NCBI RefSeq assembly: GCF_036507355.1
Contig: NZ_AP027877.1
Direction: 5' to 3' (one strand)
Length of the DNA stretch: 64,000 bases
Source of the DNA: Escherichia coli
GTDB lineage: Bacteria; Pseudomonadota; Gammaproteobacteria; Enterobacterales; Enterobacteriaceae
In this document: positions 1 through 64,000 of the stretch, piece by piece
Numbering within the stretch: position 1 is the first letter of the stretch
How the letters are laid out: each line of letters starts with the position of its first letter
The notes under the pieces: model-generated
What the model was told of the DNA's origin: nothing
What the model saw: the letters and a program-made list of their open reading frames with translations, nothing else
Database searches by the model: none
Position numbers and translations under genes: made by a program

Positions 1-18406: not shown

Positions 18407-19231
18407 ATGCAGCAGTTACAGAACATTATTGAAACCGCTTTTGAACGCCGTGCCGAGATCACGCCAGCCAATGCAGACACCGTTACCCGCGAAGCGGTAA
18501 ATCAGGTGATCACCCTGCTGGATTCCGGCGCACTGCGTGTAGCGGAAAAAATTGACGGTCAGTGGGTGACGCATCAGTGGTTGAAAAAAGCGGTGCTGCT
18601 CTCTTTCCGTATTAATGATAATCAGGTGATCGAAGGGGCAGAAAGCCGCTACTTCGACAAAGTGCCGATGAAATTCGCCGACTACGACGAAGCACGTTTC
18701 CAGAAAGAAGGCTTCCGCGTTGTACCACCTGCGGCGGTACGTCAGGGTGCGTTTATTGCCCGTAACACCGTGCTGATGCCGTCTTACGTCAACATCGGCG
18801 CATATGTTGATGAAGGCACCATGGTTGATACCTGGGCGACCGTCGGTTCTTGTGCGCAGATTGGTAAAAACGTCCACCTTTCCGGTGGCGTGGGCATCGG
18901 CGGTGTGCTGGAACCGCTGCAGGCTAACCCAACCATCATTGAAGATAATTGCTTCATCGGCGCGCGCTCTGAAGTGGTTGAAGGGGTGATTGTCGAAGAA
19001 GGTTCCGTCATCTCTATGGGCGTATACATTGGTCAGAGCACCCGTATTTACGACCGTGAAACCGGCGAAATCCACTACGGTCGCGTTCCGGCGGGGTCTG
19101 TGGTTGTTTCAGGTAATCTGCCGTCGAAAGATGGCAAATACAGCCTCTACTGTGCGGTTATCGTTAAGAAAGTTGACGCGAAAACTCGCGGCAAAGTCGG
19201 CATTAACGAACTGCTGCGTACCATCGACTAA
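18407..19231 (+). CDS. dapD: Tetrahydrodipicolinate N-succinyltransferase
   Basis: 274-aa [38 protein letters not shown]..., hexapeptide repeats. Confidence 0.95.
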
Positions 19232-19243
19232 AAGTATGCACAC

Positions 19244-19271
19244 GGGCAGCACGACGCTGCCCGATTTTTTT
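19244..19271 (+). terminator. Rho-independent terminator downstream of dapD
   Basis: GGGCAGC-ACGAC-GCTGCCC hairpin followed by GATTTTTTT. Confidence 0.7.
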
Positions 19272-19284
19272 GCAGGGATGAGCG

Positions 19285-20097
19285 ATGATTTCACGCAGAT
19301 GTTTGTTACTGGCTGCCGCCGCAACGTTAACTGCCGGATCAGGCTTCGGCTATATGCGTTATTGGGAACCAGGTTGGCTCGAATTAACCCATCAGCGCAT
19401 CGCCTTTTTTAAAGACAAAGCCGCACCCTTCAAAATTCTTTTTCTGGCAGATCTCCATTACTCTCGTTTTGTTCCTTTAAGCCTAATTTCTGACGCGATT
19501 GCTCTTGGCATAGAACAAAAGCCCGATTTGATATTGCTGGGTGGCGACTACGTATTATTTGATATGCCGCTGATTTTTTCGGCGTTTAGTAACGTACTCT
19601 CCCCCCTTGCCGAATGTGCGCCGACGTTTGCCTGCTTCGGCAACCACGATCGCCCTGTTGGTACTGAAAAAAATCACTTAATTGGCGAGACGTTGAAATC
19701 AGTGGGCATCACGGTGTTGTTTAACCAGGCTACGGTGATCGCCACGCCGAACAGACAATTCGAACTGGTAGGCACCGGTGATTTATGGGCCGGACAATGC
19801 AAACCACCTCCCGCCAGCGAAGCAAATCTGCCTCGTCTGGTGCTGGCACATAATCCCGACAGCAAAGAAGTCATGCGTGATGAACCCTGGGATCTGATGC
19901 TGTGCGGCCATACTCATGGCGGGCAACTGCGCGTACCGTTGGTTGGTGAACCTTTTGCCCCTGTCGAAGATAAACGTTACGTCGCCGGATTAAATGCCTT
20001 TGGCGAAAGACACATCTACACAACCCGTGGCGTGGGCTGTTTGTATGGTTTGCGTCTGAACTGCCGCCCGGAAGTAACGATGCTGGAACTGGTGTAG
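19285..20097 (+). CDS. yaeI: Calcineurin-like metallophosphoesterase (phosphodiesterase YaeI)
   Basis: 270-aa ORF with twin-arginine-like N-terminus and GDY/GNHD/GHTH metallophosphatase motifs. Confidence 0.85.
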   Translation: MISRRCLLLAAAATLTAGSGFGYMRYWEPGWLELTHQRIAFFKDKAAPFKILFLADLHYSRFVPLSLISDAIALGIEQKPDLILLGGDYVLFDMPLIFSAFSNVLSPLAECAPTFACFGNHDRPVGTEKNHLIGETLKSVGITVLFNQATVIATPNRQFELVGTGDLWAGQCKPPPASEANLPRLVLAHNPDSKEVMRDEPWDLMLCGHTHGGQLRVPLVGEPFAPVEDKRYVAGLNAFGERHIYTTRGVGCLYGLRLNCRPEVTMLELV

Positions 20098-20258
20098 AAC
20101 GTGAATTTTATCGCCAGAATAAAGCAGGTAATTTTTTGATTTTTACGCCATGATAGAAGTCTGGAAGAAAAAGGCTTTCTGCGATCACAGTCGAGCCGGG
20201 CGGGCCAGGCCAAATGCTAAAATAAGCACAATTTACTGACTCATTTTGAGGTAACGCT

Positions 20259-20645
20259 ATGTACGACAATCTGAAAAGTCTGGGTATTACCAATCCTGAA
20301 GAAATTGATCGTTACAGCCTCCGGCAGGAAGCCAACAACGATATTCTGAAAATCTATTTCCAGAAAGACAAAGGCGAGTTTTTCGCCAAGAGCGTTAAGT
20401 TTAAATATCCGCGTCAGCGTAAAACGGTCGTCGCTGATGGTGTGGGTCAGGGTTATAAAGAAGTCCAGGAAATCAGCCCGAATCTACGGTATATCATTGA
20501 TGAGCTTGATCAAATCTGCCAGCGTGACCGCAGCGAAGTTGATCTTAAGCGTAAGATCCTCGACGACTTACGTCACCTGGAGTCAGTCGTAACCAATAAG
20601 ATCAGCGAGATTGAAGCCGATCTGGAAAAACTAACGCGTAAATAA
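20259..20645 (+). CDS. yaeH: Conserved protein YaeH (DUF3461)
   Basis: 128-aa [45 protein letters not shown]... Confidence 0.8.
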
Positions 20646-20669
20646 TCCCGAATTGACGGTTAACTCGGG

Positions 20670-20702
20670 CATTCCCCTCTCCCCTTCGGGCTGAGGGGAA
20701 TG
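20670..20702. other. Stable inverted-repeat hairpin between convergent yaeH and cdaR
   Basis: CATTCCCCTC / GAGGGGAATG 10-bp arms around a 13-nt loop; no clear U-tract on either strand. Confidence 0.4.
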
Positions 20703-20733
20703 AGCCAGCGCCGCCTCAACCTTAACGCATAAC

Positions 20734-21861
20734 CTACCGCTCTTCATCCAGTTGTAACGCCACATACAGCAGCAACCTGTCATCAAAATTGCCCAAATCA
20801 AGCCCGGTCAGTTCCGATATACGATTAAGCCGATACTCCAGGGTATTACGATGAATAAACAACGCCTTTGACGTTGCCAGCGGTTGCACATTGTGACGAA
20901 ACCACGCCGCCAGCGGTCGCGCCAGTTCGTTGGCCTGCCAGTCGCCACGCAAACTGTCGAGTAACACAGGTAACATCAGATCCTGATAAAAATAGCAGCG
21001 ACTTTCTGGCATCCGCTGTTTACCCACCACCATCGTCGTTTTCGCCGTACGATAGGATCGGGCAATACTGCCAGGACCGGTAAAATAGTTGCCCAGTGAA
21101 ACGCGAAAACGCAGCTGGCCGTACTCTTTCATGCGGGTAATCAGTTGTTCAACTCGCTTACGATGATCTTCTGCATCCCAGCGCCCAAAAGAGTTCAACG
21201 CCGGTTTCAACACCACCATTTCGGTTAGCGAGACAATCGCCACCAGATTATTACGCTCGGGCGTAGTCAGCGCGTTTTGCAGTTGTTGTAACTCCGCCAT
21301 TGCGCTGTCCACACCAAGCTGACCGCAGTCGACCTCAACAATAGCCACCACTCGCGGTTGATTGAGATCGATCCCCAGCCGTTGCGCCCATTCAGTAAGT
21401 GCGGGAGTATTCTCCTCTGCCTGAATCAGGTTCATCACCAGTTCCTCCCGCAAACGGCTATCCTGCGCCAACAAGTGCATCAACCGCGACTGTTCCAGCA
21501 TCATTTCAGCCGTCATGCAGACCAGTTCGCCATATTTACGCAGATTCTCTGGTTCACCTGTCAGGCCAATTACGCCGACAATTTCACCTTCCAGCCGTAA
21601 CGGTAGATTAATCCCTTGCCGCACACCGTGCAGATGACGTGCCACCGCGTCATCGATATCGACGACTCGTCCCTGTGAAAGTACCAGCAATGCACCTTCG
21701 TGCAATTCACCAATACGCTCACGATCGCCGCTGCCGATAATTCGCCCACGGGCATCCATTACGTTGATATTGGTATCGATGATGCGCATGGTACGTGCCA
21801 CGATATCCTGCGCCATTTTGGTATCAAGATGCCAGCCAGCCATAAGTCCTCCGTTATGCAC
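20734..21861 (-). CDS. cdaR: Carbohydrate diacid regulator CdaR (SdaR); start uncertain (GTG 21861 or ATG 21843)
   Basis: ORF with C-terminal PucR-type HTH (ALFIHRNTLEYRLNRISELTG); in-frame TAA at 21865..21867 caps the frame; ATG at 21843 is preceded by GGAGGA. Confidence 0.85.
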   Translation of the reverse strand: MHNGGLMAGWHLDTKMAQDIVARTMRIIDTNINVMDARGRIIGSGDRERIGELHEGALLVLSQGRVVDIDDAVARHLHGVRQGINLPLRLEGEIVGVIGLTGEPENLRKYGELVCMTAEMMLEQSRLMHLLAQDSRLREELVMNLIQAEENTPALTEWAQRLGIDLNQPRVVAIVEVDCGQLGVDSAMAELQQLQNALTTPERNNLVAIVSLTEMVVLKPALNSFGRWDAEDHRKRVEQLITRMKEYGQLRFRVSLGNYFTGPGSIARSYRTAKTTMVVGKQRMPESRCYFYQDLMLPVLLDSLRGDWQANELARPLAAWFRHNVQPLATSKALFIHRNTLEYRLNRISELTGLDLGNFDDRLLLYVALQLDEER

Positions 21862-21997
21862 GGCTTAGCATAAGGAAGTACGTAACGTACGGCATTGTGC
21901 AAATGCCTAAAGGATGATGAAGATGTATGGAGTTGTGGTGAAGTTCACAGATTGTAAGGAGAACCCCTTCCCGTTTTCAGGAAGGGGTTGAGGGAGA

Positions 21998-23422
21998 TTA
22001 CTGCATTAACAGGTAGATGGTGCTGTCGCCGCGCTGAATGTTCAGTGCCAGCACAGACGGTTTGCTGTCGAGAACTTTACGCAGTTCAGCGATGTTTTTC
22101 ACTGCCTGCTGGTTCGCGCCAATAATCACATCACCTTTCTTCAGGCCGATCTGCGCAGCCGGAGTGCCCGTTTTCACGTTGTTCACTACCACGCCCTGAT
22201 CTTTGCCTTTGTTGCTCATCTCAGCGCCTTCAATGCCGTTGAAGATGGAGCTGGAATCAACCTGATTCTGGCTGCTCTGCTGCAGTTCCAGGTTCACGTT
22301 AACCTGCTTACCGTCGCGCAGTAAGCCCAGGGTCAGTTTGCTGCCCACCGGCATAGTACCCACCTGAGCACGCAGTGCGGCAAAGCTGCTGATCGGCTTA
22401 CCGTTCAGTGAGGTGATCACGTCACCCGCTTTAATGCCCGCTTTTGCAGCGGAGGAATTAGGCAGAACCTGGCTTACGAAAGCACCGCGCTGGGCGTCAA
22501 CTTTCATCGCTTTCGCCAGTTCGGAGTTCAGCTCAGTCCCCATAATACCCAGCTCACCGCGTTTCACCTGGCCGTATTCCACCATCTGCGAGGTCAGGTT
22601 TTTCACCATGTTGCTCGGGATTGCAAAACCGATACCGATGTTGCCACCGTCCGGTGCGAGGATCGCGGTGTTGATACCGATCAGTTCGCCGTTCAGGTTA
22701 ACCAGCGCACCACCGGAGTTACCACGGTTGATCGCTGCATCGGTCTGGATGAAGTTTTCGTAGTTTTCGGCATTCAGGCCGCTACGCCCCAGCGCAGAGA
22801 CAATCCCGGAAGTTACCGTCTCGCCCAGACCAAACGGGTTACCAATCGCTACGGTGTAATCACCCACGCGCAGTGCATCAGAATCCGCCATCTTAATTGC
22901 GGTCAGGTTTTTCGGATTCTGGATTTGGATCAGCGCGATATCAGAGCGCGGATCTTTGCCAACCATCTTCGCGTCGAACTTACGACCATCGCTCAGCTGG
23001 ACTTTAATCACCGTCGCGTTATCAACAACGTGGTTGTTGGTGACGACATAGCCTTTATCGGCATCAATGATGACGCCGGAACCCAGCGCCATGAATTTCT
23101 GTTGCTGGCCGCCACCATTACCGCCCTGGCCACCCTGGCAGAACGGAGAGCTCTGGAACGGAGAACCTTCCTGGCAGAACGGAGAATCATCACCGAAGAA
23201 CTGCTGGAAATTACGCGGCATACGCGGCGTATTAACGGTTGTGCTACCTTCTACGTTAATGCTGACCACTGAAGGCATCACCTTTTCGAGCATCGGTGCA
23301 AGGCTTGGCATCTGCTGGGCTGTCGTTGCTGAAGAAGTCTCAGCCGCCGTTGCAGAGAGCGGAGATAACGCCAAACCTAAACTCAGAGCCAGTGCACTCA
23401 GTGCTAATGTGGTTTTTTTCAT
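21998..23422 (-). CDS. degP: Periplasmic serine endoprotease/chaperone DegP (HtrA)
   Basis: 474-aa ORF, signal peptide MKKTTLALSALALSLGLALSPLSATA, trypsin-like domain (GNSGGAL) + two PDZ domains. Confidence 0.95.
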   Translation of the reverse strand: MKKTTLALSALALSLGLALSPLSATAAETSSATTAQQMPSLAPMLEKVMPSVVSINVEGSTTVNTPRMPRNFQQFFGDDSPFCQEGSPFQSSPFCQGGQGGNGGGQQQKFMALGSGVIIDADKGYVVTNNHVVDNATVIKVQLSDGRKFDAKMVGKDPRSDIALIQIQNPKNLTAIKMADSDALRVGDYTVAIGNPFGLGETVTSGIVSALGRSGLNAENYENFIQTDAAINRGNSGGALVNLNGELIGINTAILAPDGGNIGIGFAIPSNMVKNLTSQMVEYGQVKRGELGIMGTELNSELAKAMKVDAQRGAFVSQVLPNSSAAKAGIKAGDVITSLNGKPISSFAALRAQVGTMPVGSKLTLGLLRDGKQVNVNLELQQSSQNQVDSSSIFNGIEGAEMSNKGKDQGVVVNNVKTGTPAAQIGLKKGDVIIGANQQAVKNIAELRKVLDSKPSVLALNIQRGDSTIYLLMQ

Positions 23423-23464
23423 GTATTTCAGTCTCGATTAACAGATAACGCAAAATTGCTGTGT

Positions 23465-23495
23465 TCTTCAGATTCGTTTTATAGCGCGAAGTTCC
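23465..23495 (-). promoter_or_regulatory. sigma-E-type promoter of degP
   Basis: On minus strand GGAACTT -16 bp- TCTGA upstream of degP; matches recalled degP P(sigmaE) sequence ggaacttc...aaaacgaatctgaagaacacagcaattttgcg. Confidence 0.55.
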
Positions 23496-23551
23496 GAACT
23501 AAAGTTTCTGCAAAAGGTAAAAATTTATTGTTCGTCTTTACAAAAGCCTGG

Positions 23552-25069
23552 TTATTGTTCTACGGCCATCAGACGTCGGTATTCATCCCACGTATAGAGG
23601 TCGGTCATACCGCTGATATAATCCTGCAACAGGCGGCAACGGTAATAATATTCCCATAGCGGAAACTCAGGAGAATCTGACGGTAATTTACTGACAGCCT
23701 CGACATAGGCCAGCCGATGGCGCGTCGAGAGTTTGTGGAATAAGCGCGATTCAATAGGGAAACGTTTCACCCGTTCTTTTTCTACCAGTTCAGTAAAGTC
23801 TGATAACGACAGGCTTAATAAAGGACGATAAATCTCTAATAATCCGCTAATGACCCGATAGCCCTGCAATTCAAGCTGCTCGACATCTGGATGGCTAAAC
23901 ACATGTTTTACAGCGACATTTTTATATAGCTTAAGAAGATCGCTGCATTCGCTGGCATCTTCCAATAATGCATGATTAAACGTTCCGGCGAAAATCGCAG
24001 GCAGATTATCAATAAATCGTTGTGCCGCGTAGGGTACCAGTTTATTTAGGGTGTTTACCCGTAAATACATAAAAAACTGATCTTCCGTACTGCGGCTTAA
24101 ACTATTTGAGCGTGATTTTTCCCAGGCATTTTCAACCACTAGCGAAAAGAGCGAACCTTTCTCATGCTGACCCCACGCCTCGTGCAAATGATGATAAAGC
24201 TGCTCAACGGTAAATATTCTTTTCTCTACCGCATCTTCAAGGTCTGCCACACAATAGGAGATGTCGTCGGCAGCTTCCATAATCCACGTTAATGGAAAAC
24301 GACTGTAAAGCGCCAAATTAAGTTCTTTACGCAACCGGGCAATATAGGCTTCTTCAGAAAGATAATAACCCGGCTTTTTCATTAAATAGTGATGTGTCTC
24401 AGGCGTTTCGCCACGCCACCACGCCGGACGGGTATATTTTAAAATACCGCCAACCTGTGCCCAGGTGAGATTCATCCTCATCAATGTATGCACCAGACGA
24501 ATGCCTTGTGCATTCCCCTCAAAATGACATAAGTCCTGACGAATCTTGCGCCGCAGCTCGTTAAGCGGTTCTTCCCCGTCCCGTAAACGTAGTGCCGCCA
24601 CGCTGCAGCGATCGTCAGTCAGAGGCTGGCTTTCGGCATCTTCCGGGTATAAACGCTGGCGAAACCAGTCATTTATCGCTGCTTCGCCAAAATGACCAAA
24701 CGGCGGATTGCCGATATCGTGCATCAGGCATGACATCTCAACAATGCTTTCAAAAGGTCCGGTCAGTTCATCCAGGCCGTATGCTTCCAGCAATTTAAGC
24801 TCTTTCAGACGGCTTAAAATTTCTTTGGCGATGTAGCGCCCCACCTGCTGGACTTCCATCGAGTGGGTAAGACGCGTGCGCACGGCGGCATTGCGCTCCA
24901 GTGGAAAAACCTGGGTCTTTTGTTGCAGACGACGAATTGCCGGAGAGTTGATGATACGCCCGCGATCGCTCTCAAAGATCCGCAGGATCTCATGTTCGGT
25001 TTTAACGCCCTGCGGTGAACGGTAACGACGATGCCAGTTTATTTTTTTTCGGAAATCAATCTGTGCCAT
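23552..25069 (-). CDS. dgt: dGTP triphosphohydrolase
   Basis: 505-aa [24 protein letters not shown]..., HD-domain motifs. Confidence 0.95.
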
Positions 25070-25152
25070 GTCCTCTCCCGCGTGAGAAATACGCTTCCCC
25101 GTAAGCGCATGGTAAACTATGCCTTCAAATCGGGCTTATCGCGAGTAAATCT

Positions 25153-25851
25153 ATGAAAATCGGCATCATTGGTGCAATGGAAGAAGAAGTTACGCTGCTG
25201 CGTGACAAAATCGAAAACCGTCAAACTATCAGTCTCGGCGGTTGCGAAATCTATACCGGCCAACTGAATGGAACCGAGGTTGCGCTTCTGAAATCGGGCA
25301 TCGGTAAAGTCGCTGCGGCGCTGGGTGCCACTTTGCTGTTGGAACACTGCAAGCCAGATGTGATTATTAACACCGGTTCTGCCGGTGGCCTGGCACCAAC
25401 GCTGAAAGTGGGCGATATCGTTGTCTCGGACGAAGCACGTTATCACGACGCGGATGTCACGGCATTTGGTTATGAATACGGTCAGTTACCAGGCTGTCCG
25501 GCAGGCTTTAAAGCTGACGATAAACTGATCGCTGCCGCTGAGGCCTGCATTGCCGAACTGAATCTTAACGCTGTACGTGGCCTGATTGTTAGCGGCGACG
25601 CTTTCATCAACGGTTCTGTTGGTCTGGCGAAAATCCGCCACAACTTCCCACAGGCCATTGCTGTAGAGATGGAAGCGACGGCAATCGCCCATGTCTGCCA
25701 CAATTTCAACGTCCCGTTTGTTGTCGTACGCGCCATCTCCGACGTGGCCGATCAACAGTCTCATCTTAGCTTCGATGAGTTCCTGGCTGTTGCCGCTAAA
25801 CAGTCCAGCCTGATGGTTGAGTCACTGGTGCAGAAACTGGCACATGGCTAA
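25153..25851 (+). CDS. mtnN: 5'-methylthioadenosine/S-adenosylhomocysteine nucleosidase
   Basis: 232-aa [43 protein letters not shown]... Confidence 0.95.
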
Positions 25852-26644
25852 GTCACTGTTCAGGGCGCTGGTCGCCCTGTCTTTTCTCGCGCCACTGTGG
25901 CTCAACGCCGCGCCGCGCGTCATCACGCTTTCTCCCGCCAACACTGAACTTGCCTTTGCCGCCGGGATCACGCCGGTTGGGGTCAGCAGCTATTCCGACT
26001 ATCCTCCACAAGCGCAAAAGATTGAGCAGGTTTCCACCTGGCAGGGGATGAATCTGGAACGCATTGTCGCGCTGAAACCCGATCTGGTGATTGCCTGGCG
26101 TGGAGGTAATGCCGAGCGGCAGGTTGACCAGCTGGCTTCGCTGGGAATAAAAGTGATGTGGGTCGATGCGACAAGCATTGAACAAATTGCCAATGCGTTA
26201 CGTCAACTGGCCCCCTGGAGTCCGCAACCGGATAAGGCCGAACAAGCCGCGCAATCCCTGCTGGATCAGTACGCGCAATTGAAAGCGCAATATGCTGATA
26301 AACCTAAAAAACGTGTTTTTCTGCAATTCGGCATTAATCCGCCATTTACCAGTGGAAAAGAGTCGATTCAAAACCAGGTACTCGAAGTTTGTGGCGGAGA
26401 AAACATCTTTAAAGACAGCCGGGTTCCCTGGCCGCAAGTTAGCCGCGAACAGGTGTTAGCACGCTCGCCACAGGCGATTGTCATTACAGGCGGACCGGAC
26501 CAAATTCCTAAAATCAAACAATACTGGGGTGAACAGCTCAAAATTCCCGTTATTCCTCTCACGAGTGACTGGTTTGAACGTGCAAGCCCACGTATTATCC
26601 TCGCTGCACAACAGCTCTGTAATGCGCTTTCACAGGTAGATTAG
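25844..26644 (+). CDS. btuF: Periplasmic vitamin B12-binding protein BtuF
   Basis: ORF 25817..26644; 266-aa product from ATG 25844 ([33 protein letters not shown]), overlaps mtnN 3' end by 8 nt. Confidence 0.9.
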
Positions 26645-26681
26645 TGCCTGACCTTTTTAGGTGCTCAGTGGGGATTGAACA

Positions 26682-27305
26682 ATGCTCGTCTATTGGCTGG
26701 ATATAGTCGGCACAGCGGTATTTGCCATCTCCGGCGTTTTGTTAGCCGGAAAATTGCGTATGGACCCTTTTGGTGTTCTGGTATTGGGCGTGGTTACCGC
26801 AGTAGGCGGCGGGACAATTCGCGACATGGCGCTGGATCACGGCCCGGTATTTTGGGTGAAAGATCCCACCGATCTGGTCGTTGCAATGGTAACCAGCATG
26901 CTGACCATCGTGCTGGTGCGCCAGCCAAGACGCTTACCAAAATGGATGTTGCCGGTGCTGGACGCCGTTGGTCTGGCGGTGTTTGTCGGCATTGGCGTGA
27001 ATAAAGCCTTTAATGCGGAAGCCGGTCCGTTAATCGCGGTTTGTATGGGCGTCATTACTGGCGTTGGCGGCGGGATCATTCGTGATGTTCTGGCCCGCGA
27101 AATCCCCATGATTTTACGTACAGAAATCTACGCAACAGCCTGTATTATCGGCGGTATTGTCCACGCTACGGCTTATTACACATTTTCCGTACCACTGGAA
27201 ACAGCCAGTATGATGGGCATGGTCGTGACGCTATTGATTCGGCTGGCGGCTATTCGTTGGCATCTTAAGCTACCGACGTTTGCGCTGGATGAGAATGGGC
27301 GTTGA
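26682..27305 (+). CDS. yadS: UPF0126 family inner-membrane protein YadS
   Basis: 207-aa multi-pass membrane ORF with two glycine-rich repeats (GGGTIRD / GGGIIRD). Confidence 0.8.
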   Translation: MLVYWLDIVGTAVFAISGVLLAGKLRMDPFGVLVLGVVTAVGGGTIRDMALDHGPVFWVKDPTDLVVAMVTSMLTIVLVRQPRRLPKWMLPVLDAVGLAVFVGIGVNKAFNAEAGPLIAVCMGVITGVGGGIIRDVLAREIPMILRTEIYATACIIGGIVHATAYYTFSVPLETASMMGMVVTLLIRLAAIRWHLKLPTFALDENGR

Positions 27306-27314
27306 AGAGAGAAG

Positions 27315-27341
27315 ATGTGCCGGATAGTTTATCCGGCACAT
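27315..27341. terminator. Hairpin between convergent yadS and erpA (probable bidirectional terminator)
   Basis: 12-bp perfect stem AT-GTGCCGGATA / TATCCGGCAC-AT with 3-nt loop. Confidence 0.45.
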
Positions 27342-27351
27342 GAACAACAGA

Positions 27352-27696
27352 TTAGATGCTAAAGGAAGAACCGCAACCGCAGGTGCTTTTCGCGTTCGGG
27401 TTGGTCACGATGAAACGAGAACCTTCCAGTCCTTCGGTATAGTCAACGGAACCGCCGACCAGATATTGCAGGCTCATCGGATCAACCACCAGGCCAACGC
27501 CCTGTTTTTCGATGGTCATATCGCCTTCGTTCACCTGATCATCAAAGGTGAAACCATACTGGAAGCCGCTGCAACCGCCACCGGTGATATACACGCGTAA
27601 TTTCAGATTCGGGTTATCTTCGTCAGCGATCAGGCTTTTAACTTTGTTGGCTGCTGCGTCGGTAAACTCCAGCGGCAGTGCTACGTCATCACTCAT
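27352..27696 (-). CDS. erpA: Fe-S cluster insertion A-type carrier ErpA
   Basis: ORF 27352..27729; 114-aa product from [19 protein letters not shown]..., CGCG cysteine motif at C-terminus. Confidence 0.9.
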
Positions 27697-27777
27697 ATTT
27701 TGCTCCAAACGACATCGGCAATTGGGCAAATTCTAACCCAATAATAATCGCCATTATCTAATACCCTGGTATTTCGT

Positions 27778-29217
<1,440 letters not shown>

Positions 29218-29423
29218 TCATACAAATAAGATGACGGCATTTTACTCGCACGTTCCATGAAAATCCTTTGCAAAGCGTAATGTTTCAAATGCACAAAACT
29301 TTTATACTCTAAGAAATCAGGATTGCACCAGTACAAGCAGCCTGATGTTTGACGAGTATTTAACTTGTTATGAATAACATAGAATAGCAGCCATTCACTT
29401 TTTCTACGAATCAGGAACCCTCC

Positions 29424-30704
29424 ATGAGTAAGTCTGAAAATCTTTACAGCGCAGCGCGCGAGCTGATCCCTGGCGGTGTGAACTCCCCTGTTCGCGCCTT
29501 TACTGGCGTGGGCGGCACTCCACTGTTTATCGAAAAAGCGGACGGCGCTTATCTGTACGATGTTGATGGCAAAGCCTATATCGATTATGTCGGTTCCTGG
29601 GGGCCGATGGTGCTGGGCCATAACCATCCGGCGATCCGCAATGCCGTGATTGAAGCCGCCGAGCGTGGTTTAAGCTTTGGTGCACCAACCGAAATGGAAG
29701 TGAAAATGGCGCAACTGGTGACCGAACTGGTCCCGACCATGGATATGGTGCGCATGGTGAACTCCGGCACCGAGGCGACGATGAGCGCCATCCGCCTGGC
29801 CCGTGGTTTTACCGGTCGCGACAAAATTATTAAATTTGAAGGTTGTTACCACGGTCACGCTGACTGCCTGCTGGTAAAAGCCGGTTCTGGCGCACTCACG
29901 TTAGGCCAGCCAAACTCGCCGGGCGTTCCGGCAGATTTCGCCAAACATACCTTAACCTGTACTTATAACGATCTGGCTTCTGTACGCGCCGCGTTTGAGC
30001 AATACCCGCAAGAGATTGCCTGTATTATCGTCGAGCCGGTGGCAGGCAATATGAACTGTGTTCCGCCGCTGCCAGAGTTCCTGCCAGGTCTGCGTGCGCT
30101 GTGTGACGAATTTGGCGCATTGCTGATCATCGATGAAGTGATGACCGGTTTCCGCGTAGCGCTAGCTGGCGCACAGGATTATTACGGTGTGGAACCGGAT
30201 CTCACCTGCCTGGGCAAAATCATCGGCGGTGGAATGCCGGTAGGCGCATTCGGTGGTCGTCGTGATGTAATGGATGCGCTGGCCCCGACGGGTCCGGTCT
30301 ATCAGGCGGGTACGCTTTCCGGTAACCCGATTGCGATGGCAGCCGGTTTCGCCTGTCTGAATGAAGTCGCGCAGCCGGGCGTTCACGAAACGCTGGATGA
30401 GCTGACAACACGTCTGGCAGAAGGTCTGCTGGAAGCGGCAGAAGAAGCCGGAATTCCGCTGGTGGTAAACCACGTTGGCGGCATGTTCGGTATTTTCTTT
30501 ACCGACGCCGAGTCCGTGACGTGCTATCAGGATGTGATGGCCTGTGACGTCGAGCGTTTTAAGCGTTTCTTCCATATGATGTTGGATGAAGGTGTTTACC
30601 TGGCACCGTCAGCGTTTGAAGCGGGCTTTATGTCTGTGGCGCACAGCATGGAAGATATCAATAACACCATCGATGCTGCACGTCGGGTATTTGCGAAGTT
30701 GTGA
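29424..30704 (+). CDS. hemL: Glutamate-1-semialdehyde 2,1-aminomutase
   Basis: 426-aa [29 protein letters not shown]..., PLP aminotransferase class III. Confidence 0.95.
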
Positions 30705-30711
30705 TAATTTT

Positions 30712-30740
30712 GCCTCGCCCACCGGGCGAGGCATTCTATT
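30712..30740 (+). terminator. Rho-independent terminator downstream of hemL (overlaps fhuB stop)
   Basis: GCCTCGCCC-ACCG-GGCGAGGC hairpin followed by ATTCTATT. Confidence 0.6.
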
Positions 30741-32721
30741 AACGGCTCTGCTTTCTCAGCAAATAGATAAAATATGGCGCGCCGATAAAGGTCGACAGCA
30801 GCCCCGCCGGGATCTGGAATGGAAACAGCACCATCCGCCCACACCAGTCAGCGAACACCAGCAGTAAACCACCCACCAGCGCCGAAATTACGATGTGTGG
30901 CATCGTCCGTCGAAAGCCCATCATCCGCGCAATATGCGGTGCCATTAAACCCACAAAACTCAACGGTCCAATAGTCATCGTCGCGGTCGCCGTCAGGCAA
31001 GCCGCTAACAGCAGCAGCGCAATTCGCGTCGGCGTCAGCGCCATTCCTACGGCTCGGGCGGTATCACCACCCAGCGGTAAAATGGTCAGCCAGCGGCGGT
31101 ACAGCGGGGTAATCGCCAGCAAAATCACCATCACAATTCCGGTACGCCAGACCTGCGCATCGGTCGCGTTGTAGGTCGAACCGGAAATCCAGGTCAGCAC
31201 TTGCGCCATTCGCGGGTCCCCACTTGCCTGCAACATCATCAAAAGCATGGTGAACGCGGTACTTAACGCCATCCCCGCCAGTAACATGCGGTGTGGGGAA
31301 AATCCACCGCGCCCGGCGGCGATCATAATAATCAACAGCGTCACCGCGGCACCGATACTTCCCGCGGGTAACAGCCAGCCAAAAGCATTACCCGGTACCA
31401 GAAACAGCATCAGTACCACGCCAAACGCTGCGCCGGAGCTAATCCCCAGCACTTCCGGGCTTGCCATCGGGTTGCCGGTCAGTCGCTGAATAATACAGCC
31501 CGCCACCGCCAGCATGACGCCCGCAAACAGCGCCGCCATAATTCGCGGCCAGCGCCAGGGCATTAAATCCTCGAGCAACGCCCCGCTCGCCCACGTCCAG
31601 CCGTGCGCATCACGACCAAACGACAGCGCCACTACCACAGCCATCAACAGCAGCACGCCGCCCGCGAGGGCAAACGCCAGCACATGTTGGCGTTCAGCCG
31701 CGACACGATCGTTGACCTTCATATCCGGCGCGCTAATGCTGCGTAAACGCGGCAACAGCCACAGTAGCAGCGGCGCACCGATCAACGCAGTGACCGAACC
31801 GGTGGACACTTCCATCCACACGCGAGTCAGCCAGAGGATGATTTGATCGGAAAGCCAGAGGATCAGCGCACCAATCAGCGACGCCAGCATCAACCGTGGC
31901 AGCAGACGCCGCGCCCCCAGCATTTTTGCCAGCAGCGGCGCGAACAACCCGATAAAGCCGATAATCCCCACAGCGTTCACCAGCAGCGCACTGATGACAA
32001 TCGCCAGCGACAGCGCCGCCAGACGCGTCAGCGACAAGGCCAGCCCGAGATTGCGTGCCACACCATCATCAAGCCCCATCAGGGTTAACGGGCGAAGTAG
32101 CAATAACGTCAGCATCACGCCGCCCAGCAGCTGCGGCCATAAACGCTCAACGCCGCCCCAGTCGGTTTGCGTCAGCGTTCCAGTGCTCCACAGAAACATG
32201 CTTTGCAACTGGTCATGATGGAAGATAACCAGTAATTGATTGATTGCCCCACAATAAAGGCTCACTACCAGCCCCGCGAGAATCAGCGTTACCGGCGACA
32301 GCCGTTTCCCCCACGCGACGCCAAAGACAATTAAGCCAACAACACAAGCCCCTGCCAGCGCAGCAAACTGGCTCGCCATCGCACCAGGGATCGCCCAGAG
32401 CGTCGTGACGGTAATCCCCAGTTGCGCGCCTGTAGCAACGCCCAACGTCGTCGGTTCCGCCAGCGGGTTACGCAGCACTTGCTGAAACAGCACGCCCACC
32501 AGCCCCAGGCCCGCACCCACCAGCAGCGAAATCGCCAGACGCGGCAACAAGCTGTAGTGAAAAATCATCTGCTCGATGACGTTAATATCCGGCGACCAGG
32601 CGGCCTGCGCCCACTGGCTACGCGGCAGCGCCTGCGAAAAGTTCATCCAGGTCAGCGCCGTAGCGACAATCACCAGCAGCGCCAGCAATAACGCCGGGAA
32701 AAGCGCAATTCGTTTACTCAC
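30739..32721 (-). CDS. fhuB: Ferric hydroxamate ABC transporter permease
   Basis: 660-aa duplicated FecCD-type permease; fhuACDB order. Confidence 0.95.
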   Translation of the reverse strand: MSKRIALFPALLLALLVIVATALTWMNFSQALPRSQWAQAAWSPDINVIEQMIFHYSLLPRLAISLLVGAGLGLVGVLFQQVLRNPLAEPTTLGVATGAQLGITVTTLWAIPGAMASQFAALAGACVVGLIVFGVAWGKRLSPVTLILAGLVVSLYCGAINQLLVIFHHDQLQSMFLWSTGTLTQTDWGGVERLWPQLLGGVMLTLLLLRPLTLMGLDDGVARNLGLALSLTRLAALSLAIVISALLVNAVGIIGFIGLFAPLLAKMLGARRLLPRLMLASLIGALILWLSDQIILWLTRVWMEVSTGSVTALIGAPLLLWLLPRLRSISAPDMKVNDRVAAERQHVLAFALAGGVLLLMAVVVALSFGRDAHGWTWASGALLEDLMPWRWPRIMAALFAGVMLAVAGCIIQRLTGNPMASPEVLGISSGAAFGVVLMLFLVPGNAFGWLLPAGSIGAAVTLLIIMIAAGRGGFSPHRMLLAGMALSTAFTMLLMMLQASGDPRMAQVLTWISGSTYNATDAQVWRTGIVMVILLAITPLYRRWLTILPLGGDTARAVGMALTPTRIALLLLAACLTATATMTIGPLSFVGLMAPHIARMMGFRRTMPHIVISALVGGLLLVFADWCGRMVLFPFQIPAGLLSTFIGAPYFIYLLRKQSR

Positions 32722-33608
32722 GCTTTACCTCCGATGGCGTTATCCAGAACGCGCACAAAGTGCATTGCCGAGAGCGTCGCACCATAAAACCAGACTGCAG
32801 GTACGCGCTGAAAGCGTCCGGCGCGGACAAACGGCATGGCCTGCCACAGCGGGGTTGCCATTAGCGCATCCATGTCTTTGCTGTTGTCGTGATCAAAACA
32901 GAGCACATCAACGTCTTTATACGCTGCCAGACGATCGATGCTGACGGCGGTACTGCCCCAGAAGTTGGTTTCCCCTTGCCAGGCATTTGGGATGCCGTAC
33001 TCATCAAGAATTTCCTGGAACAAGCTGTTTGGACCGAAGACCAACATATGGCGCGGATCGATAAGCGTCGTCAGCAATAACGGGCGTGCACCACGCTTCA
33101 CAAAGCGGGGTTTCATGCTGCGGATAAAGTCTTCATAGTGCGCTAAATGCGTTTCCGCTGCGCTTTGCAGGTTAAGTAAATCTGCCATTTCCGTCAGTGA
33201 TTTACGCGCCATCGCCAGCGGCTGTTTGCCGTCGCTGAAGTTAAATCCACGCCCCGGCGCAATACGAGCCAGCATTTCTGGTGAAGGGCCATATCCTGCC
33301 GACCAGACCATAAACGACGGTTTCATTTCGGTCAGCAGTTCAAGGTTAGGTTCTGTGCGCAAACCGACGTCAATCACCGATTCAGGTAACGGTGGTTCGC
33401 TAACCCACAGGCGATAGTTGATGGTGTCCGCCACGCCGTAAGGCACGATGCCGAGCGCCAGCAGTAATTCCACCGGCAACCACTCCAGCGCCACAATACG
33501 CGTTGGATCAATAGCCGCCGCGTGGGCGGTATTCATCTGCCATAACAACGGAGAAAGCGCCATCGCCGTTAACAGTCGACGGCGCGAAATAAGAGGTAAG
33601 CCGCTCAT
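32718..33608 (-). CDS. fhuD: Ferric hydroxamate periplasmic binding protein
   Basis: ORF 32718..33611; 296-aa product; overlaps fhuB start by 4 nt. Confidence 0.9.
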   Translation of the reverse strand: MSGLPLISRRRLLTAMALSPLLWQMNTAHAAAIDPTRIVALEWLPVELLLALGIVPYGVADTINYRLWVSEPPLPESVIDVGLRTEPNLELLTEMKPSFMVWSAGYGPSPEMLARIAPGRGFNFSDGKQPLAMARKSLTEMADLLNLQSAAETHLAHYEDFIRSMKPRFVKRGARPLLLTTLIDPRHMLVFGPNSLFQEILDEYGIPNAWQGETNFWGSTAVSIDRLAAYKDVDVLCFDHDNSKDMDALMATPLWQAMPFVRAGRFQRVPAVWFYGATLSAMHFVRVLDNAIGGKA

Positions 33609-34405
33609 CAATAAACAAAACTCACAGGTGCAGCACCCGCCGGATGCGGCAAAATACCCATCGGGATGCCATAAATCATTTCGAGGGTTTCGCCGCGCAT
33701 AATTTCCGCAGGCGTTCCCTGAGCAATCATTTCACCGCCGCGTAGAGCGACCAGATAATCACAGTAGCGTGCCGCCATATTGATATCGTGCAGCACGGCA
33801 ATGACCGTCAGACCACGTTCCTGACTTAAACGGTGCACCAGCGCCAGCACATCAACCTGGTGGGCGATATCCAACGCCGAGGTCGGTTCGTCGAGCAACA
33901 GACAACGGCTATCCTGCGCCACCAGCATGGCGATCCACGCCCGCTGACGCTCACCGCCAGAGAGACTATCGACCAGCCGATGCGCCAGCGGTTTTAAGCC
34001 AACCAGCGAGATAGCTTCCTCAACTTTTTCGCGATCTGCCGCACCAAAGCGCCCCAGAGCGCCATGCCATGGGTAACGACCAATCGCCACCAGTTCACGC
34101 ACGGTCATCCCTTCTGCCGGAGGAAGCTGCTGCGGCAAATAAGCCACTTTGCGGGCAAACGCTTTGCTGCTCCAGCTTTCCAGCGGCTGGGCATCAAGAA
34201 GAATCTCCCCTTCTGACGGAGGCTGATGACGGCCAAGCATTTTGAGCAGAGTGGATTTACCAGAACCGTTGTGACCAATCAGACCGGTCACTTTCCCGGC
34301 TGGAAAGGTTAACGACAGCGGATGCAAAAGCGTGCGCCCGGGCACACGAAAGGAGATATTACGCAGTGCAAAAGTGGTATCGGAATGATTCGTGTATTCC
34401 TGCAT
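33608..34405 (-). CDS. fhuC: Ferric hydroxamate ABC transporter ATPase
   Basis: ORF 33608..34447; Walker A GHNGSGKST, ABC signature LSGGERQR; 265-aa product from MQEYTNHSDTTF. Confidence 0.9.
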   Translation of the reverse strand: MQEYTNHSDTTFALRNISFRVPGRTLLHPLSLTFPAGKVTGLIGHNGSGKSTLLKMLGRHQPPSEGEILLDAQPLESWSSKAFARKVAYLPQQLPPAEGMTVRELVAIGRYPWHGALGRFGAADREKVEEAISLVGLKPLAHRLVDSLSGGERQRAWIAMLVAQDSRCLLLDEPTSALDIAHQVDVLALVHRLSQERGLTVIAVLHDINMAARYCDYLVALRGGEMIAQGTPAEIMRGETLEMIYGIPMGILPHPAGAAPVSFVY

Positions 34406-34455
34406 AACAGCCAACTTGTGAAACGGGCACGGAAATCCGTGCCCCAAAAGAGAAA

Positions 34456-36699
34456 TTAGAAACGGAAGGTTGCGGTTGCAACGACCTGACGTTCTGCGCC
34501 CCAGAAGCAGCCATAAGTGTTAAAGCAGCTGGCGACGTATTCACGATCGAACAGGTTGTTAACATGCAGCGCCACGTTGGAGCCAGCCATGCCGACTCGC
34601 GCCAGATCATAACGCACTAACGCATCCACGACCGTATAACTTCCCACTTTAAAGGAGTTAGCCGGATCACCATAGCTGGAGCCAGTATAACGACCACCGG
34701 TGCCCAGCGTCAGACCTGAAAGCGGACCGTCAAAGAAGGTATAGTCAGCCCACAGCGAAGCCATGTGTTTTGGCACCTGTGCCGGCGTATTGCCTTTATA
34801 GGTAGTATCGGTGGTGTATTCCGCATCGGTGTAGGTGTAAGAACCAACTAAGTTAACACTCGCCGATAGTGCCGCTTTCGCTTCGATTTCTACGCCACGT
34901 GCGCGGATCTCGCCACCTTCAACCGAGAAGAAGGAACCCTCAGGGTCCGCCATCAGGTTGTTGGTTTTAGTGAGATTATACACGGCACCAGTAACTACAA
35001 TCGGACGATCTTCCGGTACATATTTCACGCCGACTTCATACTGCTTACCTTTAGACGGTGCGAAAATATTACCATCCTTCCCAACTTGCGAAGAAGGTTC
35101 AAACGATTCGCTATAGCTAAAGTAAGGTGTTACGCCATTATCAAACAGGTAGTTAACACCACCACGCCAGGTAAACTGTTTGTCATCGCGTTTATCGGTC
35201 GTCCCGGCAACGCGGTTAAGAGATTCTTGATCTGCCCAGTCATAACGACCGCCCAGGGTGACCAGCACTTTATCCCACTGCGCCTGATCCTGAACATAAA
35301 CGCCCGTTTGTTTCTGTTTATTCAGAATGCGGTAAGGGCCGGAGTTTGCCGGATCTTTGGCATTGAAGTCGAAATCGGTATTCACCGGATTGTACAGATT
35401 GAGCAGTGGCACAGAGTCGTCGTAACCAAACCAGGCGTTGATGTCATTACGCATACGCATAAAGTCGACACCGGTCAACAGGGTGTGGTCGATATCGCCA
35501 GTGGCAAACTTGCTCTGCAACTGGGTATCAACAGAGAAATTTTGCAGCTTCTCATCATCAACGACGTATTTACGCGCCAGATAATGGCCTTTATCCGCTG
35601 GCGCTAATGCCGCACACTGTTTGCTGTAAGCATTCGCTGGATCGGAGCAGACGCCGTAACCATAAACGCTGTTTTGCGAGGTTTTGTTTTCAGCAAAGCG
35701 CAGGTTCTGACGCACAGTAAAGGTGTCGTTAAATTCGTGATCGAAGCTGTAGCCCACCATCTTCTCATTACGAGAATAGGTGTTGTTCTTCGCCCCTTCG
35801 TTAAAGTCTGTCGGCAGACGCTTACCGTTCGGCAGCGGCTCAACGGTTCCCTCTTTCGGCAACCAGCCGTAATAACCCGTTTCCGGCTCGTTCTGGAAGT
35901 AAGAGAGGAAGGTGAAATTGGTTTTATCATCCGGACGCCAGGTGAACGCCGGTGCAATAGCATAACGCTGCTCTTCTGACCCTTTCTGCTGGGCATTGGC
36001 AGAACGCGCAAGACCGGTCAGGCGATAAGAGTAAACGCCGTCATCATCCAGCGCATCGCTAAAGTCAAAACCAGTCTGGAACAGGCTGTCAGTACCGGCT
36101 TTAAACTGAACTTCTTTCAGCGGTTCGGTGGTCGGACGCTTGCTGACCATATTCAACAGACCGCCAGGACTGCTTTTACCGTAAAGCACGGAAACCGGGC
36201 CACGCATAATTTCAGCGCGTTCCAGCATATACGGATCAATGACCGCATCGTTATAGAAGTTGCCCTGCAACTTCAGGCCATTCAGATAGTTATTCTGGCT
36301 TTGGCCTTCTGCCGCAAAACCGCGAATGATCAGGTGGTCATAGGTGTTGGATGCGCCACGCGTACCAACAGAGACACCCGGCGTATAGCTAAGCGCTTCT
36401 TTCACCGACTTAGGCTGATGCAGCGCCATCTCTTCAGCGGTCACAACAGAAATAGACTGAGGTACTTTTTGAATCGGCGTATCGGTTTTAGTGCCGGTAG
36501 CTGACTGTCGCGCCGCAATAGTTGCAGCAGGCCCCCATGCGCTTTCTTGCGGCGCAGGTGCAGCGGTAACGGTGATAGTGTCTTCTTTCGGTTCAACCGC
36601 TGCCTGTGCATAAACAGACATGCCGCTAACCGCTGTGGCTACTACAACTGCGATTTTACGCAGTGAGTGTTTTGGCTGAGCAGTTTTGGAACGCGCCAT
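34456..36699 (-). CDS. fhuA: TonB-dependent ferrichrome outer-membrane receptor
   Basis: 747-aa ORF with signal peptide and C-terminal barrel ending ...ATATFRF. Confidence 0.95.
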   Translation of the reverse strand: MARSKTAQPKHSLRKIAVVVATAVSGMSVYAQAAVEPKEDTITVTAAPAPQESAWGPAATIAARQSATGTKTDTPIQKVPQSISVVTAEEMALHQPKSVKEALSYTPGVSVGTRGASNTYDHLIIRGFAAEGQSQNNYLNGLKLQGNFYNDAVIDPYMLERAEIMRGPVSVLYGKSSPGGLLNMVSKRPTTEPLKEVQFKAGTDSLFQTGFDFSDALDDDGVYSYRLTGLARSANAQQKGSEEQRYAIAPAFTWRPDDKTNFTFLSYFQNEPETGYYGWLPKEGTVEPLPNGKRLPTDFNEGAKNNTYSRNEKMVGYSFDHEFNDTFTVRQNLRFAENKTSQNSVYGYGVCSDPANAYSKQCAALAPADKGHYLARKYVVDDEKLQNFSVDTQLQSKFATGDIDHTLLTGVDFMRMRNDINAWFGYDDSVPLLNLYNPVNTDFDFNAKDPANSGPYRILNKQKQTGVYVQDQAQWDKVLVTLGGRYDWADQESLNRVAGTTDKRDDKQFTWRGGVNYLFDNGVTPYFSYSESFEPSSQVGKDGNIFAPSKGKQYEVGVKYVPEDRPIVVTGAVYNLTKTNNLMADPEGSFFSVEGGEIRARGVEIEAKAALSASVNLVGSYTYTDAEYTTDTTYKGNTPAQVPKHMASLWADYTFFDGPLSGLTLGTGGRYTGSSYGDPANSFKVGSYTVVDALVRYDLARVGMAGSNVALHVNNLFDREYVASCFNTYGCFWGAERQVVATATFRF

Positions 36700-36721
36700 T
36701 GGTATATCTCTGATGTAAAGT

Positions 36722-36770
36722 GAATGATAACGTAAACGAGAATGATTATTATAAAGATAAGATAATATTC
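36722..36770 (-). promoter_or_regulatory. Probable Fur box / promoter region of fhuA
   Basis: Minus-strand TATAATAATCATTCTC and GATAAGATAATATTC resemble the Fur consensus GATAATGATAATCATTATC; lies ~25-70 bp upstream of fhuA start. Confidence 0.45.
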
Positions 36771-36918
36771 GAAACGCTGGCGGGTTCGCAAGCGGTACGC
36801 AATCTGAGCGTTCCTGAAGGGTTAATAAACAACCAGATGAAAAGAAAGGGTTAATATTTTAGGTGGGATGTTATTTTACCGGATGGCAACTCGCCATCCG
36901 GTATTTCACGCTTAGACG

Positions 36919-39453
36919 TTAATTACTACCAAACATATCTTTAATCCAACCGGCTACACCGTCGCTGTCTTTCTGCTCTTGCTGAGCAGGTTGCTGTTGC
37001 GGTTGTTGCTGCGGCTGAGAAGACTGATCAAACGGATTGCCTGACGGTTGCTGCTGCATCTCACTCTGCTGGCACAGCGATTGCGGATCGCTGGTCCAGA
37101 CCGGCAAGACACGCATGCCACCGCTGCAAACAAAGTTGCCGTCGTAGTCCACGCCCATATCTGCAATATCTTCTGGCGGAACAAGATTCAGCGGTGTTGG
37201 CGTCTGGTTAGCCAGATAACGCTGATAAATCGACATTGCCCCGCTGGCTCCATACAGTTTGGTCGGCTGGTTGTTATCACGGCCTACCCAGGTGATGGTC
37301 ACCGTGCTGCCGTCAATGCCCGCAAACCAGGTATCTACGTTATTGTTGGTAGTCCCTGTTTTCCCTGCCAGATGCAGGTTCGGGTATTTCGCCCCAAGCT
37401 GACGACCCGTACCGCGTTGTACCACCTGCTGCATGGTCCATAGTGTCAGATACGCCGCCTGCGCCGGAACAGCGCGTTCCGCCTGCGGGAAGCTCTGATA
37501 CAGCACTTTGCCATCTTCCGCGATTACCGAACGCAGCGCAGAAAGCGGTGCACGGTTACCACCGCTGGCGATGGTCTGGAATGCCTGCGCCACTTCGATT
37601 GGCGTTAAGTTCAACGCCCCCAGCAGCATTGCCGGAACCGGATGCAACTGATCTTTCGGTACGCCCAGTTTAATCCAGGTATCCGTAACCGCAGGCAGCC
37701 CCAGCGCCATCCCCAGATTTACCGTCGGCACGTTCATCGAACGGGTCAACGCATCCACCAGCATCACTCTGCCGCTTTCGCTATAACGACGGTCATCGTT
37801 CTGCGGTGACCAGACCTGGCCATTCGGCTGACGCAGCGCAATTGGCGCATCCGCAATCCACGTATTCAGACGATAGATTTTCGGCTGGCTTAAGGCCGTC
37901 AGATAAGTCGCTGGTTTTGCAAGGGAACCAATCGAACGACGCGCCTGCATCGCACGGTTGTAGCCCGCAAACTGCGGCTCAGAACCTCCGACCATCGCAC
38001 GAACTTCACCACTAAAGCGGTCGACGACCACAATCGCAGTTTCAAGATCGCTCAACTTACGCTGTTTCTTCAGTGCAGGAATGCCTTCCACGGCGGCTTT
38101 TTCTGCCGCGTCCTGGGCCACCGAGTCAAAGGTAGTGAAGATCTTCACGCCGGAGAGATCTTTTACCTTATCGCCTAATTTCGCTTGCAGCTCCTGACGC
38201 ACCAATTGCATAAAGGCTGGCTGTGGAGAGATTACCCCACCGCGCGGCTGAACCCCCAGCGGACGCGCACTCAACATGTCATAGAGTTCTTGATCAATAA
38301 TCTGTTGCTGTTGCAGCAGACGCAGTACCAGATTACGTCGCTCCAGCGCCAGTTTCGGGTTACGCCACGGGTTGTAGATGGACGCTCCTTTCACCATACC
38401 GACTAACAGCGCCTGCTGATCGAGGCTCAATTCTTCTACCGGGCGACCAAAGTAATACAAGCTCGCCAGCGGGAAGCCGCGGATTTCGTTGTCGCCACTC
38501 TGACCGAGATACACCTCGTTCATATACAGCTCAAGAATACGGTCTTTGCTGTAACGCGCGTCCATGATCAGCGCCATGTAAGCTTCGTTCGCTTTACGCC
38601 AGTAAGAGCGCTCGCTGGAGAGGAACAGGTTTTTCACCAGCTGTTGCGTCAGCGTACTCGCCCCCTGCACCGTGCGTCCGGCTGTCAGGTTTGCCAGCAC
38701 CGCACGTCCGATGGAGTAGAGACTGATTCCATCATGCTCGTAGAAATGGCGGTCTTCTGTCGCCAGCAAAGTATCCACCAGCAAATCCGGGAAACCACTG
38801 CGCGGCACAAACAAACGCTGCTCACCGTTTGGTGAGGAGATCATGGTGATCAGACGCGGATCAAGACGGAAGAAACCGAACTGACGGTTGTTCTCCATAT
38901 TGACGATCGTCGCCAGATGATCGCCATCAAAGGTCAGACGCGCGCGCACCTGTCCTTCTTTACTGTCCGGGAAATCAAACGGACGGCGAATCATCTCAAT
39001 GCTGTTGGCCTTCACGGTAAATTCGCCAGGACGGGTCATTTTTGACACCTGACGATACTGGGTTGCCTCCAGCAGCTTCACCATTTCGTTCTTGCTGATG
39101 GTCATGTCTGGCTCAAGGTTGACCATTCGGCCATAAACTGCCGCAGGCAGTTGCCAGACCTTGCCATCAATACGGCTGCGAATTTTTTGATCGAGATAAA
39201 CGCCGTAAATGGCGATCAGCACGGCAAAAACGATAGCCAGTTTTAACAGCAGCCATAGCCAGCCGCGTTTGCCACGAGGCTTACGCCCTTTGCCTTTGCC
39301 CTTACCTTTGCGCGGCATCGGTTCTTCATCCTCATAGTCATCATAATCGTCGTAATCATCGTCATCTTCGTAACGACGACGGCTTACCTTTTGTTTGACC
39401 GGACGCGTCGGTTTCCCTTTGCGTCCAATTGGCTCGCGGTCATTCCCGGCCAT
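36919..39453 (-). CDS. mrcB: Penicillin-binding protein 1B (bifunctional glycosyltransferase/transpeptidase)
   Basis: ORF 36919..39468; 844-aa product from [15 protein letters not shown]; acidic/basic N-terminal tail, TM helix, GT51 and transpeptidase domains. Confidence 0.95.
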
Positions 39454-39540
39454 GCTTTTTCTCCGCAATATTCAGGCGCAAAAGCCCGATTTTCTGTTCT
39501 TCTGTTACAAGACAGAAGAAGATATCTCTCAAAATTTGCT

Positions 39541-39640
39541 TTTCTCCCTCTCCCTGTGGGAGAGGGCCGGGGTGAGGGCATCAGCGCGCACATTACCCCT
39601 CACCCTATCCCTCTCCCCATAGGGGCGAGGGGACTGCTCA
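39541..39640. repeat. GC-rich palindromic intergenic repeats (REP/BIME-like) between hrpB and mrcB
   Basis: Three adjacent imperfect palindromes: CTCTCCC-TGT-GGGAGAG; GGGTGAGGG...CCCTCACCC; CCCTCTCCCC-ATA-GGGGCGAGGG. Confidence 0.4.
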
Positions 39641-39648
39641 TACCCGTT

Positions 39649-42078
39649 TTACGAATACTTTTTCGTCCGTCGCGTCGGTGCCGTGTTTGCCGGGTCGTCC
39701 GGCCAGACGTGTTTGGGATAACGCCCTTTCATCTCCTTTTGCACCTCACGATACGCCCCTTTCCAGAAGGCCCCCAAATCACGCGTGATTTGCAGCGGCC
39801 TTTGGGCAGGGGAAAGCAACTCCAGCACCAGCGGCACGCGCCCCTGGGCGATCGTCGGATTGGTGGCCTCACCAAACATCTCCTGCATTCTCACCGCCAG
39901 CGCGGGCGGGTTATCTTCATGATAACGAATGGCGATCCGGCTTCCCGTCGGCACAGTGTAATGCGCAGGCAATTCACTATCCAGACGTTGCTGCATTCCC
40001 CAATCAAGTAATCCGCGTAGTGCCTGATAAATGTCGAGTGATTTCAGGCCGCGTAGTGAATGTACACCGGCCATATGTGGCAGCAGCCACGTTTCCAGCG
40101 TCCCCAACAAACTTTCAACATCAACCGCTGGCCAGTCATATTCTGGCAACCACTTTCCGGCGCATAACAAACGCAAGCGTAGCTGTTCCGCTTCCGCCGT
40201 CCAGTTGAGCACGCTTAAACCTTTATCACGGATGCCGTTAAGCATCGCCTGATGCAACTCGTCTTCTGACGGTTTCGCCAACGGCTGCACTTTCACCGTC
40301 AACTGACCGATTTGCAGCCGACGCCAGGCTTTCAGCGTACCTTGCGCGTCATCCCATTCCACGGTGTCAGATTGCTGCACCAGCTGCGGACAGCGTCGCA
40401 CTAATTCATCAATATCGACCGGTAGCGCCAGTAAAATCCGCGCATCCGGCGAGGCGCTGCCCTGCAATAATAACGGTGCGATCAACCATTCGTGGCGGCT
40501 TAGCGCGTCGTCGGCATCGAGCATCGCTCCCATGCCGTTTGCCAGTTGATAGCGTCCATCTTGCCCACGGCGGCGAGCAATGCGATCGGCAAACGCCCCG
40601 GCAAGTAGCAGCGCGATAAGCGAACTGTCTGCCTCACCGCCGCGTACGTTTAAGCGTTTTAACAGTTGCTGACTACGTTGCTGCCAGGCTGGTTGATTGC
40701 GCGAAAACGCCACGCCCAAGTCACTATTGCCCATCCGTGGCGGCTCTTCGAGAATGGCGGCAATTTTTGCCGCGGTAGCAGCTTCGTCGTCGCTCTTTGC
40801 GCTAACCAGCATTGCCGCTAAACGCGGATCGTTACCCAGCGCTGCCATTTTTTGCCCCTGCGCACTAAGCCGTTCACCGTCCAGCGCCCCCAGCATCTTT
40901 AACAGGCGTTTCGCGGCCAGTAAATTCACTGCTGGCGGTTGATCCAGCCAGCTCATCTGCGCCGGATCGCTGCATCCCCATTGCAGTAATTCCATCAGCA
41001 AACCGGAAAGATCGCTTTGTAATATTTCCGGTTCACTTTGCGCCGCGGCGCGTTCTGCTTGTTCCTTGGCGATTAAATGCAGGCAGATACCCGGCTCCAG
41101 ACGCCCGGCGCGCCCGGCACGCTGCGTCATGGATGCCTGGCTAACGCGTTGAGTAATCAGTCGCGTAAGCCCCGTGCGCGGATCAAAACGCGCCACACGC
41201 TCCTGGGCACAATCCACCACCAGACGAATACCTTCAATGGTTAAACTGGTTTCAGCAATATTGGTCGCCAGCACCACTTTGCGCATCCCTTGCGGTGCCG
41301 GGAGGATCGCTTTTCGCTGATCGTTCAGCGACAACGCGCCATACAGCGGGCAGAGCAATACATCACTGCCGATGCGCGAAGCCAGTTGTTCCTGCACACG
41401 CTGAATTTCTCCGACGCCAGGTAAAAATAACAGTAATGATCCGCTTTCCTGACGCAGCATTTCAGCGGTGGCTACCGCAACGGCATCGTCAAAACGCTGA
41501 TGCGTGGGCAGCGGTAAATAACGGCGTTCAACCGGAAACGAGCGCCCTTCTGAGATGACGACGGGCGCTTCTGGCAGCATTTGCTGCAAGCGGTCGTTGT
41601 CCAGCGTAGCCGACATAATCAGCAGTTTAAGGTCATCACGCAGACCTTGTTGCACATCGAGTAACAGCGCCAACGCCAAATCCGCCTGCAAGCTACGCTC
41701 ATGAAATTCATCAAGGATCACCAATCCAACACCGCTCAGTTCCGGGTCACGCTGGATCATCCGCGTCAGCACGCCTTCGGTAACTACTTCCAGGCGGGTA
41801 TTCGGCCCGACGCAGTTTTGCGCACGCATCCGGTAGCCAACGGTATCGCCTGGCTTTTCGTTAAGCAGCTCCGCCAGCCGTTGCGCGACATTACGCGCCG
41901 CCAGACGACGCGGCTCCAGCAGGATAATTTTCCCGTTAATGCCGGGATGCGCCAGCAGTTGCAGCGGCAGCCAGGTTGATTTCCCGGCCCCGGTCGGCGC
42001 ACTTAATAATACCTGCGGCGCACAATCGAGAGCGGTAAGTAATTCAGGTAAGACGGCAGCAACGGGCAACGACGACAC
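39649..42078 (-). CDS. hrpB: ATP-dependent RNA helicase HrpB (DEAH-box)
   Basis: ORF 39649..42123; Walker A APTGAGKST, DEFH box; 809-aa product if started at GTG 42078. Confidence 0.9.
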   Translation of the reverse strand: MSSLPVAAVLPELLTALDCAPQVLLSAPTGAGKSTWLPLQLLAHPGINGKIILLEPRRLAARNVAQRLAELLNEKPGDTVGYRMRAQNCVGPNTRLEVVTEGVLTRMIQRDPELSGVGLVILDEFHERSLQADLALALLLDVQQGLRDDLKLLIMSATLDNDRLQQMLPEAPVVISEGRSFPVERRYLPLPTHQRFDDAVAVATAEMLRQESGSLLLFLPGVGEIQRVQEQLASRIGSDVLLCPLYGALSLNDQRKAILPAPQGMRKVVLATNIAETSLTIEGIRLVVDCAQERVARFDPRTGLTRLITQRVSQASMTQRAGRAGRLEPGICLHLIAKEQAERAAAQSEPEILQSDLSGLLMELLQWGCSDPAQMSWLDQPPAVNLLAAKRLLKMLGALDGERLSAQGQKMAALGNDPRLAAMLVSAKSDDEAATAAKIAAILEEPPRMGNSDLGVAFSRNQPAWQQRSQQLLKRLNVRGGEADSSLIALLLAGAFADRIARRRGQDGRYQLANGMGAMLDADDALSRHEWLIAPLLLQGSASPDARILLALPVDIDELVRRCPQLVQQSDTVEWDDAQGTLKAWRRLQIGQLTVKVQPLAKPSEDELHQAMLNGIRDKGLSVLNWTAEAEQLRLRLLCAGKWLPEYDWPAVDVESLLGTLETWLLPHMAGVHSLRGLKSLDIYQALRGLLDWGMQQRLDSELPAHYTVPTGSRIAIRYHEDNPPALAVRMQEMFGEATNPTIAQGRVPLVLELLSPAQRPLQITRDLGAFWKGAYREVQKEMKGRYPKHVWPDDPANTAPTRRTKKYS

Positions 42079-42151
42079 AAAACGCTCCAGAGGGTTAACA
42101 TTCTTCGTGCCACATTGTAGCATCGCGGTAATTCATAACCGAGTGCCTCAC

Positions 42152-43401
<1,250 letters not shown>

Positions 43402-43578
43402 TAAAGTAAGTAACTGGTTAATTTACATTCTGGTCGCGTGCGCAAATACGCTTTTCCTCACACAGTTGTCAAGTGTTACGTTTAGATAATTGCTATCCGG
43501 AAAAGCATCTGCTATTTATAGCGGCCTCATTTTTCCCCCGAACATGGGGATCGATAGTGCGTGTTAAGGAGAAGCAAC

Positions 43579-44034
43579 ATGCAAGAAGGGCAAAACCGTA
43601 AAACATCGTCCCTGAGTATTCTCGCCATCGCTGGGGTGGAACCATATCAGGAGAAGCCGGGCGAAGAGTATATGAATGAAGCCCAGCTGGCGCACTTCCG
43701 TCGTATTCTGGAAGCATGGCGTAATCAACTCAGGGATGAAGTCGATCGCACCGTTACACATATGCAGGATGAAGCAGCCAACTTCCCGGACCCGGTAGAC
43801 CGTGCAGCCCAGGAAGAAGAATTCAGCCTCGAACTGCGTAACCGTGATCGCGAGCGTAAGCTGATCAAAAAGATCGAGAAGACGCTGAAAAAAGTGGAAG
43901 ACGAAGATTTCGGCTACTGCGAATCCTGCGGTGTTGAAATTGGTATTCGCCGTCTGGAAGCGCGCCCGACAGCCGATCTGTGCATCGACTGCAAAACGCT
44001 GGCTGAAATTCGCGAAAAACAGATGGCTGGCTAA
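43579..44034 (+). CDS. dksA: RNA polymerase-binding transcription factor DksA
   Basis: ORF 43561..44034; 151-aa product [20 protein letters not shown]...; C4 zinc finger [25 protein letters not shown]. Confidence 0.95.
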
Positions 44035-44070
44035 TTACAGCCGTTCCATCACGTTTACCACAGGCGGGAA

Positions 44071-44997
44071 ATGCTCCCGCCTTATTTTTTGTTCAAAGAG
44101 ATGACAGACACACACTATATTGGCCGCTTCGCCCCCTCTCCTTCCGGCGAGCTTCATTTTGGTTCTCTGATTGCTGCGCTTGGCAGCTATTTGCAGGCTC
44201 GCGCCCGGCAAGGTCGCTGGCTGGTACGCATAGAAGATATCGACCCGCCTCGTGAAGTTCCCGGTGCCGCAGAAACTATCCTGCGCCAGCTGGAACATTA
44301 CGGTCTGCACTGGGACGGCGATGTTCTCTGGCAATCGCAACGTCACGATGCCTATCGTGAAGCACTCGCCTGGTTACATGAACAAGGACTAAGTTATTAC
44401 TGCACCTGCACGCGTGCGCGTATTCAAAGCATTGGCGGTATTTACGACGGTCATTGCCGGGTGTTGCATCATGGACCAGACAACGCCGCAGTGCGTATCC
44501 GCCAGCAGCATCCGGTCACGCAATTTACTGACCAGCTGCGCGGCATTATTCACGCCGACGAAAAACTGGCACGGGAAGATTTTATTATTCATCGCCGTGA
44601 TGGTTTGTTTGCCTATAACCTGGCGGTGGTGGTGGATGATCACTTCCAGGGCGTGAGCGAAATTGTCCGCGGGGCAGATTTGATCGAACCGACAGTGCGG
44701 CAAATCTCGCTGTACCAGCTTTTTGGCTGGAAAGTGCCAGATTACATTCATCTGCCGCTGGCGCTTAATCCACAAGGCGCTAAACTTTCCAAGCAGAATC
44801 ATGCGCCTGCGTTGCCGAAAGGTGATCCACGCCCGGTACTAATCGCGGCACTTCAATTTCTGGGGCAGCAGGCAGAAGCACACTGGCAGGATTTCAGCGT
44901 CGAGCAAATCCTTCAGTCAGCCGTCAAAAACTGGCGGCTTACCGCAGTGCCTGAGTCGGCAATTGTAAATTCAACATTCTCAAATGCGTCATGCTGA
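44071..44997 (+). CDS. gluQ: Glutamyl-Q tRNA(Asp) synthetase (start may be internal ATG at 44101)
   Basis: 308-aa ORF; class I aaRS HIGH-like motif [15 protein letters not shown]. Confidence 0.85.
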
Positions 44998-45056
44998 GCT
45001 ATGATTAGCCGCTATTTTTTTGTCCTGAATGATGTTTGACACTACCGAGGTGTACT

Positions 45057-46454
45057 ATTTTTACCCGAGTCGCTAATTTTTGCCGCAAGGTGCTAAGCCG
45101 CGAGGAAAGCGAGGCTGAACAGGCAGTCGCCCGTCCACAGGTGACGGTGATCCCGCGTGAGCAGCATGCTATTTCCCGCAAAGATATCAGTGAAAATGCC
45201 CTGAAGGTAATGTACAGGCTCAATAAAGCGGGATACGAAGCCTGGCTGGTTGGCGGCGGCGTGCGCGACCTGTTACTTGGCAAAAAGCCGAAAGACTTTG
45301 ACGTAACCACTAACGCCACGCCTGAGCAGGTGCGCAAACTGTTCCGTAACTGCCGCCTGGTGGGTCGCCGTTTCCGTCTGGCTCATGTGATGTTTGGCCC
45401 GGAGATTATCGAAGTTGCGACCTTCCGTGGACACCACGAAGGTAACGTCAGCGACCGCACGACCTCCCAACGCGGGCAAAACGGCATGTTGCTGCGCGAC
45501 AACATTTTCGGCTCCATCGAAGAAGACGCCCAGCGCCGCGATTTCACTATCAACAGCCTGTATTACAGCGTAGCGGATTTTACCGTCCGTGATTACGTTG
45601 GCGGTATGAAGGATCTGAAGGACGGCGTTATCCGTCTGATTGGTAACCCGGAAACGCGCTACCGTGAAGATCCGGTACGTATGCTGCGCGCAGTACGTTT
45701 TGCCGCCAAATTGGGTATGCGCATCAGCCCGGAAACCGCAGAACCGATCCCTCGCCTCGCTACCCTGCTGAACGATATCCCACCGGCACGCCTGTTTGAA
45801 GAATCGCTTAAACTGCTACAAGCGGGCTACGGTTACGAAACCTATAAGCTGCTGTGTGAATATCATCTGTTCCAGCCGCTGTTCCCGACCATTACCCGCT
45901 ACTTCACGGAAAATGGCGACAGCCCGATGGAGCGGATCATTGAACAGGTGCTGAAGAATACCGATACGCGTATCCATAACGATATGCGCGTGAACCCGGC
46001 GTTCCTGTTTGCCGCCATGTTCTGGTACCCACTGCTGGAGACGGCACAGAAGATCGCCCAGGAAAGCGGCCTGACCTATCACGACGCTTTCGCGCTGGCG
46101 ATGAACGACGTGCTGGACGAAGCCTGCCGTTCACTGGCAATCCCGAAACGTCTGACGACGTTAACCCGCGATATCTGGCAGTTGCAGTTGCGTATGTCCC
46201 GACGTCAGGGTAAACGTGCATGGAAACTGCTGGAGCATCCTAAGTTCCGTGCGGCTTATGACCTGTTGGCCTTGCGAGCTGAAGTTGAACGTAACGCTGA
46301 ACTGCAGCGTCTGGTGAAATGGTGGGGTGAGTTCCAGGTTTCCGCGCCACCAGACCAAAAAGGGATGCTCAACGAGCTGGATGAAGAACCGTCACCGCGT
46401 CGTCGTACTCGTCGTCCACGCAAACGCGCACCACGTCGTGAGGGTACCGCATGA
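45057..46454 (+). CDS. pcnB: Poly(A) polymerase I (non-canonical AUU start)
   Basis: ORF 45036..46454; established PAP I N-terminus begins [18 protein letters not shown] at ATT 45057, preceded by GAGG. Confidence 0.9.
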
Positions 46455-46930
46455 CAGTGGCGTATATTGCCATAGGCAGCAATCTGGCCTCTCCGCTGGA
46501 GCAGGTCAATGCTGCCCTGAAAGCATTAGGCGATATCCCTGAAAGCCACATTCTTGCCGTTTCTTCGTTTTACCGCACTCCACCGCTGGGGCCGCAAGAT
46601 CAACCCGATTACTTAAATGCAGCCGTAGCGCTGGAAACCTCTCTTGCCCCTGAAGAGCTACTCAATCACACTCAGCGTATTGAGTTACAACAAGGTCGCG
46701 TCCGTAAAGCGGAACGCTGGGGACCGCGCACGCTGGATCTCGACATCATGCTGTTTGGTAATGAAGTAATAAATACCGAACGCCTGACCGTTCCGCACTA
46801 CGATATGAAGAATCGTGGATTTATGCTGTGGCCGCTGTTTGAAATCGCGCCGGAGTTGGTGTTTCCTGATGGGGAGACGTTGCGTGAAATTTTACATGCA
46901 AGAAAATTTAGTAAATTAAACCAGTGGTAA
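46451..46930 (+). CDS. folK: 6-hydroxymethyl-7,8-dihydropterin pyrophosphokinase
   Basis: 159-aa [66 protein letters not shown]; overlaps pcnB stop by 4 nt. Confidence 0.95.
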
Positions 46931-47076
46931 TTTATTAATTTCGTGAATATAAATAATTTCCGAAAATCACATCATTCCAATTCCCAAACCAATCCTATTA
47001 GAGTAGACACTAGCTACATCAATTAATATTTAAATGCATCCTACCCATCTCCTTACACGAAACATCTCCATTTTGA

Positions 47077-47117
47077 AATTTAAATTTACTTAACCCTGAT
47101 TTAAGTAAATTTAAATT
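47077..47117. promoter_or_regulatory. 17-bp perfect palindrome in AT-rich yadN upstream region (candidate operator)
   Basis: AATTTAAATTTACTTAA -7 nt spacer CCCTGAT- TTAAGTAAATTTAAATT; ~175 bp upstream of yadN start. Confidence 0.4.
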
Positions 47118-47290
47118 GCTCAAGTAACTTTAAAATGCACAATATGCGTCCTAATGAGGAATGATTGTAAATTTAGGTAACAAACAATCATTTCTCATTA
47201 ATGTTTGAATATATCTTTATATATTTGAGCCATGAATAGTCATACTTCAAATTAATGAACTACCTTATGGAATATTATTCAAGGATTATT

Positions 47291-47875
47291 ATGTCGAAAA
47301 AATTAGGTTTTGCGCTGTCCGGCTTGATGTTAGCAATGGTTGCTGGTAATGCTTCTGCAGCACTGGACGGTGGCCAATTAAATATCAGCGGTCTGGTAGT
47401 TGATAACACCTGTGAAACCCGTGTTGATGGTGGCAACAAAGATGGCCTGGTGCTGCTGCAAACTGCAACTGTTAGTGAAATCACTGCAGGCGTACTGAAT
47501 GACACCGTAGGTGCTAAAGCTAAACCTTTCAGCATCACCGTTGACTGCAGCAATGCGAACCCGAATCCTGGTAGCACTGCTAAAATGACCTTCGGTTCCG
47601 TGTTCTTTGGCAATAGCAAAGGGACTCTGAACAACGATATGTCTATTAATACCCCGGCTGATGGTGTAAATATTGCCCTGCACAATATTGATGGTTCTAC
47701 TATCAAACAGGTTCAAATTAACAACCCAGGTGATGCTTACATTAAAACCATGGATGCAACCTCAAAAACTGCAACTTTTGATTTTAAAGCATCCTATGTT
47801 CGTGCTGAAACAAGCACAGCACCAACTGCTGGTTATGTTAAAACCAACACTGCATATACCATTACTTACCAGTAA
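47291..47875 (+). CDS. yadN: Fimbrial major subunit-like protein YadN
   Basis: ORF 47255..47875; 194-aa product from [23 protein letters not shown] (signal peptide), fimbrial subunit C-terminus ...YTITYQ. Confidence 0.85.
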
Positions 47876-47980
47876 TCATTCGTTAGATTCATAAAACGAA
47901 TATATTTGGGAGATAACATTCAACTTACTTAGTAGTGGAATATTACTCCCTATTTTAATTAACTCTGTCAGGAATGGTTT

Positions 47981-48721
47981 ATGTTTTTAAACGCTAAACA
48001 TACTGCAGCATTATGTTTCGCCGCTTGTATGAGTTTGAGTACATCGGCAATAGCAGATATCGTAATTTCAGGAACTCGCGTAATTTATAAAAGCGATCAA
48101 AAAAGCGTGAACGTTCGTCTGGAAAATAAAGGGAATAATCCGTTACTTGTTCAGAGCTGGCTGGATACTGGCGACGACAGTGCTGAACCGGGGAGCATTA
48201 AAGTTCCATTTACCGCCACCCCACCGGTTTCACGTATTGATGCCAAACGTGGTCAAACCATTAAATTGATGTACACGGCTTCTTCGCCTCTGCCAAAAGA
48301 CAGAGAAAGTGTTTTCTGGTTTAACGTACTTGAAGTTCCACCCAAGCCTGACGCCGATAAAGTCGCTAATCAGAGCCTTCTGCAATTAGCTTTCCGTACG
48401 CGTATCAAACTGTTTTATCGCCCGGAAGGTTTAAACGGACTGCCAACTGATGCACCAGCTGCACTGAAATGGTCATGGACAACCTCTGCTGGCAAAACTG
48501 CATTGCGCGTCGCAAATCCGACGCCGTATCACGTGTCATTCAGTAGTGGTGATTTAGTCGCCAATGGCAAAACCTACCCACTGGACGTCAAAATGGTGGC
48601 CCCGCTGAGTGAAGAAACCTTCTACATAAAAGGCATGAGTGGTAAAGCAAGTTCGGCAAAAGTGCATTTCTTCGCCATAAATGACTTTGGTGGCGCAATT
48701 GAAGGCAATGCCAGCCTGTAA
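47981..48721 (+). CDS. yadV: Periplasmic fimbrial chaperone (PapD-like)
   Basis: 246-aa ORF, signal peptide, RVIYKSDQKSVNVRLENKGNNPLLVQSW chaperone N-domain. Confidence 0.9.
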   Translation: MFLNAKHTAALCFAACMSLSTSAIADIVISGTRVIYKSDQKSVNVRLENKGNNPLLVQSWLDTGDDSAEPGSIKVPFTATPPVSRIDAKRGQTIKLMYTASSPLPKDRESVFWFNVLEVPPKPDADKVANQSLLQLAFRTRIKLFYRPEGLNGLPTDAPAALKWSWTTSAGKTALRVANPTPYHVSFSSGDLVANGKTYPLDVKMVAPLSEETFYIKGMSGKASSAKVHFFAINDFGGAIEGNASL

Positions 48722-48755
48722 CTAAATCAGGAATAAACGCAGCAGGAAGCACAAC

Positions 48756-51356
48756 GTGTCCAGAAAAATCATAAAAACGCATAATAACAAACTTACTTAT
48801 ATAGCCTCGTTTTGCGCATTGCTGTTAAGCCCCTGTGCCATAAGCGCTGAACACGTTGAATATGATAATACCTTTTTGATGGGGCAAGATGCTTCTAACA
48901 TCGACCTTAGTCGGTATACCGAAGGTAACCCTACCTTGCCCGGCGTGTATGACGTCAGTGTTTATGTCAACGATCAACCAGTTATCAGCCAAAGCATCTC
49001 CTTTATTACCCTCGAAGGTAAGAAAAATGCGCAGGCTTGTATCACGCTGAAGAATTTATTGCAATTTCACATTAACCAGCCTGATATAAAAGACGAGAAT
49101 GCCATCCTTCTTCAACGAGAAGAAGAGCTAGGGGACTGTCTCGATCTGGGGAATGTTATTCCTCAAGCTTCCGTTCATTACGACGTTAATGATCAACGAC
49201 TGGACATCAACGTTCCTCAAGCCTGGGTAATGAAGAATTACCAAAACTATGTTGATCCATCATTGTGGGAAAACGGTATTAACGCTGCAATGCTGTCCTA
49301 CAATGTCAACGCATATCACAGCGAAATACCAGACAGAAAAAACGACAGTGTTTATGCGGCATTTAACGGCGGTATAAATCTGGGGGCATGGCGGCTTCGT
49401 GCCACCGGTAACTACAACTGGATGACCGATGCAGGCACTAATTACGATTTTCAAAATCGCTATTTGCAGCGCGACCTGGCCTCTTTGCGTTCACAGTTAG
49501 TTGTGGGTGAGTCATACACAACTGGGGAAACCTTTGATTCTGTCAGTATTCGCGGTGTTCGCTTATACAGTGACAGCCGAATGCTACCACCTACATTAGC
49601 CAGTTTTGCGCCAATTATTCATGGTGTTGCTAACACCAACGCAAAAGTCACCATTACCCAGGGTGGTTATAAAATCTATGAAACTACCGTGCCGCCGGGC
49701 GCATTTGTCATTGATGATGTAAGCCCATCAGGCTACGGCAGCGATCTCATTGTCACAATCGAAGAGTCTGATGGCACAAAGCGAACTTTTTCCCAGCCAT
49801 TTTCTTCGGTCGTTCAGATGTTACGTCCAGGTGTGGGAAGATGGGACATCAGTGCAGGTAAGATCTTAAAAGACGATATTCAAAATGAGCCTAATTTGTT
49901 CCAGGCCAGTTATTACTATGGTCTGAACAACCTCCTGACGGGGTATACCGGTATTCAGATTACCGATAATAACTATACTGCCGGGCTGCTTGGTCTTGGT
50001 CTGAATACCACATACGGTGCGTTTTCAGTCGATGTAACCCATTCAGATGTGCAAATTCCGGATGATAAAACCTACCGGGGGCAAAGCTATCGCCTTTCCT
50101 GGAATAAGTTATTTGAAGATACCAGAACTTCGCTCAATATCGCGGCTTACCGTTATTCTACCCAGAATTATCTGGGGCTTAACGATGCCCTGACACTGAT
50201 CGACGAAGTAAAACATCCTGAACAGGACCTGGAACCTAAAAATATGCGTAACTATTCTCGCATGAAAAATCAGGTTACGGTCAGTATTAACCAACCGCTG
50301 AAATATGGAAAGGAAGACTACGGCTCATTCTATCTTTCCGGAAGTTGGTCTGATTATTGGGCTTCCGGTCAAAATAATACCAATTACTCCCTCGGCTACA
50401 GTAACAGCGCATCGTGGGGCAGCTACAGCATTAGTGCTCAGCGCTCCCGGGATCAAGACGGCGATAATGAAGATAGCATCTATCTAAGCTTTAGTATTCC
50501 TATCGAAAAATTACTGGGTACAGAACATCGTAATTCTGGTTTTCAGACCATTGATACTCAGTTAAGTAGTGATTTCGATGGCAGCAACCAACTCAGTATC
50601 AGTAGTAGTGGTTTTAGCGACGATAACCGTATCAGTTATAGCGTCAATACGGGCTATTCGATGATGAAGTCCAGCGATGATTTGAGCTATATCGGTGGGT
50701 ATGCGAGCTATGAATCTCCCTGGGGAACACTTGCCAGTTCAGTTTCCGCCAGCAGCGATAATAGCCGTCAGATCTCATTTAATACCGATGGTGGATTTGT
50801 TTTGCATAGCGGCGGCCTGACCTTCAGTAATGATAGCTTCAGCGATTCCGATACTTTGGCGGTTATACAAGCGCCAGGAGCTAAAGGGGCACGCATTAAC
50901 TATGGTAATAGCACGGTAGACCGTTGGGGATATGGCGTTACTAATGCACTTTCGCCATACCATGAAAACCGAATTGCACTCGATATTAACGGTCTCGAAA
51001 ATGACGTTGAGCTGAAAAGTACCAGTGCTGTTGCCGTACCACGCCAGGGGTCTGTTGTCTTTGCTGGTTTTGAAACTGTCCAGGGGCAATCGGCTATCAT
51101 GAACATCAAGCGTACAGATGGTAAAAACATTCCGTTTGCCGCTGATATTTATGACGAAAACGGCAATATCATTGGTAACGTTGGGCAAGGTGGTCAGGCC
51201 TTTGTTCGAGGTATAGAACAACAAGGCAATATACGAATCAACTGGCTTGACGAGGGTAAACCTGTTACTTGCCTTGCTCATTACCAACAGAGCGCAGCAC
51301 CAGAAAAAATAGCGCAATCTATTATTTTGAATGGAATTAGTTGTCAGATTCAGTAA
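48756..51356 (+). CDS. htrE: Fimbrial outer-membrane usher protein
   Basis: 866-codon ORF (GTG start), usher family (PapC/FimD-like). Confidence 0.9.
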   Translation: MSRKIIKTHNNKLTYIASFCALLLSPCAISAEHVEYDNTFLMGQDASNIDLSRYTEGNPTLPGVYDVSVYVNDQPVISQSISFITLEGKKNAQACITLKNLLQFHINQPDIKDENAILLQREEELGDCLDLGNVIPQASVHYDVNDQRLDINVPQAWVMKNYQNYVDPSLWENGINAAMLSYNVNAYHSEIPDRKNDSVYAAFNGGINLGAWRLRATGNYNWMTDAGTNYDFQNRYLQRDLASLRSQLVVGESYTTGETFDSVSIRGVRLYSDSRMLPPTLASFAPIIHGVANTNAKVTITQGGYKIYETTVPPGAFVIDDVSPSGYGSDLIVTIEESDGTKRTFSQPFSSVVQMLRPGVGRWDISAGKILKDDIQNEPNLFQASYYYGLNNLLTGYTGIQITDNNYTAGLLGLGLNTTYGAFSVDVTHSDVQIPDDKTYRGQSYRLSWNKLFEDTRTSLNIAAYRYSTQNYLGLNDALTLIDEVKHPEQDLEPKNMRNYSRMKNQVTVSINQPLKYGKEDYGSFYLSGSWSDYWASGQNNTNYSLGYSNSASWGSYSISAQRSRDQDGDNEDSIYLSFSIPIEKLLGTEHRNSGFQTIDTQLSSDFDGSNQLSISSSGFSDDNRISYSVNTGYSMMKSSDDLSYIGGYASYESPWGTLASSVSASSDNSRQISFNTDGGFVLHSGGLTFSNDSFSDSDTLAVIQAPGAKGARINYGNSTVDRWGYGVTNALSPYHENRIALDINGLENDVELKSTSAVAVPRQGSVVFAGFETVQGQSAIMNIKRTDGKNIPFAADIYDENGNIIGNVGQGGQAFVRGIEQQGNIRINWLDEGKPVTCLAHYQQSAAPEKIAQSIILNGISCQIQ

Positions 51357-51375
51357 CAACAGGGAATTTCACATA

Positions 51376-51945
51376 ATGAGAATAACACTGCATAAATTGG
51401 CAATACTGACGGGATTATTTTTATCATCCTCTGTACTTGCAACAGACATTAATGTTGATTTTACAGCAACCGTAAAAGCATCAACTTGTAATATTACGCT
51501 AACAGGTAACAATGTCACCAGTGACGGGAATGACACCTACACACTAACATTCCCTGGTACTATTGGCCTGGATAAAATTGCAAATAAAACTACTCAGGCA
51601 CAGGCGAATTTTAATCTGGTTGCCAGCGGTTGTACCACAGGCGTCAGTAAAATCACCACCAAACTCAGTGGAAGTGCTTCGGGAAGTTCACCCGCATTAA
51701 TCATTCCGTCAACTTCCGACACTACATCAACCACCGATTATATTGGTATGGGTATAAAAAGAATTGATACTGATGATTCGACATTTTTAACCCCAAACAG
51801 TGCACAAAGCATTATATGGAGTGGAACAGAAATTAGCAGCACTGAGGGTCTTAAACTGACCGTTGCATTGCGCGAAACCAGTGCTGGCAGGGGCGTTCCT
51901 GGCGATTTCCGCGCCCAGGCAACATTCAATTTCATTTATGAATAA
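51376..51945 (+). CDS. yadM: Fimbrial subunit-like protein YadM
   Basis: ORF 51331..51945; 189-aa product from MRITLHKLAILTGLFLSSSVLA. Confidence 0.8.
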   Translation: MRITLHKLAILTGLFLSSSVLATDINVDFTATVKASTCNITLTGNNVTSDGNDTYTLTFPGTIGLDKIANKTTQAQANFNLVASGCTTGVSKITTKLSGSASGSSPALIIPSTSDTTSTTDYIGMGIKRIDTDDSTFLTPNSAQSIIWSGTEISSTEGLKLTVALRETSAGRGVPGDFRAQATFNFIYE

Positions 51946-51959
51946 CAGGGATGATAATA

Positions 51960-52565
51960 ATGAAATCTAAAACATTACGTTATGGACTGCCTGCTGGTAT
52001 TATTTTGACGGCATCCCTATTCACCAGCCAATTGTTTGCAGCGACAGATAACGTTAAGCTGAATGTTAAAGCAACCGTAGAGATGGGAACCTGTACCGCC
52101 AGCCTGGTGGATGACAATGATCAACCTTTAACTGTTGTTGCATTTGGTGACGCTTATATTCCTGAAATTGATGCCAAAACAAAAATTAAAACTTTTAAGT
52201 TACAGTTTAAGGACTGTGCAGGCGTTCCTAATAAAAAGGCCTTGGTCAAATTAACTAAACGCGCAACGTGTGAAGGAACGGCCAACGATGGGCCTGGATT
52301 TGCAAACGGCTCCGCTGCGGCTGATAAAGCAAGCGCTGTGGCGGTTGAAGTATGGAGTACCACGGCACCCGCTACAGGTGGCGCGACTCAATTTAGCTGT
52401 GTAACACCGGTCGCTCAGGAAGTGAATATCTCCGCTGCAACAGGAAATACATCGGTATATCATCCTATGAGTGCACGCCTGGTGGTAGAGAAAAATAAAA
52501 GCAGTACCGACATCACTGCCGGTCCGTTTTCGGCACCTGCGACATTTTCTATCACCTATAACTAA
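51960..52565 (+). CDS. yadL: Fimbrial subunit-like protein YadL
   Basis: ORF 51951..52565; product from MKSKTLRYGLPAGIILTASLFTSQLFA; C-terminal ...FSITYN. Confidence 0.8.
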   Translation: MKSKTLRYGLPAGIILTASLFTSQLFAATDNVKLNVKATVEMGTCTASLVDDNDQPLTVVAFGDAYIPEIDAKTKIKTFKLQFKDCAGVPNKKALVKLTKRATCEGTANDGPGFANGSAAADKASAVAVEVWSTTAPATGGATQFSCVTPVAQEVNISAATGNTSVYHPMSARLVVEKNKSSTDITAGPFSAPATFSITYN

Positions 52566-52591
52566 CAGGCCATTAAAGTCAGGGACCGATT

Positions 52592-53188
52592 ATGCTTTCC
52601 TCTCAACTAAAAATTAAGATAAAAACAAGTCTGTTCCTGGCATTATTGTTTGCCACATCCAGCCCTGTATATGCAGGACTGGATGTGGATATGGTTGCCA
52701 ATATCAAGAACAGTACATGTAAAAGTGGCCTCAGCAACCTTGGTAATATCGACCTTGGTGTGGTGGGTGTGGAGTATTTTTCTGGTAATGTCACGGCTGA
52801 AGACAATTATCCCGGCGGGAGAGAGTTCACTGTCACTGTGACTGACTGCGCCATCCAGGGTTCTGGAAATGTGTTAAATCAGTTACATATTAACTTTAAA
52901 CCACTCAATGGCGTGATGGCGACTGGCTCTCAGCAAATTTTTGCAAATGAAAATGTCGCCGGGGCTCAAAACGTAGGTGTAGTCATATTTTCCATTCAGG
53001 ATCCGGCTAATACATTTAATGTTCTTAATCCAGCGGGCAGTTCTCGTTCAATTTATCCGGTGATGACGGCTGATTTAAACAATTCATCCTGGAAATTCTA
53101 CACACGAATGCAAAAAATTAACCCAGCGCTAAATATCGCATCGGGTCAGGTCAAAAGCACTGTGCTGATTGATATTTATTATGAATAG
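52592..53188 (+). CDS. yadK: Fimbrial subunit-like protein YadK
   Basis: 198-aa ORF with signal peptide; C-terminal ...VLIDIYYE. Confidence 0.8.
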   Translation: MLSSQLKIKIKTSLFLALLFATSSPVYAGLDVDMVANIKNSTCKSGLSNLGNIDLGVVGVEYFSGNVTAEDNYPGGREFTVTVTDCAIQGSGNVLNQLHINFKPLNGVMATGSQQIFANENVAGAQNVGVVIFSIQDPANTFNVLNPAGSSRSIYPVMTADLNNSSWKFYTRMQKINPALNIASGQVKSTVLIDIYYE

Positions 53189-53237
53189 TCTCATGCATAA
53201 GAAATATAACTAAACACACATATTGGGAATGATACAA

Positions 53238-54488
53238 ATGAGAGCCATTCTTAACCACTTAATTTTATTATTATTTATATCCAGTTTTTCGCTCTATGCT
53301 GCCAACAATACAATATTTGTCGTTGGAGCAGGAAACGCCGATAGTTTTGCTGGTCCTTCTGGCAATGGAAGAGCAACATTCCGCTATTCGACGGCCAGTA
53401 ATAATTTAGTATTTTATAAACCAACCGGACCTGGCGTTGTTAAAACAAATGTAAAACTCTACTGGTCACAACTCGACACAGCAAGCGGGGGGAATACAGG
53501 GCTTGTATATTGCAACAGGGCTGGCTCTGCCAGTGACGAACCCATTCTCATTAAGCCTAAAATGGTAGAGTCTGGTTTAACTTATGGCGGTAATAAGCTA
53601 TTTAAAACCTCCGTGACCGGCCTTTACTACACGCTAACTATTTCTAATATTTGGACAGCATGGGACACAACAACTAATATCTCTTCTATCGTTGTCGGTA
53701 ATCGCCCGGATGGTGAGTATGATGGTTTCCGTTTTCAGGTTAGTAATTCTTATGTTAATCAAGGCTGTAATAATGCCGGCACAACCAGTAAATATGCGGC
53801 CATTGGTGGCATAATGCAAAGCCTTACCATCGAATTTTATACCGATGGCACATTTGATCCGGTGCAAAATCAGAAAGTTACCTTATTACGTACTGCTGAC
53901 CACCTCTACGAATTTAAAACGGAAGGAGCAGGTGGCGGTATCAACGAACATAGCAAATCTATTTATGTCGATTTTGATTTGGTAAATATCACGATTACAT
54001 TACCGACCTGTTTTACTTCTGTTCTTACTGGAACATCTGTTAGTGGTTCTACGGTAAAAATGGGGGAATACACCTCTGAGGAAATTAAAAATGGAGCGAC
54101 ACCTGTTCCTTTCGATATTTCCCTGCAAAACTGTATACGGGTAAGAAATATTGAAACAAAGCTTGTTTCCGCAAAAGTTGGCACTGAGAACAGAAAACTA
54201 CTCGGTAATACTCTCACCGGTAATGATGCAGCAAAGGGAGTAGGTGTATTAGTTGAGGGCTTGCTATCCGTTAAAAGTCTGCAAATGGTTCTGGAGCCGA
54301 ATAACGCCTCTTCCGTGTATAAAGATTATGAGTATGAAGACGATGCAACTGAGGGGATATATCCCGATAAAGGAAACGGTACAACACAAGCACTCCATTT
54401 CCAGGCTACATTACAGCAGGATGGAACTATACCAATAGAATCAGGTGAGTTTAAAGCCACCAGTACTTTCCAGGTGACCTACCCTTAA
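53238..54488 (+). CDS. yadC: Fimbrial tip adhesin-like protein YadC (start uncertain, 53223-53250)
   Basis: ORF 53223..54488; signal peptide MRAILNHLILLLFISSFSLYA; two-domain adhesin-like size, C-terminal pilin domain ...TFQVTYP. Confidence 0.8.
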   Translation: MRAILNHLILLLFISSFSLYAANNTIFVVGAGNADSFAGPSGNGRATFRYSTASNNLVFYKPTGPGVVKTNVKLYWSQLDTASGGNTGLVYCNRAGSASDEPILIKPKMVESGLTYGGNKLFKTSVTGLYYTLTISNIWTAWDTTTNISSIVVGNRPDGEYDGFRFQVSNSYVNQGCNNAGTTSKYAAIGGIMQSLTIEFYTDGTFDPVQNQKVTLLRTADHLYEFKTEGAGGGINEHSKSIYVDFDLVNITITLPTCFTSVLTGTSVSGSTVKMGEYTSEEIKNGATPVPFDISLQNCIRVRNIETKLVSAKVGTENRKLLGNTLTGNDAAKGVGVLVEGLLSVKSLQMVLEPNNASSVYKDYEYEDDATEGIYPDKGNGTTQALHFQATLQQDGTIPIESGEFKATSTFQVTYP

Positions 54489-54600
54489 TAAGCCCACCGC
54501 ACCGCCATCATCTGGCGGTGCGGTAATTGATAAATCATTGCCCCCACCAATGTGACTGATAAAATGCCAGGTAACACGACATCATTTATCAGGACACGTT

Positions 54601-64000: not shown

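Follow-up and report, generated by a model that had tools for sequence, protein, structure and literature searches.

The intergenic regions of Escherichia coli are reportedly polymorphic for REP and BIME sequences, both in presence or absence and in copy number, an observation credited to the 1997 work of Bachellier and colleagues in Genetics. REPs are divided into the classes y, z1 and z2, they have been reported as terminators or attenuators and as stabilisers of mRNA, and the make-up of BIMEs differs from strain to strain (Ton-Hoang et al. 2012, PMC3333891). At another E. coli locus, a second copy of rpnC_S downstream of rpnC has already been described, and the number of a four-residue repeat sets the pairing of small protein and full-length Rpn in neutralisation (Zhong et al. 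2023, PMC10327210).

We compared a 64-kb stretch of E. coli DNA, hereafter the window, with the K-12 reference genome MG1655, and concentrated on the spacer between the genes hemL and fhuB. This locus resembles the described REP/BIME polymorphism in that K-12 carries a y and z1 pair and a decayed REP between convergent genes, which are absent in other strains. It differs in that the REP-free allele is no empty site but holds an unrelated, conserved hairpin, so that the alleles replace each other rather than representing an insertion and its empty site. Our reading, which we hold to be highly probable, is that there are two unrelated and long-lived spacer forms, that the window carries a terminator-type hairpin representing the older, family-level state, and that the REP form constitutes a second allele, also old and distinct from the first. 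All of the features found in the window are of known kinds, namely BIME polymorphism, a terminator hairpin, a repeat-mediated deletion, an ERIC element and a second rpnC_S, and the sole mildly unusual point is the long coexistence of the two hemL-fhuB spacer forms.

The hemL-fhuB spacer in the window and in K-12

BLAST alignment against MG1655 138-208 kb placed the window at MG1655 204353..140696 in reverse complement, with 98.9% identity across the housekeeping parts and about 90-92% across the fhu-yad part. This agrees with the preliminary description of the window, which had put it at approximately 141-204 kb of MG1655, reverse complemented (140,696-204,353 by alignment), and had listed differences in length from K-12 at hemL-fhuB, cdaR-degP and panC-rpnC. 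That the intergenic lengths might in fact be identical was examined in the alignment and discarded, all three length differences being real.

In the window, hemL (426 aa) occupies 29424..30704 on the + strand and ends TGA TAA, while fhuB (660 aa) occupies 30739..32721 on the - strand. The two genes are convergent and the spacer between them, measured from stop codon to stop codon, comprises 34 bp (30705..30738) and reads TAATTTT-GCCTCGCCC-ACC-GGGCGAGGC-ATTCTA. In MG1655 the ends of fhuB and hemL lie at 173444 and 173602, respectively, leaving a spacer of 157 bp (173445..173601); alignment thus returns the 34 bp, against ~157 bp in K-12, of the preliminary description. Strains of the short and the long form do not differ in the coding sequence that flanks the spacer, as far as either stop codon, and between the stop codons the 34-bp and 157-bp spacers have no alignable sequence in common.

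Read from hemL to fhuB, the K-12 spacer begins its series of three elements with a Y-type REP, GTCGGATGCGGCGTGAACGCCTTATCCGACCTAC, which is followed after a 15-nt linker by an inverted Z1-type REP, GTAGGCCCGATAAGACGCGCCAGCGTCGCATCGGGCA, and then by a third, decayed REP. In blastn-short scans with Y, Z1 and Z2 consensus sequences, the Y-REP (173555-173586) and the Z1-REP (173508-173539, on the strand opposite to Y) each matched their consensus at 31/32 positions. These are exactly the two strong REPs of the K-12 counterpart of the window, both lying in the hemL-fhuB spacer, and none of the three consensus sequences matched anywhere in the 64-kb window. The tetranucleotides GTAG and CTAC are present in the K-12 spacer and absent from that of the window, TAATTTTGCCTCGCCCACCGGGCGAGGCATTCTA. 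Moreover, additional copies of the REP portion of the K-12 spacer lie at unannotated intergenic sites around E. coli genomes, the whole 197-bp query with the K-12 spacer finding a median of 9 matching places per genome. The 157-bp spacer of K-12, with a y and an inverse z1 element, GTAG/CTAC and dispersed copies, is accordingly classed by its sequence as REP/BIME, whereas the 34-bp spacer of the window falls outside this class in its palindrome, which is perfect where REPs are imperfect palindromes of 30-40 nt, in its tetranucleotides and in its want of dispersed copies.

The shortness of the window's spacer had been put down to a missing REP element. This is right in that REPs are found in the K-12 spacer and none in the window, and wrong in that the two spacers are unrelated and that of the window has a hairpin of its own. 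For a REP to be missing in the literal sense, it must have been deleted from a K-12-like spacer in the window strain or its recent ancestors, leaving the 34 bp as a remnant. The window spacer is indeed 123 bp shorter and devoid of REPs, and the loss by excision of entire BIMEs in E. coli isolates, which Bachellier and colleagues are said to have found in the same 1997 study in Genetics, was counted in favour of deletion. However, a simple REP deletion was rejected on two grounds: no part of the 34-bp sequence can be aligned with the 157-bp one, and the hairpin does not occur in any of the REP-form spacers that were inspected.

Distribution and age of the two spacer forms

A 74-bp probe that spans the short spacer found one full-length match, with 0-4 mismatches over the 74 bp, in each of 3,699 of the 5,426 complete E. 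coli genomes (68%). The K-12 form, for which the 197-bp probe extended 20 bp into the coding sequence at either end, gave full-length matches in 1,701 of the 5,426, which leaves 26 genomes outside both forms. No variation in the hairpin was seen among O157:H7, Nissle, APEC O2-211 and AR_0085, while the window's own 74 bp are matched at 99% or more in 20 genomes only, the private differences of the window being a synonymous change in hemL, the change of TGATGA to TGATAA and one change in fhuB. AR_0085 is 100% identical to the window over the 74-bp hemL-fhuB region but has a full-length cdaR; this strain also lacks yaeI between dapD and yaeH (locus L003 9213-9526), and for these reasons it was discarded as the source of the window. 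Among genomes of the long form there are at least two old sub-types, represented by K-12 and MS14385, which differ at 13 of the 157 spacer positions (93.4% identity over the 197-bp probe).

These counts weigh on two alternative readings. A REP deletion in the window strain or its recent ancestors is at odds with a short form that is present in 68% of complete genomes, in lineages as distant as O157:H7, Nissle and APEC, and that matches the spacer of other genera; taken with the failure of the two spacers to align, this makes deletion very improbable. Repetitive REP clusters can be misassembled from short reads, and a cluster that had been collapsed or dropped during assembly could simulate a short spacer. 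Yet the window spacer is a distinct sequence and not a truncated REP, and the same 34 bp occur once each in the 3,699 complete genomes, which refutes an assembly artefact; we give that reading practically no credence.

For comparison with relatives outside E. coli, loci were fetched via FhuB, with one genome per species, and fhuB and hemL proved to be adjacent and convergent in 77 Enterobacteriaceae species; none of the loci bore the name of E. fergusonii, E. marmotae or E. ruysiae. The REP form is present in all four of the non-coli or divergent Escherichia lineages that were recovered, with spacers of 118 bp in E. albertii, 440 bp in E. whittamii, 157 bp in Escherichia sp. MOD1-EC7003 and 162 bp in SCPM-O-B-8794, a divergent strain labelled 'E. 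coli'. The coding flanks of these relatives are 89-96% identical to K-12 over the adjacent 300 bp (91-96% in SCPM-O-B-8794), and the REP form can be aligned from the hemL stop to the Y-Z1 pair in K-12, MS14385, MOD1-EC7003, SCPM-O-B-8794 and E. albertii. The MS14385 spacer is 95.5% identical to that of MOD1-EC7003 versus 91.8% to that of K-12, and its flanks are closer to K-12. In E. whittamii (locus L010 4495-4916) there are 4.6 tandem 92-bp Y-Z1 REP units, which represent BIME amplification at hemL-fhuB and which recall the variation in copy number between lineages that characterises REP/BIME polymorphism. As a further observation on the REP form, the Y-REP stem reads GCCGGAT...ATCCGGC in E. 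albertii versus GTCGGAT...ATCCGAC in the E. coli and clade alleles, a compensatory pair and therefore a sign that the REP hairpin at hemL-fhuB has been kept paired.

The hairpin of the window is found in other genera. Three Citrobacter species carry it in a 36-bp spacer and Intestinirhabdus alba in a 35-bp spacer (GCCTCGCCC GGC GGGCGAGGC), and in all of these the stem is as far from either stop codon as it is in the window. Kosakonia pseudosacchari and Enterobacter sp. Bisph1 have GCCTCTCCC...GGGAGAGGC; the stems in Kosakonia, though related, look like repeats of the boxC type and are possibly not orthologous. In the cross-genus alignment of the hairpin, which is a small sample, 98.8% of cells are paired and there are two compensatory pairs, G-C to U-A and C-G to U-A. 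Across the 77 species the spacer is occupied by the hairpin in 6, by REP-like sequences in about 25 and by boxC-like sequences in about 26, and other hairpins are among the remaining occupants; the REP-like repeats there are lineage-specific.

Some spacers in this sample are much longer. Atlantibacter spp. (loci L052, L055 and L069) have a 1.84-kb insert between fhuB and hemL, with room for one or two genes, and the spacer measures 533 bp in Enterobacter quasihormaechei (L057) and 538 bp in Klebsiella oxytoca (L080). The extra DNA at the E. quasihormaechei locus interrupts a boxC-like palindrome, which suggests that a small mobile element has inserted into the repeat.

Since the hairpin form is older than the genus, and the REP form older than E. 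coli, it follows that the window has not lost a REP. Both forms must be old, because the hairpin is common to Citrobacter and Intestinirhabdus and the REP form to other Escherichia. It is likewise wrong to take K-12 for the default state, given that the hairpin form is found in the majority of E. coli and is common to other genera.

The finding that all recovered non-coli Escherichia have the REP form does mean that this form could be ancestral within Escherichia and the hairpin re-introduced. The REP form would then have been fixed in the Escherichia ancestor, and E. coli would have regained the hairpin by recombination with DNA of another enterobacterial genus, whereupon it spread through most of the species. 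Within the genus the hairpin form has been seen in E. coli proper only, as this account would have it, and close copies of the stem exist in Citrobacter and Intestinirhabdus. However, the coding flanks of the short allele are typical of E. coli up to both stop codons, so that an import, if there was one, can have covered no more than tens of bp. In the Citrobacter and Intestinirhabdus loci sampled, moreover, the 6-7-nt arms that flank the stem are unlike those of E. coli (TGATTTT / ATTCTA), and no donor emerges from the comparison. An old polymorphism that has been retained explains the same data, and we consider a regain of the hairpin to be rather unlikely. As to how the two old forms came to be distributed in this manner, three accounts may be considered: E. 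coli may have kept both since before the Escherichia species split, the hairpin may have been regained by recombination, or REP alleles may have been exchanged between species.

Other differences from K-12 along the window

The cdaR-degP region had been described as ~48 bp shorter than in K-12, and the deficit is exactly 48 bp, but the missing bases belong to the coding sequence of cdaR; the intergenic gaps (154 bp for degP-cdaR and 88 bp for cdaR-yaeH) are equal in the window and K-12. The gene (20734..21843, - strand) encodes 369 aa versus 385, having lost 16 codons in frame between CGCTGGCG direct repeats, and its product is without RLKTMDNNGLLRRTLA just before the HTH_30 domain. The junction of the 48-bp deletion lies at 20908..20922 on the - strand, where one CGCTGGCG copy is left at 20908-20915. 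According to domain profiles, Diacid_rec, GGDEF_2 and HTH_30 are all above cut-offs in the shortened protein, and positions 3-58 of the 59 in the HTH_30 profile are still matched despite the 16-residue deletion; by its domains, the protein is predicted to remain of the CdaR/PucR type. When an 81-bp probe across the junction was compared with the 5,426 complete genomes, every top match was split into two pieces and spanned 129 bp, which is the undeleted state. The exact 369-aa CdaR is nonetheless on record as E. coli (BED23767.1), in at least 6 contigs. The loss of 48 bp probably arose as a slipped or recombined in-frame deletion, in an event unrelated to the spacer, and this rare deletion is a strain marker of a known kind.

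Across ten housekeeping genes there are 127 synonymous and 14 non-synonymous codon differences from K-12, a pattern that we read as natural divergence. No complete RefSeq E. coli is more than 99.1% identical to the window over positions 1-20000, and none is more than 98.1% identical over positions 36000-60000. Because the CdaR variant is on record as E. coli and the substitutions are mostly synonymous, we interpret the window as belonging to a natural E. coli lineage that is thinly sampled. A Shigella or an engineered genome was ruled out, with the CdaR variant deposited as E. coli and the substitutions overwhelmingly synonymous.

Between panC and rpnC, the excess of ~0.5 kb over K-12 that had been described for the window is borne out by a gap of 561 bp (56259..56819) versus 73 bp, or +488 bp. 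This gap contains the core of an ERIC element (56378..56461), in which the ERIC2 primer is exact at 56397-56418. At about 96% identity, copies of the 84-bp core are also present in other E. coli genomes, in intergenic DNA that carries no annotation; for the whole 631-bp query these genomes have a median of 5 matching places. Its primer site in a central inverted repeat and its dispersed intergenic copies identify the element as ERIC. It is like the ERIC/IRU elements in having an exact ERIC2 primer core and in being dispersed, and with no notable difference from them it is an ordinary copy.

The same gap holds a 71-aa ORF (56536..56751, - strand), 68 bp downstream of the rpnC stop, with homology to the C-terminus of RpnC (57% identity to residues 235-301 over 67 aa, E = 4e-22). 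In other genomes the ORF is annotated as 'RpnC/YadD family protein', and its homology to the Rpn C-terminus and its location indicate that it is probably a second rpnC_S small-protein gene. Pfam DUF4351 (PF14261), a domain that Zhong et al. (2023, PMC10327210) give for RpnS genes that are separate, was not matched in the 71-aa ORF, where the search returned only a sub-threshold DUF2802 at E <= 0.01. In rpnC itself (302 aa; 56820..57728, - strand), an extra 12 bp at 56961-56972 correspond to one added four-residue IEKG repeat relative to K-12. The arrangement is like that described by Zhong et al. (2023, PMC10327210), inasmuch as the ORF lies directly downstream of rpnC and RpnC has gained one IEKG repeat, and unlike it in that the downstream copy in the window has another flavour of repeat, GFQKGFQKGYKEG versus GIEKGIEKGIQQG.

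A REP was ruled out as the extra sequence between panC and rpnC, which consists of the ERIC element and the small gene. The ERIC element and the duplicated, putative rpnC_S gene of antitoxin type beside rpnC would reflect an event unrelated to the spacer, and both the extra gene and the altered number of repeats belong to known kinds of strain marker. Hence, of the conclusion that the window represents a non-K-12 E. coli with REP and intergenic polymorphism, the first part stands and the second requires amendment, the cdaR deletion being coding and the panC-rpnC addition not being REP.

Several other features of the window may be recorded. In the hrpB-mrcB gap, a pair of boxC-type palindromes of ~100 bp (39536..39634) is inverted relative to K-12, with 91/99 positions identical in the inverted alignment and 73/99 in the collinear one. 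The yad fimbrial operon (46974-53994) is only about 90% identical to K-12, and the yadC adhesin segment within it (53118-53994) has no alignment to K-12, as might be expected if the tip adhesin is of another allele. Rfam matches include CssrA (136.6 bits, 13560-13678, between tsf and rpsB) and two that are expected for the region, namely the t44 RNA upstream of rpsB (14508-14594) and the HtrA (degP) 5' UTR thermometer (23417-23462). A degenerate ERIC2-like site with 3 mismatches (13657-13678) overlaps the end of the CssrA match, so the CssrA sRNA family may be ERIC-derived.

The hairpin as a proposed 3' element

A terminator scan identified a perfect hairpin of 9-10 pairs, 8 of them G-C, with a 3-nt loop, at 30711..30733 on the + strand. 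It starts 7 nt past the hemL stop and is followed on the + strand by TTCTATTAAC, in which 5 of the next 8 bases are T, forming an interrupted U-tract. The terminator consensus scan called a terminator-like site on the + (hemL) strand and none on the - strand of the spacer, where the tail is AAAAUUAUCA; in the fhuB transcript the same palindrome folds and is then followed by AAAAUUA. The predicted RNA folds of the + and - strands have free energies of -26.6 and -20.6 kcal/mol, with z-scores of -5.85 and -4.31, respectively.

The hairpin is single copy in the window and in every fetched locus, and the short-spacer probe had one place per genome in the 3,699 genomes. A dispersed repeat family was rejected on this evidence, the hairpin being single copy within the limits of megablast searches, whose word size restricts the detection of isolated 21-nt copies. 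An Rfam search of the spacer returned no family, and the single chance-level match lay inside fhuB.

On the + strand, the G+C-rich stem-loop and the T-rich tail downstream of the stop codon are the features expected of an intrinsic terminator. Compared with intrinsic terminators of convergent genes, the window is alike in its G+C-rich perfect stem, its 3-nt loop and its T-rich tail on the hemL strand, and different in having an A-rich tail on the fhuB strand. Because A residues follow the stem on the fhuB strand, the hairpin would be neither a canonical nor a symmetrical bidirectional terminator, the opposite strand being without terminator features.

The hairpin with its U-rich tail, AUUCUAUU, is most likely the intrinsic terminator of hemL. 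The fhuACDB transcript would acquire a 3' stem-loop from the same palindrome, which may protect it against 3' exonucleases, and the same stem-loop may block read-through into the convergent gene. In K-12 the whole spacer would have been replaced by the BIME, one structured 3' element substituting for another. Terminating and stabilising roles of this sort have also been ascribed to REPs, so that the two alleles are plausibly equivalent in function.

A wider reading may be put forward tentatively, as a possibility that we find harder to credit than to doubt. The hairpin and the BIME might constitute a trans-specific dimorphism, in which interchangeable alleles predate the split of E. coli, E. 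albertii and the cryptic clades and have been maintained by balancing selection or by interspecies exchange, with hairpins as preferred sites of overwriting. REP, boxC and similar palindromic repeats may, if this were so, preferentially overwrite the terminator hairpins of convergent genes.

In the main, our results have little importance beyond correct annotation. K-12 represents the minority state at the hemL-fhuB locus, so that a sequence 'missing relative to K-12' is not to be taken for one that was lost. The locus also offers a clean natural case in which a terminator hairpin and a REP cluster serve as alternative 3' ends, and its two alleles could be used for comparing the effects of such elements on termination and mRNA stability.

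Follow-up and report, generated by a model that had tools for sequence, protein, structure and literature searches.

The hrpB-mrcB spacer and its palindromes

The window that we analysed is a stretch of 64,000 nt of Escherichia coli DNA from contig NZ_AP027877.1, and all coordinates are those of the window unless they are given for K-12 or MG1655. Positions 39470-39660 are 100% identical to several complete genomes in which hrpB and mrcB are annotated, and this annotation bears out an earlier sequence-only reading of the window, which had placed a palindromic element between these two genes. Both genes lie on the minus strand, and the intergenic spacer between them measures 195 nt: the hrpB stop codon is at 39649-39651 (-; TAA in the window and in K-12-type alleles, TGA in alleles that are free of the element), and the ATG start codon of mrcB (PBP1b) is at 39451-39453 (-). 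The element is wholly contained within this spacer, beginning 3 nt past the hrpB stop codon, with its first stem beginning 16 nt past it.

Three imperfect palindromes had been described here from the sequence, and all of them are indeed in place, but they are not independent units. The hairpin CCCTCTCCC TGT GGGAGAGGG has arms at 39546-39554 and 39558-39566 that are complementary at 9/9 positions; a pair of 21-nt arms, at 39558-39578 and 39597-39617, is 86% complementary and includes the pairing of GGGTGAGGG (39570-39578) with CCCTCACCC (39597-39605); and a pair of 10-nt arms, at 39596-39605 and 39623-39632, is 90% complementary. A third local hairpin, CCCTCTCCCC ATA GGGGCGAGGGG, occupies 39609-39632 with one mismatch. 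Together these palindromes are one quasi-perfect three-block palindrome, of the form C1 G1 G2 / C2 C1' G1', which can fold in alternative ways, into three local hairpins or a single long one.

The palindromes at 39540-39645 exceed chance. The 64-kb window contains the word GGGAGAGGG 4 times, where 0.24 would be expected, and 0/100 shuffles reach that count; the composite CCCTCKCCC-N3-6-GGGRGAGGG has 3 occurrences in the window, all at the hrpB-mrcB locus, and an expectation of 0.00. Folded as DNA into three local hairpins, the element of the window reaches -26.6 kcal/mol (z = -3.9), and folded as hrpB-sense RNA into one long hairpin it reaches -58.7 kcal/mol (z = -4.3); the corresponding value for the K-12 hrpB-mrcB element is -74.2 kcal/mol (z = -7.5). 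The terminal hairpin of the sense RNA is CCCUCUCCC-loop-GGGAGAGGG in both the window and the K-12 alleles, and in the window the fold places this last hairpin, CCCUCUCCC ACA GGGAGAGGG, at 39546-39566 (-).

An additional 9-bp stem-loop upstream of mrcB, also picked out by the earlier reading, is present at 39497-39520, where the AT-rich arms TTCTTCTGT and ACAGAAGAA (39497-39505 and 39512-39520) are complementary at 9/9 positions around a 6-nt loop, 44-67 nt upstream of the mrcB ATG. This stem is weak (-10.1 kcal/mol, z = -1.4, with 21/200 shuffles folding equally well) and is unchanged across seven aligned alleles apart from one T/C in the loop. Since it sits within about 90 nt of near-invariant sequence beside mrcB, it is to be counted with the upstream region of mrcB, outside the repeat.

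A BoxC pair and its relatives

Judged by its letters, the element is an inverted pair of BoxC units, a family that has also been named PIT, TMECO (intrastrand triplex) and HPGQ. The motif was first named BoxC in the 1990s and was found again in 2000 as PIT, for potential intrastrand triplex (PMC4666352). Table 1 of Holder 2015 (PMC4666352) holds 23 TMECO units in MG1655, and two of these are in the hrpB-mrcB spacer: TMECO no. 1, CCCTCTCCCTGTGGGAGAGGGCCGGGGTGAGGGC, of type B, at 164,547-164,580 (+), and TMECO no. 2, of type A, at 164,631-164,597 (-). In Kaplan 2016 (PMC5100583), G-rich 21-mers are described as HPGQ motifs, and the hrpB-mrcB spacer holds nos 5 and 6 of these. The published coordinates of both papers do map to the hrpB-mrcB spacer, and so the view of the element as a dispersed, intergenic and 'known' palindromic repeat was correct, the motif being both multi-copy and published. 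It is already known even at hrpB-mrcB, and the flipped allele and the link to Term-seq data described below are minor additions.

The likeness to the BoxC/PIT/TMECO units lies in the order of their parts, namely a C block (CCCTCTCCC or CCCTCGCCCC), a loop of 3-5 nt, GGGAGAGGG, a 3-nt loop and GGGTGAGGG, with A and B units on opposite strands; in the window the type-B unit is on the plus strand and the type-A-like unit on the minus strand. The second loop is TTA in type A and CCG in type B, and it is ATA in the type-A-like unit of the window. The window pair also shares with the TMECO pair its locus (MG1655 164,547-164,631), an identical type-B half and strain variation of the same kinds, in which units are missing, mutated or collapsed to a hairpin. 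It differs in being flipped with respect to the flanking genes, a state absent from the main text of Holder 2015, and in its second unit, which in K-12 is a perfect type A with a TTA loop.

The whole inverted pair spans 106 nt, at 39540-39645, from a TTTTCT end to a GACTGCTCATACCC end. The T-rich end TTTTCT (39540-39545, +) stands ahead of the type-B unit, as it also does in the K-12 hrpB, alx and gcvP copies, and a conserved 4-nt T-rich tract likewise precedes the C block of HPG2 (Kaplan 2016, PMC5100583). The type-B unit itself, CCCTCTCCC TGT GGGAGAGGG CCG GGGTGAGGG C at 39546-39579 (+), is letter-identical to TMECO no. 1. The central spacer ATCAGCGCGCACATTA (39580-39595) is the loop of the long hairpin and marks the short-spacer subtype, and beyond it the type-A-like unit CCCTCGCCCC TAT GGGGAGAGGG ATA GGGTGAGGGG, at 39596-39631 (-), has one mismatched block and would be of the 'A mm' class of Holder but for its second loop, which is ATA and not TTA. 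Finally, the A side carries a terminal extension, GACTGCTCATACCC, at 39632-39645 (+).

When the window copy is aligned with the K-12 pairs at hrpB, fepB-entC, ygfF-gcvP and alx-sstT, this extension aligns with GACTGTCTGAGCAC at gcvP, GACTGACCGAGTCC at alx, GACGGATTGTGCGC at fepB and GACCGATCGAGCAC at the K-12 hrpB copy. Because these 14 nt beside hrpB align with the ends of other copies, they are part of the element, hence the span 39540-39645. The unequal ends (G)TTTTCT ... GAC TGNCNGAGCAC are common to all K-12 paired copies, giving a layout of (G)TTTTCT, type-B unit, spacer, reversed type-A unit and GAC TGNCNGAGCAC, and in three long-spacer copies the right end runs on as TTTTGT..TTTGTCAT. 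Among the aligned pairs the short central spacer is found only in the hrpB-mrcB copies, of K-12 and of the window, and the spacers of the fepB, gcvP and alx pairs are about 11 nt longer. In short, the BoxC pair is a discrete unit whose ends are unequal and whose length is about 106 nt.

Comparison with other described repeats helps to fix its identity. The likeness to HPGQ lies in the G-rich 21-mers GGGAGAGGGTTAGGGTGAGGG and GGGAGAGGGCCGGGGTGAGGG: the latter, at 39558-39578, is HPG2, and the other arm is HPG1 with TTA changed to ATA (four G-runs). Kaplan reads these motifs as a switch between G-quadruplex, hairpin and duplex, whereas the match made here is one of sequence alone. In Enterobacter sp. 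638, Taghavi 2010 (PMC2869309) reported 100 CCCTCTCCCXX(X)GGGAGAGGG hairpins, which are alike in their 9-bp stem, in their TGT/ACA loops and in often standing two or three together at gene 3' ends; they differ in being simple hairpins for which a terminator role was presumed, with the third block and its pairing undescribed. A scan of 38500-40500 with Rfam at a permissive E-value returned no family, since even the best of its hits, which were microRNA-hairpin noise, scored 29 bits where the gathering score is 72.

The sequence-only reading had favoured a REP/BIME-type element, and on this point it has to be corrected, for the locus carries no REP consensus and the motif is BoxC. The 30-nt REP consensus, of the GCCGGATG...CATCCGGC type, has no match with up to 3 mismatches anywhere in the window, and the 14-nt REP tail, with up to 2 mismatches, has none at the locus and two weak matches in the window, at 1794 and 57465. 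REP/BIME elements are similarly short, GC-rich, intergenic imperfect palindromes in many dispersed copies and often in 3' UTRs, but their sequence is unrelated, their copies number hundreds per genome against about 20 for BoxC, and their RAYT transposase and their binding of gyrase and IHF have no reported counterpart in the literature of the BoxC family.

A count of copies, which had been proposed earlier as a check, finds that the repeat is not unique: E. coli genomes have a median of 17 BoxC places and a maximum of 29 (n=5,407 genomes), and 81,299/81,350 of these places are on chromosomes. Of 72,556 plasmid records 185 carry the element, and many of these 185 are in fact chromids, or chromosomes under a wrong label; 50,697 phage records contain 3 partial matches. 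A type-B unit identical to that of the window lies near argF in K-12 (289,246), where it is solo and has a different continuation. Further afield, an exact scan with GGGAGAGGGNNNGGGTGAGGG over one genome per species gave at least 120 stretches from about 16 genomes; the matches listed come from alpha-, gamma- and delta-proteobacteria, Verrucomicrobia, Nitrospirales, Armatimonadota and Candidatus Gracilibacteria (CPR), and among them nearly all have the upstream C block and several are inverted pairs. The motif class has been reported in more than 260 genomes (Holder 2015, PMC4666352).

Allele states at hrpB-mrcB and their possible origins

The element had been thought 'probably conserved', and at this locus it is not. 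Junction-specific searches over 5,426 complete E. coli genomes found an element-free 93-bp spacer (CGTGAAGACCAAAGCAAATTTGAG) in 1,865 (34%), a K-12-type junction in 3,507, some of which have collapsed and keep one hairpin, and the window-type junction, in which the copy is flipped, in 31. The collapsed alleles, of 131/132 bp, have lost whatever lay between the two CCCTCTCCC hairpins and retain a single hairpin, and the alx locus has alleles that collapsed in the same way. The element is therefore dispensable at hrpB-mrcB, where element-free, forward, reverse and collapsed states all occur, and its absence from a third of strains argues against its being required there to insulate the mrcB promoter. 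A 'palindrome effect' and an excess of variability around the motifs have been described (Holder 2015, PMC4666352), and both the raised divergence in the hrpB 3' end and the allele series fit that picture of variability.

In the window the whole unit, unequal ends included, is reversed with respect to hrpB and mrcB, whereas the type-B unit of K-12 is on the gene-sense strand. The type-B half is identical between the window and K-12 at 58/58 positions, in reversed orientation, while the A half and the flank differ at many positions, and it is by coincidence that indels of -4, +1 and +3 nt cancel to give a 195-nt spacer in both. Over 1.5 kb of flanking hrpB sequence, any two of the three haplotypes (window, K-12 and element-free) differ to about the same extent, 3-6%, and so the allele states are old and do not stem from one recent rearrangement. 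A simple in situ inversion of the K-12 allele is ruled out by the differences in the A half, by the cancelling indels and by the distance between haplotypes. Inversion through the two small terminal hairpins is ruled out as well, since it would have kept the outer ends (TTTTCT and GAC...) unflipped, and yet they are flipped. Nor does an identical source copy for the flipped allele exist elsewhere in E. coli, the window-specific junction occurring at most once per genome.

It is tempting to ask whether the pair is a mobile, MITE-like element that some enzyme has inserted, or re-inserted, in both orientations. Like MITEs such as Correia/NEMIS and ERIC, which are palindromic, non-coding, about 100-190 nt long, present or absent by strain and co-transcribed with their neighbours, it is a palindromic element with a presence/absence polymorphism (1,865/5,426 genomes being element-free). 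The co-existence of element-free and filled states, the latter in both orientations down to the unequal ends, the conservation of those ends in all paired copies, the age of the three about equidistant hrpB haplotypes and the multi-copy occurrence of the motif in many phyla would all suit such a reading, as would the fepB-entC locus, at which 186 nt flanked by a TAA/TAAT direct repeat are missing from a short allele. However, hrpB-mrcB itself shows no clean target-site duplication, and a replacement, not a simple insertion, separates the element-free allele from both filled ones; the fepB and alx pairs gave no flipped class and display only presence/absence, collapse and replacement; and the motif is near-absent from phages and rare on true plasmids. 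BoxC is also without a known parent transposase, its core motif is common to several phyla, which would be unusual for a MITE, and Holder 2015 (PMC4666352) found no link to mobile elements. Hairpin-driven deletion and recombination can, moreover, account for most of the alleles. We regard mobility of this kind as an unlikely explanation.

RNA 3' ends and the probable role of the hairpin

What, then, might the element do in RNA? The earlier reading had pointed to transcript 3' ends as a useful check, and one such end does map 5 nt past the K-12 copy: the curated Term-seq data of Adams 2021 (PMC7815308) place a 3' end at 164,636 (+), 5 nt past the last G of the element (...GGGAGAGGGGACCG). From 161,708 to 176,994 the M63 sheet lists no other 3' end in between, and this one is weak, with 987 reads in M63 only, one of three growth conditions. 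We looked up the other 17 K-12 BoxC sites in the Term-seq table by 100-nt bins, and 3 of these 17 (making 4/18 overall) have ends 4-12 nt past a CCCTCTCCC/GGGAGAGGG-type hairpin: that of fepB at 624,567 (-), with 50,301 reads; that of lldD at 3,781,065 (+), which is the primary lldD end and is flagged as Rho-dependent; and that of ppiC-ilvC at 3,959,467 (-), with 28,044 reads. A rough and informal estimate puts chance coincidences at about 0.1 (some 2,500 entries over 9.3 Mb of strand), or below 1 once enrichment in spacers is allowed for. A nearby 3' end is absent from the table at 13/17 of the other K-12 sites, for which low transcription alone might account, and the 3' ends that do occur may be incidental and not selected, since any stable hairpin can mark one. 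We found no cross-reference of Term-seq data with BoxC in the literature on the element.

These ends bear directly on the proposal, made with the REP/BIME assignment, that the element is an intrinsic terminator of hrpB that also insulates the mrcB promoter. A GC-rich, genome-repeated palindrome just past the hrpB stop codon, with a Term-seq 3' end at its K-12 copy, is what one would hope to see in that case, and a terminator role was presumed for the same hairpins in Enterobacter sp. 638 (Taghavi 2010, PMC2869309). The details are nevertheless unfavourable, for the element does not look like an intrinsic terminator. A promoter and terminator scan gave nothing: terminator-like sites number 0 on both strands of 39300-39800, with no hairpin followed by a T-run on either strand. 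Past its last stem the sense RNA reads AGAAAAGCAAA / AGAAAAGCAAAUUUUG, with no U-tract. Earlier reporter work, as it is cited in PMC4666352 (ref. 41 there), saw neither promoter nor terminator activity, and no in vivo effect. To these must be added the absence of a REP consensus, the 34% of genomes that manage with no element at the locus, and the lldD end, whose position in a Rho-dependent region speaks for trimming back to the hairpin rather than for termination there. A REP/BIME-type intrinsic terminator with an insulating role is, in our view, improbable.

REP RNA hairpins are known to block 3' exonucleases and so to set the 3' ends of mRNAs, and this offers a useful analogy. Three observations together favour an exonuclease barrier over a terminator: U-tracts are missing, the reporter tests were negative, and the lldD end carries a Rho flag. 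The BoxC hairpin is most likely a barrier to 3' exonucleases after termination downstream, much as REP hairpins are, and is unlikely to be a terminator itself. By analogy with K-12, the hrpB RNA of the window strain is predicted to end near 39541-39542 on the minus strand, about 4-5 nt past the last hairpin, and a role as mRNA stabiliser for hrpB, as was suggested from the sequence, is plausible given 3' ends that are associated with such hairpins. The ends at 4/18 K-12 sites temper the view that the family has no effect on expression.

A rather different idea is that of a structural switch in the DNA, a triplex of the G-rich strand for Holder or a G-quadruplex for Kaplan, by which transcription or replication in the neighbourhood of hrpB and mrcB would be modulated. 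Each unit does have four G-runs and three complementary blocks, and in vitro the isolated G-rich consensus strand forms an intrastrand triplex (Holder 2015, PMC4666352) and gives the CD signatures of hairpin and G-quadruplex (Kaplan 2016, PMC5100583). Set against this, the double-stranded form is only duplex and shows no DMS footprint protection in vivo (PMC4666352), there is no bias in the function of flanking genes or in the distance to neighbouring genes (Holder 2015, PMC4666352), and the absent, collapsed and flipped states at this very locus are hard to square with a tuned local regulator. We give a switch at hrpB-mrcB little credence.

A last proposal, that the spacer encodes a real 68-aa protein of which the repeat is coding sequence, we consider very improbable indeed: PMC10869245 (Biofilm, 2024) places the 68-aa 'protein D8B36_18480' between hrpB and mrcB and reports that its expression from pUC19 cuts csgA expression 18-fold, and the K-12 spacer does hold exactly one ORF of 68 aa (TTG start, MVFSLSLWERAGVRA...; presumed to be D8B36_18480 as the sole ORF of that length there), which at least 1,000 contigs carry as an annotated hypothetical, in many cases cut off by the end of the contig, yet the RefSeq annotation of MG1655 does not include it, its N-terminal half is a translated BoxC pair, its frame is lost in the window (where there is a different ORF, of 69 aa), it is impossible in the 93-bp spacer of 34% of genomes, and the phenotype might be due to the DNA or RNA of the clone, or to the region upstream of mrcB. 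The 68-aa ORF is probably not a real gene.

We are therefore left with a reading that we hold to be likely, though well short of certain, in which the element is a structure-prone, unstable and probably selfish BoxC repeat whose hairpin, in the 3' UTR of hrpB, probably blocks exonucleases. The pair would have no essential role specific to the locus and would persist as a selfish or near-neutral sequence, and its palindromic, slippage-prone DNA would give rise to deletions and rearrangements around itself. Whenever hrpB is transcribed, the element would form the 3' UTR of the message, and after termination further downstream the very stable hairpin would halt 3'-to-5' exonucleases, so that the message would end a few nucleotides beyond its last CCCUCUCCC/GGGAGAGGG stem. 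As the pair is nearly its own reverse complement, its effect in RNA should be alike in both orientations, which would explain why the flipped allele is tolerated. Counting against this reading, the recurrence of the exact motif, with many copies, in distant phyla is not obviously explained by a purely selfish, function-free repeat.

There is also a bolder version, to which we assign only a small chance, in which the BoxC pair is a discrete unit that is still able to move or turn over and its hairpin is a general, orientation-independent determinant of mRNA 3' ends. Were the pair truly a mobile unit, an activity that recognises its ends would be implied, and such an activity, if real, could explain how a three-block core of 30 nt comes to be multi-copy in at least six phyla, Gracilibacteria included. 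Were the hairpin truly a 3'-end determinant, this would contradict the published view that the family has no effect on gene expression. In itself, a catalogued repeat at a catalogued site, missing there in a third of strains, matters little. It is of modest use in that the hrpB-mrcB locus furnishes a clean natural series of alleles, element-free, forward, reverse and collapsed, for the effects of BoxC on mRNA and on genome stability.

The three-block core beyond Escherichia coli

The exact three-block core (C block, loop, GGGAGAGGG NNN GGGTGAGGG) is present in multiple copies per genome in at least six phyla, with at least 120 matching stretches (loci L007-L126) from about 16 genomes. Among the matches listed, the phyla carrying the exact core include Armatimonadota and Verrucomicrobia, an AT-rich Candidatus Gracilibacteria MAG accounts for at least 18 core matches over at least 17 stretches, and one unclassified MAG has the core embedded in a larger repeat unit, roughly 100 nt in length.

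A BoxC pair at fepB-entC and a BoxC-like hairpin at cdaR-yaeH

In the fepB-entC spacer (K-12 locus L129, 624,380-624,880), roughly one in two E. coli genomes lacks a 186-nt block that carries a BoxC pair, that is, an inverted pair of these dispersed palindromic units. A TAA/TAAT direct repeat borders this block, whose outer flanks look, by eye, like inverted copies of one another. Strong Term-seq 3' ends (Adams 2021, PMC7815308) flank the pair inside the fepB upstream region, one at 624,680 just before it and the other at 624,567, which is 12 nt after it and 57 nt short of the start codon of fepB.

A BoxC-like hairpin, CATTCCCCTC TCCCCTTCGGGCT GAGGGGAATG, lies between the convergent cdaR and yaeH genes (window 20668-20700) and folds at -23 kcal/mol, both strands alike. 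Its K-12 counterpart is the same hairpin with two bases of the inner part changed, and it is absent from the TMECO units of MG1655 in Table 1 of Holder 2015 (PMC4666352). This hairpin may terminate transcription in both directions, or it may be what is left of a collapsed BoxC family member.

The hrpB-mrcB spacer and its surroundings

The roughly 90 nt 5' of the mrcB ATG (window 39454-39535) are nearly invariant across all spacer alleles, whereas neighbouring hrpB sequence shows 3-6% variation. This segment, which includes a perfect 9-bp palindrome (TTCTTCTGT-N6-ACAGAAGAA) and in which a simple scan detected no promoter-like hexamers, probably serves as promoter or 5' UTR of mrcB, or as the binding site of a regulator.

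Across the last 1.5 kb of hrpB (window 39649-41150), differences from K-12 increase towards the spacer (15, 17 and 26 per 500 nt), against 0-7 per 500 nt over the greater part of the interval 157.5-163 kb. Here the haplotypes of the window, of K-12 and of EC958 lie at about the same distance from one another, and the sequence comparison points to old, recombining haplotypes adjoining the repeat. Separately, the fimbrial genes from yadN to htrE (window ~46600-50000) diverge from K-12 by 12-27% (62-135 differences per 500 nt), unlike most other 500-nt bins compared, which have fewer than 20; this is a variable fimbrial operon with no bearing on the BoxC finding.

In K-12, a 68-aa ORF with a TTG start crosses the spacer on the + strand (L001:238-444; window counterpart region 39440-39648), and the translated BoxC pair forms its N-terminal half. 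It is probably the 'D8B36_18480' protein, whose overexpression was reported in 2024 to repress curli (PMC10869245). Because the frame is not kept in the window's flipped allele and is impossible in the 93-bp element-free allele, the ORF is probably spurious, and the curli phenotype ascribed to D8B36_18480 may instead have its source in the DNA or RNA.

Follow-up and report, generated by a model that had tools for sequence, protein, structure and literature searches.

Where does translation of pcnB, the gene for poly(A) polymerase I (PAP I), begin in Escherichia coli, and is the start codon alone enough to account for the control of its translation? We addressed these questions in a 64,000-nucleotide stretch of E. 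coli DNA (hereafter the window; contig NZ_AP027877.1), in which the initial annotation, made from the sequence alone, had placed the start of pcnB at a non-canonical AUU codon. The coding sequence occupies positions 45057..46454 on the plus strand (465 codons plus stop), as assigned by protein identity, profile matches and mapping to RefSeq. All 465 of the 465 residues of its product are shared with MG1655 PAP I, NP_414685.4 (100% identity), and the product scores 997.1 bits against the NCBIfam equivalog NF008634 (cut-off 702), with residues 1-464 aligned to profile positions 1-468 of 469. The three PAP domains were found by Pfam at residues 62-193 (PF01743), 220-280 (PF12627) and 338-457 (PF12626), and the PolyA_pol head, the RNA-binding region and the arginine-rich C-terminus are all present. 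The PAP I structures 3AQK, 3AQL, 3AQM and 3AQN match residues 28-442, the solved chains beginning at residue 28 or 29.

The gene lies in its orthologous position, in the order dksA-gluQ-pcnB-folK, which is the same in the more distant relatives L084 and L085. Its upstream neighbour gluQ (tRNA glutamyl-Q synthetase) is annotated at 44071..44997 and its downstream neighbour folK at 46451..46930, both on the plus strand, and the ATG of folK overlaps the pcnB stop by 4 nt. The start of gluQ itself differs by record, being the first ATG (44071; 927 nt, 308 aa) in MG1655 b0144 and the second ATG (44101; 897 nt, 298 aa) in PGAP. The best matches of the window are other E. coli strains, at 99.8%. The window comes from a strain other than K-12. 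Like the window, K-12 pcnB (b0143) has the ATT, the GAGGTG, the upstream TGA and the same gene order, and no difference is seen in the 60 nt that precede the start or in the 30 nt that follow it; the two differ from each other by 39 nt over 44057-46454 in the comparison with MG1655, all of them silent in pcnB.

A direct read of positions 45036-45060 gives TTGACACTACCGAGGTGTACTATTT. The ATT initiation codon lies at 45057..45059 on the plus strand, a placement that draws on the sequence, the annotated start, conservation and the literature. It is preceded by the Shine-Dalgarno sequence GAGGTG (45047..45052, plus strand), assigned by duplex energy and conservation, which is the complement of CACCUC near the 3' end of 16S rRNA; the predicted anti-Shine-Dalgarno pairing is -7.2 kcal/mol. 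Its GAGG (45047-45050) is separated from the A of the ATT by 6 nt, so that a Shine-Dalgarno sequence 5-9 nt upstream and an AUU at the curated start, as expected of an AUU-started gene, are both found here. The initial annotation had noted only this GAGG, which is indeed present, but the full complementary stretch is the 6-nt GAGGTG. Judged by its predicted pairing, which is fairly good, this site shows no obvious weakness, although published work describes the ribosome-binding site as poor. Taken by itself, GAGG-N6-ATT carries no weight, as the window holds 4 matches where chance predicts 6.1; its significance comes from position, homology and conservation.

Walking upstream in frame from the ATT, the codons are ACT, TGT, AGG, CCG, CTA, ACA, TTG (45036), TGT and TGA (45030). 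The in-frame TGA at 45030..45032 (plus strand) closes the pcnB frame, and no in-frame ATG occurs between it and the ATT at 45057. The walk bears out the earlier claim that the TTG at 45036..45038 (plus strand) is the sole canonical in-frame alternative upstream; an in-frame ATG with a Shine-Dalgarno site, which would have spoken against the AUU, was looked for and is absent. The two ATGs at 45029 and 45032 are in a frame that differs from that of pcnB. They form an out-of-frame upstream ORF (ATGATG, 45029-45034), which overlaps the ATT and stops at a TAA at 45074-45076; this candidate was rejected, as it is without a Shine-Dalgarno sequence and its ATGs are missing in Citrobacter, Enterobacter and others.

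The curated records agree with this start. RefSeq MG1655 b0143 (157729..159126, 465 aa) and the PGAP coding sequence WP_010723084.1 of strain PapM-32-1, which begins at locus position 1758, both start at the base that corresponds to window position 45057. The comparison with the curated annotation that had been suggested along with the AUU start thus gave an identical start base.

An AUU start codon is decoded by initiator tRNA and yields methionine. Because initiator tRNA reads the AUU, residue 1 is Met and not the Ile (IFTRV) given in the initial annotation, which is hereby corrected; the curated 465-aa protein UniProt PCNB_ECOLI (P0ABF1) opens with MFTRV. PAP I carries an N-terminal leader or propeptide of 17 residues that is cleaved (PMC9764084), and according to the literature a poorly conserved, disordered stretch follows it. 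Since the leader is removed, N-terminal sequencing of the native enzyme alone cannot define the start codon.

The conservation of the start was assessed in a comparative set with one genome per species, in which the Enterobacteriaceae loci are the best 80 of 452 relatives. Among these 80 species, both the ATT at the start codon and the GAGGTG at -10..-5 are present without exception (80/80 each). Read from the ATT, the frame stays uninterrupted in each of the 79 complete orthologues within this set, and over codons 14-28 the variation among Enterobacteriaceae orthologues is mostly synonymous or conservative, which is evidence of translation. Across the E. coli population, 81 nt round the start are unchanged in 5,413 of 5,424 complete genomes, and an ATG-bearing query found an ATG at the pcnB start codon in 0/5,424. 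Of these 5,424 hits with the start region, three fall on plasmid-labelled records; 2/5,426 genomes gave no match.

Further afield, a 1.08-Mb genome with 62% protein identity (L083) keeps GAGGTG-N4-ATT with the same spacing and is annotated from the ATT, and L084 keeps the ATT and the GAGGTG while the nucleotides downstream differ. The gene calls of L084 (1501-2998; GCA_014218195.1) split pcnB into two ORFs (316 and 150 aa), owing either to a frameshift or to faulty assembly. In L085 and L086, both metagenome contigs from distant Gammaproteobacteria, the homologous N-terminal peptide opens at an ATC, upstream of which a canonical in-frame start is absent, so that translation there probably also begins at a non-AUG codon, ATC, as judged from the sequence. 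The PcnB N-terminal peptide (L085, 1114-1200; L086, 675-743) is translatable only from this ATC (or from a CTG in L085), and the gene callers began 29 and 23 codons past the opening of the frame, respectively. The basic amphipathic peptide at the N-terminus is conserved as protein, though encoded by different nucleotides, in L084, L085, L086, P0008, P0010, P0012, P0044 and others. Many still more distant homologues have a similar short basic amphipathic N-terminus after an ordinary ATG, which fits the survey of Hecht et al.

The nucleotides round the start are themselves unusually constant. We calculated the synonymous codon entropy in 9-codon sliding windows for 79 Enterobacteriaceae species, drawn from the best 80 of 452 relatives. 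Codons 1-9 have a mean of 0.049 bit, compared with a gene mean of 0.947 bit, and form the lowest of 345 such windows; the rare Arg codon CGA within them is present in 79/79 species of the same sample. Together with the alignment, the entropy delimits a near-invariant block at 45047..45083 (plus strand), which reads GAGGTG, 4 variable nt and then ATT TTT ACC CGA GTC GCT AAT TTT TGC CG. A second patch of low synonymous variation, with the next lowest mean entropy of about 0.29 bit, covers codons 36-50 (45162..45206, plus strand). In the same species, the lowest windows of the neighbouring genes are 0.885 bit in folK and 0.79 bit in gluQ, and the 5' ends of these two genes are unremarkable (1.16-1.28 bit). 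As the entropy falls so far below that of the neighbours, the block from GAGGTG to codon 9 is conserved as nucleotides. The 37-nt string is not kept outside the Enterobacteriaceae, as seen in L084.

A stable RNA structure does not explain this conservation. RNAfold and RNAalifold proposed a hairpin that would hide the Shine-Dalgarno sequence, pairing GGUG (45049-45052) with UACC (45062-45065) and placing the AUU in the loop, but this candidate is unsupported. It reaches no more than -4.7 kcal/mol, a stability equalled or bettered by 54 of 200 shuffled sequences; in a longer context another fold is preferred (z = +0.48), and the pairing is gone in L084. Covariation in the hairpin is impossible because the columns are invariant. 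No Rfam family matched the start region, even at E-values up to 1.

Both patches may instead reflect nucleotide-level selection within the Enterobacteriaceae that far exceeds what the protein or the genes on either side would call for. Tentatively, and with more doubt than confidence, we consider that 45047-45083, perhaps together with codons 36-50, could act in cis to set the level of PAP I synthesis, as an element not described before. Candidate roles would be a sequence context for AUU initiation, or a site of binding or cleavage by a trans-acting factor (an sRNA with Hfq, S1 or RNase E).

An exact-sequence look-up shows that the same E. coli protein exists in public databases with five N-termini. 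The 465-aa form starting at the ATT (UniProt PCNB_ECOLI), the 472-aa form starting at the TTG at 45036 and the 454-aa form starting at the GTG of codon 12 each occur on at least 1,000 contigs, while the 437-aa form (GTG, codon 29) is found on 10 contigs and the 414-aa form (ATG, codon 52) on 39. The initial annotation had warned that gene callers accepting only ATG will mis-start pcnB; this stands but is too narrow, as the 472-, 454- and 437-aa models in the databases mean that callers accepting GTG and TTG err as well.

Each of the other N-termini corresponds to a rival reading of the start. The older 472-aa model, with the TTG at 45036 as the main start, can point to the only canonical in-frame start codon upstream and to its wide presence in the databases; moreover, the introduction of PMC3561954 names UUG, although the same paper is inconsistent and gives AUU in its discussion, and PMC9764084 gives a 473-aa protein. 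However, duplex prediction finds no Shine-Dalgarno pairing upstream of this TTG, and residues -7 to -1 are not conserved. Among the best 80 of 452 relatives, a TTG at -21 is present in just 26/80 species, an in-frame stop lies at or inside -21 in 5/80, and 43/80 have no ATG, GTG or TTG at all from the upstream stop to the ATT. The curated annotation and the later literature both use AUU, and we regard the TTG as a most improbable main start. In the same set, 2/80 have an ATG at -21, both being Salmonella enterica (subsp. arizonae and diarizonae). This in-frame ATG (L022, diarizonae, and L023, arizonae; 1480-1482), 21 nt before the conserved ATT and without a Shine-Dalgarno sequence, stands where E. 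coli has the TTG, and callers almost certainly pick it.

A start further downstream would turn the invariant block into an untranslated regulatory leader, with translation beginning at the GTG of codon 12 (45090..45092, plus strand; given in some annotations) or of codon 29 (45141..45143, plus strand; given in few). Gene callers do choose both GTGs (P0002 for codon 12), the GTG of codon 12 is present in 80/80 species and codon 29 is an ATG in 72/79, both counted within the best 80 of 452 relatives, the solved structures open close to codon 29, and an RNA element is a conceivable reason why codons 1-9 do not vary in nucleotide sequence. Owing to this invariance, conservation of residues 1-11 at the level of the family cannot tell a peptide from an RNA or DNA element, and the matter is decided by the distant homologues, the position of the Shine-Dalgarno sequence and the literature. 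All of these argue against a downstream start: the basic amphipathic peptide is conserved in distant homologues that use other nucleotides, the invariant GAGGTG is spaced correctly for the ATT, from which the frame is open throughout the orthologues, and PMC2939334 puts the start at AUU. In addition, no Shine-Dalgarno pairing is predicted in the 20 nt upstream of the GTG at 45090, and no obvious Shine-Dalgarno site is seen in the 20 nt upstream of that at 45141. A start at either GTG hence seems scarcely credible to us. In E. coli, codon 29 is a GTG and stands where the variable acidic linker meets the catalytic domain. The remaining reading is compatible with AUU as the main start and adds a shorter isoform, begun at the ATG of codon 52 (45210..45212, plus strand; 414-aa model) on transcripts from the sigma-S promoter pS1, which lies inside the 5' coding region. 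This ATG was proposed as a start by Liu and Parkinson (1989), as reported in PMC2939334; Nadratowska-Wesolowska et al. (2010; PMC2939334) found pS1 to be active in vitro and two bands in anti-PAP I western blots, the AAGG before the ATG has a weak predicted pairing of -3.9 kcal/mol, and the low-variation codons 36-50 lie just before it. Nevertheless, the same authors call the isoform speculative, pS1 needs unusual conditions, and the second band could equally be processed PAP I that has lost its leader (PMC9764084). Codon 52 is Leu in 7 of 10 representative species and differs from Leu only in E. coli, Citrobacter koseri and Atlantibacter, which means that an isoform of this kind lacks conservation; overall, we consider its existence unlikely. 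The AUU at 45057 remains the start codon that agrees with the anatomy of the site, the curated records and the conservation.

Two promoter-like sequences lie near the start. A consensus scan found a sigma-70-like match, TTCTCA-17-TATGAT (9/12), at the end of gluQ (44977..45005, plus strand), which is possibly the published major promoter pB, located upstream of the ATT (PMC2939334). The TTG at 45036 opens a TTGACA hexamer (45036-45041) that matches the -35 consensus perfectly and is possibly part of pS1, the sigma-S promoter reported within the 5' end of pcnB; among the best 80 of 452 relatives, this hexamer is confined to Escherichia, Citrobacter and a small number of other genera. No intrinsic terminator was found between gluQ and pcnB. 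Elsewhere in the window, Rfam matches above the gathering score are the CssrA sRNA (13560-13669), the t44 RNA (14508-14594) and the HtrA 5' UTR thermometer (23417-23462), all on the minus strand.

Initiation of pcnB at AUU, limiting PAP I, is attributed to Binns and Masters (2002), as cited by PMC2939334, PMC3561954, PMC5499595, bioRxiv 10.1101/063800, PMC4447247 and PMC9764084, and these citing papers support the claim of the initial annotation that weak AUU initiation limits the level of poly(A) polymerase. PMC2939334 gives the non-canonical AUU as the start, places a previously proposed promoter downstream of this codon and names translation as a point of control. On phylogenetic grounds, the homologues of many Proteobacteria may also use AUU (PMC3561954). 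Together with infC, pcnB is one of the only two confirmed AUU-started genes of E. coli (PMC5499595, bioRxiv 10.1101/063800, PMC4447247, PMC9410913), and in reporter assays near-cognate starts such as AUU reach 1-2% of AUG (Hecht et al., bioRxiv 10.1101/063800). Our literature search returned nothing relevant on retapamulin start-site profiling of pcnB.

These reports and the anatomy of the site suggest a mechanism in which the GAGGUG at 45047-45052 would position the 30S subunit and the AUU at 45057 would then be read by initiator tRNA, giving Met as the first residue. The third base of the AUU does not match the initiator anticodon, and IF3, which may act at pcnB by analogy with infC, would discriminate against such complexes; initiation is therefore expected to be inefficient, at about 1-2% of AUG if the reporter assays apply. 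The toxic PAP I would in this way be held to a few tens of molecules per cell.

The nearest parallel is infC, which encodes IF3 and in which, as in pcnB, an AUU start restrains a protein that is harmful in excess, although the two proteins are unrelated. To our knowledge, no feedback operates at pcnB. At infC the AUU closes a feedback loop, since the codon that starts IF3 synthesis is one that IF3 itself selects against (PMC5499595, PMC9410913), whereas the AUU of pcnB would act as a constitutive brake that may be linked to the level of IF3. A rare ATT start also lowers expression of ebpA of Enterococcus faecalis, where pipelines likewise chose another start (PMC4447247); ebpA differs in being an unrelated Gram-positive pilus gene whose mis-annotated start lies 120 bp downstream (PMC4447247).

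Taken together, the region 45057-46454 is, with very high confidence, E. coli pcnB encoding PAP I, started at the AUU at 45057 behind GAGGUG, with the AUU limiting synthesis. This conclusion is supported by the anatomy, curated identity and conservation computed here and, as regards the use of AUU and the limit on expression, by the literature. As the AUU start has been in print since 2002 and the curated annotation already contains it, it is known, and the finding is correct but ordinary: the AUU is the accepted brake on an enzyme that is toxic when over-produced, and is not new. The practical lesson is one of annotation, in that one protein stands in the databases with five N-termini and automatic callers never propose the ATT. 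The conservation round the start is a lead rather than a finding, and one that might repay work, since so exceptional a constancy of nucleotides suggests that the start codon alone is not the full account of how translation of pcnB is controlled.

Follow-up and report, generated by a model that had tools for sequence, protein, structure and literature searches.

The stretch of Escherichia coli DNA analysed here (the window, 64 kb in length) carries, according to the annotation of an identical genome (strain L73), the genes dksA-gluQRS-pcnB-folK-yadN, followed by chaperone-usher genes, four subunit/adhesin genes and panB, all on the same strand. The folK gene (46451-46930, plus strand) lies upstream of, and co-directional with, yadN (47291-47875, plus strand; ATG at 47291), which encodes the major fimbrial subunit and is the first gene of the yad operon. 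The yadN of the window is a rare allele, with 88% amino-acid identity to K-12 YadN and 85% to that of CFT073. Between the two genes lies a spacer of 360 nt with 26.9% GC, and within it a palindrome whose two 17-nt arms are 100% complementary. The left arm, AATTTAAATTTACTTAA, occupies 47077-47093 (columns 13-29 of the allele alignment used below), the 7-nt loop CCCTGAT 47094-47100, and the right arm, TTAAGTAAATTTAAATT, 47101-47117 (columns 37-53); none of the three is assigned to a strand. The folK stop codon is 146 nt from the left arm, and the end of the right arm is 173 nt from the yadN ATG. The original prediction had described perfect 17-bp arms around a 7-bp spacer, about 175 bp upstream of yadN in a region of some 360 bp with very low GC, and a repeat search of the window together with the annotation bears out each of these points (17/17 pairs, 7 nt, 173 nt, 360 nt).

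It had also been argued that such arms are improbable by chance, and this is now firmly supported. In 3,000 dinucleotide-preserving shuffles of the spacer (loop of at most 20 nt), the longest perfect inverted repeat was 14 bp, and 12 bp was reached in just 0.3% of them. The 17-bp repeat is also the longest perfect inverted repeat of the whole window, the runner-up having 12 bp. Folded as a single strand, the palindrome reached -15.0 kcal/mol when treated as RNA and -13.4 kcal/mol when treated as DNA (z -6.05 and -7.1, respectively), and its perfect, A/T-rich arms of at least about 13 bp and its short loop are those of a candidate cruciform-forming sequence. The palindrome is therefore real, and chance is excluded as its origin.

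To place this element relative to the yad promoter, sigma-70-like sites were searched for by a position-weight scan of 12 alleles. Only one candidate stayed at the same place of the alignment in every class; its lowest score over these alleles was 4.5, vs -0.6 for the next column. Its putative -35 element, TTGCTC (47116-47121, plus strand), shares two nucleotides with the end of the right arm, and its putative -10 element is CACAAT (47138-47143, plus strand; CAAAAT or TACATT in other alleles). Transcription would thus start near 47150, with the palindrome extending from about -74 to -34 and its centre (47097) near -53. A scan with promoter and terminator consensus sequences gave zero matches in the folK-yadN spacer. 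In CFT073, a luciferase reporter carrying -229 to -24 showed promoter activity, about 100-fold repression by H-NS and induction by serum (PMC13245861). The reporter's forward primer starts 12 bp 5' of the homologous palindrome and its reverse primer ends 24 nt short of the ATG, and therefore an active promoter lies at or downstream of the palindrome. The location of the palindrome within the regulatory region of the yad chaperone-usher operon, as originally predicted, is confirmed by this homologous fragment. Alleles of the ST131 type (L041-L047, L025 and L011) have a 10-bp deletion between the palindrome's central dyad and the putative -10 (alignment columns 49-58), so that a degenerate right arm, TGGATA, occupies the -35 position and the dyad sits one turn closer, on the same face of the helix.

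Three other features of the spacer deserve mention. The block GAATATAAATA (46945-46955), 15 nt past the folK stop, is invariant in 13 of the 14 alleles checked, including L011, and is followed by about 100 nt that are almost unalignable between classes; it could be the -10 of a further promoter or a 3' element of folK. An upstream promoter at this block, which would put the palindrome in a 5' UTR, was set aside since the CFT073 reporter is active without it, although an additional promoter there is possible. The last codons of folK, AAATTTAGTAAATTAAA (46904-46920), resemble ATTTAAGTAAATTTAAA (47099-47115) of the right arm at 14 of 17 positions and are even closer to the right arm of the CFT073 type, and an old duplication, which this may reflect, could not be told apart from chance in A/T-rich DNA. 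Finally, a second inverted repeat, TAATGAGGAATGATTGT / ACAATCATTTCTCATTA (47152-47200, no strand assigned), lies just 3' of the putative -10 and begins 2-3 nt past the predicted transcription start. It has 17-nt arms with 16 Watson-Crick pairs and one G.T around a 15-nt loop, and folds as RNA with -20.6 kcal/mol (z -6.0). Its outer 7-10 bp are kept in all classes, one pair being G:C in some alleles and C:G in others (8 vs 7), and it could form a 5'-terminal mRNA stem-loop. Within its loop, GTAAATTTAGGTAAC (47167-47181) matches a CpxR-type direct repeat with at most two mismatches (the CpxR consensus is GTAAA-N5-GTAAA) at the same alignment position in 16/17 alleles; alleles of the CFT073 and ST131 classes have a sequence here that conforms to an extended -10 (TGnTAnAnT).

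The palindrome region was compared across 17 distinct versions, drawn from genome records and from 29 metagenome contigs that had been fetched by a pattern anchored on the yadN ribosome-binding region and not on the palindrome itself. The promoter allele of the window is rare, being found with a full-length spacer in 43 of 5,426 complete E. coli genomes, and has 17/17 pairs. The K-12/O157 type (2,959 genomes) is about 76-77% identical to it over 47044-47291. In K-12, 14/17 pairs are kept, together with an 11-bp inner stem closed by the loop TTG, and in O157 13/17, one pair having mutated on both sides to give a G.A mismatch. A metagenome allele, L019, has 16/17. Arms of 13-16 bp characterize the CFT073 type (561 genomes), in which pair 15/51 is T:A in 2009C-3133 (16/16), a G.A mismatch in CFT073 itself (15/16) and G:C in SCU-484 and E2348/69 (16/16). 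The ST131 type (1,076 of the 5,426 genomes) retains (A/G)CTTAA-N7-TTAAGT alone, with 6 Watson-Crick pairs left. Similarly, only the short dyad is kept, with degenerate long arms, in L011, an outgroup-like Escherichia whose folK is 87% identical to that of the window, compared to 94-98% among E. coli folK genes. Hairpin stability follows the same gradient, with z of -6.05 in the window, -3.8 in K-12, -3.5 in CFT073 and -0.05 in the ST131 class, whose hairpin is no more stable than its shuffles. The palindrome has 17/17 pairs in the window vs 16/17 in L019, 14/17 in K-12, 13/17 in O157 and 15-16/16 in the CFT073 type, as expected of a quasipalindrome under template-switch correction. Degeneracy in otherwise conserved yad promoters had been named in advance as an argument against a functional element. 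The outcome is divided: every one of the 17 alleles keeps the core dyad, and the long arms, perfect or nearly so in some lineages only, are degenerate in the ST131 class and in L011.

The yad locus and the 3' part of folK (46451-48721 in the window, and related loci) are unusually divergent between E. coli lineages. The window folK is 94-95% identical to those of CFT073 and L025, while between-lineage identity is 85-88% for YadN (amino acids) and about 60-77% for the promoter. At least three or four allele classes exist, plus mosaic junctions at spacer query positions 39, 66 and 84, a pattern that suggests long-lived alleles exchanged by recombination.

The core dyad, TTTACTTA...TAAGTAAA (47085-47109, no strand assigned), forms a helix of 47085-47092 with 47102-47109 and is the sole part of the palindrome that is paired in 17/17 alleles. 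It is also the sole helix, of 8 bp, that RNAalifold predicts from the 17 alleles. Every allele examined carries it as (A/G)CTTAA-N7-TTAAG(T/A) or, in the CFT073 class, as ACTAA-N9-TTAGT. Classes differ by 0-12% within the core, 12-21% within the arms, 23-47% within the flanking promoter and 43-100% within the loop, and neither loop nor dyad has suffered an indel in the 17 alleles although indels occur nearby. Dyad symmetry, conserved half-sites and fixed spacing are found together (columns 21-28/38-45, invariant or co-varying). In simulations of neutral drift with 9-15% change per lineage, a perfect palindrome of 17/17 pairs survived in 0.5-4% of cases. The far lower divergence of the core compared to its surroundings shows that its sequence is constrained.

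The arms changed in a different way. Differences between lineages tend to strike both partners of a pair and so to restore complementarity, whereas the loop varies freely. Pairs 15/51, 20/46 and 27/39 were changed on both sides; 20/46 and 27/39 switch from T:A to A:T between classes, and 15/51 passes from T:A through G.A (CFT073) to G:C (SCU-484 and E2348/69). An adjacent TT/AA double change, by which two pairs are completed, separates K-12 from L019. In the allele alignment, 85.7% of the cells of the 17-pair helix form standard pairs, and the palindrome and the second repeat scored together are 82% paired vs 25-49% in slid registers, the structure used for covariation scoring having been drawn from one of the aligned sequences. 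For the two helices together, the number of pairs changed on both sides (6, shuffled mean 5.0, reached in 157/500 shuffles) and the pair types (reached in 257/500) were not significant in this near-pure A/T alphabet. Counts of G.U vs A.C, used as a measure of strand asymmetry, gave no sign that a particular RNA strand folds: helix 2 had 27 vs 26, and the 14 G.U cells of helix 1 all came from one allele class. Taken by lineage, the alignment suggests that outer-arm complementarity was restored more often than chance in some lineages.

Regulation of yad in K-12 was the subject of work by Larsonneur et al. in 2016 and reportedly involves ArcA. In K-12, H-NS binds the folK/yadN spacer, which is listed as a "promoter island" (PMC3661553); three ChIP datasets name yadN as an H-NS target, and yadN goes up 2.4-fold when SlyA is over-produced (PMC5797941). 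Expression of yadN also rises on over-production of BolA (PMC4337573), whose motif is unrelated to the palindrome, and on inhibition of Rho (PMC10980228), whereas LmiA acts indirectly, with no binding to PyadN (PMC11657066). For K-12 yad, effects of ArcA, of low temperature and of anaerobiosis have been reported, as cited in PMC13245861. Expression conditions are strain-specific and include ambient temperature with anaerobiosis, 41 C, acid and serum (PMC7098969; PMC13245861), and cis-variants upstream of yadN have been associated with expression differences among isolates (bioRxiv 10.1101/2025.06.10.658842). A 2026 study described Yad as not phase-variable and postulated an unidentified regulator that counteracts H-NS at yad (PMC13245861). 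In that study, both EC958 and CFT073 showed derepression of yad when hns was deleted and induction of yad by serum, the latter being 15-fold in CFT073 vs 4-fold in EC958 (PMC13245861). EC958 (ST131) has the ST131-type promoter, since the check primer published for EC958 finds a match in the ST131-type loci L041 and L045. A strain with a degenerate palindrome is thus still repressed by H-NS and induced by serum, and therefore the long arms are dispensable for both responses. An operator or an H-NS nucleation site, as originally suggested, may still apply to the core, the long arms not being needed for these two responses. Our searches of the accessible literature found no mention of the palindrome, and no footprint or EMSA data on it.

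We propose, with a probability of about 0.45, that the upstream part of the yad promoter, which H-NS silences, has long contained a quasipalindrome, and that the 41 bp seen here are a version of it that was perfected in particular lineages. It would consist of two layers. The short dyad would be old and conserved in sequence, perhaps for protein contact or promoter architecture in DNA covered by H-NS, and the arms would have been extended and maintained, perfect or nearly so, in particular lineages. The long perfect arms would be made and kept by intrastrand template-switching during replication, one arm being copied from the other, in DNA that is presumably not transcribed (about -74 to -34 of the core promoter). 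Template-switching perfects quasipalindromes in E. coli (PMC7202029), and perfect inverted repeats are over-abundant and over-conserved in this species, which the authors of that survey credit to template-switch correction (PMC5941160). A mutational origin of this kind, which the original prediction had not considered, fits the pattern of change best. The resemblance to template-switch-corrected quasipalindromes (the Ripley model and the thyA and lacZ reporters of E. coli) is close. The element is imperfect in relatives and perfect here, the changes raise complementarity and include an adjacent double change, and the palindrome is likewise 17 bp long, intergenic and chromosomal. It differs in that its core is also conserved in sequence, which mutation alone does not explain, and in that its history is read from alleles.

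Some observations pull in other directions. Coordinated changes in both arms would equally arise under selection for a hairpin or cruciform, and the arms diverge less than the flanks, as would be expected from selection on sequence and not from mutational correction alone. The K-12/O157 type, the commonest allele, tolerates 3-4 mismatches, and thus correction is not efficient everywhere. The stronger serum induction in CFT073 than in EC958 leaves room for a quantitative role of the arms. A selected structure, a dimeric operator on the core and H-NS nucleation may each play a part and are not mutually exclusive.

An operator for a dimeric regulator is possible but doubtful. A homodimer, for instance an H-NS antagonist answering serum, oxygen or temperature, would contact the half-sites ACTTAA and TTAAGT across a 7-bp gap, the centre lying about 53 bp upstream of the predicted start, or 43 bp in the ST131 class. 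The near-invariant half-sites with a free spacer sequence and no indels are as in homodimeric operators of the SlyA/MarR type (TTA-N6-TAA), as is the position of the dyad, upstream of and adjoining the putative -35; the ST131-class deletion shifts it by one helical turn, and an H-NS-counteracting regulator has been postulated (PMC13245861). However, the symmetric double changes in both half-sites (pair 27/39, CFT073 class) are unexpected for independent protein contacts, the yad cluster is without a regulator gene, the window has no excess of half-site matches (14 vs 12 expected), and LmiA does not bind PyadN (PMC11657066). No match to SlyA, ArcA, CpxR or NarL-type sites was found on the palindrome, the consensus sites being those generally known or that of PMC5797941. 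Selection for a DNA structure, in which the A/T-only palindrome would extrude a cruciform or form lagging-strand hairpins under negative supercoiling and modulate promoter opening or nucleoid-protein binding, seems rather doubtful; it would make yad sensitive to supercoiling or temperature. The perfect arms (94% A/T), the short loop and A/T-rich context, the folding energy as DNA, the overlap with the putative -35 and upstream region, and outer arms that regain complementarity and not exact sequence are all consistent with it. Extrusion of a 41-bp repeat at the superhelical density found in vivo is uncertain, which counts against a cruciform, one of the originally suggested readings. In addition, about 20% of E. 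coli genomes lack the structure and still have a yad operon that is H-NS-repressed and serum-induced, and the K-12/O157 alleles do without 3-4 of its pairs; strain-specific conditions of yad expression would nevertheless suit such a structure (PMC7098969; PMC13245861). A variant to which we give little credence sees the palindrome as a structure-dependent tuning element, whose allele-specific arm length would set the escape of yad from H-NS silencing, either by cruciform extrusion at the -35/upstream region or through an anti-silencer recognising the dyad.

H-NS nucleation, in which the two inverted TAAATT-containing arms would bind H-NS with high affinity and seed its spread across the yad promoter, is unlikely. 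The high-affinity motif of H-NS is the 10-bp consensus tCGATAAATT, to which each arm is a 7/10 match, and matches with at most three mismatches are about as frequent in the window as expected from shuffles (521 vs 489). The arms are 94% A/T with TpA steps, but the entire 360-bp spacer is equally A/T-rich, and H-NS does not need dyad symmetry. At the level of the region, three K-12 ChIP datasets show binding of H-NS and the locus counts as a "promoter island" (PMC5797941, PMC3661553), and the CFT073 fragment beginning at the palindrome is repressed about 100-fold by H-NS; EC958 with its degenerate palindrome is repressed as well. H-NS-silenced chaperone-usher promoter islands are indeed the system to which the locus belongs, since the same K-12 locus is listed among them (PMC3661553), GC is low, weak promoter-like sites are many and H-NS repression is reported for yad of K-12, CFT073 and EC958. 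These islands are defined by composition, however, and a discrete dyad or a 17-bp perfect palindrome is not a described feature.

A role in RNA, as a terminator or insulator against pcnB-folK read-through or as part of a long yad 5' UTR, is also unlikely, and if anything more so. As in Rho-independent terminators, the plus-strand stem-loop would stand between a gene and the promoter that follows, 146 nt past the folK stop and just before the putative yad promoter, and no canonical terminator follows folK. The K-12 version, an 11-bp stem, is followed by UUUAAUUUGUU (a partial U-rich tail), departures in the ST131 class include U.G cells that are still pairable in plus-strand RNA, and yadN is up when Rho is inhibited (PMC10980228). 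But the stem is near-pure A:U, only one of its 17 pairs being G:C, and what comes after it in the window allele is GCTCAAGTAAC (GCUCAAG) and no U-tract; the spacer scan found no terminator, and the ST131 type lacks the hairpin, its version being no more stable than shuffles. The G.U excess of helix 1 comes from one lineage, helix 2 has none, and an Rfam scan of 46400-47800 at a permissive threshold returned only microRNA-model noise (17-22 bits vs thresholds of 90-195). The activity of the CFT073 reporter also means that the promoter need not lie upstream of the palindrome. Finally, a recombination site or mobile-element remnant (the end of an invertible switch, an integrase target or a MITE), which had been among the original suggestions, is essentially excluded. 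The fimS switch consists of two 9-bp repeats flanking a 314-bp invertible segment and has dedicated recombinases. The yad locus shares with such switches inverted repeats in a fimbrial promoter region, but its arms are 7 bp apart, which cannot serve as an invertible segment, there is no recombinase gene in the neighbourhood, and Yad is reported not to be phase-variable (PMC13245861). The divergent allele classes, the mosaic junctions and the IS1 and ISApl1 insertions in the folK-yadN spacer of some genomes might suggest recombination, but these junctions lie at query positions 39, 66, 84 and 277 and the palindrome at 147-187. The palindrome was single-copy per genome in every search, in contrast to dispersed repeats such as REP or MITE, and a species-level genome scan with a YadN alignment likewise gave one locus only. 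No match to the palindrome was found in phages, and in plasmids only two identical 655-kb non-mobilizable E. coli replicons matched, with 75% identity. As to the insertions themselves, in L051 (NZ_AP027754.1) IS1 directly follows the second inverted repeat (equivalent to about 47207) and most of the yad operon is lost, in L010 (NZ_AP017610.1) ISApl1 lies upstream of a CFT073-type promoter, and in L048, a window-type genome, IS1 lies within yadN.

The perfected quasipalindrome is probably a fresh example of its kind in an H-NS-silenced fimbrial promoter, and an ordinary one if it is a mere mutational by-product. Pair 15/51 shows how a natural E. coli quasipalindrome changed step by step, from T:A by way of G.A to a compensated G:C, and the natural allele series (perfect, one mismatch, compensated, degenerate) could serve to separate structure from sequence. 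The yad promoter exists in at least three very divergent allele classes, and its cis-elements can now be mapped as a core dyad, a position-conserved promoter candidate, a second inverted repeat and a CpxR-like direct repeat. As the long palindrome is lineage-specific, the core and not the outer arms contains the first bases to mutate. Yad fimbriae have a part in bladder and bloodstream colonisation by extraintestinal E. coli. If the palindrome were a tuning element after all, it would explain differences between lineages in Yad expression, such as the 15-fold serum induction in CFT073 compared to the 4-fold induction in EC958.

Follow-up and report, generated by a model that had tools for sequence, protein, structure and literature searches.

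The locus between folK and panB raises the question of whether the fimbrial operon that it carries in this Escherichia coli strain is the yad operon of K-12, and how it came to lie in an otherwise K-12-like chromosome. Seven intact, nonoverlapping genes were identified at positions 47291 to 54488 on the plus strand of the window (the whole 64,000-nt stretch of DNA that was analyzed). The initial annotation had described them as a complete chaperone-usher pathway, and the open reading frame (ORF) list and Pfam searches bore this out. The locus and the gene order (major subunit, chaperone, usher, three minor subunits, adhesin) are those of MG1655 b0135 to b0141, with near-identical gene lengths. 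Taken together, the data make it very probable that these genes are an intact Yad-family chaperone-usher fimbrial operon, present as a minority allele in a K-12-like chromosome through recombination at a locus with multiple lineages. The features referred to below are as follows.

46451 to 46930: folK, flanking gene.
46556 to 46930, plus strand: 3′ part of folK, onset of divergence from K-12 (left edge); mismatches are sparse to 46289 and dense from 46556.
46931 to 47290, plus strand: AT-rich folK-yadN spacer, presumed promoter and leader; GC 0.27, 71 to 75% identity to K-12.
47077 to 47117, plus strand: inverted repeat I1 (hairpin or palindrome), perfect over 17 nt with a 7-nt spacer; no perfect inverted repeat longer than 13 nt arose in 300 shuffles.
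47152 to 47200, plus strand: inverted repeat I2, 17-nt arms and 15-nt spacer; predicted RNA hairpin of −20.6 kcal/mol in the window.
47291 to 47875, plus strand: YadN-like major pilin, 194 amino acids (aa); Pfam Fimbrial (2.7e−12), signal peptide, Cys pair, C-terminal TITYQ.
47981 to 48721, plus strand: PapD-like periplasmic chaperone (YadV/EcpD-like), 246 aa; Pfam PapD_N (7.6e−45) and PapD_C (1.8e−18).
48756 to 51356, plus strand: outer membrane usher (HtrE-like), 866 aa, GTG start; Pfam PapC_N, Usher (2e−159), and PapC_C.
51376 to 51945, plus strand: YadM-like minor pilin, 189 aa; Pfam Fimbrial (1.2e−18).
51960 to 52565, plus strand: YadL-like minor pilin, 201 aa; Pfam Fimbrial (2.6e−7).
52592 to 53188, plus strand: YadK-like minor pilin, 198 aa, recognized by position, length, signal peptide, Cys pair, and C-terminal DIYYE.
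53238 to 54488, plus strand: YadC-like two-domain tip adhesin, 416 aa; Pfam Fimbrial; receptor-binding domain at aa 22 to 250 (53301 to 53987) and pilin domain at aa 256 to 416 (54003 to 54485).
54496 to 54524, plus strand: GC-rich 12-bp hairpin 8 nt past the yadC stop codon, resembling a terminator and bounding the variable cassette on the right.
54601 to 55395: panB, flanking gene.
54601 to 57800, no strand assigned: panB-panC-rpnC segment, more diverged from K-12 than the DNA beyond it and linked to the cassette; identity 90 to 97.5%.

The Pfam Fimbrial domain scored above the cutoff in four of the five subunits, the exception being the YadK-like protein (23.0 bits, just below the cutoff of 25.6), and pilin features (signal peptide, Cys pair, and a C-terminal strand with a penultimate Tyr) were visible in the subunit translations. 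The start of yadM was corrected to the ATG at 51376. The yadC ORF opens at a TTG at 53223, and the ATG at 53238 is its most likely start, giving the 416-aa protein whose exact sequence is found in NCBI; the exact YadN and YadL proteins are also present in public databases. The chaperone matched the crystal structure of K-12 YadV (5GHU) at 1e−124 and also aligned to FimC and PapD. Its mature N terminus, DIVISGTR (Arg8), and a RIKLFYRP motif were present, with the equivalence to the Arg8/Lys112-type residues of PapD numbering being read from these motifs. The usher matched the FimD and PapC structures over its full length, with FimD chains aligning over residues 20 to 854.

A GC and codon profile across 46931 to 54600 confirmed the AT richness and deviant codon usage claimed for the operon. 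GC content was 0.428 in this region versus 0.521 in the rest of the window. The seven yad genes had a GC of 0.414 to 0.460 and a GC3 of 0.340 to 0.437, compared with 0.521 ± 0.027 and 0.559 ± 0.044, respectively, for the other 46 genes of the window (Mann-Whitney P of ∼1e−8). Codon bias was measured by GC3, by rare-codon frequency, and by an index built on the window's own genes. The rare codons AGA, AGG, ATA, and CTA occurred at 22.4 per 1,000 in the yad genes versus 9.2, and the codon index, with the other genes of the window as the reference, was lower for the yad genes (P = 8e−4).

The flanks of the operon were 99 to 100% identical to K-12 and 95 to 99% identical to 5,310 of 5,424 genomes; the operon itself shared ∼77% DNA identity with K-12 and ∼76.5% with the common E. 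coli type. Compared with MG1655 gene by gene, DNA identity was 66 to 85%, or 83% across the part alignable by BLASTN, and the usher gene was 79% identical to K-12 htrE. At the protein level, identity to K-12 was 88% for YadN, 81% for YadV, 85% for HtrE, 66% for YadM, 72% for YadL, 68% for YadK, and 57% for YadC; the minor subunits shared 61 to 72% with K-12/UPEC-type proteins. From yadV through yadC, pS against K-12 was 0.64 to 0.79, compared with 0.027 for pcnB. The operon is under purifying selection, with a dN/dS of 0.04 to 0.14 against K-12, where synonymous sites are saturated, and of 0.05 to 0.16 within its haplogroup (yadM, yadL, and yadC). No gene-wide signal of positive selection was detected on YadC, for which dN/dS was 0.16 within the haplogroup and ≤0.12 between haplogroups, where dS is saturated. 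Of the 40 nearest operons from other genomes, approximately 7 were disrupted by insertion sequence (IS) elements or an usher frameshift, so the operon is not kept under selection everywhere.

At the left edge, identity to K-12 per 200-nt bin dropped from 98.5% to 94% and then 83% within folK. On the right, dS against K-12 was 0.21 for panB and 0.25 for panC, compared with 0.027 for pcnB, and identity returned to 98 to 100% beyond ∼58000. Only 11 genomes were ≥99% identical across panBC, while 4,250 fell in the 90 to 95% band. The replaced segment would begin in the 3′ end of folK (∼46.6 kb), and its divergence would fade out in panBC-rpnC (∼57.8 kb). Such a pattern of divergence is the mark left by homologous recombination where several very old allelic lineages share a locus. 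The host chromosome is probably phylogroup A-like, as judged from K-12 identity alone.

The yadMLK block of this haplogroup, here called III, was found in 204 of 5,426 complete E. coli genomes, and the subtype of the window was found in 41 (95 to 99% identity). Subtypes within E. coli were at 98%, 94%, and 88 to 91% nucleotide identity. The operon is a mosaic: compared with that of TB06052, its 5′ half is nearly identical, and dS rises to 0.07 to 0.17 from yadM through yadC. The yad label given in the initial annotation holds for the family, but the names YadN to YadC imply the K-12 genes, whereas the operon belongs to a rare and deeply diverged haplogroup. In carriers of the haplogroup, PGAP assigned generic names to the usher, chaperone, and adhesin rather than htrE or yadC.

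A neighbor-joining tree of 13 ushers, built on simple identity distances without bootstraps, placed the window usher inside a clade with those of K-12, CD306, Nissle, Escherichia fergusonii, and Escherichia sp. strain E4742 (83 to 88% aa identity). The ushers of L016 (74%), O157:H7 (60%), and Salmonella (60%) fell outside this Yad clade, the O157:H7 type grouping with Salmonella Sta; the L016-type operon has six genes. Several E. coli usher haplogroups were as distant from each other as the E. fergusonii or E4742 orthologues. We take the Yad and Sta ushers to belong to the gamma-4 subclade in the scheme of Nuccio and Baumler (2007). A scan of genome contigs for the operon in other species, run with an usher alignment and two strict peptide patterns, returned three loci (one in a metagenome-assembled genome, one in the representative E. 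coli genome, and one on a contaminant contig of 243 bp) and therefore gave no outgroup information; outgroups were obtained by protein searches and lookup of the encoding contigs. The proposed antiquity of the operon at this locus was supported, as seven-gene chaperone-usher operons also lie at folK/panB in Salmonella enterica, E. fergusonii, and E4742.

The operon is far from invariant across strains. As had been expected, yadC was its most variable gene, and the N-terminal domain was the most variable part of YadC when compared across strains. AlphaFold predicted a two-domain YadC with a receptor-binding domain resembling those of F17, Ucl, and MrkD; a sequence search of the PDB with YadC gave no match. 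The lectin domain is highly diverged (dN of 0.45 against K-12). YadC was 57% identical to that of K-12, 62% to that of Nissle (CFT073-like), 55% to that of CD306, 95% to that of the TB06052 subtype, and 27% to the O157:H7 type, and a wider protein search added further YadC types up to 69% identical. Full-length copies of this YadC type were present in 39 genomes, the best of them at 94.8% nucleotide identity, and its 90%-identity cluster held 268 member sequences, compared with 2,601 to 3,967 for common types. All YadC matches of ≥89% identity (P0001 to P0003) were labeled E. coli. In PapRG-04-4, the operon is of group III, and its YadC shares 97% identity with the YadC of a group I strain; yadC is being shuffled separately from the remaining genes. 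The YadC proteins of K-12 and CFT073 have been reported to bind xylose-containing glycans or annexin A2 (PMC13245861, PMC6921372). The window YadC and minor subunits are too diverged from the K-12/UPEC proteins for receptor data of other alleles to be transferable, and the receptor specificity of this YadC may differ from that of K-12 and UPEC YadC.

Within the folK-yadN spacer, the sequence islands GAATATAAAT, ATGCA(C/A)AAT, and the Shine-Dalgarno (SD)-proximal ATGGAATAT..CAAGGATT.TTATG persist across 11 haplotypes. A 9-bp core of I1 was kept in 11 distinct Escherichia haplotypes, with U-A/U·G changes on the plus strand, and I2 showed changes on both sides at two pairs (UA/UG/GC and GC/CG/GU) when haplotypes were compared. 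The 3′ hairpin was maintained through compensatory substitutions in the K-12, Nissle, 500010, L016, and O157:H7 haplotypes, and the panB promoter region downstream of it was conserved. Rfam searches identified no family match in 46000 to 57000. A simple σ70 scan detected no consensus promoter in front of yadN, and the whole region had fewer sites than its shuffles. Reading by eye, without tool support, picked out a candidate TTTAAA-15-TAAAAT pair near 47107 to 47133. No match to the SlyA consensus TTAN6TAA was present within 46931 to 47290; a 2.4-fold increase of yadN on SlyA overproduction has been published (PMC5797941). H-NS represses yad in K-12, CFT073, and EC958 (PMC13245861), and the K-12 folK-yadN spacer is listed in an H-NS association table of promoter islands (PMC3661553). 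The Yad fimbriae of other haplogroups are induced in serum and tissue and contribute to colonization (PMC13245861, PMC6921372). By analogy with these alleles, the AT-rich leader could be silenced by H-NS and the operon expressed only under particular cues.

The function of the operon in this haplogroup can be proposed from homology. Subunits would be exported by Sec, as is expected of the family, and the PapD-like chaperone would capture them in the periplasm by donor-strand complementation and deliver them to the HtrE-like usher. The usher would then build a fiber with the YadC-like adhesin at the tip, the YadK/L/M-like minor or adaptor subunits next, and a YadN-like rod behind them. Type 1 fimbriae (FimC/FimD/FimH) share the assembly logic, and FimC and FimD structures are matched at full length; FimH has the same two-domain architecture as YadC, with a lectin domain unrelated in sequence. 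Unlike type 1 fimbriae, the window operon has an usher of a different subclade and three minor subunits, and no invertible promoter switch was evident. The receptor-binding domain of YadC, at ∼230 aa, is larger than those of the F17, Ucl, Mrk, Atf, and Abp adhesins (160 to 190 aa), and these proteins (GafD/F17G, UclD, MrkD, AtfE, and Abp1D) shared 5 to 13% sequence identity with it. Salmonella Sta (staABCDEFG) is likewise a chaperone-usher operon of seven genes at the folK/panB position. Wurpel 2013 treats Yad and Sta as equivalent and also supports the antiquity of the locus (PMC3559732), and some databases name window-type YadL and YadK as StaE and StaF, respectively. However, the Salmonella usher is 60% identical and pairs with the O157:H7 type rather than the window type, the Salmonella operon has a higher GC (0.525), and its leader lacks the Yad hairpins. 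The organization is shared with K-12/UPEC Yad, which has the same locus, seven-gene order, and usher clade, near-identical gene lengths, the same hairpins in the leader and at the 3′ end, and a YadC of two domains whose lectin domain varies (PMC13245861). It differs in DNA identity (∼77%), in its saturated synonymous sites, and in the rarity of the window haplogroup; the published evidence for binding of xylose or annexin A2, for control by H-NS, and for induction in serum concerns alleles other than that of the window.

It is next to impossible that this is an ordinary K-12-type yad operon conserved in sequence across E. coli. Locus, gene order, and lengths match MG1655, but the per-gene DNA and protein identities (57 to 88% for the latter), the saturated synonymous sites, and the absence of htrE and yadC names from PGAP annotation of haplogroup carriers speak against it, and direct comparison with MG1655 refuted it. 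A K-12-type operon with divergence inflated by misalignment was likewise rejected, as the comparison used the sequence of MG1655 itself. At the other extreme, yad could have been replaced at this site by a nonorthologous fimbrial type, as the O157:H7 operon looks Sta-like. Operons outside the Yad clade do occupy the locus in some E. coli strains (usher identities of 60% for O157:H7 and 74% for L016), and YadC is only 57 to 62% identical to the sampled E. coli types other than TB06052 and O157:H7. Such a replacement is nevertheless very improbable, given an usher within the Yad clade (83 to 88%), seven collinear genes of near-equal length, a 3′ hairpin common to K-12-type operons, and leader hairpins and an SD-proximal leader that are common to the same operons and absent from O157 and Salmonella leaders.

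Whether the operon is a decaying cryptic remnant, intact by chance, no longer selected, and never expressed, is a separate matter. Yad is described as cryptic in laboratory K-12 (Korea 2010, as cited in PMC3559732 and PMC5797941), the σ70 scan yielded no consensus promoter, and close relatives carry the IS insertions and frameshifts noted above (∼7 of 40). However, all seven ORFs are intact, dN/dS is low both against K-12 and within the haplogroup, noncoding elements have been kept by compensatory changes, and the Yad fimbriae of other haplogroups are induced in serum and tissue and aid colonization (PMC13245861, PMC6921372), so that decay appears improbable. A recent import from another species, rather than an old E. 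coli lineage under balancing or frequency-dependent selection, would account for an usher gene at 79% nucleotide identity to other haplogroups, close to that of pcnB between E. coli and Salmonella (80 to 81%), and for raised divergence reaching panBC, as though the flanks came too. Import is unlikely on balance: the searches found no source outside E. coli, all YadC matches of ≥89% being labeled E. coli; the E. fergusonii and E4742 ushers (83 to 85%) are no nearer to that of the window than other E. coli types; and the haplogroup, with its subtypes and 204 genomes, has diversified inside E. coli.

We tentatively suggest, as a possibility short of even confidence, that folK-panB is a long-lived multiallelic adhesin locus under balancing or frequency-dependent selection, with hitchhiking flanks, an exchanged yadC module, and a shared regulatory leader. 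At least six E. coli operon lineages may exist there, diverged like the orthologues of other Escherichia and with one of them grouped with Sta, and their divergence may hitchhike into folK and panBC. All Yad-clade lineages would share a two-hairpin leader, kept by G·U and compensatory changes, that would take part in expression control. If this multiallelic reading is true, the locus would be comparable to O-antigen or flagellin loci, and the lineage in the window would be a rare one whose receptor specificity is its own.

The operon belongs to a known fimbrial family and is intact, of a rare type, and equipped with an uncharacterized version of the tip adhesin. Recent work has tied Yad to bladder and bloodstream colonization, and YadC is under study as a target for anti-adhesion agents. 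The label "yad-positive" hides very different adhesins, and even a K-12-like strain can have a YadC only 57% identical to that of K-12; receptor, vaccine, and inhibitor data therefore need not carry across alleles. Surveys based on identity thresholds or gene-name annotation may mis-score strains with this haplogroup. In evolutionary terms, this core-genome adhesin site clearly exemplifies ancient allelic lineages and the shuffling of modules.

Between folK (46451-46930) and panB (54601-55395), seven intact plus-strand ORFs occupied positions 47291 to 54488. Pfam searches assigned the Fimbrial domain to the five subunit genes (yadN, yadM, yadL, yadK and a yadC-like gene), PapD_N and PapD_C to the second gene (yadV), and PapC_N, Usher and PapC_C to the third, which encodes an HtrE-like usher; the YadK-like protein was the sole one slightly under the curated cutoff. 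The initial annotation had described a complete chaperone-usher pathway, and both the intact reading frames and the Pfam roles agree with that description. The start of yadM received a small correction, to 51376. For yadC, the most likely start is the ATG at position 53238; the resulting product of 416 aa has an identical sequence in NCBI, the exact protein occurring on five contigs.

The operon had also been described as AT-richer than its neighbors, which was borne out by GC and codon profiles. Sliding GC was 0.52-0.58 in the flanks and dropped to 0.33-0.47 across the operon, and the seven genes had GC of 0.414-0.460 and GC3 of 0.340-0.437, compared with 0.521 ± 0.027 and 0.559 ± 0.044, respectively, for the 46 other window genes (Mann-Whitney p of about 1e-8). 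The rare codons AGA, AGG, ATA and CTA were 2.4 times more frequent in the seven genes, and their codon index, calculated with the window's own genes as the reference, was lower. The folK-yadN spacer had a GC content of 0.27.

Comparison with K-12 used reference locus L001, which is 99.986% identical to MG1655. The left flank (gluQ-pcnB-folK) shared 95 to 99% identity with 5310 of 5424 complete E. coli genomes and, between about 41.2 and 46.4 kb, 99 to 100% identity with K-12. In 200-nt bins, this identity collapsed within the 3′ end of folK, with mismatches dense from 46556, and ranged from 54 to 89% through the operon, with the minimum in the 5′ two-thirds of yadC. The 7.7-kb yad region was about 76.5% identical to the common E. 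coli type, confirming variation among strains, and its 95 to 99% identity band held only 69 genomes (top match, 98.2%). Protein identities to K-12 were 88% for YadN, 81% for the chaperone, 85% for the usher, 66% for YadM, 72% for YadL, 68% for YadK and 57% for YadC, compared with 100% for PcnB and 98% for PanB in the flanks. As anticipated, YadC was the most variable of the seven. Synonymous sites were saturated (pS of 0.64-0.79 from yadV through yadC versus 0.027 for pcnB), and dN/dS between the window and K-12 alleles was 0.04-0.14, which indicates purifying selection on both.

On the right, identity to K-12 rebounded at the start of panB, but reached only 90 to 97.5% across panBC-rpnC to about 57.8 kb. 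The dS values of panB and panC against K-12 were 0.21-0.25, and panBC was at least 99% identical to the window in only 11 of 5,426 genomes, most genomes falling in the 90 to 95% band. The housekeeping genes panB-panC-rpnC (54601-57800) appear to hitchhike with the fimbrial polymorphism.

Smaller differences from K-12 were seen elsewhere in the window. A patch of ∼110 bp in gluQ (44586-44698) carried 20 mismatches, with the remainder of the gene 99% identical, and looks like a short recombination tract. The mrcB-hrpB spacer (39400-39800) had 85 to 87% identity with indels and a ∼100-bp match in inverted orientation, probably a repetitive extragenic element that varies between strains. Between panC and rpnC, ∼560 bp (56260-56820) not found in K-12 were shared with the loci of Nissle, CD306 and 500010. 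A minus-strand ORF at 56536-56751 (71 aa) looks like a partial duplicate, since it shares 57% identity with the C terminus of the adjoining RpnC-like protein (56820-57728).

Representative loci were compared using an usher identity matrix and a neighbor-joining tree. The Yad clade comprised several roughly equidistant lineages (83 to 88% amino acid identity): K-12/CD306, Nissle/H22, the L017 type, the window with PapRG-04-4 and 500010 (designated group III), and orthologues from E. fergusonii and Escherichia sp. E4742. Two usher types lay outside the clade, that of E. coli locus L016 (74%) and that of O157:H7 (60%), the latter clustering with the Salmonella usher. The L016 operon (6591-13116) occupies the folK-panB site and has six genes; the O157:H7 F7386 locus (L011, 3902-10866) carries a Sta-like seven-gene operon with an usher 60% identical and an adhesin of 369 aa. 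Host pcnB identity was 97.7% for L016 and L017 (E. coli), 94% for the E4742 type, 82% for the E. fergusonii record and 80% for Salmonella. As ushers of the E. coli haplogroups shared 79% nucleotide identity, their divergence equals that of pcnB between E. coli and Salmonella.

In Salmonella enterica, the identical position (hrpB-thpR-sfsA-dksA-gluQ-pcnB-folK-[operon]-panB-panC-panD) is occupied by a chaperone-usher operon of seven genes, which supports the earlier suggestion of an ancient presence at this locus and agrees with the report that Yad is equivalent to Sta and older than the split of the genera (Wurpel 2013, PMC3559732). Within E. coli, yadC moves independently of the remaining operon: PapRG-04-4 has a group III operon, yet its YadC is 97% identical to that of HCM-22C-2, which has a K-12-type usher.

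The window type is rare. Megablast detected the yadM-L-K block in only 204 of 5,426 genomes, 41 at 95 to 99% (the window subtype) and 163 at 90 to 95%, and 39 genomes had a match covering at least 80% of the window yadC (best, 94.8%). The 90% protein cluster of YadC held 268 member sequences versus 2601-3967 for common YadC types. Carriers among the matches listed were mainly animal and environmental isolates. The closest relative, TB06052, was near-identical up to about 50.9 kb, followed by dS of 0.07-0.17 from yadM through yadC; the window is thus a mosaic inside its haplogroup. Of the 40 closest operons, about 7 were broken by IS1, IS2, IS3 or IS5 or by an usher frameshift. Many operons of this haplogroup in other genomes are inactivated in these ways (L004, 4838-7427; hits H98, H99, H111-H114 and H132-H137), which suggests recurrent loss of function.

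The chaperone matched the K-12 YadV structure 5GHU (1e-124) as well as FimC and PapD, and its mature N terminus keeps ..GTR (Arg8), the ..RIKLFYRP motif being retained as well; for the usher, full-length alignments to FimD and PapC were obtained. Each of the five subunit translations had a signal peptide and a Cys pair, and its C-terminal strand carried Tyr as the penultimate residue. By analogy with the family, the usher would be where subunits are joined in order by donor-strand exchange, and YadC would sit at the fiber tip. In an AlphaFold2 model of YadC (pLDDT, 86), residues 22-250 form the N-terminal domain and residues 256-416 the pilin domain, and the top full-length Foldseek matches of the model were FimH, LpfD, FocH and PapG. 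The lectin part of YadC had a dN of 0.45 against K-12 and the pilin part one of 0.15, placing the greater change in the N-terminal domain; the high value would fit a changed receptor specificity without proving it.

Repression by H-NS is documented in K-12, CFT073 and EC958 (PMC13245861), and yadN increased 2.4-fold on SlyA overproduction (PMC5797941). Simple scans of the extremely AT-rich spacer of the window allele found neither a consensus σ70 promoter nor a SlyA TTAN6TAA site. Across 11 distinct Escherichia haplotypes the spacer contained conserved islands, having elsewhere diverged to about 50 to 70% identity. The elements identified around the operon were as follows.

46946-46955: GAATATAAAT motif, 16 nt past the folK stop, invariant across all Yad-clade haplotypes
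47077-47093 / 47101-47117: I1, a perfect 17-nt inverted repeat (longest in 300 shuffles, 13 nt)
47152-47168 / 47184-47200: I2, a second inverted repeat
47264-47293: ATGGAATAT..CAAGGATT.TTATG block, directly 5′ of the yadN start, nearly invariant in all Yad-clade haplotypes
54496-54524: GC-rich 12-bp hairpin, just past the yadC stop

In the 11-sequence alignment, 80% of cells paired, compared with 26 to 48% when the partner was slid. Haplotypes showed U-A/U.G alternations on the plus strand, and in the second helix two pairs were changed on both sides. Since the pairing scheme comes from the window sequence itself and few sequences were compared, this conservation is a lead rather than a finding. 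The hairpins had no Rfam family matches. Both elements occur in the 11 Yad haplotypes but not in the Sta-type leaders of O157:H7 and Salmonella; they could represent a structured 5′ leader or an operator. At the other end, compensatory changes preserved pairing of the 54496-54524 hairpin in every haplogroup examined, O157:H7 included. The variable cassette ends on the right at this hairpin, and the conserved panB promoter region starts beyond it; no clear T-run was seen 3′ of it.

Overall, the initial annotation was upheld in both observation and reading, including its placing of the operon in the yad fimbriae, a well-known family. Nucleotide variation of 80 to 100% in usher, chaperone and major subunit, 60 to 100% in minor subunits and 45 to 100% in the adhesin was reported in 2026 (PLoS Pathogens, PMC13245861), together with variation in the lectin domain and recombination across phylogroups; the phenomenon as such has thus been published already, and the window operon is a rare lineage inside that variability. 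The same survey classed phylogroup E as Yad-negative at a cutoff of 80% usher identity, which an O157:H7-like operon (59 to 60% to other E. coli ushers) would probably fail. Taken from sequence comparison, the window operon appears to be a rare, ancient Yad allelic lineage with its own predicted YadC receptor-binding domain, put into a K-12-like backbone by what we read as recombination. More tentatively, folK-panB might be a balanced, multiallelic adhesin-cassette locus whose alleles share a structured leader.
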